64,000 nt of DNA from Bispira polyomma. Taxonomy: Eukaryota. The stretch is taken from NCBI GenBank assembly GCA_965649765.1, contig OZ287754.1, forward strand, positions 30,504,001 to 30,568,000. The letters run 5' to 3'. The first letter of the stretch is position 1; each line of letters begins with the position of its first letter. Positions 1 through 64,000 of the stretch are shown here, one piece after another. The position numbers and the translations under genes are program-made. The notes below the pieces were generated by a model. It saw nothing but the letters and a program-made list of their open reading frames with translations, searched no databases and was not told the DNA's origin.

Positions 1-689
1 ATTAGAACTATCTGTATAAAATCAGTACTGTAGTATTAGAGATTTTAATATAAACATACTGTAACTTACGTTTACCTTTAATTTTTTGAAAATTTCCAAT
101 TATTTGTCACAAAACTTATTAAATATTGTACACCAGCTTGTTGATTTTAAATTTGCATTTGAAATAGGTGTATTAAACAGTTAAATTAAATATGCACTTA
201 AAAGCAAAACATAAATTTAATTTAATTTTTTTGTGTTTAGACCAAAAGTAAAAAGCAAGAAAAGCAATACGTTTTTCAGTATTCTGTTTTGTAAAGTTTG
301 TACATTTTAGGGGTGTAACAGGTAAAATAAATGGGTTCGAACACCCATACAGGGAATCTCAGCCGGACTTCCATTAACTCTTGCTGTTAGTATTTACCAA
401 TAAGAAGCATTATTATCAACAATATGATATCTATGATATCCTATGAAATATTTGGTGCTATTTCTGAAACTTTAAATTCACGAAGACGGCCTAGTGTTTG
501 TAAATATGTCAGTCATTAGTGTACATTGAACCCTGTGAGTACTCAAAGTCAGGCCAACTTTGACTGCAAGAGGACATGCGCCCATTTTACAGGTTAAATT
601 AGATGTAAAATAATAGGATGAGTTAAGTTACAATGAGATAATGACAATAAAACATCAGGTGGCAGGTTCTACTCTAGCAGAATACTTAC

Positions 690-728
690 TTGGTGCTTCA
701 GTAGTTGTACTAGTTGTATCTTCTGCAT
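690..728 (-). CDS. Gene A exon 17, Thr-rich linker micro-exon
   Basis: DAEDTTSTTTEAP; TAG acceptor, GTAAG donor, phase 1-1. Confidence 0.7.
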
Positions 729-3700
729 CTAGAAAAAAGCCGCACAGAAGCAATAAGATAGGAGTTATGGTTATATACATTGTTCACTGACCAGTGATAA
801 ATAATGAAGAAAGTATTCATTGTTTATTATTGTGCTATTTTTGAAAGCAGTTTTCTAAACCACCCTTACCTCACCATCTCATTTATCTGTTAATACCTCC
901 CTAAACAAGACATTTGAATGAAATTGATTTGGGTCCATATGTGCTAATGGCTGCTGGGTAATACCGTTCCCTCTGTGTCAGGCAGGTAATTGAGTAGGCG
1001 TCTACCTTGTCTTGACTTTCTAGTCCTACTCTTGACTACTTGCCACAAGGAGTTCATATTCTTGCAAATATAACTCCAGTGCTTTATTGACAAAATGTCT
1101 TAAGCTTAATATTTTGAATTTGGCTGTATATGTTAAGATTTTGGTCTTACTACTTAATACTTAAAGAATAGAACAGATGTTTTGTTGAAAGATCACAAAG
1201 TAGGCCCCAGTGTTGTTCTAAATTATTATACCCGAGTGTGACAAATTACTGGGAGTCCTACCTGGTAAATTCTTGTTACACAAGTCAGTGGTACAACAAT
1301 CATAGCAAATGGCACCCACTTCATCGTATCCAGTACACTGAGATGCCTGGGAAAATAGAAAGAGGACACAATAGCTGGATCAACAAAGACCCCAAATATA
1401 GCTTTAGTTTAGTTTAGGTTTAATATCACTTTCAACATGATTGTGTCATATTACAACAGACAGTTCAGGAGGAAAATAGAAAAAGGTAGTTGGTCAAGGT
1501 TTTTAATATGGCTCTTGAATATTGCACAGAAAGTAGTCATAACATGTGGGAGTGTACAGGTGTATACCAGTTATCCGATTTCCTCTTACCTAAATATTTG
1601 ATTTCATGAACGTATTATTGTTGTCCTTAACATATCACTATTGCACAAAAGTGTACCTTCTATAATCTTGCTGTGTCTCCCACAAGAGTGCACCTTCTAT
1701 TATCTTGCTATGTCTCTCACAAGAGTGCACCTTCCATTATCTTGCTATGTCTCTCACGAAAGTGGCCCTTCTATTATTTTGCTGTGTCTCCCACAAAAGT
1801 GCACCTTTTTTTTGTTGCTATGTCCCCCACAAGAGCTCGCCTTTCATTATCTTGTTATGTCTCTTACAAGAGTGCACATTCTATTATCATCCTATGTCCC
1901 CCACAAAAGTGCACATTCTATTATCTCTTATGTCCCCCACAAAAGTGCACATTCTATTATCTTCCTATGTCCCCCACAAAGGTGCACATTCTATCATCTC
2001 TTATGCCCCCCCCCCCCCCACAAAAGTGCACATTCTATTATCTCCTATGTCCCCCACAAAAGTGCACATTCTATTATCTTCCTATGTCTCTCACAAAAGT
2101 GCTTGGTGTTCTAATACTTGGCACATGGTTGTTGTAATTTGGTATAAAAGTTTTGATACAAGTCCACTTTAAAACAAAATATTTCAGATATAGAATGTTG
2201 TTCTCATTGTACTAATTTATAATTTTAAGTACGGTTTTACTGTAAATACTTGAAAACATCCTGACTTACATATTGCTGTTTTTCACTCTCACACACACTC
2301 TTGGCCTTACATCTTTTTGTGATGGTCTTGTAATGTTGGTACACCCTGACCTCAGTTTGACATCCACCCTAAAACACAAAATAACAACTTATTATCCTTG
2401 CGGCACTGTGTTATGAAGATATAGGATTGGGCCACTTTAGAGATGAATTAATATGGTGGGAGGAAGGCAAAGTCTAAATACAAACAAGACAGTTTAGCTC
2501 ATTAGCGATCTTACAAGTAATGAATTATAAAGTCTTCAGTAATCAAGAACTATATCAATAAATAATATGATCACTTACCAGCATTGATAATATATTGAAA
2601 CTATAGTCAGGTACCAGAATAAGGCACGTCTTTAGTTGGATTGTAATATTGCATAGATTATTGCTCCATAATGATCCATATTGTACATACATATATATAC
2701 ATAAGTCTTGAATCCTGTTTAAATGGTCACATGATCAATATTCTCACCTGATGGTACTGGTTTTTCACAGCCACTACTCAGATACATGTTGCATGTATAG
2801 GAGTTTTCAGTACAAGTTTGCATGGTCACATGACACATATGCCCACCTGATCACTTACAATGTCTCCTTGGTTACATGTTTGCTCCTGACCACTGCTCAC
2901 ATACATGTTGTATGTAAAGCAGTTTTAAATCATGTTTGAATGGTCACATGTTGACCATGTTGAGTCCTAGTATAAATGGTCACATGACACATTGGGTCAC
3001 CTGATTACTTACTGTGTCTCCTTGATTACATGTTTGCTCCCACCCACTGCTTACACACATAGCTTCATTGTTAGCATTAGTACACGCCCAGCACACTGAG
3101 GCAGCACTGTCACCTGGTGAGTAAATATAGAAAACACGAGTGGAACAATTGATGGAACTTTAAGGTCAAGGTATGAGAGGTTTAAATACAATACAACTTT
3201 AAATTTCCAGTGTCTTCAGAATCACTACTGACAGTTTTTAAGATTTAAGTGATTTTAAGTTTGTCCTAAGAATAGGAAAAGCAAAAGAGAAATTCAATTG
3301 TGAATTTTGTCAAAGATGGACTGGAATGCAAAAGAAAATTCAATTTTGATTTTTGTTTGTTAAGACCAGAATTAAAAATAGCAGCAAAAAAAAAATGTCT
3401 ATATTTGAGGAACATTGACTATACATACTGATTTCACACAGAGCTCCCTCATAATCCGTCCCAGTACAGTCACAAGTAAATGTCCTAACCCCATCTACAC
3501 AGACACCATTTGTACACGGGGAATCAGCACAGTCGTCTATTTCTGGAATACAACACAACAGTTTAACGGGCATATTTCTCTATGATAAATCTATGGATTC
3601 AACTTAATGAAGGTATCTGCAGTAGTTTTCTATATACTCAAATATAGGTAAACTCACTAAAGTAAACTCGGCAGGTGCCAGTCTGATAAAGTCGTCATCA

Positions 3701-6700
3701 TTTCTTCATAAACTCATCACAAAAAGAAATTCAAGGATGACCAGTTTATTTCAAGTAGAATCGGCCCGAGTGGTGCCGAAGTTTTTTTTTGGGCCGATTT
3801 TACTTTGAAGACAACTGAACCACATTCCACATATACTAAAACATATATAGTGAACTAACCGAAAAACTTCCCAACAATGAACACTTTTTCCCTGTCCTTT
3901 TGGTGAAGAGCACTGAAGACGTATTTTTAATGTACTGAACAATTTGGTCTTGAACATATGGAGAAGATACTGTTTTACTTGGTGTTTTACACAGAATTTG
4001 CCCATTGTATAAAATAAATGTTCATCGGTGATGTACATCCTACTTTAGAACTACAAGTAAAATTTAGGTCTTAGTTTAATATACAACACTAAAAACTACA
4101 ATTGTTCTGTATATTCAAGCCTTACTTTGGGTACTGGTTTTGATAATGGTGCATTATACTCCTATGGTGCTCCTAGTGAACACCTCTTTATAGTAACAAT
4201 TTGGCTGGGTCCCATGAGTGTTCATAATATAGAGGTTTTACTGTTATATTTAATCCTTACTTTGGTCACAGATGTCGCCACTGTAGTCTACCTGGGAACA
4301 GTCGCAAGTGTAGGAGTCTATACCATCCACACACACACCATTTGTACAGGGAGAACTGGCACAGTCATCTACAATGTGGCCAACATTGCAAATTTTTATA
4401 ACTTGGGCAGTGTGTTATGCCATTTACAAAGAATGATAGACAGTCCGTAATACAATTTAAAAATTGTAATATAGTAGAATGTCGGTTATCTAAATGCATC
4501 TTCTATTTTACAAACATTCTATTATTGTACCAGAGTCTTGCTCTGCCAACATGTTCAGATAATAGAGGTTGTACTGTACAATCTAATGATATAGTATGAA
4601 ATTTTAAATCACTTTTTTATTAAATTGACAAGTAACTCTTGTTTTGAATAAGAAAAATAAATAGTTTTGAATTGAGAAATAATATTGGGCAATAATATTA
4701 CAAACTAAAGAAAATTTCATACAAATACTGGTAGTATAGAACAATTTACAATAGTGATAAATCATTGCTGCTATAAGAAATTTCAACATTTAAACCATTT
4801 TTATGCAACATCATCTTTTACTCAATTCAGATAAAAACATTGTTATCAGACACAACATACCACAGGGTGAATTGCCATGCAGTTGTACCAGCCAATGAAA
4901 TTGTTGAAACACTATAAAAAAAATTTGTGAATACAAAGTGCTTTGTATTTTATCCTTATCCACCATGCAGGAACTCATTATGATCCCACTATGTGAATTG
5001 GATCAGTCTTCTGTGTACATACAAAACTTGTCCGAGCACCAGTATCTATTCACAAAGTCAAACTGCCCTCATATAATGCTTGAGAGAAAAGGACATGAAG
5101 AAAGTCTAACAAGGTCTAGTGGTTAGGGAGTTAGACTGGTGATCAGAAGGTCCCGGGTTCGACTCCCTTTTATTTGGGGGATAATATCCTTGGGCAAGAT
5201 TTGTACTCGCCTAGTGTCTCGGATTAACACTTACAATTGCAGTCATGTGTCACTCGGTCCCATTCACAGTGGCAGACTCAAGATCCTTGGGTATGTTGAT
5301 AAATGGTCATCCTCAAGCCTCTCTCTTCGGGTTGGGGGAATGACAGTAATGGATACAGTTGACTGTTACAGTCAGGAAAAGATTAATTAGCTTAATAATT
5401 AGCTTAATACCATATTAAGGTAGATATATGCAGATAAATACGAATGCGAACAAATACAAACACCCCAGCTGTGAAGACATACCAGATCCTTCTTCAGTAG
5501 AACAGGTACTGGATTCGTATTCACACCTCTTGGTTCTGTCATCCCAAACCAGATTTGCTGCAGAACACTGTCTGTTGTCATAGAAGATTCCTCCTCCACA
5601 GCTAGCATACACATTACATCCTTGACAAGATTGGTAATCACCATCTGGGATGTTAGAGCAATCACTGATACATTCCCCTGAAATGTACAAATTTGTCATT
5701 ACATCTTCCATTACATAAAGATGAAAGCACACTATTCAATAAATACTAAGATAAGCCGTGGATACGCCCTTTTCCAAAAATGTAAATGCTGGTATGTAAT
5801 CACCCCTAAGTGAGGACTTAGTCGACACCACTTTTACAGCTGTTGGTAAAACTTTTTTGTCTATCCACGTAAGAATGATGTAAAAATATGCATTTGTTCT
5901 ATAATCTGATGTCGCCCCTAAAATTTCAGGCATAGTTTTAAAAAATCAAGCTAATTTTAATGATGTTAATTATTGTCATCAGTTGCATTACTTACCTACA
6001 ATCACATTGTTACAGTTATTAGTTGTACAGCAATAGTAGCAAATAGATCCAGACACATCGTGACCAGTACATTGAGACTCCTGTAAACAGAAAACCAATA
6101 GTTTACAGTAAAACAGGTACACACTTCTAGTTATATCATACCCCCAGTACATTGAGACTCCTGTAAACAGAAAACCAATAGTTTACAGTAAAACAGGTAC
6201 CATTTCTAGGTATAACACACCCCTAGTACTTTGAGACTCCTGTAAACAGAAAACCAATAGTTTACAGTAAAACAGGTATCATTTCTAGTTATAACATAAC
6301 CCAAGTCCATTGGGACTCCTGTAAACAGAAAACCAATAGTTTACAGTAAAGTAGATACCATTTCTAGTTATAACATAACCCCTGTACATTAAGAATCCTG
6401 TAAACAGAAAATCAATAGTTTACAGTAAAACAGGTACTACTTCTAGTTATCATTTACAAAAATGGCTTCAAAATGGATCTATGATTGTCTGATAATAATG
6501 GTGATATCAATGCAAGGACAACTGACCCGACTTAAGTAGAATCCTTTAAAAGAAATGGCCCAAATATGTTTCAACTTTTATTGCTACACATAGTACACAA
6601 TACTGTGACATATACATGGTTGAAAAATATCATGCACTCACAGAAAATACCAAAGGACATATAGTGAACAATATACAGACATAAGATGAACATGTGAACT

Positions 6701-9700
6701 GATATTTAAGCACAAAACAAGATATCTCAACACACACTATTTTATGCTAAATCTCCAGCATGAAGATTATCTTTGCTGTTAAAGCATGTTTAATTATCTC
6801 TGATTTCTATCAGGTCTTAAATATTAGATGAATTTAGTACATCAGTATCAACCAGGTTGTGTTGAAGAGCAACCAGTGAATCAAACAAGTCATGTAACAA
6901 GTATATTGATAATTTAGATTCAGCTGTTCAAGCCATTTACACTCCAAAACCACTTATAAACTAAAGACCACAGACTACTTACATACTGAGTTACTTCACT
7001 GGTACAGATAGATTCAGACTTGCATCCTTTAGTGATGGACATTCGGCCGTCACCATGACTACGTACTACTGTCTGACATCCGCCCTGTTTAATGAGTACA
7101 AAGATGGATTGTAATATATAGTACATGTACACTAGTCTGCCTTGTCTGGCAGGAAACCCCAGCCTGCAAGCTGTACCCATAATGTACAATGCAAATTAAA
7201 GCTAGAATCAACAATTGCAAGAGTAAACTGTGCTGTGAAAAGACAGGGTTGATGAGCAGCTCTTATTAAAAATATAAAATGTTTAACAATTAAATTAAAA
7301 ACAGTTTTTCAAAGATAATATTTTCAATTGGTAATGATATTCATAATATTCATTAAAAAGCTCCAGTCGTGCAATACCATGGTCTGAATTGTTTTTGAAC
7401 TCTGAATACTCTACTTAACCTCAACATTTAAGGCATAATGACCTTTGACCCTGATTTGACAACTTGTATGATCTATAACTCCGCATTTACTGGTTACATG
7501 ATTTTATTAATATTCATCAAGCAGTTTGTGTTTTTTTTCGCTGCATCATGTCATCACCTTTATTTAACTTTTACCCTTGAAGTTATGGCCTTGACTTTAA
7601 ATATTATAAACTAGGCTCATAACTACATCACAAAGACAACTTGTTGCAGGAAGTTATCCATGGCTACAGTTATTTATTTAGGGATGCATATGTTTCTCCT
7701 TTAGTGCGTTAAAGTAGGCTACTATTCCCTCCTCTTTCCTATTGGGTTTTGTCATCTGCCATATTATTTTATTTATTTGTAGTGTAGGCATTGACATCAC
7801 ATTCAAATTCTTTATTGGTACTGGAACCGATCTACTCCCAACAAGTACTTAGCAAACTTTCTGACCCGTAGGAAACAGTTTGAGTTGGACCTACTGTCCT
7901 TAGAGAGGCTAGTGACATTAAGGTAGATGCTTATAAACTTAAAAGACATAATGCAAAAGGTTACAAGCTAATCTAGATGACAGCCAATAATATAAGTAAG
8001 GTCAAAAGTAATCTGTCGATTGATGAGAGTGGTGAGAGTAGTGTTAATATTTATAAATATATCTGACATAAAAACCAAATAAAAATTTGTGAGGATAAAA
8101 ATAGATTCTGCGATTTTAAGACAACTACTATTTTAAGACATCTACTATCACTAGTACTTACTGTATCTCCTGCTGAGCATGTCTGTTGTTGACCATTTTG
8201 CCTACAGAGGGAGTCACTGTCTTGACTGTTACAGCTCCAACACTGGTTGGCTGCCCCATCTGATTAAGATAAATTAAGTGATATTTGTGTTGATTTGTGC
8301 AGTGACCTAATGGTTATGGAATCATTTATTTCACAAGTACTTTTTTTATTGCTGAGGATGGGGATGCCAATCCTACTACATTTCTTCTGTGGCAAAGTTT
8401 GTCAGTTACTAATCTTATGCTCTATTAACCTATACAAGGTAAGGTAGGCAGCACAAGAAGGAAGGTTAAAGGTAATGACATACAGTGTACTATTCTTTCT
8501 GTTGGTCATAAGCCTTAGAATACATGATAGCCCAGGGAAAGAGACTGCCTTTGCCTTGGCAGCTTTGCAGGCAGTGTTAGATTATGTATCCACAGTAACA
8601 TAACATTCATTAGAGGGTTTATGAGGCTTTGAACGTGTTAATGAATGATGTGATTACACAAAGAATTATAATATTATTGTGGTGTATTGACACATTCAAA
8701 AGTAGAAATTAAGAAGGGAAGGTTTTTTTGCAAAGAAAAATGCCTATATTTTAGGAACTTTGATTATACATACTGTTTTCACACAGAGTTCCCTCATAAT
8801 CTGTCCCAGTACAGTCACAGGTAAATGTCCTAACCCCGTCCACACAGACACCATTTGTACATGGGGAATCAGCACAATCGTCTATTTCTAGAACACAATA
8901 CAATAGTTTATAACAACTAGAACTTGCTAATATTGGTAACAGGGCATATTTTGGCGAAAAATATTGAAAACAGGACACATGTCTGGGTTAAAAATATACA
9001 CATTATCATGTATGGATGCCCCCCTTCATCTTTGTAGCTATAGTGGGCATCTAATGTTTTCATAATGGTCCCAAAATCAATTCCAAGCAAGCTATACCTA
9101 TGATAAATCCCTGGATTCTACCTAATGAAGGTGTCTGCAATAGTTTTCTATTTATTTAAAAATAGGTAAACTTATCACTAAAGAAAAATCAGCAGGTGCA
9201 AGTCTGTCAAACTTGTTACCACTTAATTAACCCAACACCAAAGAAATTAAGGGAACGCGAGTTCTTTTTAAGTAGCATTGGCCTGAGTGGTGCTCAAGTT
9301 TGTTGGGGTTTGCTTTGGTGACAACTGAACCACATACCACATATAGTAAAACCTCATATATAGTGAACGAATCGGAAAACCTCCCTACAGTGATCACTTT
9401 TTTCCTGTTCTGTTACAATACTGATAAATTCTACAGTACCTTCTAGACCAGTTATCTTGTTATGACAAGATAATTTAGTCATGGGAACGAGTTGATCTTG
9501 ATGGAACGATATCTTAAGGTGTCTTGTTATACCAAGGTCTAGAAAAGTAGATACTTTACAATTCATCAGTATTGAAACAGGTGGAATAGTGTGGAATAGT
9601 CATGGAATAGTGAAGGCCTCTTACGGATATATTTTCTAATATACTTGTTTTTTTTACACAGAATTGGACTATTGCACAAAATATATGTTTATCGATAATG

Positions 9701-12700
9701 TACACCCTACTGGTTTTAGAATAACAACTAAAATTTAGGTCTCAGTTATCTATACAACAGTGAGAACTATAATTGTTCTGTATATTCAATCCTTACTTTG
9801 GTCACAGATGTCGCCACTGTAGTCTACTTGGGAACAGTCGCAAGTGTAGGAGTCGATACCGTCCACACACACGCCATTTGTACAGGGAGAACTAGCACAG
9901 TCATCTGCAATGTGTCCAAGATTTCCAAGTTTTTGAAGAAATTTACAGATTAAAAGACATTTTGCAAGTACAATTAGAACAATTAAAATATAGTAGAACG
10001 TCTGTTATCTAAATGCATCATCTATTTTAGAAACATTCTATTATGCGAACAAAGTTGTGCTGTCTCAACATGTTCGAATAATATAGGTTGTACTGTACAA
10101 TATTATTATATAGTAAACGAGCTAATACATTTTAAATTTTAAATTGACAAGTAACTTGTCTTGAATTAGAGAAATAACTAGTTTTGAATTGAAAAATAAT
10201 GTCAAATAATATTAGAAACTAGGGAACATTTGACACAAATACTAATAGTCCAGAGCAATTTAGAATAGTCGAAAATCATTGCTGCCAACACTACATGTAT
10301 CAGCATTTTATTTCAAACACTGTTACCAAAAATAGTTTATGTCACAATAACAAACAAAATATATTATAGGGTGAATTTTCATGCAGTGTGGTCAGCCAAT
10401 GGAATTTGTTGATACAAATATTTAAAAAAAAAATCTTTTGTGCATACCCAGTGGCTAGTTTCATTGGTGGGATAACATCCTTGGGCATCCTAGTTTACAT
10501 GTGTCTATTGGATGACCACTTAAAATGGCGGTCATCTGTCATTAGGTTCTATCCCCAGCGGCAGGCTTCTATCCTCAAGCCTCTCTTCAGTTAGAGGAAT
10601 GACAATTAGCACTCTGAATGCCAGATTAAGGTGGATATATACACCGAGTATAAATACAAATAAGAATAAACAAATACAAACACCCCAGCTGTGAAGACAT
10701 ACCAGATCCTTCTTCAGTAGAACAGGTACTTGATTCGTATTCACACCTCTTGGTTCTGTCATCCCAAGCCAGACTTGCTGCAGCACACTGTCTGTTGTCA
10801 TAGAAGATTCCTCCTCCACAGCTAGCATACACATTACATCCTTGACAAGATTGGTAATCACCATCTGGGATGTTAGAGCAGTCACTGATACATTCCCCTG
10901 AAATGCACAAATCTGTCATTACATCTTCCATTACGTAAAGATGAAAGCACACCATTTAATAAATACTAAGATTAGCCATGGCGATGCCCTTTTTCAGCTA
11001 TCCATATCAACATATCAGAATGACTTTGTCATCGGATGTAAAAATGTAAATGCTAGTCTGTAATCCCACCTAAGTGAAGTCTTAGTCAACACCACTTTTA
11101 CAGCTAGTCATTTTTGCCTATCCGCATAAGAATGACTTCATTTCAAGATAACATCTCATGCAAAAGTGTAAATATTTTTGTAAGCTAATGTTACCCCTAA
11201 AATTTTAGGCATAATTAAACTAGTTTTAAGCCTCCCTGTGAATCACCAGACATAAAAAAGAACAGTGATCAGTTGTAAATGACAATAAAAAAATTGACTG
11301 AATAGTTTTGTATATTGTGTGTAGACTGTCAAATGCAAGGAAAGTCAATAATATAGAGCAAACTGTCTACTTTGTAGATTGTTTTCTCATCGTAAAAATT
11401 ATGTTTCTAGATGTTTTGCAGGATATACCTATACTACACTTAAACTACATTCCAAACTCGTTGTCCAACCAAATTTTGCTATCTACAGAGAAAGCATTCT
11501 GTTATCTGACACTGTGGCATTGAGGCTAACTTAATTACTTAGAAATGAAGAGGACCTGTGTTTGATCCCAGCCTGGGACAACCAGGTACGGTACAAGGAG
11601 ATAAATAAAGGTTAATAAGTGTATTAAATACCAGATAAATGTACAGAGATATGGTGTGTATAAATTTAATACAATATTATTGACCACATGTCTCAAGTTC
11701 AGCACACAACATAAAAGTCTGAAGTTAACAAAATAAATAAAAAATATACAAAAGTTCGCTGAAAACTAAATATTTCTTCAGATAATATCAATCAAAAACA
11801 CTTCTTCTTTAGAATTAAATAAGCTTTTTAACCTCTGATTAATGTCATGCATATGATGAGTATATTTTGATCAGTTGCATTACTTACCTACAATCACATT
11901 GTTACAGTTATTAGTTGTACAGCAATAGTAGCAAATAGATCCAGACACATCGTGACCTGTACATTGAGACTCCTGTAAACAGAAAACCAATAGTTTATAG
12001 TAAAACAGGTACACACTTCTAGTTATATCATACCCTCAGTACATTGAGACTCCTGTAAACAGAAAACCAATAGTTTACAGTAAATCAGGTACCACTTCTA
12101 GTAATAACATAACCCCAGTACATTGAGACTCCTGTAAACAGAAAACCAATAGTTTACAGTAAACAGGTACCATTTCTAGTTATAACATAACCCCAGTACA
12201 TTGAGACTCCTATAACAGAAAACCAATAGTTTACAGAAAAACAGGTACCACTTCTAGTTATAACATAAGCCCAGTACATTGAGACTCCTGTAAACATAAA
12301 ACCAATAATTTACAGAAAAACAGGTACCACTTCTAGTTATAACATAACCTCAGTACATTGAGACTCCTGTAAACAGAATATCAATAGTTTACAGTAAATC
12401 AGGTACCACTTCTAGTTATAACATAACCCCAGTACATTGAGACTCCTGCAAACAGAAAACCAATAGTTTACAGTAAAACAGGTATCACTTATAGTTATAA
12501 CATAACCCCAGTACATTGAGACTCCTGTAAACAGAAAACCAATAGTTTACAGTAAAACAGGTACCACTTCTAGTTATAACATAACCTCAGTACATTGAGA
12601 CTCCTGTAAACAGAAAACCAATAGTTTACAGAAAAACAGGTACCACTTCTAGTTATAACATAACCCCAGTACATTGAGACTCCTGTAAACAGAAAACCAA

Positions 12701-15700
12701 TAGTTTACAGAAAAACAGGTACCACTTCTAGTTATAACATAACCCCAGTACACTGAGACTCCTGTAAACAGAAAACCAATAGTTTACAGCAAAACAGGCA
12801 CCACTTCTAGTTATTTTATTTTATTTTTTATATTATACATTCGTACTCAAAATAAAGTTATAATATATATATAAATAGGTGGTTTTTTTTACAACTAAAT
12901 GCCAGAGGTGCAATTATAAATAATTGTGAAGTAACAGAGATTATTTTACACAAAAGTATTCTAGCATAAAAGTAATTTCATCTTTTCATCAGGTGATCTC
13001 ATTGCTCTTAAGGCATGTTTAGTCTTCTCTATTTTCTACCAGTTCTTGAATATTAGCTGTATTTAATATATCAGTATCGATTGTACTTTCCTCATCTTTA
13101 GCATTGATTCATTTAAGATATTTCAGAAACTTATTTAAATATAATAACTTGATAAATCTGTACATCATCTTACTCTTTAACTATGATTAAAAGTGTGCTG
13201 AAAAGCAAACGGTAAATCAAACTAGAAGTAAAAACAACTAGTATATTGACAATGTGAATTCTGCTCTTCATTTTTGTGCAATCAAACCACTTAAAAATTT
13301 AAGACCATTACTTACATACTGTGTGACTTCACTGGTACAGATAGATTCAGACTTGCATCCTTTAGTGATGGACATTCGGCCGTCACCATGACTACGTACT
13401 ACTGTCTGACATCCGCCCTGTGTAATGAGTACAAAGCATAGCTTGTAAGATATAGTACATGTAAACCCGCCTGTGTATGCTCAGTCTGAACTATCAGTGT
13501 ATAACTAGAGTCAGCCTCGACCAACAGCAAAACCCCAGCCTGCAAGTTGGACTCATAATGAACCATGTAAATTGGAGCCAGAATCAGTAATACAATCGAA
13601 GCTGTATTATGCAAATATATTGTAAGAGTAAATTGTTCTGTGAAGTATCTGTCATAAAATAAGGACGAGTACTAAAAACAGTTTTCAGAGCAATACTTTT
13701 CATTCGATCCTGTCAATACCTCTAATCAACTCTTGATATCACTGGGGTACATATTTCCCACAAGTTTGGTAAAAATTCATCAAGAGGTTTTGTCTGCAGC
13801 ACCGACTCAAACAATATCAAATTCATTAAATAACGTTTTCATGTCACTAATTTTCACCAGATCCTGGCCAAAACCTTATCATTTTTAGATCACACAGGAA
13901 GGGGGGGGGGGGGGGGGGGGTTACACATTTCCTGCAACCTGTTTAAAAATCTGTCAAGGGGGTCGGTCTGTAACACTAACAATTGAGTCAAAAATGATTG
14001 CCATGGTGATAGTGCATATGGATCTTGGATGTAGATAGTTCTAGATCTCATAGTGATGAACATTCCCATAAGGAACGGTCCTAGATTTTCTTTTGCTTTA
14101 GACACTGTGGTACCTTGATTGAGTTATGTACTCACCTAAGTGCCCTTAGTAGTAATTATGTAACTATAATCATTAAGTAACCATTAAAATATTAAATGCA
14201 ACAATGATGGTTCAACAAGCTTTAATTATTTGAGACCATTTTGAGACAACTACTATCACTAGTACTCACTGTATCTCCTGCTGAGCATGTCTGTTGTTGA
14301 CCATTCTGCCTACAGAGGGAGTCACTGTCTTGACTGTTACAGCTCCAACACTGGTTGGCTGCCCCATCTGATTAACATAAATTAAGTGATATTTGTGTTA
14401 ATTTGTGCAGTGGCCCAATGGTTATAGAATAATATATTATCAGGTGCAACATGGTGGTGTTTTCATTCTGAAAAGTGCACCGCTATTGAAAAAAGTGCCG
14501 CCATCTTAGTAATAATATGTAAGACCTTCATGGATTGTTTGAAAGCAATCGACCTGTCTAAAATCATGGGTGTCACATTTTTACAGTTTATAGTGGCCAT
14601 ATCAACGTTAGTGTTTTTCTTTCTGTGGGGCTGTGTCTTTTTTAAAAGACAACTCTTGTTTCACAATTACTTTCCCTTTCACTGCTGAGGACGGGGATGC
14701 CAATCCCACTCTGAAAGTATGTCAGTTACTTGCCTTATAATAATGCCCCATTCACACATATAGGGTATGTAGGCAGCACAAGAAGGAGGGCTAAGGTGTG
14801 TAGAGTACTTTACTTTATGCTGGTTATAACACCTAAAAGGCATGATAGCCAACTGCGAGAGATAGCCTTTGCCTTGTCAGCTTTGCAGTGTTAGAAGATG
14901 GTCGGTGGTACCAGAAGCCAACAGAAAATATTGTAATTACTTTTCCGCCTGTCACATGGGCTTTTCCATGTGGGAGAAATATACCCCTCTGAGAAATATA
15001 CCCCGTGAAACTTGTTCAGATAAATTTTACAGACGGAAACAGACGTTTACTGGCACAGGAGACTTACAGTAGTGATAAGCAAAATACTCGGAAACAGGTG
15101 GAAATGGGACAGAAGAGTATCAGTAGTGTTTTAACAATAAGATTCTCCGCCTTTTTCTGCTTTGGTGAGGCGGAAGTTTTAACCCTACCCATAACTTTTG
15201 TTTCCCATGGTTGACTGTATAAGGTTCAGGAATGAAGCTAAATTTAAGAGAAGTTACAGATAGGGTTCCGCTTTTAATTTTTAAAACAACTCTTAACGCC
15301 TCTTCATAACATCATAGTGTGAACGCCACATTACAGAATGTGTGTGAGGCTATGGTCAGGTTAATAGACGATATGACCACACAAACACCACACATTACAA
15401 GGTAAAATGCAGTTACTCTGCAGTAAGGCTACGGCAACAGAATGTATTTATTCAGTTTTACCATTGTTTCTTCATTGGGTATTTCCACCTACTTCCAACT
15501 AATCTAATCTAATCTAATCTAATCGTACTTTTATAGCGCTTAATCTTTGTACAACAAATTCTAAGGCGCAACTAACCTAAGCATTAATCAAAAAAATCAG
15601 AAATGGGGGACGGATGGTGGTCATAACCAGAGAGACTACCGGGATGGTTGCGATGGCTAAGGTGGAAAGGCCTGTTCGAAAAGGTAGGCCTTCAGTTTAC

Positions 15701-17713
15701 TCCTAAAAGATGAGAACGTTTGAGCCAAGCGAACATGATCAGGCAGGCTGTTCCATATGAAGGGGCCATCATGAGCAAGGCAATGACTGAAATGTACTTT
15801 GGATTTGTGGATGTGAGGGTCGAAAGTGGGAATGTTAAGATATAACTTATCAGGGTTACTGCGCCTAGTCCTGACTGAGCATGTATATTTGGATAGATGG
15901 GGGCTGAAATAGGTGGGTGATCCAGAATTTAGAAATTTGTATATAATTGTTGCAATTTTGAAAGCAACACGATATTTTATTGGGAGCCAGTGGAGTGACT
16001 TAAGTACAGGAGTAATATGAGAAAATTTAGAAGTTTTGGCCACGATGCGAGCCAATGAGTGTTGAATGTTCTGAAGACGTTTGAGGTCACTACAAGATTG
16101 GGAACGGAACAGAAAGTTGCAGTAATCAAGCCTGCTTCTGACCAAGACGTTGGCAATAGTGATTGCAGTGGATTTGGTTAGATAACGCCTAATTTGCCTG
16201 AAATCACGGAGGCCAACAAAACATGATCTACACACGGATGCAACATGGTTGGAGAAGGAGAATTCAGAGTCAAACAACACGCCCAGGTTGGGTACTTTGT
16301 CAGCTGGGAAAAGCCTGCTGCCAAGAATATCAACTGGGAAACAGCTGGACAGTTTTTCCCGTTGCAACTTGGAGCCAAACAAAATAAACTCGGTCTTATC
16401 AGGGTTCATTTGCTGCCATCCAGTGTTGTACATCGACAAGGCAGTTCTGTAAGGAGTTGAAAGCTGCCTGGGCAGAATCGGGTGTAAGGTGGATGTACAA
16501 TTGGGTATCATCCGCATAGAAGTGAAAGTTTATGTTTTTGTATGCAGCAATGATCTTGCTGAGTGGGGTGGTATACATTGAGAACAAAATAGGACCCAGG
16601 ACTGAGCCCTGGGGAACACCAAATTTTAACCATGTAGGGTCGGACAAGATGGTGCCAATTTTGACCGATTGGAATCTATCAGACAAATACGCCGTGAACC
16701 ATTTAAGTGCAGTACCCTTGATACCAAACCAAGACGATAGGCACTCAAGAAGAACTTTGAGATCAATAGTATCAAATGCTAATAAATACTAATAACTAAT
16801 AGGTGCTCCCATAATTATGAATGGTAATGACTGTTATAGACTCTAATAGCCGATTCCCATAACGGAAGATATGTGGTAGTTCAGAAATTTGAAACATTCC
16901 CAAAATCATTGCCTTTTTCGGATGTGTTAGATGGCTTGAGAATGAAGGTATAGAGAGGTCAACTGGAGGTACAAGGCAATATTTATAACTTCTATCATTA
17001 TCTCTTTGTAACAACACAGTATGAATGGCACATTAGGTCAATCGTTATAGTGCAACAGCCGAATCAATCAACCAATCATGAATCCTACAACATAGTCTGG
17101 GCCATCATCAGTAGGCAATGCTTGTAAACGTCTGGTCTAATAATGTTATCCCACCAATAAACACAGCGGCTTTAACAGGAGTAGAACCGGGGACATTCCA
17201 ATCACCAGATACACTTTCCAAACACTAGGTCATGAGAGACCACAAGATCCTATAAAGTACTAGTTTTCTCCACAAATAATTCTGGCGGTTGCTACAGAAA
17301 TAAATTATGTAAAAGATTTACACGTGGTACCTTTGCTAAATTATTTAGCTACTTCTAAAAAATAACATATTATGTAGGTCAGACATTTGTCAAAATAAAT
17401 ATTGGTTTTTAAAATAAAAAAATTTAAGTGTTGGCTTACTTGGCCAAGTTCACACTTGTAAAATTATATACACTGTATAACCTATATGACTTCAGTAGTA
17501 ATGAATTATTAAGCTTGTCCTAAAGTTACACTTAGATAGATTGCTTCTGGTATCAACAGTCTATGCTTATATATTCATTGAAACTACTCTAAGTTCAGTT
17601 AAATAGCTTTGCAAAATATATCACATAAAATATTAAGAATTAAGCTCACCTATAAGGAGCACATATCCCAAAGTTGAAATAGCAAAACCTATGATATAGC
17701 CGTTAATCATCAT
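690..17713 (-). CDS. Gene A: secreted mosaic protein SP-[LU-CBM14-EGF-EGF]x2-LU-Thr-rich linker (at least 17 exons, about 597 aa in window, 3' end not found in window)
   Basis: Exons joined by hand with canonical GT/AG and consistent phases, no stops: 17713-17650, 14367-14270, 13417-13316, 11972-11888, 10897-10703, 9904-9797, 8887-8774, 8259-8162, 7084-6983, 6080-5996, 5677-5483, 4368-4261, 3542-3429, 3113-3013, 2368-2270, 1346-1262, 728-690 (1792 nt). The last exon ends at a GTAAG donor, so the gene probably continues left of the window. Confidence 0.85.
1262..1346 (-). CDS. Gene A exon 16, LU domain 3 part c
   Basis: ASQCTGYDEVGAICYDCCTTDLCNKNLP; CCxxDLCN. Confidence 0.82.
1640..2105. repeat. 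Intronic minisatellite, 36-37 bp unit, about 13 copies
   Basis: Unit about CACAAAAGTGCACATTCTATTATCTTCCTATGTCCCC; accounts for the three spurious repetitive ORFs. Confidence 0.9.
2270..2368 (-). CDS. Gene A exon 15, LU domain 3 part b
   Basis: GGCQTEVRVYQHYKTITKRCKAKSVCESEKQQY. Confidence 0.8.
3013..3113 (-). CDS. Gene A exon 14, LU domain 3 part a (diverged)
   Basis: SDSAASVCWACTNANNEAMCVSSGWEQTCNQGDT; same phases (1-0) as exons 2 and 8. Confidence 0.8.
3429..3542 (-). CDS. Gene A exon 13, EGF domain
   Basis: [37 protein letters not shown]. Confidence 0.88.
4261..4368 (-). CDS. Gene A exon 12, EGF-like domain
   Basis: Copy of exon 6 with only synonymous differences. Confidence 0.85.
5110..5330 (+). 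mobile_element. tRNA-derived SINE remnant
   Basis: A box GGTCTAGTGGTTAGG, B box GGTTCGACTCC, then a TCCTTGGGCAAG core-like motif. Confidence 0.65.
5483..5677 (-). CDS. Gene A exon 11, CBM14 chitin-binding domain 2
   Basis: ...DGDYQSCQGCNVYASCGGGIFYDNRQCSAANLVWDDRTKRCEYESSTC. Confidence 0.85.
5996..6080 (-). CDS. Gene A exon 10, LU domain 2 part c
   Basis: Copy of exon 4; CCTTNNCN. Confidence 0.85.
6065..6450. repeat. 79-80 bp tandem repeat, 5 copies, each containing the exon 10 splice acceptor
   Basis: Unit CAGTACATTGAGACTCCTGTAAACAGAAAACCAATAGTTTACAGTAAAACAGGTACCA(C/T)TTCTAGTTATAACATAACCC; the first copy overlaps the exon. Confidence 0.9.
6983..7084 (-). CDS. Gene A exon 9, LU domain 2 part b
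   Basis: Copy of exon 3 with intact splice sites. Confidence 0.85.
8162..8259 (-). CDS. Gene A exon 8, LU domain 2 part a
   Basis: Near-identical copy of exon 2 with intact splice sites. Confidence 0.85.
8774..8887 (-). CDS. Gene A exon 7, calcium-binding-type EGF domain
   Basis: [37 protein letters not shown]; phase 1-1. Confidence 0.88.
9797..9904 (-). CDS. Gene A exon 6, EGF-like domain
   Basis: [36 protein letters not shown]; phase 1-1. Confidence 0.85.
10703..10897 (-). CDS. Gene A exon 5, chitin-binding type 2 (CBM14/peritrophin-A-like) domain 1
   Basis: ECISDCSNIPDGDYQSCQGCNVYASCGGGIFYDNRQCAAASLAWDDRTKRCEYESSTC; symmetrical phase 1-1 exon. Confidence 0.85.
11888..11972 (-). CDS. 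Gene A exon 4, LU domain 1 part c
   Basis: ESQCTGHDVSGSICYYCCTTNNCNNVIV; diagnostic CCxxxxCN. Confidence 0.85.
11959..12814. repeat. 79 bp tandem repeat, 11 copies, each containing the exon 4 splice acceptor
   Basis: Same unit as 6065-6450; copies counted by eye. Confidence 0.92.
13316..13417 (-). CDS. Gene A exon 3, LU domain 1 part b
   Basis: GGCQTVVRSHGDGRMSITKGCKSESICTSEVTQY; KGC motif of three-finger domains. Confidence 0.85.
14270..14367 (-). CDS. Gene A exon 2, LU domain 1 part a
   Basis: DGAANQCWSCNSQDSDSLCRQNGQQQTCSAGDT; CAG acceptor, GTGAG donor. Confidence 0.85.
15499..16779 (-). mobile_element. 5'-truncated L2/CR1-group LINE (RT C-terminal half) in gene A intron 1
   Basis: GVPQGSVLGPILF, FYADDTQLY, LHWLPIKYR, ...KAYLFEQAFPP; 3' end GATTAAGCGCTATAAAAG plus a (TTAGA)n tail; frameshifted. 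Confidence 0.9.
17650..17713 (-). CDS. Gene A exon 1, signal peptide MMINGYIIGFAISTLGYVLLI
   Basis: ATG, hydrophobic stretch, phase-1 donor G|GTGAG that matches the phase of the next exon. Confidence 0.75.
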
Positions 17714-19294
17714 AGCTAATTTCGATGTTCAACTGTTCACACACGAGGACGAAATGCTCTTTTTTTTATCAGATCCACAGGTTTTATCTGTTTGTTATTT
17801 GACTTAAATACCTATTCAAGGTCCATTGCACTTATATGTGGAGTGTTTTTGGTCCGCAGATTAAGATAGGTCTTAAAGTGCATGATTTTGGGGGGGATTA
17901 TTAGGAATATATTTTTTTATTAGATCCATAAGTTTTATCTGTTTATTAGTCTATTTTTTTCTATTTTCATTATTACATGAAATCAATCATTTATTGAACT
18001 TTTTTGTTACATAATAAAACAACAGTTTCTCAATGTAAATATGTACATGTTAATATATATAATTTTATCTGTATTTATCTACAATTTGTATTATCTCTGT
18101 TCCACTTTTTATTGTAATTTTTTTATCTTGTACTGTGCCCACGAATAAATGAATAAATAAAAATAAACTCCTATTTATGGTCCATTTTACTTTATGTAGT
18201 GTATTAGGTAATGAGATTAAGGCAAGTCCGAAAGTGTGTCATTTTCGGGGGTTTATTTCATATTATATTTATACAAGTAGTTATCAAATTGATTCTGACA
18301 CGAAATGCTTGTTATGATAACAATTCAATAAACAGACATAATGAGGCATTAATCAATGAATGTCAATGACCTAAAAATATACGAATTCGAAAAATATAGC
18401 TTTCTCAACATATGACTTATTAAGTTAGAATCATTGACGCATCCAGTATTTGGTCCAAAAGCTTTTGGAAATTGCACTTATATTGAAGATTATGGTCACA
18501 AACAGACTCTCATTTAATTCGTGTTTTGACATTATTTTATGACATATTAGCCCACCAGAATAATACAGTTTACACTCTGATAGAATATCTGTATACATAA
18601 GCTTTACTGCTAACATAAAATACTGATTTATTAGAGTGCAAACTGTGCTTTAATGGAGGCTTAAGATATCGTGAGATAATGTCAATACATGGATTACATG
18701 AAATTTTTATACCAAGTTTTGAAATTAACTGAAAATTTATGTTTATATCATAATCCCTTTAAAAATGAAGCCAGACAATGAATAGAATAATAAACAAAAA
18801 TCCATTTTTTATATTTGTGTAAATCCTTTATATACATATGCATGGACATTTCTAGTTCTAGTCTAAATATAAGAATCTCACTTTTCAAGTACCATTGTCC
18901 CTTTATGTGTTAGACTAACTGAATACATAATGCTTGTCTTGTTACCTTTAATAAACTTCGTACACTAAGAACAGTAAAGTGTTAAGGCGACATTAATTTA
19001 AAGGTGTACTTTAGTTTATTTTAATGACATCATTGTCTGTTTTGATACATTTGGTATCAAAGCTGCACAAATACTGATTAAAATAAATTAATCAAGTGAG
19101 AAGAATATCTGACTAATAAACAAGTTATTTTTATTGATTTAAACTTGCACACAAAGCCAATCTCGGTGAATGTGTACTAAGAAGTTGATGACCATAAAAG
19201 ACTTCTCTAGGATACAATTTACAAATACTTTGTAGAAAGAGTTTTTCTCTAATAGTGGGTGTTTAATTTAAATTCAAATGTAAGAACTATTAGT

Positions 19295-21573
19295 AAATCA
19301 TAAGCAAACCCAGTAAATCAAGGTGGGGCACCTTAAGGTGCATAATTCTAAAAAACAATACTATTGTGAATAACATAAACTCAAGTTAAGCTGACCCGGG
19401 TATCCTAAGGTAACCTTACATATAAAGTAATATAAACTTAATTTAAAGTATGCTTAAATTAAATTGAATTAAAACTCAATTAATGGTAGTCTTAAACTGG
19501 TGTTGGATATAGATATGTAGTACATGTATGTAGAAAATTTACTCTCACTCTCTTCAAGGTCAGCTGTAGGCAGTGAATATGGTGTTGAAGACAACAATTT
19601 CAGTGCAGCAGGGACCCTAAACTTTTTGTTACTTTTGGCCACAAAAAGGCCTTGTTTTCAGGTTGCTTACCAAACACCAGTAAACAAATACCTATAATTG
19701 GCTACATTAAAATAGGCCCCCCCCTGATTGGCCTTGCAGTGGGTGACACCAAACTTTTGGAGGGAATATTTTGTTTATACATTGAAACAGAAATCTCAAG
19801 GAACCATGGACCTGTAATTTTGTATTAAGGGGTAGTACAATGCAGCCACGTAAAAGGGGGGTTGCACTTTGTGATGGATAACACAAAAAGTGGTAAAACG
19901 TATAGGTCGGGGGGTAAAAACGGGGTGGTCGAGAAGGTCGGAAAGAATATTCAACATGTTAAATATTTTCAAAAAGTGTCTCAACTTGCGTTCTGGACCT
20001 CTAAAAACAGAACGGTCGGCTTCGGCGATTAAGTTCGATCCTATTGGCGATACGTTCTGTCTGATAAGTCTTAATGTCACACCAGGCCTATCCTAACGCT
20101 GGCCCGTCGAAACGTATTGGTCAGGGGGCAAAAATGGGTTGGTCTGGAAGGTCGGGAAGAATATATGTACAAAGACACATATTTTAGCCTAATTTGTCAG
20201 TCCCGATAACGGAATTCAGTTTAAAAGTTGTTTACCTTTGCGACATCAAACCAACTTCCGGTGCAGTTTATGTATACGAACGACACAATTATTTGCTGTT
20301 ATTTACAACAAACATTCATCCAAAATGAGGTCTAAACAGGTATTATTTCTTTTATTTCAGATGCAATCAGCCCATTTTGTCAGTCATTTTTACCATAATC
20401 GTCCCGACTTTGACTTCTTATATGTTCGTTCTTGATGGTCTGGGTGGTGAATCTGTCAGATCCTATTGGCGATACATTCGATCCTAGTGTGATATGTCAG
20501 ATCCTATCACCAGTAAGTTTGATCCTATATAGGTTCAAGTAAAAAATAGATTTTATTGTTTTTTTTGCCCCGACATTCCCGACTTTAAAATTGGGCCCAT
20601 TTTGCTGATCGAACTTGAATGTGGAATCACTGCTTAAAATTCTGTGCACAGACATTAAAGAGATCACCTTTTTACCATAAGTTTTAGTATTTTAGCTAGG
20701 GGCCTATGGTTTTAGAATAATGGGGGTATAAGTCTCTCGCTCTCATTTCTGTAATCTTTAAAAACAAAAGAATTAATGACGAAATTTTAAGAATAAAACT
20801 TACGGACACTGAACATAATAAAACAGCTATTAATAAAACATGGAATAGAGTATATTTCATTTGTTAGACAGAATTTCATGAAATATGTTTGTGTATGTAA
20901 TTACTTATGTATGCATGTTTTCGCTTAGTACTTTCTGCCACTTTATTCATTGTATATTCTAATTAAAATTCTATGAAAACAATAAAATGTTTAAAATAAA
21001 TTTAAAAAATAAAAATAATGGGAGTATAACATACAATGATGCATATCTATATGCGCATGTTTTCTATATTTAAATTAACTTGCATGTCTTGCATATACTC
21101 TGATAAGATCTAACAATGTCAATTATACATATACATATATACATAGATTTACATAGTAAAAAACATAACTGAAATAATATTGTAATGGCATAGTATAATA
21201 TAGTTAATAATCTAATGCATGGACTTTCATATAGTTGCCTTGTCGGACAATGGTTCACCTTAACCAACCACTATGATGAAATCATAAGCAAACCTAGTAA
21301 ATCAAGTTGTGGGCATCTTAAGGTGCAAATTCTAAAAAAAACTATATGTATGTAGGTAACGTAAACTCAAGTTAAGATGATCGGGTATTCTAATATAACC
21401 ATACCTGTAAAGTAATGTTAACTTAATTTAAAGTGTATTTAAATTACCTTATATTAAAACTTATTTTATGGTAGCCTTAAACTGGCGTTGTAGATATGTA
21501 GAAAATATAAAATAAAACATATATACCATCCATCTGCTTCTCACACTATTCAAGGTCAGCTGTTGGCACTGAA
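19295..21573. repeat. Pair of diverged direct repeats of about 285 bp (19295-19577 and 21279-21573)
   Basis: Both start AAATCATAAGCAAACC and end TCAAGGTCAGCTGT.GGCA.TGAA, and align throughout. Confidence 0.8.
19825..20640. mobile_element. Probable non-autonomous DNA transposon with mirror-oriented GGTCGG/CCGAC motifs
   Basis: CpG-rich relative to the flanks; GGTCGG motifs in the left half and CCCGAC in the right half; GATCCTATTGGCGATAC repeated; ends not resolved. Confidence 0.4.
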
Positions 21574-21679
21574 ATTCATATGTAAAATCTTATTTGAGCA
21601 GTTTCTTCAAACTATACATATATGATTTTCATGCCTGCTTAGATTTACAAACTTACAAATTTTCCTCCAGATAAATACA

Positions 21680-21835
21680 AAGTCAAAGTTAATGTTTTAC
21701 GTCCCGTTCAACAGCCAGGGTCATATTGGGACAGGCCCACAGCATTTGCCAGTTGTGGGAGGCGAACCCACACAGAGTTGACAGCCTGTGATTAGATGCC
21801 AAACTTGCTAACCACTCGGCCACTGAGGACCTATC
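21680..21835 (-). mobile_element. tRNA-derived SINE with a 13-bp target-site duplication
   Basis: Head GTGGCCGAGTGGTTAGC (A box) and GGGTTCGCCTCC (B-box-like); flanked by CCAGATAAATACA at 21667-21679 and 21836-21848. Confidence 0.85.
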
Positions 21836-23603
21836 CCAGATAAATACAGGACTGTATCTTGTGCAAATAATTATCACTTGTGAGTATTGTTTGTCATTTG
21901 TGAATACTCTTTCTACTGATGAAAACCCATAAGTTAGTGGTGAGAAAGCTGAACTTAGGAAATGCTAGGAAAATGCCTAATCGAAGGAATACATATTATA
22001 TCGTTGAAACGAATTCATTAAAGCATAATATATACAGCATCCTGGGGCCGCTTTCAAAAACATTCTACGAATTTTCGTAGTCTCAATTAATCATATTCTT
22101 TGAAAAAACGTTTTCATAAATCATATTACTTGAGACAAAAATGTAGGAATAAGTATGTTTGTGAATACCAACCGTGGTCTTAGCTCATTTGAATTGTCTT
22201 GGATTTATAACATTGATCTCGAAACCTTTAACAGAACTATATATCACTATAAGTATGCATTACATGATGTTCATAGATATGACCCTTTCAACCGCTTTAA
22301 AAATGTACTGACCAATTCTTTGATAAATGCGTCAATTTGGATCTGCTAACTGGGTCATGTTCTTGAGCTTTTAGGGATCGTCAACAAGAGATCATAAAAT
22401 GTGGACTCTGGATCACATCCTATATAAACAACAGGACAAATACTCCTCTACCCACTAAGTGTTGTCTGTTAATTAAAGCCCCACCCTAAGAGCTAGCCTA
22501 GCTGGCTTCCAGGTGGTTTATTTATTGGACCTTCAATATTTGTCAACTGACAATGAGTGCTGTATAATTAGATGTATTTGATATGTGACCATGTTTATTG
22601 GATGACAACAAAATGTTTGATGTATGGTGCCTTCCTTTAGAGATAGATCACATATCAGGGCCAAACAGTTCAAATATATACCCATTAATGGTCTTGTGCT
22701 ATATTATGACATCAGAGATTGTTTTCAATTGTAGTTCATTGTAGTTTATACTAAAGAGGTTATTTAACAAGAACTGCATGTCCAAAAGGACATACTATCG
22801 GGCTCTTCTGTAGGGATAAACAAAAGTGTGTTTTTAAAAAAGACACAGGAGCACAGTGTGAAATTTACACTAATATTGATATGGCCACTATATACTCCGC
22901 CTGATACCAATAAATCTCTGACACCCCTCAGTTTGGCCCGGCCAATCGCTACCAACCAATCCATTAAGGCCTTACACATTTTCTAAGATTGTGGCACCCT
23001 TTTCAAACAATATTATGCTGCGCCTGATAAAAATAAATATAGTAGACTATCGAGTTTGGTTTTAGTTATAACTAACTTTTACTTCTTGTACAAAATTTAA
23101 AAACTAGCACTTTTGAATATCAGTGTCAGAAAATTAGTTCTAATTATAAAGAATTGCAGACTTATACTGCTTCTAGTTAGGGAGAGTCTACTGTGTAAAG
23201 AATAATGTTTCACGAAACATAACTCGCAAGAAAAAACATCGAAATTGACCAATATGGGATCGTAAACTTGAAACTGATCTGTGCTAGTAACTTTGCTGCG
23301 TCCCCAATGAAATACTCTTAACAACACACTTATGAAAAATAACACAAACTGATGAATATAAATTGTCTTTATGACTCCAGTTGGACCTAGAACACAAGGT
23401 CATAGGTCAAATCTGACAAGTGCCTGATATTCTCCTGACCCTGGATTCCTATTCACTCACAATACGTTCCAATTGTAAAGGAGATCTAAGCCAAAACATG
23501 AAAGTTGACACCATTGTAGATCTGTGTGGTTCATAACCGTACCAGTGAGTTTCTGAGGTCCTACAGAGATAGCCTGACAAATTTAACTGCATTTGAATTG
23601 ATT

Positions 23604-23700
23604 GTTTGTGAGATATAAGACCAACTGATAACATTGACCTTCATGGTCCCAGTTTGTGAGATATAAGACCAACTGATAACATTGACCTTCATGGTCCCAG
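23604..23700. repeat. 47-bp tandem duplication
   Basis: GTTTGTGAGATATAAGACCAACTGATAACATTGACCTTCATGGTCCCA twice. Confidence 0.85.
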
Positions 23701-24419
23701 TCACACCTTAAACCTAACGTCAAAGGTCCAATCTATCAAGGGCATTCAGGTTTTTTTAACCTGATTTCATATACAAATTATTTAACGTCTCCAAATGCAA
23801 TAGTTTTAACATTTTAAGAAACTGAATATGTTTTAAATAGATTAATATAATTCATAACTCCAAAACTAAAATTCTGACTAGAATGCCATGAAAATACCAC
23901 AGCTGTTAATATATATATATGATAAAGAATATTTATGTAAAAATTTTAAACTGACTCCTTCGGTGGTTTAGAGAAGAACATTTCTGAAGAGAGTCCTGTC
24001 CGTACATGGAATATAGGAAAATGTCAAAAGAAAATTCAGACCAAGGTGGGTTGATATCCAGATGCCATAAAAAGTTTTGGTGCCATGACCATAAGATACC
24101 TATGAAAAACAGAAAACCTATAGCATCTGTAGCTTCAGAGAAAAAGATGTTGAGAGGTTTGGGTCAGCTGATATAAAATTGTTGATTAACAAGTGTAAAA
24201 ACTAAAGTGTGTTAGAAACTAAACCTTTCTTCTTATGCTGTAAAAACAAGCCCACTAATTAAAATGTGCATACTTAGTAACTTGTGTGTGTTTCAATGAA
24301 ATGATAATGTCATAGGCTTGACAGATTTTTAGGTCAGAGACCTTATAATGTGAAGGTTATCTGGGGCCGCCATGTTCTATGACCGGTCTAAGATGAACCA
24401 TGTAGGAAGTGTAGATTTC

Positions 24420-24595
24420 ATGAAAAAGCTCAAAACCTACCTATTTAGCAAGGCTTTTTCACCTTAGCTTCTAAGCTTTTCCGGCATCTCCATGTGCGTC
24501 CATTGGCTATATAAAATTGTCATAAAGATTTTCTGTCTCATACACCTTAGAATCTGCTAGCACAGAGATAAGCGCTATAAAAGTTAGATTAGATA
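24420..24595 (+). mobile_element. Short 3' end of the L2/CR1-group LINE family
   Basis: KKLKTYLFSKAF then CCTTAGA...GATAAGCGCTATAAAAGTTAGATTAGA. Confidence 0.75.
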
Positions 24596-24633
24596 ATATT
24601 TATGAAAATGTATATCTTGTTTTATCGTGACTA

Positions 24634-24903
24634 ATGTTATATTGTCTCATATTTATGGTTAATATATTTATCTTATGAATTATTTAATGTAGAAATACAA
24701 TGTTTTATGCTGAAAATGCTGACAACTTTTTTATTTCTGGGATTCTGGTGTCTGTTAACGTGTCATGTCATGTTATATTGTCTCATATTTATGGTTAATA
24801 TATTTATCTTATGAATTATTTAATGTAGAAATACAATGTTTTATGCTGAAAATGCTGACAACTTTTTTATTTCTGGGATTCTGGTGTCTGTTAACGTGTC
24901 ATG
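24634..24903. repeat. Tandem duplication of about 135 bp
   Basis: ATGTTATATTGTCTCATATTT...GTTAACGTGTCATG twice, essentially identical. Confidence 0.9.
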
Positions 24904-26537
24904 GCTGACCTAATTAGAAAGTAGGTCAAATTGCTAAATGAAATGGTTACTATAAAAGCCCGGAATGTCACTAGAAACCGGAATGGACCCGCAAAAGTGT
25001 TAGTGTATAATACACTACATAAGGCGGCCTTCACCTCCCACCAACCTGCCTTTTTAAAGGTTATTCTTGTATACCCTTTTGTTTTCATAAAATTGACAAA
25101 TAGCTAAAGGTAATTTTACTAAATTATAGATTTTAATTATATTAAGCAATATGGCATTTGTTGAAATAAAAAGTGGACAACTTAAGAGAATTACTATTTT
25201 TTAAACATATACCAAATATGGTAAAACAAAAAGTTGTAAAATGAAATGCTGTCTCAAAATTAGTTTGGCTAATTTTAGTCTCTTTATGGTACCACTTCGA
25301 GAGGTATATATATAGTAACAAAGGGGTCATTGTATCCGGATTGTTTTTTCAACCTCCCGTCTTTTATGTCTTTTGAACGATCTATGTACAGAGATAGCAA
25401 GTTGTAACACTGGGCCCAATTCTTGTAAATCATATATCATAAAGAAGTTATTTATGTCAGTTCATTTAAAGTACAGATAAACAAAACACTGTATTTAAGT
25501 TTGTTATAAAAGAACTGTAAACTTTGTTTAATATTCTATTTTACTGGGCTATAACCCCTTTAAGGCATAAGTAGGTTTTGTTTGACTTGAAATCACTGAC
25601 CTATTGCCTTTGGGTGTGCGGCATCTGCTTTAGGGACAATAAACTGTATCATTTATTAAAAAGCAAGCACTCAGACCACTCATGATCTATCCAGATATTG
25701 GAGATATAAATAACATGATCACGGTCCTGCCTTTCTATCCCAGAAATCTTGTATTCAATACAGTTTTTAGTTTAAGTATAACGTCGCTTTCAACGTTTTG
25801 TGTCAAATCAGAACAGGGTAGTTTGGCAGGGTTTACTGCTCAGCAGACAACCAGCCTTAAGCAAGTCTACTGCCAACTTTCTGACAAACACGCCCCGGAC
25901 AGAGATTTAAACCCATGATGGTAGAGGCGGGAGGCGAGTGTATTACCAGAGTGTATTACGGAGATATTGTCATTATACTGAGATAATTTTGTTGTGGGAA
26001 CAGATATGATGTCGTTATAAGGAGATGATCAATATATCCACATCCAAATCTGTTGTTAATCTGAATAGTTACATTGGATCCCCTAACTAGACAGGTCAAT
26101 CTACCTTTTTATACAATATTTTTTTTAACGATCAATGTTGTTACGCCAAGGTCAAAAGTAGGACTTATATCTGAATATTTTAGTTTTACACTTTAATTTA
26201 CATATTTTGTTTTCAACCAATTCCTTTATTACATGAGTACAAACAAAAGCTAATAGCCACAGTCACAAATGAATACATTTGAATATTTGAAGTATGACCA
26301 TGTATGAACGTCTCCTAACTTTCTTTAGTCTGCCAGTGGAGATATGACCCATTGGTAAAGGACCACCTTGTTAAGCTGTCATTAGAGCCAATATGCATAT
26401 ATCTGCTAGTTGTTACACCTGCAGATCCAAGATTTTGGAAAGGAGGGGTGTGGGTGGGGACGCTATGTCTTGGGATTATTCCCAGATCCTCAGAATTCCC
26501 TAAACAATGATGTTATCCTCTATGCTACCGTGTCAAA

Positions 26538-27403
26538 TAACGTAAACGCATAAAACGATTGCTGGAAACTACGTTATGTCTGTTGGAGCTTCTCAGAAAC
26601 TGCACACTTTTTTTTTTTTGTCCCCTTAAACTCGATTTATGGATAGCATATTTACATTTTCACAAGTAGAAATAATAAAGAATGCCATATATTTTAATTA
26701 TATACTAATTCATATATTTTACGTGTTATTTTCATAAGTATTTTCAGACATACAATGCATATATAGCAGTGTGTAAATGGTTACTAAAATGTGTAATATT
26801 TTCAAAGTACATGCTTCACAAACATGACACAATTCACATACCAAGAAAGAATCAATACTGAAGTATTGGGCATGACTAGAAAAAGCAAAATCTCAGCATT
26901 ATTTTGAATGAATTCGTTTTTTAATAAAAGCATAAAAACGGGGATAATTTTAGAAAAAACATTAAAGTAAGACTCTTCTGAACAGAAATATGTTTGTATT
27001 CTTTGTTTTTTATAAAATAAGGAAACATATTGAAAAATGTAAATCATTAGCAATAATATACATGTTATCTAAAGTTGTTTAGTATATATAATGTCTGCAT
27101 ATGTGTTGAATCAATACTAGTATTGTGTCACAATAAAACGGCTTGTCTTCCAGATTTGTTTACACATATGACGTTCCTACATAGATTTCAAACTGTGTGA
27201 CGTCACAATACCAGAATTGTTATATGGCTCTTTTAATCACTTTTCCACTAAAAAATGAAGTTTTAAATTGTATTTGCATATAAAATTGGTTAATATTGGC
27301 ACTAAACAACCACTTTAAGGCTGATATATGGGGTATATCTACTAAAATTAATATACGTAAAAGAAGCATAATATTTCGGCAGGGCATTTATGTGTTTACG
27401 TTA
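26538..27403. mobile_element. Possible MITE
   Basis: Inverted repeats TAACGTAAACGCATAAA (26538-26554) and TTTATGTGTTTACGTTA (27387-27403), 16/17 match; no TSD established. Confidence 0.45.
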
Positions 27404-27404
27404 C

Positions 27405-27600
27405 TAAAGCCTTAACAATCACTGGCTTCCCACCAATCTAGGTTCGAATCCTGTTTCTTCCTCCATGTGTGAAAGTTTCTCAGCCACTTACCTTATAGGC
27501 AGCTGGTTCACTACTGGTTTCTCCCACCATTAAAATTTACCATCATAACATGGCATAAAATGTTAAAAGCGATGAAGAACCCCAACTAAATTCTAATTCA
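27405..27600 (+). mobile_element. SINE remnant
   Basis: B box GGTTCGAATCC and a body similar to other SINE remnants (32240-32435 plus; 25765-25930 minus). Confidence 0.5.
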
Positions 27601-29857
27601 AACAGCTTGTGCTCTTATTCATGAGGTATAATCCAGACATTAGATTCTCAATTATATCAAGGTCACATTACCCAAAGGTCAAACAGAATATGTTGAAATA
27701 GATCAAGTTACGTCGCTACCCTCCAAGACTAAGCCTGAGATACCATGTGATGATATGTACATATGGATTTACAACACAACCACGTTTAAATTGTTCATTT
27801 CAATGCAAACAGATGATTCAAACGGACATCACTTAAATGTTTCAAAAGTGTACAAACGTATTTGACTTTTCAATGCATAAATAAGATACACCATTTGGGC
27901 AGCTTGGATACAATTCACGTGATACCGTCAGGTTATTATTGTCCAATAAATTGAGCCAAAAGTGTTTGTACTTTAAGTGTATTACATGATTTTCGTTAAA
28001 GCTGTAGGACTGGTCTAAGGAGAGGCTTAAGGCTCAAGAGGTCAGATTTAAAGATTTAAACTGTATCAACACAGAGATGATAAGTACTGTTGACTCACTT
28101 AAACTTGGTTTTTGTACCCATGGTTAAGATTTTTCTGCTATAATTAAGGTTATGTCCAATTATCATCCTGGGCTAAAATCCAATATGTTTCCTCCAGACA
28201 AAATCTTTACATTCAGACACTCAATGTTACGAAATAATTTTCTATGTTGAAAATATGACCAGAGTGTAATCGTGCTTCCAAATGAACAAACATGTTGTGT
28301 CATTTAAATTTTAGTGTTATCTTTACTGTTAATTTCTTATCAGGTGAACCGACAATATATCTTAAAAATAGACAAATTGTTTAAATTGTGATATTTACTA
28401 CAGCCTGTATGTCGTAGCAAAATATCTCATCTGGCATCTTATAGTAAAATTAACCTTTTGATAAGCATAAATTAAAAGTTAATAAATATCATACTTAAAA
28501 CCTTAATACTTAGTCTGGCACAAAATTCAAATATGATAACAGCATATGAGCTCATAGACTCCTGCCGACGTACTGTCAGATGCATATGACTCACCAGTTT
28601 TTACCCAAACTATTGATACTGCTGTATGGTTTCTCTACTTATTTCATCACATTGAGGTATTTGTCTCGTAAAGGCACATTTGATTAACAAGTTATAGATT
28701 CTGTCTTTCTTTTGTAAATGATTGAACACTGGATTCACAGAATTATATTCAAACCATCTAATACAGCTGCATTAGGGTATAAAATGGGTGTCATACAGAT
28801 GTTCATATGATCATTGTCACTATGTCACTATCATCTTACTTGTCCACATTCAGTGCCACGACAATGAAGCAGTCAAAAAGCAAAAAAAAAATCTACAATA
28901 AAAAATGTAAAAGTTTCTAAGAGAGCTAATCACACTTTAGAGGTATACAAAAACTTTCGCAAATATTGCATGACATCCTTTAGAATACCAAAGACAAAGG
29001 TGGTATAATTTTATGATTAATGAAATGCACATAAAAACGTATTTCCTTGTCAGAATAGGTATCACATATTGTTCGGACAATCATTACTCTATTTGCTATC
29101 TGACACTATTCACACAAACTGCTCTTCTTGGCTGATATATTCTGTATTGAAACTTTGTTGTGACAATCATTGCTCTATTTACTATCTGACACTATTCACA
29201 TGAATTGTTTTTCTTAGCTGAAATATGCTGTATTGAACCTAAAAAGTTATGGTAATAAAGGAGTTTCTGATGCCTGCAGTTATTGAAAGGTGTGTTTCTT
29301 TTGTTGTAAAAAAACCCTAAGTAATAAGGAATGCATTATCATTCCTCAAAACCATTATTACTTAAAGTGGTAGATTTTGTTTGTTCTGTGCAGATATAAA
29401 ATACAACAATCAAGCAAGAAACACTTCATAAAGGCTGTAAAAAGTGTACAGAAACTTTGGTTTCATTGATTCCAGTTCTAACTACATGTGAATAAAATTT
29501 GAGTCCTCTGATCAACTTAAACTGCCTTCTCAATTCTTTGATCAATTTGTTTAACTCTTTAGTCACTGAATTATTCACGAGACATGGAATGTTTTATTCT
29601 TAACAAGCAAACAATTTCTCTGAATGTTTAAATATGCAGATAATGGTTATGTCAAAAGTAACAGACGTCTGTTATAAAATCTTTTACAATGTCGTAATAA
29701 ATGGGATAAAGAGACGCGCCAAAAGTGATTGCAAAATTTCACTAAGAAGATAGACACTCAAGTAATAGAAACATTGATTTAACTGACAATGCAATTTTTG
29801 CCATTATTGAGCATCTCCTACGATGGAGGAGTACAGGAAACATGTTTCCCAACAGAC

Positions 29858-29865
29858 TATATAAA
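29858..29865 (+). promoter_or_regulatory. TATA box of gene B
   Basis: TATATAAA ending 76 bp upstream of the signal-peptide ATG at 29942. Confidence 0.65.
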
Positions 29866-29941
29866 CACCCTTCTCAAAAGCACAGCCACTCTACATCTGA
29901 CTGTCGTAGACATACAGACATAGATACAACTAAGCCAGACA

Positions 29942-29981
29942 ATGAAGATTCTCTGTTTGCTGATCTTAGCAGCCAGCTGTG
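29942..29981 (+). CDS. Gene B exon 1, signal peptide
   Basis: MKILCLLILAASC then G|GTAAG. Confidence 0.8.
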
Positions 29982-32900
29982 GTAAGATATGGTTCTTCAA
30001 TGTAAACCTAGGGACTGAATACTGTCTCAGTATTTCTAAGAACAACACAGTGGTCTTGTTCTATTACATACACAGGTACATCCGCCATACACTTGTAACT
30101 GTCATTCTGCTGACAGTAGACAGAAGCTCGAGGATGGGTTTTTTCAATATCACTAAATGAATATTGTCACTGGGCACAGGATCTCATTATTAATCATTGG
30201 TATTCTATGTGGTCATCCAAGCTACTATTCACTTGTTATAGCTGTAATTCTGAAAACCAAGATTGAAGCCAGGTCCTTTGTATTCTTAATAAGTGTGTTT
30301 GCCACTAGTTATTAGGACTTGTGGGTAACATACTTAGTTTGGAACACAAATGTCAACTAAATTGAATTAGATAATCCAACTAAGGGGCTGTTTCCTGTTG
30401 ATTGGTTCTGTCCCGAATGGTTGGCTTGGGAACATAGATGTTTGTTATATACTTAGCCCCCTAACATCCATCCTTACCGGCTTGTAAGTGAGTTAACTGT
30501 TAAATGGAAGGCCATTATCAGCAAATTAATAATAATTGAGTTGGCAATAATCGACAACCAAAAGGTTTAAGCACTGTTTTGGTAATGCAGTTTTAGCATT
30601 ATATAATCAGTTTAGCACTGCTAGTGTTTCATTTTAATTTTTAAAACCTGTCTACTCAGTTTAGCACTGCTAGTGTTTCTTGTGAATTTTTTAAAAACTG
30701 TCTAATCAGTTTAGCATTGTTAGTGTTTCTTGTAAATTTTGTAAATATTGTCTTATCATTTTAGCACTGTTAGTGTTTCTTGTGAATTTTGTAAACATTA
30801 TTAAATCAGTTTAGTGTTGTTAGTGTTTTTTGTGAATTTTGTAAACATTACCTGATCAATTTAGCACTCTTACTGTTTTTTCTGAATTTTGTTAACATTA
30901 TTTAATTAGTTTAGCACTGTTAGTGTTTCGCATGTATTTTGTAGCTTACAAACGACTTTCCTCATCTGCTGTAGTTATTGTTGTTGTCATCCCGTTTTTG
31001 TCTTTATGTTTCAGCCAGCTGCCTGGACCATTCAAAAGATCAAAGGCATCACATGCCCCCAAGACATGACATGTCGGACAATAAGTGTGGCTGTTGCCCA
31101 GAGCCTTGCTGCTGCAAGTGTGTGCAAACACCAACCGATCCTGGAGGTAATGCCTTCAAATATAATACTGATTATAACTTACAATGTCTGTAGTGTTGAA
31201 AAATCATTATAAAATTTTCATGTAACATTTAACAGTCGAAGTCAAAGGGGTGCAGTACTAATTCCACTGTATATTGACAACAATAAAATAGATGGGAAAG
31301 TTTCAGGTACCACAAGTATAAAACAAATAGTTTAAGATCAACATTTAATTGAGATATTGACTGAATAATGAATACTAATACATTATTTAAATATACAAAT
31401 TATATTCTATAAATTTAGAAACAATACTCTAGAATTCTATATTTCTATAAATTACATCTGCCCACAATATCACTAAACTAGTTCCTATTGTAAAAGTCAA
31501 ATCAGACAAAACACACACTGGGTTTGTGGCAGCTTTTTATTAATTGACTCTAATTTCTGTGTGAGTTACCCGATATTCTTAGTCACCTTCTGCAGATTGA
31601 TGAGATTAAGGTTAAGATTTTTAACCTGATTGGTGACATAGGGAAGACAATAGTAGGAACACCAATATACCTGGTTTGGAATTGGTTACATAACAGATTA
31701 TATCTATTACCTAAATTTTGCGTCCGTTAAAATTTAAGATGTTTCTGGATGATCTATATACATCTATATTGACATCAAAAAACAATATGGCTGTTCCTGT
31801 GTGTAGTCTCAGATTTTACCATACTTTTATGACAAGCTTATCAAATCCCTATGAAAGTATGTTTTGTGTCATTTGAAGCAGAGTAACATTCTATTTGTTT
31901 CCCATGTTAACTGTTATCGTTAATAATTTCATAAATATTTTCTGTTATTTCATAAACCATAGTTGAAATGTTTCATATTGCTAACCATATTGCTAAACAG
32001 AGTAGTGTTTACATTGGTCGAACCGGTCAGACTGGGAAAATTACCATAAAACATTTATATCTACACATCTGAATAAATACATTATATCACAAATATTGTG
32101 CTCACTTGAACAAAGAGGTGAAAAAGTTTATATCAATTTAAGTTGCATTAATTAATTTAATAAAAACTGCATGTGTCTGTAATATTACAGGTTGCTTATT
32201 AAATTTCTTTAGTTAAAGAAATATTGACAGTTTAATTACCATAATGGTCTTTCACATCCTAGCTGTATGGGTTCAAATCTTGACCATGACATGTATTTGG
32301 GAAAGTTGGCAGTAGACTTGCAGATGACTTGCTATTCACAAATCTTGACCAACTATCATGTTCTGCTTTCCTACACAAGTAAACTACCTGTTCCAATATT
32401 ATAATCAGTTATTGCAAGTCAAGTTAAACTTAAATAAAGTTACATCATAATGGAGTATTTTGTCCCTAATAAAATTCTGTGGAATAAATCTCACTTACTA
32501 AAATGATTCAAGAAATATTTTCTTAAAAGACGTTTTGCAATAGATATCTTGCTATCAAACTTCAAAAACAATTTGATTACCACCAGTAGATTAAACTCAG
32601 TGAACTATCAGCAATTAAAAAAACAGCATTAGACTAATATAATTCAGTATAATATGAAAAGTAAGAATGGATAGGGAGAAAAACAATGTAGAGTTTTCTT
32701 AAAATATAAACAATGGATACCATGAGAATGACTATGAAATAGTTTTGTTATGAACATCGCCTGCAACTAAGAAACATTTAGTCAACAATTAATTGCCTAA
32801 AGTTGCCGACATGATGTATCATGTTGTTTTGCCACCTTACACAGAATGTCGCACGGTACTTGACTTGATGTGGATTGTTGACTCAAGTGGTTCCATTGGA

Positions 32901-35900
32901 GATGATAATTGGCTCATTGTACAAGATTTTGTTAAAGCAGTTACAGGTTCATTCAGTGCTGTTGGTACGGATCAACTGGTAGGAATATTGCAAATATACC
33001 CCAGTAATGTAATTGTAATTTGTAGTTCAATGATGCAAGTTTTAAAGTTTTTATATAAATTGTGTGTATTTAGTGGCCAAAATGTGCAAAATTAACAGAA
33101 ATTGCTTTGTCACTGTTTGAGGTAGTTTATGTGAATAATTATAGTTCTTAACCTGCAGTTCTATTGCAAATTTCTTTTAATTTGCTGTAGTAGTTTTTGT
33201 GTCATCGCATTGAAAAACAACAAAACCAACCAACAGATGTTGGTGAACAGATAACGTCATGGATGGGGGTAACATTAGCTCAATGTTTTGTCAGTATGAA
33301 ATATAAGTTTCGTTAATTTTGGTGTATTATCTGATTTTCATATTAGGCTGCTCTGGTATGCTTTGGTAATCACACTACAAACTTGCCTCTGAGACATTGG
33401 TGTTTTGAGGACATGGAGACTGCATCAATTATGGCATTTTACACTGCTGTTAAAGGTCTAGTGCTAAAAGATGGACGCACAAATACAGCTGATGGGATAG
33501 AGAAAGCCCTAGAATGCTTGAAATCGCCACAAGATAGGTAATGTTTAGCAAGTATATATAAAGCCTCACTACAGTACCCATAACATAGGGCCTACTTCAT
33601 TGTCATTTATGATATCTCTACACACTGGTTAGCTGACTTTTTTGATAATAAAGGACAACTTATATTGGTCAAGCTACTGCATCCTCAAAAAAAAACAGAA
33701 TCACATTTTTTGCAAATCACAGGTTATGATATTTTTTTAAATATACATAGTTTCAATAAAAAAAATTACTGATTTACTCTTAAATCTAAAAGCCTGTCCT
33801 ATGCACAATAATTTTCCTCATACTTGTGAATATCACTATTTCAGGAGAACGACCATGAGCAACTCTAAATAATGAACACGTTTTCAACAAAATATATGTC
33901 CTCAAAGAAATTTACATGATTCATTCAGCTGCCTGTGACATATATTGCTCAAGTATACACATAGGTGATGTTCCACAACATATTTAAAGAAATTAGTTCA
34001 TGTCAATAACACTATAGAATTTTTTTTTTTTTTTAATTGGATTTTTTACGTCCACTTTAGTACCTGGTTAGGTTATATTGGGATGGGTAGTTGGAAATGC
34101 TGGAGAAAACACTTTATACTGCAATAAAACCAGTGGCCCACAGTAAGATACTACCACTGTACCCACATGGGCAAGGTGGTAATCAATCTCATGCCGCCCA
34201 GAGGTGAGAGACCAGTGATTGTGAAGCACAATGCTTGCTAACCACCAAGGCACCGCGGCCCCGATAACACTATAGAACAGTAGTATACATATAGGTGATG
34301 TTCCACAACATATTTATAGAAATTAGTTCATGTTGATAACACTATAGATCAGTGGTATACATATAGGTGATGTTCCACAACATATTTATAGAAATTAGTT
34401 AATGTCTATAACACTATAGAACAGTGGTATATATATAGGTGATGTTCCACATCATATTAAGAGGAATTAGTTCATGTCGATAACAATATAGAACAGTAGT
34501 AATTTTTTTCAGAGATGAGGCACCCAATGTGTGCATATTAATGACAGATGGCAAAGCAAATGAAGGTGTAGCAAGACTTCCACTTTTGGCTCAAATGCTA
34601 GATGCTGAGTGTGATGGCAAGTAAGCAGACTGTCTTTACAATGTTGGCATATAATGTATGAAAGTTGAAGGCATATTTGAGAACCGTGTTTTTTCTAGAG
34701 TTGCTCGCTTTGATAGCTTAAAAACAACCTGTAAGTTGTCGCCTAAAAATATACTGTAACCCTGGTTAGTTTACCCCTACTTTTTAACATAATGTTAACA
34801 CTGTGGCAACCTTTCCCATCCCTTGACTATAATTTATCCACGATGGTGTTTTGGTGTAACGATTCCTATATAGTCCAGTTCCTATATAGTTCAGACTAAC
34901 AAGGCATGCCACTGACAAGTTACATGACCCTGCCTAAGAACGATATAAGACTATGAACTGAATATAATTATTACTTGAACTGTTTCGTAATTTCTGCTGT
35001 TGACTAAAAGAAGTTGTGGAATATTGACCTGAAAAAGTGTTGTAATACATCACAGCTAAATTGTAAAGTGAAGAACGACACTGGCCAAAAAAGGTGTCAC
35101 AAACTTACTAGTTTCAATGAATTGTTTACACCAACCTAGTTATTGTGGGTTGTTTGTTGGTTTGTTTGTTTTCAGTGTAATAGGTATTGGTGTGACTGAC
35201 AGTGCAAATCAAGCTGAACTTGAGCTGATTGCTAATATAGTATTTATGGTTCCTAACTTTGATAATCTGACAGATTTCCTGGATGATATTTTACAGGTAA
35301 GAAACCACCTAATATAATGATTTAATGCATAGTTGTACTGGGCATTGTAAAAGTATCCATGTTATTATGTAGCGTATATGACAAATATATACACTGAATA
35401 TCATGCAGACAATATATAAATTTGATTTAGTGATAATCAAGTCATGAATTATTATATATATGAAAAAATGTATCTGTATTTATTTTAGGAAATTTGTCCT
35501 GAACCTCAATTTGAAGAAGAATGCTGTGAGTAGAATTTGAATATGTTAAAATTTAGACCTACATATTTTGTAATATTAAAAGTAGCAGACAAAGTGGAAG
35601 GATAATCCTCAAAGCATTACCTGTAACCTTGGCTGGCAGTTTTTTGGAAAACAATCACGGTTTTTCTCTTATTGTCTGGAATGTACAGGAATATATTATA
35701 TTGAATTGTATTTACTATACTTTATAATGTACATATTGTATTGGTCCAGTTAGTTCAGCTGCCTTGTTTGAGACAGACGCCTTGTCCACATCATTAAAAC
35801 CCTAGGTTACCACTAGCACTCCTTGTGCTAAATATTATACAATGTACTCATACTGTTATATATCACGCCTTCAAATGAGAAGTGACCTTAGTTTTGTATA

Positions 35901-36246
35901 TATATTACAACTGTTACTCACTTTGCTGCTAAAAGGTGTATGGGACTCAAATCATTGCTTTTCACCATGTGGTGGTCCAGCTAGTGATAGTTTAGCTAGT
36001 CCAAGGCAGATGTGATACCCACAATGCTAAAAACCCAGGCTTATCACAAACATGCTCATACTGATTATATGGTGTATGGTATTCACCCAGTTGACTTCAA
36101 CCTCTTTTTCAGTTTGTTGCTGTCCTCCTCCCCCAATGATAGACACACACTATTACCCCTACCCAAAGTATGGCTTCCATCACCGACCCTACTACTTTTC
36201 CCAATATTCTGATCCATGTCCTTGTGCATCTTACCCATCATATTAA
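29942..36246 (+). CDS. Gene B: secreted single-VWA-domain protein with Cys-cluster and His/Tyr/Pro-rich termini (8 exons, about 298 aa)
   Basis: Exons 29942-29981, 31015-31146, 32845-32978, 33347-33537, 34513-34620, 35176-35296, 35489-35525, 36113-36246 (897 nt, phases consistent, single terminal TAA). Signal peptide MKILCLLILAASCASC; MIDAS DSSGS, GRTNT, LMTDG, VIGIG. Confidence 0.88.
30585..30935. repeat. Intronic minisatellite, about 49-50 bp unit, about 7 copies
   Basis: Recurring TCAGTTTAGCACTG(C/T)TAGTGTTTCTTGTGAATTTT. Confidence 0.85.
31015..31146 (+). CDS. Gene B exon 2, His/Cys-rich segment
   Basis: ASCLDHSKDQRHHMPPRHDMSDNKCGCCPEPCCCKCVQTPTDPG. Confidence 0.8.
32845..32978 (+). CDS. 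Gene B exon 3, VWA N-terminus with MIDAS
   Basis: ECRTVLDLMWIVDSSGSIGDDNWLIVQDFVKAVTGSFSAVGTDQL. Confidence 0.9.
33347..33537 (+). CDS. Gene B exon 4, VWA
   Basis: AALVCFGN...KDGRTNTADGIEKALECLKSPQD. Confidence 0.88.
33953..34500. repeat. 72-bp tandem repeat, 4 copies, the first interrupted by a SINE
   Basis: ATAGGTGATGTTCCAC at 33961, 34291, 34363 and 34435. Confidence 0.85.
34020..34263 (-). mobile_element. tRNA-derived SINE with poly(A) tail and 14-bp TSD
   Basis: Head GGGGCCGCGGTGCCTTGGTGGTTAGC, poly(A) tail (T run at 34020-34034), TSD ATAACACTATAGAA on both sides. Confidence 0.8.
34513..34620 (+). CDS. Gene B exon 5, VWA
   Basis: RDEAPNVCILMTDGKANEGVARLPLLAQMLDAECDG. Confidence 0.88.
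35176..35296 (+). CDS. Gene B exon 6, VWA C-terminus
   Basis: VIGIGVTDSANQAELELIANIVFMVPNFDNLTDFLDDILQ. Confidence 0.88.
35489..35525 (+). CDS. Gene B exon 7
   Basis: EICPEPQFEEEC; TAG acceptor, GTGAGT donor. Confidence 0.78.
36113..36246 (+). CDS. Gene B exon 8, Cys/Pro/Tyr/His-rich tail
   Basis: FCCCPPPPMIDTHYYPYPKYGFHHRPYYFSQYSDPCPCASYPSY*. Confidence 0.8.
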
Positions 36247-37619
36247 TAGTGATGGAATGAGCAAGGTATGTGTATGGCAAATTGTATGTTTTCATTGGAT
36301 ATTTTCATACTGTTAATTGTTGTAATTATAGGGGTAACCAAACGATATTTGTGCAAATATAAAAATTAACAATGTTTAATTATGAGTTATATTGAGAGTA
36401 ATATTTGAAATATTTGACATGATATTCCTGTTTTTGTAATTGTAGGACCTGGCATGTCACATTCAAATGGAAATCATTAATAGAAACTTTGGTTACATTT
36501 TGAAGAAACATTGATGCCATTTTGAGAATGTCTACCTTATATGTAGTCACTGAAAAGGCCATAATTGCAAAATAATATTTCCCAACTATTACAATTTTGT
36601 TTATTTTACAAATCACAAAGAACATATGTAAACTCTCCTGTCAGTATGTACTTCAGTTCATCAATTCTTTTAAACTGCTACTATTCACCATCTGTCCTTG
36701 AATCCACCAATGAATCTTCCACATTTTTTACCTTAGTCTTCTTTGTTTGATCATGATCGATACAAATGCTTTAACATATTTTATTCCATCTTTATTTCAA
36801 ACATGAATAAGCTTAAGTTTAAACTGCAAACAAATATAAGAAAGGAAGGGCATAAATATGTATGTATATGTACTATTATAAATATATATATATATATTCA
36901 TGGACCTGGGTGTGTGACAAAGGAGTGTAATACATTTTTTTGGTCAAAATGGACATTTTACTCCTCTTATTAAAGACAGAGCAGGGCTGTAATCAAGTAC
37001 AAGTTGCCAAGTACAAGTACTTTGAGTAACTGCAAGTATAAGTACAAGTACTAGTTTCAGAACACAAGTAAAAGTACTTTTCTGTAAGTACAAGTACATT
37101 TTAATTTGCGGGTATGTGATTAGTATTGTGAGTACATGTATTAGAATATAATAGCATCACAGTGTCTTAATTCTAGTCATGTTTGGTCTTACATCATGTT
37201 ATTATTTTCATTATTTTAAGATGTCCACACAACTAGCTCCCAAAGTTTTCAATAAGATAATCCTCTTATTGTCAGCTGCTAATTATGATACCAGTTTATT
37301 TGCACAAGAGATTTTTTTGCTTGGAGCTGAACCTACAGAAATTAACGTTTACCTCTCTTAGATAATATAAACAATGTTAACTTTATGAATAGGTGATTTA
37401 TAACAAACATATAAAATTATTACAATCATTACCTTTAAATGTTTCAGCAGATTTGAAGTCACTGAAATATATATAGTGGGGATTCTTCTGGTGGGGTTAA
37501 TTGTGATTATAACTCTTAATCTTCAACTAATATTAAAGCAGTTCAAAAAGGACTGATTAAAGCAGAATATCCTTTTCATTTATACTTTTATTTCTTTTAA
37601 CTAACTGCTTAATCACATG

Positions 37620-38751
37620 TCAAGGGATATCAATAAAATAAATATTACTGTCAATAGACATGATGAAGAAATTCAAAATTTGAGGTAAGTTTTAGACCAG
37701 CAGTTACAGGATACAATCAGTGTTACAAAGAGACTTGAAAATCAGGAGAAAGAAACACTAAAACAGGATCATCTCACAGCGATGGAATTAGCTCTACTCG
37801 CAGAAAATTCCAGGCTAAAGTATTGCTTTGTTAAAATGGAGGAATACTCACGTAGGAACAACCTCTTGATTTATGGAATCCAAGAAAGACAAGGTGAAAA
37901 CTGCTTTGAAATAATACAACACTTCTTAGCGGATAAAACAGATTCAAGATGGCAACAGAAGGATTATAATATACAATTCACATAGAATAGGACAAAAAAT
38001 AGCCAGAGAATTAGACCAATCATTGTTCAGTTTGCTTCTTTGGCACAAGCAGTAGAAGTATACAAGAAACGAATGATTTTAAAAAACATTTCAGATGCCA
38101 CTGGAGAGAGGCAAGTAACTGCCCAAAACTACTTCATAACTCAAGACTTTTCCAAAGAAATTGTCAGTTGTGCATTGTATTGAAAGTGACCAAAAAGATA
38201 GATCGAAAAGCACACATGTACAGGGACAACTGATCTTCAAGAAGAAGTTGACAGTTGCTACCAGAAAAAAGAAATAGAGATTGAGAAAATTGGTATGCTT
38301 GACCTAAAGGACACTATACTTTTCCATGGTAGATTTTGCCCTTTAAGCAAGTTTGTCCCAACGAACATAATTGTGGATGGCAAACGTTATCGGTATGTCG
38401 AACAGTATTTCCAGACTCAAAAGGCAAGACACTGGGAAATGGGCTCTATCGTGCCAGATTGCTCAGGATCCAGCCAAAATGAGAACCATGGGAAACATTC
38501 TAAACAAAGAATCGTGCCCAAAGGACCTACAAGATGAAGTGATGAAAAAGGCACTTATGGCAAAGTTCCAACAGAACAAGAGTTTAAGTAGTTTTCTTAA
38601 AAATACAGGAAACAAGACTCTGATCGACTCCAACAAGTACGACTCCTATTAAGGAAATGGTTCATCTATTTATGATAGATATGCAAAACATGGGACGGGA
38701 CAAATCAAACTTGGCCTACTATTGAAAGAGGTACGTTTTAGTATAAATTAG
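37620..38751 (+). pseudogene. L1-type ORF1 (coiled coil, RRM, CTD) fused to a C-terminal NADAR/YbiA-like domain
   Basis: ORF1 motifs MEEYSRRNNLLIYGIQE, HRIG, RPIIVQF, FITQDFSKE; NADAR motifs FHGRFCPLSKF, VDGKRYRYVEQYFQTQKA, EVMKKALMAKFQQN, TGNKTLIDSNKYDSY*GNG, GQIKLGLLLKEVR; several frameshifts and stops. Confidence 0.82.
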
Positions 38752-41700
38752 CTTCTTTCCAGGATGATTGATAATTAAATAATTTAAAGTAAGTTCTGAG
38801 CACAGCAAAAGACTGTGCTTAATCTCCCCTTAACAAAGGGGACTCTAAGGCGCACCAGCACAAAAGACAGTTATCCAATTTCCAAAATCAAGGGACAGAA
38901 AAAAGGGTCAGCAACATAGAGCACGCAGGGGGATGATTGAGACTAAGGTGGATATGCTTTAGTGTACAAGTGGGTTATAAGCTTCTTTCTAAAACAGGCT
39001 AGTGAGGGGGAAGCACGAATCACATCAGGAAGACCATTCCAAACAATGGGAGCATCAAAAGCAAAGCTGTGACCAAACTGTTTAACCGACTTTTGAGTAG
39101 ATGGGTGGAACTTCGGAACAACAAGGAAATTACTACCACTCTGACTACGTCTGGTATTGTAGGAACTACTGTAAGTGGAAAGATATGGGGCAAAATACTT
39201 TGGAAACCCAGTGTGGAGAAACTTATAAACAAGTGTGGCTGTCTTAAACACTGAACGCTGTTCAACAGAGAGCCAATACAATTTTTTAAGAACAGGAGTT
39301 ATGCTAGTGTATCGACTGGTGTTTGACACAATTCTAGCTGCACTATTTTGAATGCATTGTAATTTGCGTAAATTAAACTTTGAGAGACTCCTGAAAAGTG
39401 AATTGCAGTAATCCAGTCTACTACTGACAAAAGCATTGGCCACAAGTATAGAAGCATCATAATTGAGAAACCGTCTGACACGTCTAAAGTCACGGAGTTG
39501 CATAAAACAGCTTTTGCAGACACTCTGAACGTGTTCAGAGAAAGTAAAGTCACAGTCAAACCATACACCCAGGTTCTTCACAGAATTAGCTTGACTGAAA
39601 GGGCTACCCAGGATGTCAACTGGAAACAATGCTTTCAACTTATCCCTCTGTTGTTTTGAGCCAAAGATTATGAACTCAGTCTTGTCGGAATTAAGTTTGA
39701 GTTTACCAGTTGACATCCACTCTTTCACATTGTCAAGGCACCTGTTCAACTGTTCAAAGGCAGTAGATGTGTTTTTATGGGATAGGTGCACATAAATTTG
39801 GGTATCATCTGCATAAAAATTAAACTTTATTCCTGTGTATTTGCCAATAACCAATCTGAGAGGGGTAGTGTATCATGAGAACAACAGAGGGCCCAAAACA
39901 GAACCTTGAGGAACACCAAACAAGAGTTTACAAAGATCGGACAGAGTAGAGCCAATTTTTATCGACTGATAACGATCACTTAAGTAGGAAGTGAACCATT
40001 TAAGAACAGAGCCCCTAACTCCAAACCAAGTCTGAAGACAACTGAGAAGCGTGGAATGATCAATGGTGTCAAAGGCAGCAGAGAGGTCGAGCAATACCAG
40101 GGCAGTAGGTTCCCCTCTTGACAAAGATAGGTGAACTTCATTATTTATAGACAGAAGAGCTGTCTCAGTCGAATGACCAGTTTTGTACGCAGACTGGTAT
40201 GGGTTGTCTAAGTCATGGACAAAGATGTGATCTAACAGTTGCCTAGCAACCACGCGTTCAACCAGTTTTGATATGAAACTAAGACCAGATACAGGGCGTT
40301 AATTCTTCAGGTCATCAACTGGAAGAGAAGCCTTCTTAATAAGAGGAGTAACCACAGCTATTTTAAAACCATCTGGTACATGTCTCTCCGTAAGTGAGCA
40401 GTTTACAAGCTTTGTAATGGATGGTAGTAATATTTCACTACATTCTTTAATAAGAGATGTTGGACATGGATCCAACATGCAGGATTTTGTAGGCGAGTTA
40501 CTTATTATTTTACTAACATCATCTTCAGAGACTCTGGTAAAGGCAGTAATTTCTGGGGGATCAGAAAGAGGATGAACATCAATTTTAGTTCCAGAGACAG
40601 CAAAAGTATTTCTAATTCTCTTAATTTTGTCCGAAAAAAGGAAGCAAACTTATCAGCTAGTGATTTATCAGAATCATGGGACGGGAGTACCACATTGGTA
40701 TCCATATTAAGGGTCTTGCGCAGTTCGTGCCACAGCTTCCTGGAGTTGTGACTGTTGTCAGAGATAAGTTTGCTGTAATACACCGACTTATCCTTGTTAA
40801 CAAGTACATTGCACCGAGCAATCTGGCGACGTAGTCGACTTCTATTTAATGGATTCTTGGCCCTTCGCCAAGTTCTTTCATATTGGCACCTGAGAGATTT
40901 TGCCCGTCGGTAAGAATCAGAGAGCCAATGCACAGAATCTTTCTTTGACATTCTGGATACAAGTGGTGCATGTTTATCTAGTACATCACCCAAGTCATGT
41001 ATGTATTGTTCATAAAGTTTGGCTACAGAATTGGCAGGTGACTTAATAAAGGAAGTACTCTCAAGATCAGTACGGAGGTCAGACATGTTAATACGGTGGT
41101 ACCTCCTATAATGCACTGTATTAGGAATATGGACCAACTGTGGGGGAGAGGCAATTGAGCATTTGACTAATGCATGATCCGATATGAAATCACAGACTTT
41201 GACATCCACAATAGCATCCTGATCACAAGGAGATAAAATAAGGTCCAGAATGTGACCATGCAGATGGGTAGGTTGTCTAACTGACTGTTTTAACTCGCAT
41301 GAATCAAGAAAGGTCATAAATTCATAACCATCACCAACTGGTGCATCAACATGGATGTTAAAGTCACCACAGATATGATATGAACTGTTAATGGAAGACA
41401 AGAAACCAACAAAAGACATAAATTCTTCTAAAAAATTACAAGTACATGATCCTGGGGGGCAATAGACGCAGGCAAGCAACAGTGAGCGGCCATGAAGCCC
41501 AAATGACACCACCATATTTCAAAGGACTGATAGACAGGAGAATCTTATGTGGTTTGTAGGAGGATCTGATGAAGAAACCAACACCGCCACCAATACGTGA
41601 GGGACGAGGTGTTTGAGGAAACACAAAATCTGGAGGAGTAACAGACCGTAGGAAGCTATCCGTATCAGATAGACGGACATGGGTCTCAGTAACACAAAGG

Positions 41701-41786
41701 AAGTTGAGGTCGTGCGATGTCACAATATCGGCAAGGAGTGGACCCTTGTTGCTCACGGATCTAGCATTTAACACCCCGAGCATGAC

Positions 41787-41837
41787 AGGACCAGGGTTAA
41801 GGGACACATCACTGGCGAGTAAAAGTAACAAGACAAG
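41787..41837 (-). other. 2A-like (StopGo) peptide LVLLLLLASDVSLNPG/P
   Basis: Leu-rich tract plus DxxxNPGP immediately before the APE domain; departs from canonical D(V/I)ExNPGP at the E position. Confidence 0.7.
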
Positions 41838-42024
41838 ACCTCTTCCATTAATGGTGGTAGGAAATTCACGACAAGAACAAGTGAATGAAAAATTTTTTGC
41901 AACTTTAGCCAATGAGGTTGCTGATGTATGAGGAACACTGTGATGCAACAACTCATACCTATGAGCCATAGCCACAGCAAATAGTGCTGAAAAAAGGACA
42001 ACCCGAAGCAGAAGCATGACTAGT

Positions 42025-42630
42025 GAGGTTGTAGAAAAAGAAGCCCTTAAACTGAACTCAACAGTGGGGAGCCTCAGAAAGCTTGTCCCTACAACTCACC
42101 GTACAATTCTTCGTCCCGTGGGCGATAATTGGGTATTGGGTATTATAGTTTTGTAGCTAAATTCACAACATAAAACAGCAAAACTACTCAAATTTAATGT
42201 AAAAAGGGTAGAAAAAACATAAATACCAGAGGTATATGAGGTTGTAGAAAAAGAAGAAGCCCTTAAACTGAACTCAACAGTGGGGAGCCTCAGAAAGCTT
42301 GTCCCTACAACTCACCGTACAATTCTTCGTCCCGTGGGCGATAATTGGGTATTGGGTATTATAGTTTTGTAGCTAAATTCACAACATAAAACAGCAAAAC
42401 TACTCAAATTTAATGTAAAAAGGGTAGAAAAAGCATAAATACCAACAAATAACCGTGCAGATGTAGGTCTTATTACAAAATATCATAGTAAAGTACGGCC
42501 CATTCCCGCCAAACGAAGTGGGCGATAATCGGGTATTATAGTTTTCTACCTAACTTCACAACATAAAACAGCAAAATTACTCAAATTTAATGTAAAAAGG
42601 GTAGAAAAGAAAACAAAAATAGTAACAAAT
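42025..42630. repeat. Tandem repeats of about 210 bp at the LINE 5' end (2 full copies and 1 partial)
   Basis: 42025-42228 and 42237-42444 nearly identical; partial copy at 42518-42630. Confidence 0.88.
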
Positions 42631-43156
42631 AAACGTAGAGATTTAGCCATAAACGACAATCATTTACAAAATTTTATGGTATTATTTTTTTTTCCATAGC
42701 GGTCTTCCCCCGGTACACGCTACAACCCTGTACTAACTATATGATAAAGTGAACAGTCTGAGTTAGTGTGACTTTATGACATTGAAGCTAGTGTGCTTAT
42801 GTAGTGAGGGTAACAAACTGTGTTATTGTTATTTGAGACAAAGTAGATTCAATTGTGTAGAGTTAAAATACTGCACAGGACATATAATACACATACAAAC
42901 TCTTGCTTTTGGTTTTATATATATAGATATATGTACACGAGATATTAATATACGAGTACAATAAACTCAGTTTCTCTATTGGTATATAAGGGGAAAAAAC
43001 TGACAATATATATTTGCAGATTTTTAATTGGAAACAATAAATATCAGAACTTTTAGATTAATTTATTACGAGGGTTATATTACAGAAATGACTTTTTCAG
43101 TAGATGTTAAAATATAGATGGTTTAGTTCTTTTTGGTTTAGAGTCTTATGGGCCAG

Positions 43157-43623
43157 TCCCACCGGATGTACGTTAGGATATGTAAGTCACGCATGGCCTT
43201 GTAAAATATTTGATGCAAAACGTCATGCAAAACTAGAAATTAGGAATTTTCTCCATGTTGAAGGGGTCAACAAACGCTGAAATTCATGTATTAGTACGTC
43301 AAAAGCTGTTAAGTCTCGCAGGGGATGCATAAGTTCATGTCAAAGTAAGTATTTTAGCCCTGGTATGACAAGTATGAGAACGCCAGTACACTTAAAAGGA
43401 CGTCATAATGACGCACATTTACACACTGTGACGCATATCCACGTTTCAGTACGTCATACTTATTGCATCTCTTGTGTGTCGGTTTGAAATTATTAATTTT
43501 GTGCGTGTCATCTCTCACGCCAGCTTATGTATGTTTATGTATGGTATGTCAGTTCCCGCAAATAATACGCAAAACCTACGCAAATTAATTTTCAAACGAC
43601 AGCAAACGTGACGGCCGGTGGGA
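43157..43623. mobile_element. MITE in the L1 inter-ORF spacer
   Basis: Inverted ends TCCCACCGG and CCGGTGGGA flanked by direct CCAG; CpG-rich interior. Confidence 0.65.
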
Positions 43624-44353
43624 CCAGGACATAAGGTGATACACGTTGGCCAGTTATGATTAATGGTCAGTTTTCTCTGTACATATGTGATGGTCTTGTT
43701 TAAAGAGTTCGGTTCTGTCAGTTACTACCCTTCAAGAAGTAAATTTGCAGCAAATATATGTGTGTTTTTGTCTTTTATTTTAATAACTAAATGTTCCATG
43801 TTCTCATAAGCAGGTAACAATTAGTAGATAAGATGACACAGAATATTTTTATTTTATTATGGGTTAATCCCATCTAGCAAACAATTCCAAATATTTGAAT
43901 TTTTTCTTTTTTACTCATGCAGACTTTGCATTTATCCTTTTTTTATATGGTCTTCAAATATGTGGAGGGCCAAGGCAGTGCACAAAGAGGGTGGTGCTCT
44001 ATTAATAGTGTGCAGTATGTGGTGTGTATTGACACTATTCCCCTGTTAGCTTATGGTATACAGCATTTTAAAGGGTTTGTTTGGGCTCGGTCATATAAAA
44101 GGCCTAGTGTGTTTGATTAAAAATATAGGGGCTCTCCCTGCTATTAGGTGTTTTCATTTAACTAATGTTATTCTGAATGTAGGGTTCATGTTAATTAAAA
44201 CTTGTAAATTGGTGATGCTGTTTGTTGTTAAAAATACACTGTGCTGGGGTACCTCTTTTTGTGGAAGCAAGATCTTATATATGTGAGGTTATATCAGGTT
44301 AAAAAGCTATGGGTTGGGAAACATATTATTGACATATGTTCAATTTTAACAAT

Positions 44354-47300
44354 ATGGGGGATTCTCTGAAAATCTTAAGTATGAATGTCATAGGGCTGAC
44401 AGCTAGGAAAAAAAGAACTGATGTCTTTAAATGTCTAAAAAAAAAAGAAAATGTCAATTTACTGTCTAATAGATATACATATAAGTACACAAAATCATAA
44501 CATGTTTGCACAAGACTGGGGTAATGAGTGCATCATAAGCTTGGTCTCCTCTGAAAGCAGGGGCGTATCTATCTTATTGGCAATAATCTTGAATATAAAA
44601 TTTAAGTGGAAAAGGACGATGTTGGTAATTTATTAATGGTCAAACTCTGTATATCTCAAAAATATACCATTGTCATAGTAGTCTTATATGGTCCAAATAG
44701 AGATAATCCTGGGTTCTATGAGAACATTACAAAAACTTTAGTAGATAAAGAAAAACTCTAACTAATTATGTGTGGGGACTGGAATCTAGTACAGAATTTG
44801 AGTTGGACACCCATTTATATCTCAGGGAAAATAATACTAAAAAGTCCAGGAAATGCAAGTGGCTTCAGATTTAGAGGATGTATAAAGAATAAATAATGAA
44901 AAAATCAAAAAATCTACTTGGTTCAGCAGTAAAGCCCCCAGGTAAATGGCTAAATTGGATTATTTATTGATAAGCCGTGACTTTCACTTCAAACTGAAAA
45001 AACTGCTATATCACACGGGTACAGAACTGATTACCCGGACACTGAAGCTTAAATTAAACCCGGACAAGACTGAGTTTTTACTATTCGGATCAAGAGCACA
45101 GGCTGATAAATTTAAGGATTTCTTCCCAGTCAATATTTTAGGAAACATGGTTTACCCTGCAAGTGCTGTCAAGAACCTGGGGGTGTGGTTTGAATCTACA
45201 TTTTGCTTCTCCAAACAAGTTCATGAAGTTTGCAAGTATTGCTTCATCCAAATGAGGGATCTAAGAATTTGTCAGCCAGTACTGCTACTATAGTCGCAAA
45301 TGCCCTGGTTACAAGTCGTCTTGACTACTGTAATTGTCTTTATAGAAGTTTATCCAAGGCTGACATCCGTAAGTTGCAATGCATCCAAAACTCATTAGCC
45401 AGACTGGTGGCCAACCATTCCAAGTACTGTGTTACTCCGATCTTAAGAAGTCTCCACTGGAAGTTTATCCGAGGCTAACATCCGTAAGTTGCAATGCATC
45501 CAAAACTCATTAGCCAGATTGGTGGCCAACCATTCTAAGTACTGTGTTACTCCGGTCTTAAGAAGTCTCCACTGGTTACCCATTGAGTTTAGATGTATGT
45601 TCAAAACAGCGACCTTAGTCTACAAATTCTTAAATTATGGCCTTCCAGCATACTGGAATCCATACCTCACACTTTACACATGCAGTCATATTACCAGAAG
45701 GAGCAGACCGGAAAAAGTTACCTGACTGTTCCAAGATTTATCTCAGCAGTACACAAATCAAAACATCAGTTTAGCAACAGTTTTGCCCATGATGCTCCAA
45801 CACTTTGGAATGAATTACCTGCCGAAATTTGTTGTGCAACCTCACTTACATCCTTTAGAAAAAAACTTAAAACCTACTTATTCGACAAGGCTTTTCCACC
45901 ATAGCCCTAAATTCACCCAGCGTCTCCATGGTGCTGACCCATGCTTGTCCAACGGAAATGCAAATTGAATAAGGATACTGTCCTGCACCTTAGAATCCCC
46001 TAAGAAGGAGAGATTAAGCGCTATAAAAGTTACATTGGATTAGATTACTCTCCTTTGTTTTTAGAACTAGAATTGTTTGAGACATATCGTGGTAAGGGGT
46101 TCTGGATACAATATGAATAAAAATAAGAATAATAATAAGAATTCAATACTCACCTTTTATATGATAAGGAATATATTCATGTTGTCAAACAAGAAATTTA
46201 TAATACTATAGAGCAATACAGGAAGAATGAATATGTTAATGACAGGGTTGGAAAATTTTCAGTGAACGATCAACTATTTTTTGTATTGTTGAAACTAAAT
46301 ATTAGGGGTCAAACTATTGCCTATAGTTCAGCAAAATCTAAGTGTAATAAAGACAGAAAATTAAAAACTGAACAGAAAATTACAGAATTGGAAAAATACG
46401 TATAGAGTCTTGTCATACAAATAAAGAGGATACAGTAATTAAGTTACAAGGTGAATTAGAGATAGCTAAGTCAGATTTAAGAGTAATTTGGGAGCCCAAA
46501 TTAAAGGCATCAATTTTAAAATCCAAAACTCAATACTATGAAGAAGGGGAAAAACCAACAAACTTCTTTTGTAATCTGGAGAAAAGAAACTATATTAGTA
46601 AAGTCATAAATAAATTAAACGTTAATGGAAAAATCATTGTGAAACCCTCTGAAATGCTCTCAGAACAGAAGCATTATCATAAAAAAATCTAAAGTTCAAA
46701 AATTTCCAGTAGTGAGACAAGTAGTGCTAAAACATAATAATACAGTAAAATTAGATGAATTTGAAAAAAAATTGTGCAAAGGTCAAATCATTAACAATGA
46801 GGTCAGGGAAGTAATAAAAAGTATGAAGAATAATAAAACTTTCGGGTCTGATGGTTTCCCTGTGGAGTTTTACAAATAATTTTGCGAAAGACATTGGTAA
46901 CTTTTTAATAAACAGCTTTAACCAATCTTTTATAAAAGGTTAATTGTCCATCACGCAAAAACAAGGTATCATCACGTGTCTACCTAAGGGAAACAAGCCC
47001 AAGGAATTTTGAAAAACAAAAGGCCAATTTTACTCTTAAATATAGATTACAAAATCCTGTCAGTTCTACCTAAAGTAAGATTGGTTTACGATATCATGTC
47101 TGAACTTGATTTGTCACATAGAAAAGGTCTTATTTTGTTACTGGATTTTGAAAAAGTCTTCGACTCCCTAGAGTGAAAATATATAAATAAAGTTCTCAGA
47201 GTATACATTTTTGGAGAAAATTTCATAAGATGGTTTAAAACTCTCTACCTTAATTCATGCAGCTGTGTCATTAACAATAGCCACTTCTCATATTTTTTTA

Positions 47301-48990
47301 AATTAGCAAGAGGTTGTAGACAGGGTGACCCTCTTAGTCCCTACATTTTGATATTGGCCATAGAACTTCTAGCCGTGGAGATTAAATTGAATAAGGAGGT
47401 AAAAGGTATAAAATTGGGAGACAAAACTTTTAAGCTAGGGCAATATGCAGATGATTGTTTGTTTCAAGATGGGTCAGAAAACTCTCTGACAAAAAGTCTT
47501 CTAATTTTTAGTGCGTTCTACTTGTGCTCTGGCTTAAAATTAAATTATGACAAAACTATAGTATTGTGGTTCGGTATTTATAAATCCTCAACACAGACAC
47601 TGTGCAGGGATTTGGAACTTAAATGGGAAAATAGTTTTACACTACTTGGCATTGATTTCAGTGGTCACCTCGGCCTCATGATAAATCAAAATTACAACTT
47701 AAAATTCTGGTAATATAAAATACTTTGAATGGAAATAGAAAGAATAACTTGGAAATAATAATTGGAAAATAACTGTGTTGAAGTCCCTTATTATTATCCC
47801 AAATTGGTATATCTTATGAAAGTTCTGCCTACACCTACTCAGGAATTTTTTCAGAACATTGGGGAAATATTTAAAAATTTTATCTGGAATTATATAAAAT
47901 CAAGAATAGTACTCCCCCAACTTGACAAAGACATTCCAGATGGTGGTCTAAAGTTAACAAATCCTGGCTTCTTGAATTCAGACCTAAAATATCATGGATT
48001 TCAACCTTGATGAAAAATGATGGCGACTGGCAATACATATTTACAAATACTGCAACATCTAAAAAAAAGGACATTTGGCTATTAGATATTTATTCTTTAA
48101 GAAAATTTAGAGATAATGTCAATAACGCCTTTTGGAGAGATGTTTTAAACTCCTGGATTACATATAAAGGATATTTTATTGATGAATTGATATAAGAACA
48201 TATTCAATTTGGAATTCCTTTTTTTAAAGAATAGTAATATTCTGCACAGAAAAGAAGAACTCCAGTATAAGGGCATAAATTTCATTAATCATCAGTTAGA
48301 AAGGTCGGGAGATATCATGGGTTATGAGGTTTTTGTAAATACATTTGGAATATGTTTGAATTTTGTGAATTTCTATTCACTGATGCATTCAATTCCTAGA
48401 TCATGGAAGGCCATTTTATATGAACATAAATACAAAATAAAAGAAGGTCAAATTAGTCAACCAGTTCTAGAACAACTACTGGTAATGCCCAAAGTGTGCA
48501 AAGAAACATAATGGAAACTGATTGAGGCATCAGAAGTAAGGAGAAAGCACATCACCAAGTGGTCTGAATATCTCCTTGTTCAAATTACCAAAGAAGAAAT
48601 GGCAAAATATTTTGTCCTCAATTTTCAATCTACTATTGTAAGCAAGATGAGGAGTTACCAATACAAAATTTTACAGTGAATTTTAACAACAAATAAATTT
48701 CTAAATATTTGTAAAATAAAAGAAGAGAATGATATTTTTCAATAGTTGTTATTGTTATTGTTGTAGTTGTAGTTCTTCCTTTATCGGATAATGAAAATCT
48801 TGTTAATCAATTGATTAATTTAATCAAACATTATATCTATGTAATTAAATGTTGTGAAAAAAATCAATGTGTGGCTGGGGCTTTAGGTAAAATTAAGGAA
48901 ACTTATAAAATAGAACAGAACATCACAATTCAATATAATAAACTGGAAGATTTTATTATAAAAAATGGGGTCCAATAGTACAATTAATTA
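44354..48990 (+). pseudogene. L1/Tx1 ORF2 remnant (APE endonuclease, RT, C-terminal region)
   Basis: MGDSLKILSMNV, SRGVSIL, LYGPN, CGDWN, LDYLLIS, DFEKVFDSL, GCRQGDPLSP, QYADD, SGLKLNYDKT; many stops and frameshifts. Confidence 0.9.
45035..46042 (+). mobile_element. 5'-truncated L2/CR1-group LINE inserted into the L1 endonuclease
   Basis: LKLNPDKTEF...KTYLFDKAFPP, 3' GATTAAGCGCTATAAAAG; flanked by GATTAC (45029-45034, 46043-46048); internal tandem duplication of about 115 bp. Confidence 0.88.
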
Positions 48991-50479
48991 AAGATTAACC
49001 TCCCCCAAAACATTCTTATATCCCTGAAGTAGTACATAAAGCATCACCAAAATTTTCTTCTTTTTTTTTTTTTTTTGTTTGTGCATGTATAAAACAGTTT
49101 TATGTCATCCGTCAAATAATAATACTACCATAAAAGCTTACTACTTATCCCCCCTATTTGTGTATAACTTCTATAATTTTATAACTATCTACAGGGAATT
49201 GCGTTTTGTTAAAAATTGGAGAGCACCTACCTCTCACTAAAATGTGTATTTATATAAAGTAAGGTTTATATTTCAAAGATCCAAAGTTTTGTTTTTATTC
49301 TTATGTAATATACCTTAACTGTGATGTTTTGGAACATTGGCTACACATATAATAATTTACAATTTTGGTTAGTTATGGTGGTGTTTGAATGTAGATTGTA
49401 TAAACTTTATTATGTCCAATGGTGCAGCTACCGGTAGTTGTTATTTTTTTATTTTTACTTCATACTGTGTATGATTAGCTCTGTAAGACACTGATGGGGT
49501 TGGCCACCCTTGACCCTCCAGGGTTCAAAACGTACTTTGTTAAAAAAGGGTGAATAAAACTGGGGAAAAAAACAACAAACAACAAAAAACTGAGTAACTA
49601 TTTGTTGTAAGAAACTATAATCTGTAAATCCTCTGATCTATCCAAGAAAAGAATGAAAGCATCACACCTTTCCTATGTATGCTCAGGCTATAAGCTAAGT
49701 AGTAATGTCTATGTGTGAACAACGATCAAATAGTTAGATCCCTTTTTACATGTGGGTAATATGTTGTATCCATTCATTAAAGCATAGAACATTAATCAAA
49801 GTATTTAATCATTACAGCACAAGAAGTCCTGTACAATTAACAATGCAAAAAGGGTGGAGAGTAATTTCATTAAAATATTTAAAAAATTCAAAAACTAAAG
49901 TGATATAAAAACTGATAAAATAGTAAAACCATATTTGTATAGGTTTTCATGATATAATTCATCTGTATTTCCAGATTTGAAGTCAATCATTTGAAGCATA
50001 ATAATACATAAAGACATTAATAATAGTTTAATTGTGTGTACTTGGAAAGTACTTAAAAAGTAATTGAAAGTACTTCACTTTTCTGGCAAGTACAACTACA
50101 AGTACTTTTAATTTCAAACCGTCACGTACAAATACAAGTACTCCAAAACTTGTATTTAAGTACAAGTACAAAGTACAAGTCTTTGTACTCGTCCCAGGCC
50201 TGCGACAGAGTTGAGGTAGTGCCACTCTGTAACAGATGTTTTAAACAAAGTCATAGAAACATACATGCTTCTTACCATTCCACAAACAGATATACCAATA
50301 CATGGTATATTTACCTATTCACTAATATTTTTCAACTAAAGCCAACTATATGCTAATCAGTCACAAACAAGTTACTAAGATACACATCACTTACATTATT
50401 TGGGCTCACATGTTTATTAAAATGTATCCTTGATTGACGTGGATTTCCCCTTACTGAAGGAAAGTCCCCTGGGTAGAAC

Positions 50480-50960
50480 AGGTCAAACAGGGATGGCCAA
50501 ACTTAAAAGTGCCTATATGTTGCTTATTTTTGGTCAAACAGTTTTTGCATGTGAAACAAAGCTATAGGAAATCATGGCATGGAAATCTTTTGATGTGGTC
50601 CAATTTGACCTTGGGCCCCTCCAAGGTCAAATGCGGATAGGCAAGCTTGAAAGTGTCTATACCTCACTTATTATTGGTCCCAGGGGTTTGGAATATGAAA
50701 CTAACCTGTAGGAAATCAAGGCCTGGGAATCTTTCGATGTGGTCCGATTTCACCTTGGGCCCCTTGTTCAAGGTCAGTCTTGGTCTTATTATTGGTTGTG
50801 GAGGTTTGGGATGGGAAACCAACCTATAGGAAATCATGGGTTGGTAATATTATGCTGTGATCAGATTTGACCTTGTACTCCTTGTGCAAGGTCAAATGGG
50901 TAGGCCAAACTTTAAAGTCCCTAAGTCACACTTATTATTAGTCCCAGAGGTTTGCAATGT
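50480..50960. repeat. Degenerate satellite-like repeat, about 145 bp unit, 3-4 copies
   Basis: Recurring GGTCAAA...CTTATTATTGGT...AACCTATAGGAAATCATGG...GATGTGGTCC.ATTT.ACCTTG. Confidence 0.7.
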
Positions 50961-50962
50961 AT

Positions 50963-51535
50963 TTTCAATACTTGTGGCCAGTGCTTTTGTCAGTAGTGGA
51001 CTGGATTACTGCAATTTGCTATTCAGGAGTCTCTCAAAGTTTAATTTACGTAAATTACAATGCATTCAAAATAGTGCAGCTAGAATTGTGTCAAACACCA
51101 GTCGATACACCAGTATAACTCCTGTTCTTAAGAAATTGCATTGGCTGCCTGTTGAACAGTGTTTAGTGTTTAAAACAGCTACACTTGTTTATAAGTTTCT
51201 TCACACTGGGTTTCCAAAATATTTTGCCCCATATCTTTCCACTTACAGTAGTTACTACAATACCAGACGTAGTCAGAGTGGTAGTCATTTCCTTGTTGTT
51301 CCAAAGTTCCGCCCATCTACTCAAAAGTTGGTTAAACAGTTTAGTCACAGCTTTGCTTTTGATCGTCCCACTGTTGGAATGCTCTTCCTGATGTGATTCA
51401 TCCTTCCCCCTCACTAGCCTGTTTTAGGAAGCAGCTAAAAACCCACTTAAATTGGATAACTGTCTTTTCTGTTGTTACGCCTTAGAGTCCCCGTCATTAA
51501 GGGGAGATTTAGCGCTATAAAAGTCTAATTACAAT
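50963..51535 (+). mobile_element. 3' fragment of the same L2/CR1-group subfamily as 38817-42660
   Basis: SLSKFNLRKLQCIQNSAARIVSNTSRYTSITPVLKKL shared verbatim; intact 3' hairpin and AGCGCTATAAAAG. Confidence 0.9.
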
Positions 51536-52009
51536 TGTTTAAAGTTGTTTGGATGTATACATTGGACATAGAAACCATTATATAATAGGTTGGAAGGTCT
51601 GTGCTACTGCTAAGGAGGCCTCTATGGAATCAAGGTATACATAAATTGCATCACTTTTCCAATGTCAATGAATTTTGATTTTTTTTAAAGGCAGTGCCTT
51701 TGTTAAATGCTAATGTTGCACCGCTCCTGTGGAAAGAGTGAAACTTAAATTTTGAATGATCATAACCCAATACTGTCCACATAGAAGGCAATACCTGTCT
51801 AGCTTTAGATGCCTGCAATAATCTACATTTCGCTGAGACAGTAGTAAAAACAATGGTTTAGAAGAAGTGGCAGGTATTCTAGTGAACATTACAATAAGGG
51901 CCTTGATAGGGCAGAAAACTCCAGAAAAAGGAATGACATTTTCCTGAGGAATTTGCCACCATTAAAAAGTTTGTAATTGCTGTTTTTGCTTTTGATTACC
52001 AGGTGCAAA

Positions 52010-53110
52010 CTACCTAGACATGCAATCTGCTTCTGCATTGGCCTTGCTCATAACGTGCACATATTGCAATTGAATCTCTAACATTGCTGCCACACATCAC
52101 AATGAACCGTGCATATAACATTAAATGCACATCACATGTTTTACCCGATATCAAAATTTGTACAACTGCTTTATTGTCACAATATACTCTGATAGATTGG
52201 CCTCTCCATAAATGGCCCCTTGTCTTAAATATTACTCACACATTGATCATTTCAAGGTGAACTATAGTATGAACTGCAGAAAACAAGTGTGGATATGTCG
52301 CCGCGTATATATTGGAAACCCAATTAGCACCTATGTGAGAGATGCATCCATGTGGACTGTATGATTATTAGTTTCGGGGCCACATATGACCACACTGCCA
52401 TTAAATTTTTCAGAAATGTATTTAACCACAGTATGTCCTGAAAAAATCCATTGTCCAATGTGACATTAAAGTATAAATCTTGTTTAGTCGTTTTGTACGA
52501 GTCATCCAGGTGAGACAGCAGTTCTTAATTTCAAATAATTTCTCTACAGCAATTTGGACTTTACCCGCTTTCGCACCTACTAAAATTCCAATACACACTA
52601 CACCCCTTTGTGGTGGAGTTAATTTCTTCTTGTTTGTGGGCAAATCCAAAACGTGGACAGATTTAGTAACAGTTAAAAAGCTTGTTCAGAAGTTTTAGGT
52701 TCATGTACGCAAATGATGTCGTCAATGTACCCCTTAATTGAAATTTGCTTCTCTGCTATAACGTCCGGATTAAGTCCACTCTTCGCTGCATCTGCGCAGA
52801 TCCATGGCAATAGCCAAAAGCAATACTCGCATCTGCAAAATGTTACAAAAATTCTGAATGGGTGCTTTACATCCTCCTTAAATATATGAGCTCCCGGGCC
52901 TATGCGAGCAATATATTGTACTATAGGATCAATGTTAGGGTATGACCACACCAAAGGGCAACCACTATGTTCACTTATCAAGACATTACTGTTTACTGAA
53001 TTCCTATAAAGATATGACACGTTAACTATAATCCGTCTTGAATAATTTTTCTTGTGTCTAGAAAGGAGTGGAGAAACATGCAGAGGATTTACTGGTGATT
53101 TCATCTATTA
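52010..53110 (-). mobile_element. DIRS/Ngaro-like retrotransposon RT-RNase H remnant
   Basis: PLHVSPL..RRII..SVNS, YPNID..IGPGAHIFKED, GYIDDII, IVHLEMINV, RVYCDNKAVV, NAEADCMSR; heavily decayed. Confidence 0.75.
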
Positions 53111-53619
53111 TTGGCCCAGTATATATACACATTTTCATCAAACGGGAATTAATCTCTATGACAAGTATGTGCACCCTTTTCTCACTGAATAGCCCAGGCA
53201 TTTAAAAGGGATTATATTAACAGCATAAGAAAAAGTACAACGGCCACAGTATAGAACACTGAATTTAAGTTTACAGGCTCACTGGTCACGCTTGCTAATT
53301 GCATCTTAAAACCAGAAGGATTACACCCTCTATCTGTATACACAAGGCCTGTTATATACACTTTTCAAACAAGATGGGATTTATATATGTCATTTTTCTT
53401 GAATACAGGAAGAATTTAAAAAAGGCTTACACTGGCAGCACAGATATTATTATAATCCAAAGAATAATAATTCTGTTCACATTTTAGAGAAGAATGGACA
53501 TAAGAGTTTAACTAAAACAAGAACCCACCCACAAGTTAGTAAAACACACTAAATTGGCTAAAAAGTACATGATTATTTCATTTATCTGAGACAAAGTAAG
53601 AATAGTGCTTTTTGAATCT

Positions 53620-55670
53620 GTAACATAGCATAAATCTATAATATTTCCGCAATTTTGACATGTTTTTCATCGAACTGAGAACTTAAAATAGTGGTTACAT
53701 TGCCTGAATTTAAATCAACAAAACCTAATTGATCCTTTCTAAGGTTATATTTATAACACAGTCTATTTATACTATTGCATTAGCTTGAACTACTACCATT
53801 TAATGCTAAGAACAAACAAGTTGAGACACAAGTATTATCACTTTTTAATACACTCTGTAGAAATTTCAAAAGACGCCTATCCAACTGAACATCATATTTT
53901 TCTGACACATTTACCTCATTGAGTATAAAAATAATTTACCTCATCTGAAGAGGTATCCCACAACACAGAGCCATATAACGGCATACAATATGTTTTGAAC
54001 AGTTTATATCTTACAAATGCAAAACAACTTGGAAATTATCTAAGAATTCCATTAGTAAGAGTAATAAACTTTCTACAACTTTCAGTGATGTTTTGTTCAT
54101 TAGAATTATTACCAATTACAAGTGGAAGAATTTTAGAGAAATATTTTAGTTTATATTTTTTTTTGGTTAAACTTTACATTAAACTCAGAACCATATACAT
54201 GCACAAAATGTAGCATTTGTTTTAAAGGATTTACAAAAGGGCATAATAAAACTACATCATCAGCATAATTAAGACACCCTAAGTACAATGTACCTACATG
54301 ACAGCCTAATCTGGAGCACTTAAGCTGATAAAGTAACTCATCTATATATGAGGCAAAAAGTATAGGTGATAATATGCCACTATGGTATTTTCCCATTTAA
54401 CTTTTGCAGACTGATTTGTGTACATTATAGCCAAGACCCTAGCTAATATTGGAAATAACCCTTTACGTCTCATAATTGTAAATAATTTTACATATTTAAC
54501 ACGATCAAAAGCTTTAGTAGCGTCCAATAAACATACAAATACATCTGAGTCATTGTTTAAATAATATTTAACAGTTTCATTTGCAACCAAGGTACATATT
54601 GTGGTTGAGTGACCAGACTTGAAACCAAATTGTAGTTCTGAAGACTTTAGTTTTCCCCAATGTTGATTTAGTATTATACGATCAAACAATTTGCCAACAA
54701 TACTACACAGAGCAATACCACGATAATTACCTGTTGAATTTAATGATTTGTGTTTACATTTAGGAATTGGTAGAATAATACAAGACAGCATTCCCTTTGG
54801 AGCCTAACCTTGAATTAACATTGATTAAAACATAAGTGACATCAAATACCTCATTCGAGTACTACATTGAATAAGATGATCAGAATAGTATGGACATTCA
54901 CCATCAACTTTACCAGCTTTCAAGCCATTTATGGCATCATCAACATTAGAAAATTTAATCTAATGAGAGAAAAAACGACTGCCAATAACATTTATTCATG
55001 ATATCATTATCGATTTCATACAACAAATTTTGCATTTCATTTTTATCACACGAAAAAAGTTATAAGATGCTCTAATTTCACTTCACCCGTTTTACCATCT
55101 ACACAGTGTGGTAATTTTTTTTACAACCATTAACCATTAACCATGTTTTTTACATCTCTCCAGAAAAGTATTACTTTTGTTCTGGAGTAAAGTAGTTTTT
55201 TATTTGACACATTAAAATCTTTATGCTTCTTTACATGCTTAGTGGTACAACAATCTTGTGTGATTTCTCACATTAGGTAAGGCACCAGAACGAGGACAAC
55301 CACAATCTTTCCACACCTTGTGCCAAAATATTGCTTTATCTTTATAATCTTTTACATGCTCAGACCAACTTGGAACATGCTTGACATTCATCCTAGAACT
55401 GTTTTGTGGCAACATATCAATTTCAGCTGGTACACAAGCCTCAGTACTACAGAAAATATCTGAAACTTGATTATAATGCATTTTACTGCTGCATTTAAAA
55501 TCATTACATGACAATGCACTATTACTGATTTAAATGTTTTAAAATAACAATCTAGTTTTCTTTTATAATTATCTATGTGATATTTAGTACATTTTCTAAT
55601 TCTGAGTACTGTTACCACTGTTTTAAACTGGAATAGATAATGTAATATTAACAGGTAAATGGTCAGAACA
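53620..55670 (-). mobile_element. Decayed non-LTR retrotransposon ORF2 (clade uncertain)
   Basis: SDHLP (end of APE), NYRGIAL, QFGFKSGHST, LLDATKAFDRV, LSPILF, NYADD. Confidence 0.85.
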
Positions 55671-57135
55671 TAATATATATATATATATATAAATATACAA
55701 GGCTCTACTGTACTGTTGTAAACTTTTACTCACGGTTAAGGAGTATTTTAGACAGAAAAATCAGCACTTCTAAAGAAGGTCAAGATTGTGGTACCAGCTA
55801 AAAGCAATTTATTGCTTTAAAACATCCTTAAAAACCTTTTTGTATAAAACAACTTTTGATAATTTATAATTTTATTCTAAGGGACATTTTTTTTTGCAGC
55901 ACTTTTAAACATGTTGTGGGAAAGGCACTTTATAAACCTGTTTATTATTATCACTGTTATGAAGAAGGTTTAATTTACACAATTTATTTCATTTTTCCAT
56001 ATATGTATATATTTCTATGTGTTTGTACAACTTCAAAAATAATATTTTTTAAATGTATAAGTTCAATCTTAAAAAACTTTTTCCTTATTTCAAATACTTC
56101 AAATACACCACTGAATTGCAAAGTTGGATGGTTAAATTAGAAAAATAAATTGTAAATTGTACTTAACACACAAGAGATACATAGATATTACTGCAATTTC
56201 CTAGTAAGACTGAAGTGGCAATTACATACACATAAAATAATGTAAATGATTTAAACATAACCATATGACATAAAATTAATAGTCATTTTACTGTATGTTT
56301 GTTTTTTGTTTTGTTTTTTTCAGAGAACACTAAAAATATCAGATTATGACTTGCAATCTTATTAAAAAAAAGAATAAAAGCCACAAAACTTCACCTTCAA
56401 ACAAAATTATACAAAGTTTTACTTTATGTTTCAATCTCTGTAAAAAATGCAACCAACTAATGCATATTATTGCAAATTATTCCTTAACTACACTCTAAAA
56501 TTACTCATTACTCAATAAAAATAATTTTAATATATAACATGTCATATTTTATACACAGTAAAATCTCTATTATCCAACATGTTGGGACAACACGATTTTG
56601 TTTGAAAAATAAAAAGTACATACATTAAATTAGTAAATTCAAACATTCAATTAGTAGAACAGTTATTTTTGTTTATAAAAACATAAAAACATAGATTTAG
56701 TACCTGAAGTGAGTATATAAATTGAATATCAGATAACAGAAGTTTGGATAAGTTTGGAGGTTTTACTGCATTACTAAATGACTTGCCCCAAAATAAATTT
56801 GAAGTATTTTTGTTTTTGAGACATGAGCCTTAATATATATTTCTTTCTATATGATAAAACTGTTTTAAAGCTGTCTTAAAGATCACTAGAAATACTGTAA
56901 ATGTTTTTGTCAGAAAGTCTAGTTTGTTCAGGGAGTCCAACCCTTTGTTTGACTGCTATCTTGGCGGCTTTAACCACAGCCGGTACAGGATCTTAAACAG
57001 GGTTTTTTACTTTAATAGCTAAAGGTGGATGCCGAAAGAAAAGGCCTGTTTGGGACTATGGACCTCTTTTCACAAAACAGGAAAATTGAGTCAACATAGT
57101 TTTACTTCAAAGGGTGTCTGAATTATTATTATTAT

Positions 57136-57956
57136 TGTTACATATGGGGACATTGTGGTGTGTTGAAGAAAAACCGGTCTAGTTAGTACTAATGGTCTTA
57201 CACTCTGCTAGAGTGATCTATTTATAGATTTGAGGAAACCCCTAAGCTTCTAGAAACCGGTTCTATTTTATTTCTGAAGGTTATTAAAGTTGTATTCATA
57301 TGTATATCTCATCTCTGGAATGTCCTGGCGATTGCTTACACGTTCTAGCAACCTTCTCTAGCAGTGGTATATATAAGGGTTGACAGCCTGGCCACAGACC
57401 AGAGTTAATTGAGCTGAGGTGCTATATGAGGTGCTATATGAATGCTATATGAACTACTATACTGTGGATATAAACTGTTTGTTATATACATTTTGTGGTG
57501 AACTCATTGGAGTGAACTAGATAAGAGTTGTGGATCTACCAGAGATTGGATTTACTGCATATTGGATATTGTTTGCATCCTGGACTGGATAGCTTAGTTG
57601 TGCAGACTATCTGGATATATACATTTTGTGTTTGTGGACGCTGAACGGATAACAGGATACAGGCATTGTGTGGACATTGAGCGGATCTCAAGACAGATTG
57701 CTGGATACAGTGGACAAACTGGTTTAATTGTTATTTATGTAGACAGGACTGTGGCCAGGTCAGATTGGTTTCATTATTGTATTATTGTGTGAACTATTAA
57801 GGGTATCTCAGTTGACTGTAATTTTATAATTTTGTAATTCTGTAATTGTTATTTTATTTGTTAAATAAATTTGTTAAGCGGAACTTTTTGTCTTTTCCTG
57901 TTACAACCTCAAAGCAACCGGTAATTGCTACCGCGTTTGCTCCCGTGACCGTAACA
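57136..57956 (+). repeat. 5' LTR
   Basis: TGTTAC...GTAACA; TATA-like GGTATATATAAGG near 57366 and AATAAA near 57864. Confidence 0.95.
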
Positions 57957-57963
57957 GGAAAAT

Positions 57964-57981
57964 TGGGGGCTCGTCCGGGAT
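57964..57981 (+). promoter_or_regulatory. Primer-binding site, tRNA-Pro
   Basis: TGGGGGCTCGTCCGGGAT, the established tRNA-Pro PBS sequence, 7 nt after the LTR. Confidence 0.9.
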
Positions 57982-58066
57982 CTAACCATTTGATCTAACT
58001 ATTTTATAGCTTTTTGAAAAATCATTTATTTTGTTGAAAAATATATTACAGTCAGCAGTGCTCAAA

Positions 58067-60508
58067 ATGGCTAGTGCTAAAGAGTTTGTACAGTCACCAT
58101 CTATTGAGGTTCTAGAAACTTTTAAAAAAGATATGTTAATGCATATAGCACAGGAATTACAGTTAGATGTGAAAAGGTCAACACATAAACATGAACTTAA
58201 AAGGCTTATTGTTGAACAGTTAGTTGATGAAGACCTTTTGCATGATAGTTGTTTAGAAGTGTATGAACCTCTGCCAATGGAACCTTCTGGCCAATTTGAG
58301 ATCAGGCGATTAGAAATTGAAAGAGATCTAAAACTTAAAGAGCTTGAAGCTCAGCAGCGTAAAGAAGAGCTTGAGGCTCAAAGGCGAAAAGAAGAGCTTG
58401 AGGCTCAAAAATTTGAAAAAGAGCTTGAGCATGAAAGGGAAATGAAGGCTTTGGAACTCAATGCTCGCCGAATTGCCCATGAAGAGTCCATGGCAACCAA
58501 ATTTGATTTGGGTAAAAATATGCGACTGGTACCACCTTTCAGCGAGTCCGAAGTTGATAAATATTTTCAACACTTTGAACGAGTGGCTCAAAATTTGAAA
58601 TGGCCCACAAACCAGTGGCCTTTATTGCTGCAAAGTGTTTTCAAAGGCAAAGCCCAAGAGGCATATACAGCTTTGCCAATTTCTGAATGTAGAGATTATG
58701 ACTGTGTGAAAAATGCTATCTTGAAAGCATATGAGTTGGTACCAGAAGCATATCGTCAAAAATTCAGAAATTATCGTAAGCAAGAAAATCAAACTTATGT
58801 TGAATTTGCCCATGAAAAAGAAGTGTACTTTGACAGATGGTGTAATTCTAGAGAAGTTGGCACAGACTTTGAAAAGCTTAGGCAAGTCATTTTAATTGAG
58901 GAGTTCAAAAGGGGTGTTCGTGATGACATTAAAACTTATCTGGATGAACAGAAAGTAGAAAATTTGCAAAAAGCAGCAGCTTATGCTGATGATTATGCGC
59001 TGACTCACAAGTCCACTTATAACAAGAGTAAATCCTCTGGTCCCACGAAGAAGTTTTATCCTGAAATAGGAAAGAAATTCGAAAATGTAGCTCCAGAAAA
59101 GAGTTCCGATAAGTTTCAAACAACAAATCAGACAATGAGTAAGGATAGGAAACCTAGGTCCTTTGCTCCTGTGTGCCATTGCTGTAAAAAACCTGGGCAT
59201 GTTATGTCTGACTGTTGGCTCCTTAAGAAAAGGAGAGAAAAGGAGGCAACACCTAATGCCTTTATTTCTAGCAAATCTAATTGGCGTTCAAATCCCAATA
59301 GAGCAGAACCTAGTATTGGTTTAGACAAGTCTGAGATTAGGGATGAATTCAAACCTTTTGTGTCTGAGGGTTTTGTATCCTTAGATAGTAGTTCCAGTCA
59401 AGTTCCCATTAGGATACTAAGAGACACTGGGGCTACTCAGTCATTGCTTTTAGAAGGGGTATTGCCATTGAGTGTAAGCACTTCTACTGGTGAGAGTATT
59501 ATTGCTCAAGGTATTGAAGGAGGTTGTGTAAACATTCCCTTACATAAGGTCAACTTAGTATCAGACTTAGTTACTGGTTCTGTTGTGGTGGGTACCAGGC
59601 CCACTTTACCCATTAAAGGGGTGTCTTTGCTGTTGGGAAATGATTTGGCAGGTGGCAAGGTGGTTGCTGATCCTAAGGTTACTTCTAAGAGGATCACTTT
59701 GGTTAGCACTGAGAAATTAGAAGAGGTTATTCCTGGTATTTTTCCCTCCTGTGCTGTGACTCGAGCTATGGCTAAAAAAGCCCAAGAAGAACCAAAAGAT
59801 TGTAAACAATCTACAGATGTCTTAGTTGATTTATCAGATACATTCTTAAACAACTATGACCATGATGTGAAAAATCATAGTGATATTGACCCTAAAGGTA
59901 GGGAAGATTCTGAAAAACAAGACCCAAATGATGATCCAGATGTATCACTCTCAAAATCAAAATTGATTGTAGAGCAGGAAAATGACCCTGAATTAGCCCC
60001 TCTATTCAAATTGGTGTTACCACCAGTAGAGCTAAATAAGGTCCCAGTAGGCTATTATATCAGAAATGGTGTGCTTATGCGAAAGTGGAGGCCACCAAGT
60101 GTCCCTACCTCTGAGAACTGGTCAATACTTCATCAGATTGTATTACCAAAAGTCTACCAAAATGATGTATTGAGGTTAGCTCATGAGTCTCCAATGGGTG
60201 GCCATTTAGGCATCAATAAAACCTATGGCAAAATAACCAAGCATTTCTACTGGCCTCAAATCCGGCACTGTGTGGCAGAATTTTGTAAAACTTGTCACAT
60301 TTGTCAAGTTGTAGGAAAACCAAACCAAAAGATTCCTGTAGCTCCTCTAAAACCCATTCCAGCATTTGAGGAACCATTCAGCAAAGTGATAATTGATTGT
60401 GTAGGCCCCTTACCAAGGACTAAATCCAGAAACCAATATCTCTTAACTATTATGTGTGCCTCAACCAGATTCCCTGAAGCCATACCTTTGACCAGCATAA
60501 CAGCCTGA
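58067..60508 (+). CDS. Gag-protease-truncated integrase polyprotein
   Basis: ATG at 58067 (MASAKE); zinc knuckle CHCCKKPGHVMSDC; protease LRDTGA; integrase HHCC (AHESPMGGH..CKTCHIC) and IIDCVGPLP, cut off at 60508. Confidence 0.85.
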   Translation: MASAKEFVQSPSIEVLETFKKDMLMHIAQELQLDVKRSTHKHELKRLIVEQLVDEDLLHDSCLEVYEPLPMEPSGQFEIRRLEIERDLKLKELEAQQRKEELEAQRRKEELEAQKFEKELEHEREMKALELNARRIAHEESMATKFDLGKNMRLVPPFSESEVDKYFQHFERVAQNLKWPTNQWPLLLQSVFKGKAQEAYTALPISECRDYDCVKNAILKAYELVPEAYRQKFRNYRKQENQTYVEFAHEKEVYFDRWCNSREVGTDFEKLRQVILIEEFKRGVRDDIKTYLDEQKVENLQKAAAYADDYALTHKSTYNKSKSSGPTKKFYPEIGKKFENVAPEKSSDKFQTTNQTMSKDRKPRSFAPVCHCCKKPGHVMSDCWLLKKRREKEATPNAFISSKSNWRSNPNRAEPSIGLDKSEIRDEFKPFVSEGFVSLDSSSSQVPIRILRDTGATQSLLLEGVLPLSVSTSTGESIIAQGIEGGCVNIPLHKVNLVSDLVTGSVVVGTRPTLPIKGVSLLLGNDLAGGKVVADPKVTSKRITLVSTEKLEEVIPGIFPSCAVTRAMAKKAQEEPKDCKQSTDVLVDLSDTFLNNYDHDVKNHSDIDPKGREDSEKQDPNDDPDVSLSKSKLIVEQENDPELAPLFKLVLPPVELNKVPVGYYIRNGVLMRKWRPPSVPTSENWSILHQIVLPKVYQNDVLRLAHESPMGGHLGINKTYGKITKHFYWPQIRHCVAEFCKTCHICQVVGKPNQKIPVAPLKPIPAFEEPFSKVIIDCVGPLPRTKSRNQYLLTIMCASTRFPEAIPLTSITA

Positions 60509-60524
60509 AGCCTGAAGCCTTACT

Positions 60525-61238
60525 GTGAATCTATCGAAAAGTGACTTTGTAAAAGCAAAGGTTGTTTACTTAGGGCATGTAGTTGGTCATGGAGTTGTGA
60601 CGCCAATTAAAGCAAAAGTTGAAAGCATCATTGACTATCCCATTCCTAGAAATAAGAAAAGTTTAATGAGGTTCCTGGGAATGTCAGGTTATTATAGAAA
60701 ATTTTGTAAAAATTTCTCAGATGTCACTGCTCCACTGACTGAGCTCTTGAAAAAAAACGTAAAATATCACTGGTCTGAAACTTGTCAAAAAGCATTTGAC
60801 AAAGTAAAAAATGTTCTCTGTTCGGAGCCTGTACTAACTGCTCCAGACTTCAGTAGACCATTTCGGTTAGCTGTGGATGCCAGTGATGTCGGGACAGGTG
60901 CAGTTTTACTGCAGACTGATGATGAAGATATTGAACATCCCATTTGTTATTTTTCAAAAAAATTTAACGTACATCAAAAGAATTACTCTACAATAGAAAA
61001 GGAATGTTTAGCCCTCATTTTAGCCATTAAACACTTTGATATATATATATCTTCATCATCAAAACCAACTATTGTGTACACAGATCACAACCCTTTAGTA
61101 TTCTTGCACAAAATGAAAAACAAAAACAGACGTCTATTGAATTGGAGTTTGGTTTTGCAAGAATACAGTTTACAAATAGAGCATGTTAAAGGAAAGGATA
61201 ACATTTGTGCTGATGCTCTATCAAGAAGTTGTAGTTAA
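60525..61238 (+). pseudogene. RT thumb plus RNase H remnant
   Basis: YLGHVV, RFLGMSGYYRKF, AVDASDVG, YSTIEKECLA, YTDHNPL, ADALSR; the RT catalytic palm is absent. Confidence 0.9.
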
Positions 61239-61420
61239 AGGTTATTTTGTATGTTAGTAACTGAAAAGTTGTAACTTATAAAACTTAGATGTTTACTTAT
61301 GGATATTACTTGTGTAACTTAAAATACAATGTTTCATGGATCAATATGTACACTGTATGTTCACTTATGTTTTGTGTAATATGAAATTTTGTAACCCCTT
61401 GGCTTCCAAAATTTTTCTTT

Positions 61421-61431
61421 AAGGGGGGAGG
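61421..61431 (+). promoter_or_regulatory. Polypurine tract
   Basis: AAGGGGGGAGG immediately before the 3' LTR. Confidence 0.9.
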
Positions 61432-62252
61432 TGTTACATATGGGGACATTGTGGTGTGTTGAAGAAAAACCGGTCTAGTTAGTACTAATGGTCTTACACT
61501 CTGCTAGAGTGATCTATTTATAGATTTGGGGAAACCCCTAAGCTTCTAGAAACCGGTTCTATTTTATTTCTGAAGGTTATTAAAGTTGTATTCATATGTA
61601 TATCTCATCTCTGGAATGTCCTGGCGATTGCTTACACGTTCTAGCAACCTTCTCTAGCAGTGGTATATATAAGGGTTGACAGCCTGGCCACAGACCAGAG
61701 TTAATTGAGCTGAGGTGCTATATGAGGTGCTATATGAATGCTATATGAACTACTATACTGTGGATATAAACTGTTTGTTATATACATTTTGTGGTGAACT
61801 CATTGGAGTGAACTAGATAAGAGTTGTGGATCTACCAGAGATTGGATTTACTGCATATTGGATATTGTTTGCATCCTGGACTGGATAGCTTAGTTGTGCA
61901 GACTATCTGGATATATACATTTTGTGTTTGTGGACGCTGAACGGATAACAGGATACAGGCATTGTGTGGACATTGAGCGGATCTCAAGACAGATTGCTGG
62001 ATACAGTGGACAAACTGGTTTAATTGTTATTTATGTGGACAGGACTGTGGCCAGGTCAGATTGGTTTCATTATTGTATTATTGTGTGAACTATTAAGGGT
62101 ATCTCAGTTGACTGTAATTTTATAATTTTGTAATTCTGTAATTGTTATTTTATTTGTTAAATAAATTTGTTAAGCGAAACTTTTTGTCTTTTCCTGTTAC
62201 AGCCTCAAAGCAACCGGTAATTGCTACCGCGTTTGCTCCCGTGACCGTAACA
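61432..62252 (+). repeat. 3' LTR
   Basis: Near-identical to the 5' LTR (four A/G differences spotted by eye). Confidence 0.95.
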
Positions 62253-62689
62253 TTATTATACTTTCCCTTATGAATAAAGCACCAAGGCCATTATGGGACG
62301 GAATACAGTTTTTCAACACATTCAAGGGAAAACAACTTAATAGAAGTTCTAATTAAAGGGGTTCGATGAAATAATTATTGTCACCAATGGCCACTTATAA
62401 TTACCAGATTGTTTAGATTATGAGTTAAACGTCATACAATTATGTCAGGCATTTCACTAAAAGAAGAAAGCAGATCAGAGTTGTTGGTCTCAATTTTGGC
62501 ACTTTAAACAACCAACCGTCAGCAAATACTCCTTAATTTGGAAAATCCAAAGACTAATAGCACAGTTAAGCACATTCGTTGTTTGGTGCAAAATAGTAAA
62601 CGCAGAAGTAATCCTCATGAAATTTTGCATTTCCAGAAAGCCTGTTATTCAAAGCTTTATTCCAGACCTATGATATACTGTAATTTTTA

Positions 62690-63620
62690 CCCTATATCAG
62701 GGTTTGTCATCTGTTATTCTTTAATTTAGATGTAAGTCTTATCTAGATTGAGCTATCTAGTAAGGGGATCCATTAGTCACAAATAAAACAATATAACCAT
62801 TCAAATTAACTACAGATTTGGACGTGGATCTATTAATCATCTCCTTGTAACAGGATCATATCAGTTCCACAACAAAATGATATCAGTATATTTATTGCTT
62901 TTCTTTTTTGGTAATACAGAAAGATTCGGTTCTTATTTTACATTTTAGAATTTCCCATATTAATGTTTTATTAGTTAAATTCTTACTATCTTCTACAGCT
63001 TCACTGATTGTAGATTCATTTTTAAAATGTAATCCTGCTCAAGAGGCTCGCATTTAATTTCCATAACCCCCTCTCTCTTTGTGTTCTGACTCTAAGAAAA
63101 TTTCAGAAGACTGTGATCGGATTTTATACTAGGTACTATATCAGCCTTATTTTTAACATATTCTAAACAACGTGAAATAAGAAAATAATCAATTATAGAC
63201 AGTTTAAAATCATACCTTGTGTTATCTCGCCAGGTAAACCTTACAGTATCTGGATGTTTTAATCTCCATATATCTATTGTTTCTTATACCCCGGATTTTT
63301 ACATGCTTTTGCTTGATTTTGAAACATATCATATTGACCACAAATAATTAAATTTTTCATAATTTTCCAGCTGTTCACACAGATACCTAAAAACATAACT
63401 CGATCATGTGCTTTGTCATTGTGGGGGCATATCAATTTACTGAGATGAATTAATTTTTACACAGGGTGATATCAGGCAACAAATACTTTCATAACTATCA
63501 TGTACTATATTTAAAATTGTAATATCTGCATCTTTAGATCTAGGTACAGCTATGCCTCTGCTGGTAGACGTACCATATAAGAATAAAATGTCTTTGTATA
63601 CAATGTCTTTTTTTAAATTT
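62690..63620 (-). mobile_element. Old L1/Tx1 ORF2 remnant (APE endonuclease and linker)
   Basis: YGTSTSRGIAV, YAPT, DIWRLKHPDTVRFTW, IDYFLIS, SDHS, EILKCKIR. Confidence 0.75.
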
Positions 63621-64000
63621 TTTTTCCAACAGTACATACATATACAAAGTAAACAAAATCAAAATTTTAACATATGAGACCAACCGTTCAATTACAATAT
63701 AAAATAAAATTCAAAACTATAAAAAAAAATAACAGTTCTATTTTTACAATGTAACAAAAGGGCTATATATATGTAACGTGTAAAATTCGATCTCAATTAC
63801 AACACAAATAAAATTCAAGAAATTTAAACAAAAATTTAACAGTTTCTATTTTCTATGTGTAATCTTCCACCAAAATATTATATTTCATTTTACTGAATAT
63901 TATCCAAGCTTGAAGCTAGACCACTTTTTGAAAAACCTTTCACCTTCACAGTTGGATCTTGCCAGAAAAACTTGCTCATTAAAAACTTTATTGAAGTAAT

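Follow-up and report, generated by a model that had tools for sequence, protein, structure and literature searches.

An L1-clade LINE family with a YbiA-type NADAR domain fused to ORF1p: a decayed copy in Bispira polyomma and its relatives

Layout of the window copy

The window (the whole 64,000-nucleotide stretch of Bispira polyomma DNA analysed here) contains, at positions 37612-49600, an old, dead and 5'-truncated copy of an L1-clade LINE that is split by three nested insertions (Table 1). Collinearity in blastn and alignment at the nucleotide level with L004, whose frame is open, place the 5' truncation at ~37612, a point at which fuller copies have reached nucleotide 307 of the ORF; the first ~102 codons of ORF1 are missing, and the start near 37620 given in a preliminary description of this DNA has to be abandoned, as the ATG at 37617-37620 is not a start codon in this 5'-truncated copy. 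In what remains of ORF1, the frame is shifted by deletions at six or more sites and interrupted by two stops, and the earlier judgement that the copy is dead is borne out by these deletions, the stops and the missing 5' codons. An in-frame TAA lies at 37686-37688 within the coiled-coil remnant; the RRM/CTD remnant shows deletions of 2, 1, 13, 1 and 10 nt at ~37938, 38000, 38164, 38228 and 38248 in the alignment to L004; the NADAR remnant has a 2-nt frameshifting deletion at ~38433 and a 6-nt in-frame deletion at ~38465.

The protein motifs from which the locus was originally recognized are all present in the sequence where they had been placed. Within ORF1, SRRNNLLIYGIQE lies in the frame of 37689-37982, HRIG in frame +1 (37930-38052), and RPIIVQF and ITQDF in the frame 37986-38180; they are followed by the NADAR motifs FHGRFCPLSKF (from 38322), VEQYFQTQKA, VMKKALMAKFQQN and LGLLLKEVR, and by YDSY-stop-GNG, in which the stop occupies 38650-38652.

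Table 1. Features of the LINE copy in the window, in window coordinates.
Feature	Position	Strand	Evidence
ORF1 coiled-coil remnant	37612..37844	+	collinearity with seven copies (blastn), alignment to L004, AF2 model of P0001
L1-type RRM and CTD remnant of ORF1p (YSRRNNLLIYGIQE, HRIGQK, RPIIVQF, ITQDF)	37845..38321	+	family profile, Foldseek
YbiA-type NADAR remnant to ORF1 stop (38749-38751)	38322..38751	+	Pfam PF08719, PDB matches, residue mapping from PMC11543638
Inter-ORF spacer, first piece	38752..38813	+	collinear with C4 and C7 copies up to 38813
Nested insertion, foreign DNA outside the element	38814..42728	.	collinearity gap, ORF list
Inter-ORF spacer, second piece	42729..43150	+	blastn to C4, C7 and C8 copies
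Second nested insertion, ~485 bp, missing in other copies	43151..43635	.	collinearity gap
Inter-ORF spacer, third piece, with ORFx remnant	43636..44353	+	blastn, ORF list
ORF2 5' part, apurinic-type endonuclease (MGDSLKILSMNV..., CGDWNLVQN), decayed	44354..45034	+	tblastn with L065 ORF2, ORF list
Third nested insertion, ~1 kb, inside ORF2	45035..46042	.	collinearity gap
ORF2 remainder (linker, reverse transcriptase, C-terminal part), decayed	46043..48739	+	tblastn with L065 ORF2; blastn as far as 48739
3' UTR, AATAAA and short A-rich tail; element end ~49575-49603	48776..49603	+	blastn, four-copy 3' end alignment

Within the first nested insertion, the minus strand encodes a reverse transcriptase unrelated to the element (ORF at 38943-39854); a weak reverse-transcriptase match to the L065 ORF2 was obtained at 39657-40580, also on the minus strand (24% identity). 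Once the nested insertions are removed, the inter-ORF spacer measures ~1.2 kb in the window, slightly shorter than the ~1.3 kb of the preliminary description; across the family the spacer ranges from ~1.1 to 1.6 kb. Within it runs a third open frame, ORFx, which ends right at the start codon of ORF2. In the window, the ORFx remnant begins with an ATG at ~43947, has two frameshifts, and ends with a stop at 44367-44369 that overlaps the ORF2 start; in other families the frame is open, and none of 1000 dinucleotide shuffles reached its length in any of four families.

The 3' ends could be aligned in four copies, all of which read ...GGGTGAATAAAACTGG(A)n and then pass into unrelated DNA; the four copies carry AATAAA and a tail of ~9-10 A. 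A search of the flanks for a target-site duplication returned only a weak, imperfect 14/18 match, and Rfam gave no match at the gathering threshold on four element loci. Insertion at one fixed target sequence was rejected since the 3' flanks beyond the A tail are unrelated in the four copies; the family therefore has no single fixed target. Single-target insertion is not known as a general feature of Tx1-group elements. The Tx1 label itself rests on the published account of the oyster elements (PMC12477816).

The ORF1p core and its linkage to an L1-like ORF2

The L1-type identity of ORF1, proposed earlier from short motifs, is confirmed by a 13-sequence family profile of the ORF1 core (A2), which matches human L1 ORF1p (2ykp) with an E-value of 1.6e-10; profile positions 66-234 fall on residues 3-178 of the 2ykp chain, and the match reaches the end of the coiled coil. 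Other PDB matches of the same profile are the ORF1p RRM-CTD solution structure 2ldy (2e-6) and 2w7a (1.7e-4). The AF2 model of P0001, the closest intact relative (pLDDT 89.4, pTM 0.76), predicts continuous helices at residues 54-109 and 112-141, and in Foldseek it aligns with the ORF1p trimer 2ykq/2yko over ~210 columns (target-normalised TM 0.71). The homology to L1 ORF1p is visible only by family profile and fold search; Pfam Transposase_22 gave no match on the window ORF1 pieces or on the open L004 frame, with the consequence that the earlier expectation of a Transposase_22-like domain together with NADAR in Pfam holds for NADAR (PF08719) and fails for Transposase_22.

The link between ORF1-NADAR and an L1-like ORF2, which the preliminary description had drawn from the single locus, recurs elsewhere in the genome: in blastn the window is collinear with seven other copies, belonging to two subfamilies that are ~68% identical in DNA sequence, and the order ORF1-NADAR, spacer, L1-like ORF2 is the same in all of them. 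The start of ORF2 at 44354 is confirmed, and tblastn with the intact L065 ORF2 covers the window ORF2: amino acids 1-233 match 44354-45034 (38% identity, E 2e-35), and amino acids 231-1033 match 46043-48391 (42% identity, E 1e-167). Another assembly contains intact ORF1-NADAR genes of 448 and 482 amino acids, followed by ORF2s of 1054 and 996 amino acids in which Pfam recognizes Exo_endo_phos and RVT_1. The ORF2 of an intact relative matches human L1 ORF2p at 1.9e-90 over residues 5-902, and R2 at 3e-25; with an endonuclease of the APE type and a reverse transcriptase closest to L1 ORF2p, the element is assigned by its sequence to the L1 clade.

In the full design of the element, ORF1p begins with an N-terminal tail, continues through a long coiled coil and the L1-type RRM and CTD, and closes with the YbiA-type NADAR. 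The fusion is widespread. The genome contains at least 1374 NADAR candidates, many of them in open frames of 430-513 codons, and a search of 1.84 billion public proteins returned 224 clusters (50% identity) at E<=1e-30; of the best 150 of the 224 clusters, nearly all are 400-550 amino acids long and match across both the ORF1 and the NADAR part. We regard the anatomy of the element and the family-wide ORF1-NADAR fusion as practically certain; the fusion predates many of the LINE families found in this genome and beyond it. The sequence is a transposable element by its copy number, its collinearity with ORF2, its A tails and flanks that differ between copies, and on the same grounds a domesticated host gene is ruled out. 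Among the named matches of the homologue search are a Haliotis rufescens gene model and a thrips protein with a NADAR domain; a protein from a 'Candidatus Thiodiazotropha' MAG and a tick protein match in the ORF1 part only.

The NADAR domain, its active site and its conservation

Pfam PF08719 matches pieces of the window copy, in agreement with the earlier reading of a full NADAR domain from 38322. The piece at 38371-38649 covers profile positions 64-128 (E 3.7e-9; 37.5 bits, against a gathering cut-off of 35.1 bits), and the piece at 38202-38534 covers positions 11-53 (E 0.029). Less decayed copies of the family reach 85-115 bits (E 5.5e-33, 3.9e-30 and 7.9e-24), and relatives 84-106 bits. 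In searches against the PDB, the NADAR part matches Escherichia coli YbiA (2b3w, 6.8e-14) and the Phytophthora NADAR 8bau (1.4e-10); a Foldseek search with the P0001 model, which stands in here for the broken window copy, finds the same two structures (8bau, E 1.6e-10, target-normalised TM 0.73; 2b3w, E 2.5e-9, target-normalised TM 0.72).

Active-site residues are numbered as in the P. nicotianae NADAR (E43, K50, E125, D130, W133; mapped from PMC11543638). The YbiA type is defined by Glu at the E125 position, which is occupied by Asp in the BC4488 type and by His in phage NADARs (PMC11543638). The E43-equivalent is present in all 127 fusion proteins; the K50-equivalent is Lys in 106 and Arg in 12 of them, the E125-equivalent is Glu in 122, the D130-equivalent is Asp in 109 and Asn in 11, and the W133-equivalent is Trp in 120 of 127. 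The window copy keeps both the catalytic Glu and the phosphate-binding Lys, seven residues apart in VEQYFQTQKA; its E125-equivalent reads Asp (LIDSN) and its W133-equivalent is the TAA stop at 38650-38652, and these two changes are attributed, from the sequence, to decay. The preliminary description had named three grounds on which its reading would have to be given up, and all were examined: a profile hit was found, the linkage to ORF2 extends through the family, and the catalytic residues are conserved.

Three families whose ORF1 frame is open (L047, L060 and L046), two of them with many near-identical copies, have His in place of the phosphate-binding Lys. In the E. coli C7 NADAR, K95 is essential, and a K95R mutant still works in vitro (PMC11543638). 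Canonical activity therefore cannot be taken for granted in the elements that were active most recently.

NADAR is the best-conserved part of ORF1p: it shows higher amino-acid identity than the ORF1 part in every between-family comparison. Where omega could be computed between families it is at most 0.04-0.17, values that are upper bounds since dS is saturated at this distance; within-family copies decay neutrally and were left out. The pattern of substitution indicates that the NADAR fusion is under selection. The retention of the domain, with an intact active site, across hundreds of diverged lineages suggests that the element needs NADAR chemistry to replicate.

Possible function and comparison with known systems

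As L1 ORF1p does, the ORF1p of this family would trimerise via its coiled coil and coat the element RNA; with such a trimer on the RNA, three active N-glycosidase domains of the NADAR type would enter the retrotransposition particle. De-ADP-ribosylation by NADARs, eukaryotic and YbiA-type ones among them, has been demonstrated for guanine in both DNA and RNA as well as for cytosine (PMC11543638, PMC12945103). The domain would most likely serve to hydrolyse ADP-ribose attached to guanine (N2) or cytosine bases of the element RNA, its cDNA or the nicked target, and the template would stay readable where nucleic acids get ADP-ribosylated. Such a de-ADP-ribosylation or counter-defence role is put forward tentatively, as a possibility that falls somewhat short of an even chance; the explanation as a whole, in which anatomy and function are blended, is probably the best one.

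The alternative that survives best holds that NADAR is an active N-glycosidase, employed for something other than counter-defence against base ADP-ribosylation; it may process the element's own RNA ends or cap-like NAD or ADP-ribose adducts, clear ADP-ribose from particle proteins, or detoxify a small-molecule ribosylamine in the vicinity of the particle, as E. coli YbiA does in the metabolism of riboflavin. The conserved catalytic residues would suit any hydrolytic role, and a small-molecule N-glycosidase role is documented for YbiA-family enzymes (PMC11543638); since YbiA acts as an N-glycosidase in the riboflavin pathway, the LINE NADAR could have a substrate other than nucleic acid. The replacement of the ADP-ribose phosphate-binding Lys by His in the three open-frame families hints at an altered substrate, and a search for a writer, an ADP-ribosyltransferase acting on nucleic acids, with the profiles PF01375 and PF03496 yielded no match in the genome, which fits this alternative, but the control genomes were equally blank. 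On the other hand, a free metabolite would be an odd substrate for a domain tethered to an RNA-coating chaperone, the NADARs of RNA viruses, of phages and of one Gypsy lineage speak for a conflict-type role, and the only nucleic-acid-linked NADAR activities demonstrated so far are those that free guanine and cytosine of ADP-ribose; we consider this alternative rather unlikely.

Quite improbable is a NADAR that has lost catalysis and now acts as a reader that binds ADP-ribose, NAD or a nucleotide and guides ORF1p to modified nucleic acid or to a host factor; the Lys-to-His change in three open-frame families and the Asn at the D130 position in 11 of 127 proteins would be compatible with it, but the invariant catalytic Glu, the YbiA-hallmark Glu in 122 of 127 proteins and the retention of Lys or Arg in 118 would be unexpected in a mere binding module. 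Chance juxtaposition of a host NADAR fragment or captured exon with a LINE ORF1 at one locus only, conceivable solely from the decayed state of the window copy and favoured by nothing after testing, is excluded for practical purposes, as the in-frame fusion recurs in all family copies that were examined, in the ~68%-identical subfamily, in families whose NADAR domains share no more than 40-50% identity, and also in other assemblies, always upstream of an L1-like ORF2.

Since the sole nucleic-acid chemistry known for NADARs is the release of ADP-ribose from guanine or cytosine, the family points, under the preferred reading of an eraser role in ORF1p, to base ADP-ribosylation of RNA or DNA as a physiological event in these animals; it could possibly be a genome-defence mechanism. 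Guanine ADP-ribosyltransferases of the CARP-1 type have been reported mainly from bivalves, and their link to the window element is circumstantial. A wider scenario, which we regard as speculative and doubtful, is that some animals, in particular bivalves with CARP-1-type enzymes, use guanine or cytosine ADP-ribosylation to restrict retroelements and DNA mobile elements, and that a radiation of L1-type LINEs survives through an eraser delivered by ORF1p; if true, eukaryotes would have their own version of the arms race between DarT1 and phage NADARs. An ORF1p whose active site can be altered by point mutation makes the system easy to approach by experiment. Being a fossil with nothing functional, the copy in the window counts only as one more witness of the family.

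The combination of NADAR with a LINE ORF1, which the preliminary description took to be undescribed, was already reported (Genome Biol 2025; PMC12477816) for several Tx1 LINE families of Crassostrea gigas, whose Repbase entries carry a YbiA-family NADAR in ORF1. The oyster elements likewise combine a NADAR of YbiA type with the ORF1 of an L1/Tx1-type element, with a putative function in both cases; the likeness is drawn from the published description. The oyster account consists of one sentence and a supplementary alignment, without copy numbers, residue conservation or linkage to ORF2 (PMC12477816). The phage T4-type NADAR and the DarG1 antitoxins, which reverse guanine ADP-ribosylation by DarT1 (PMC11543638, PMC11825919), provide a parallel in which a mobile element carries a NADAR with a similar proposed eraser logic; in contrast to the LINE domain, they come from other subfamilies, in which His or Asp replaces the YbiA-type Glu; DarT1 has been identified as their writer and experiments have established what they do, whereas for the LINE NADAR both writer and role are putative. 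Gypsy LTR retrotransposons of Ectocarpus (PMC12477816) have independently acquired a YbiA-type NADAR; they represent another class of element in a brown-alga host, and carry the domain at the Pol N-terminus rather than on ORF1p.

The LINE NADAR shares its fold and its active-site set (the E43, K50, E125, D130 and W133 equivalents) with E. coli YbiA (2b3w) and the Phytophthora nicotianae NADAR (8bau); these are orphan stand-alone proteins, whereas the LINE domain is the C-terminal module of a retrotransposon nucleic-acid chaperone. Human and mouse LINE-1 ORF1p (2ykp, 2yko, 2ldy, 2w7a) and the ORF1p described here share the succession of coiled coil, RRM and CTD, and both are encoded upstream of an APE-RT ORF2, which in this family best matches L1 ORF2p. 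In mammals the CTD is the last domain of ORF1p and the protein lacks any enzyme domain, whereas here a NADAR is appended. The inter-ORF spacer of human L1 is 63 bp long, compared to ~1.1-1.6 kb with a further open frame in this family. The ORF1 of CR1/L2-type LINEs, which carries an esterase domain, is a precedent for a hydrolytic domain on a LINE ORF1, with both the enzyme family and the LINE clade differing from those described here.

The remnant in the window and the element that carries it

The ORF1 and NADAR motifs quoted in the preliminary description were all recovered in their places when 37400-39000 was translated in three frames, and the proposed NADAR domain matched the Pfam profile PF08719 on 38371-38649 (E 3.7e-9; 37.5 bits, cut-off 35.1; profile positions 64-128). 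A second piece in a different frame, 38202-38534, matched profile positions 11-53 (E 0.029); jointly the two pieces span the greater part of the domain, which marks the NADAR remnant as real and no chance pattern. The ORF1 pieces of the window alone had no Pfam match. The window copy could be aligned to the open frame (485 codons) of the related genomic copy L004 only from nucleotide 307 on, so that ~102 codons at the start of ORF1 and the 5' UTR are missing; by comparison with L004 and other copies, the ATG at 37617 is an internal methionine (...KLDHMSRD...) and no start codon. Within ORF1-NADAR, the alignment to L004 revealed two in-frame stops, one at 37686 and the other, at 38650, in place of the Trp in the YDSYWGNG motif, besides deletions of 2, 1, 13, 1, 10, 2, and 6 nt; the Glu of the LIECN motif is changed to Asp. 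With these seven deletions and two stops the copy is a fossil, as had been recognized.

The element was mapped by blastn against seven other copies (see table). ORF2 starts at 44354, as proposed, and the predicted ORF1-ORF2 spacer is present, at about 1.2 kb without insertions rather than ~1.3 kb. Four copies share the 3' terminus ...GGGTGAATAAAACTGG(A)n, and the DNA past the tail is unrelated; the element therefore has a poly(A) signal and ends in a short A tail, and its insertions are dispersed instead of sharing one fixed target. No target-site duplication could be demonstrated. The minus-strand insertion at 38814-40566 in the spacer bears a reverse transcriptase ORF (38943-39854, minus strand) and is ~96% identical to L031:7778-9516 and L033:6074-6903, relatives that adjoin or interrupt other NADAR-LINE copies, each at a different position; it evidently belongs to a young, abundant retroelement family.

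Features of the window copy (unprefixed coordinates) and of other NADAR-LINE loci (L-numbers)
Feature	Position	Remark
ORF1-NADAR and spacer start	37612-38813	blastn collinearity
First nested insertion	38814-42728	blastn collinearity gap
Element segment	42729-43150	blastn collinearity
Second nested insertion	43151-43635	blastn collinearity gap
Element segment	43636-45034	blastn collinearity
Third nested insertion	45035-46042	blastn collinearity gap
Element segment	46043-48739	blastn collinearity
3' UTR	up to about 49575-49603	blastn
ORFx	43947-44369 (about)	frameshifted remnant
ORFx	L029:5048-5500	
ORFx	L047:2304-2870	
ORFx	L057	minus strand
ORFx	L060/L061/L064 from 2723	
ORFx	L065:10571-10984	
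Conserved block at ORFx start	L032:4230-4420, L029:4990-5180, L065:10515-10705 and equivalents	alignment A4
Duplicated segments	L029:3723-3971 and 5048-5500	contig-1 copy
Duplicated segments	L029:4156-4605 and 5482-6168	contig-1 copy
His-bearing family	L047:535-1932	
His-bearing family	L060:1495-2892	minus strand
His-bearing family	L046:805-1932	

Affinities of ORF1, ORF2 and the NADAR domain

A profile of the ORF1 core, built from 13 sequences with NADAR removed, matched human L1 ORF1p (2ykp; E 1.6e-10, profile 66-234 on chain 3-178), the RRM-CTD solution structure (2ldy; 2e-6) and the RRM alone (2w7a; 1.7e-4). The RRM assigned earlier to ORF1 is confirmed by motifs that pair in the profile alignment with human L1 ORF1p, YSRRNNLLFHGI with YVKRPNLRLIGV and RPIIVRF with RHIIVRF. 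For P0001 (448 aa), the closest intact relative, AlphaFold2 with a 127-sequence alignment gave a model (pLDDT 89.4, pTM 0.76) with long helices at 54-141; in the PDB this model best matched the Phytophthora nicotianae NADAR (8bau), E. coli YbiA and the human ORF1p trimer, at target-normalised TM of 0.73, 0.72 and 0.71. As judged from profile and predicted structure, the core of ORF1 is of L1 type. In a different assembly, ENA ERZ22147071, ORF2s of 1054 and 996 aa (Exo_endo_phos and RVT_1) lie 1.6 and 2.7 kb downstream of intact ORF1-NADAR genes that encode 448 and 482 aa, respectively. Since the 1054-aa ORF2 is far closer to human L1 ORF2p (1.9e-90 over residues 5-902) than to R2 (3e-25), and the ORF2 remnant in the window shares 38-42% identity with that protein, sequence similarity places the window element in the L1 clade.

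The NADAR segment of the family matched YbiA (2b3w; 6.8e-14) and 8bau (1.4e-10). The active site of the P. nicotianae NADAR consists of E43, K50, E125 (the YbiA hallmark), D130 and W133 (Schuller et al., PMC11543638), and the family motifs VEQYFQxQKA and LIECNKYDSYWGNG are spaced exactly as in this site. Among 127 fusion proteins, most of them separate clusters at 50% identity, the expected conservation of catalytic residues was evident: the E43 equivalent is invariant (127/127), the K50 equivalent is Lys in 106 and Arg in 12 (118/127 together), E125 is Glu in 122, D130 is Asp in 109 and Asn in 11, and W133 is Trp in 120. Synonymous sites between families are saturated; NADAR dN is 0.15-0.44, and omega, where it could be computed, does not exceed 0.04-0.17. 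In every pair comparable for both parts, conservation is higher in NADAR than in RRM-CTD (e.g., 0.63 vs. 0.54; 0.56 vs. 0.35). By these sequence measures the LINE NADAR is of YbiA type and under selection. In this genome, His replaces the phosphate-binding Lys (K50 equivalent; QYQHA, AYRHA, TYQHA) in three families whose ORF1-NADAR frames are open, two of them present as many near-identical copies; this substitution may reflect altered substrate or activity.

Copies in the genome and the spacer frame

In the genome searched (1.035 Gb, 75 contigs), 26 places matched the DNA of 37600-38760; these include a small subfamily of the window copy at 81-89% DNA identity and a second at about 68%. Two copies of the window subfamily on contig 8, 66 kb apart (L004, G000:C8:30841279-30842438; L005, C8:30774771-30775930), have a frame (489 codons) open across the whole fusion, an 8-residue deletion within NADAR and a broken ORF2; the subfamily looks extinct. 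L004 and L005 look identical in the features examined (ORF positions, terminal sequences), which, at this spacing, suggests segmental duplication. When all six frames were searched with a NADAR segment of 147 aa, at least 1374 first-look candidates emerged; scores were computed for 150 of these and reached down to E 1e-17. Many belong to frames that stay open for 430-513 codons and recur in runs as near-identical copies, indicating recent activity of these families; the anticipated order of ORF1-NADAR upstream of ORF2 was found in open-frame loci, with the ORF2 start (MMMTKLKICSMNVRGITDK...) at about 0.9 kb. A Pfam profile search of this genome also gave type-B polymerase matches (PF03175).

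The ORF1-ORF2 spacer of NADAR-LINEs contains a third open frame (ORFx), which lies in DNA with a GC content of about 31%. ORFx is 137-235 codons long, and its ATG is conserved in the context GAGATGGYCCC (peptide M-A/V-P...). Its length was reached by 0/1000 dinucleotide shuffles in each of four families and thus far exceeds chance expectation. The product is hydrophobic, with no Pfam match and no conservation between families. In four families ORFx ends close to the ORF2 ATG, its stop falling between -14 and +7 nt relative to that codon; in one of them the two codons overlap as UAAUG. This proximity suggests coupling by termination-reinitiation. A nucleotide block of ~100 nt at the ORFx start is conserved across families, although the rest of their spacers cannot be aligned; it contains a candidate hairpin (GGYCCC...GGGTGGC) with almost no covariation in RNAalifold, and had no Rfam match. 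The second subfamily has a copy on contig 1 in which an internal duplication affects the start of ORFx and the 5' end of ORF2.

Distribution and possible function

At E<=1e-30, an exhaustive phmmer search returned representatives of 224 clusters; of the 150 best listed, almost all have a length of 400-550 aa and match over both the ORF1 and NADAR parts. Few of the relatives carry a name; one that does is a Haliotis rufescens gene model (P0013, XP_048255699.1; 4240 aa) with seven separate NADAR-matching stretches; another prediction, P0032 (1075 aa), has five. Both could be genuine proteins with multiple NADAR domains, or else gene models in which LINE ORF1 copies have been strung together. The design, of which the preliminary description knew no earlier account, has one passing remark in PMC12477816 (Genome Biol 2025), on YbiA-family NADAR domains in ORF1 of several Tx1 LINE families of Crassostrea gigas.

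Domain architecture, ORF2 linkage, abundance and active-site conservation are direct observations, and the structural half of the NADAR-LINE interpretation is supported. L1 ORF1p trimers coat the RNA of their element; the fusion would put erasers onto the retrotransposition particle, where they would keep RNA, cDNA or target DNA clear of ADP-ribose adducts. Pfam searches for a writer with PF01375 and PF03496 gave no match in this genome, nor in the control genomes. Alternatively, the LINE NADAR may perform other RNA processing, may act on a small-molecule or protein substrate, or may be a non-catalytic reader; chance juxtaposition of NADAR and LINE ORF1 is excluded by the ORF2 linkage, the abundance and the conserved fusion. 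A de-ADP-ribosylation function is plausible. Removal of ADP-ribose by hydrolysis, both from cytosine and, in DNA as well as RNA, from guanine N2, is established for NADARs, eukaryotic and YbiA-type ones among them (PMC11543638; PMC12945103). Guanine N2 in DNA is the position ADP-ribosylated by the clam enzyme CARP-1, whose homologues are mainly bivalve.
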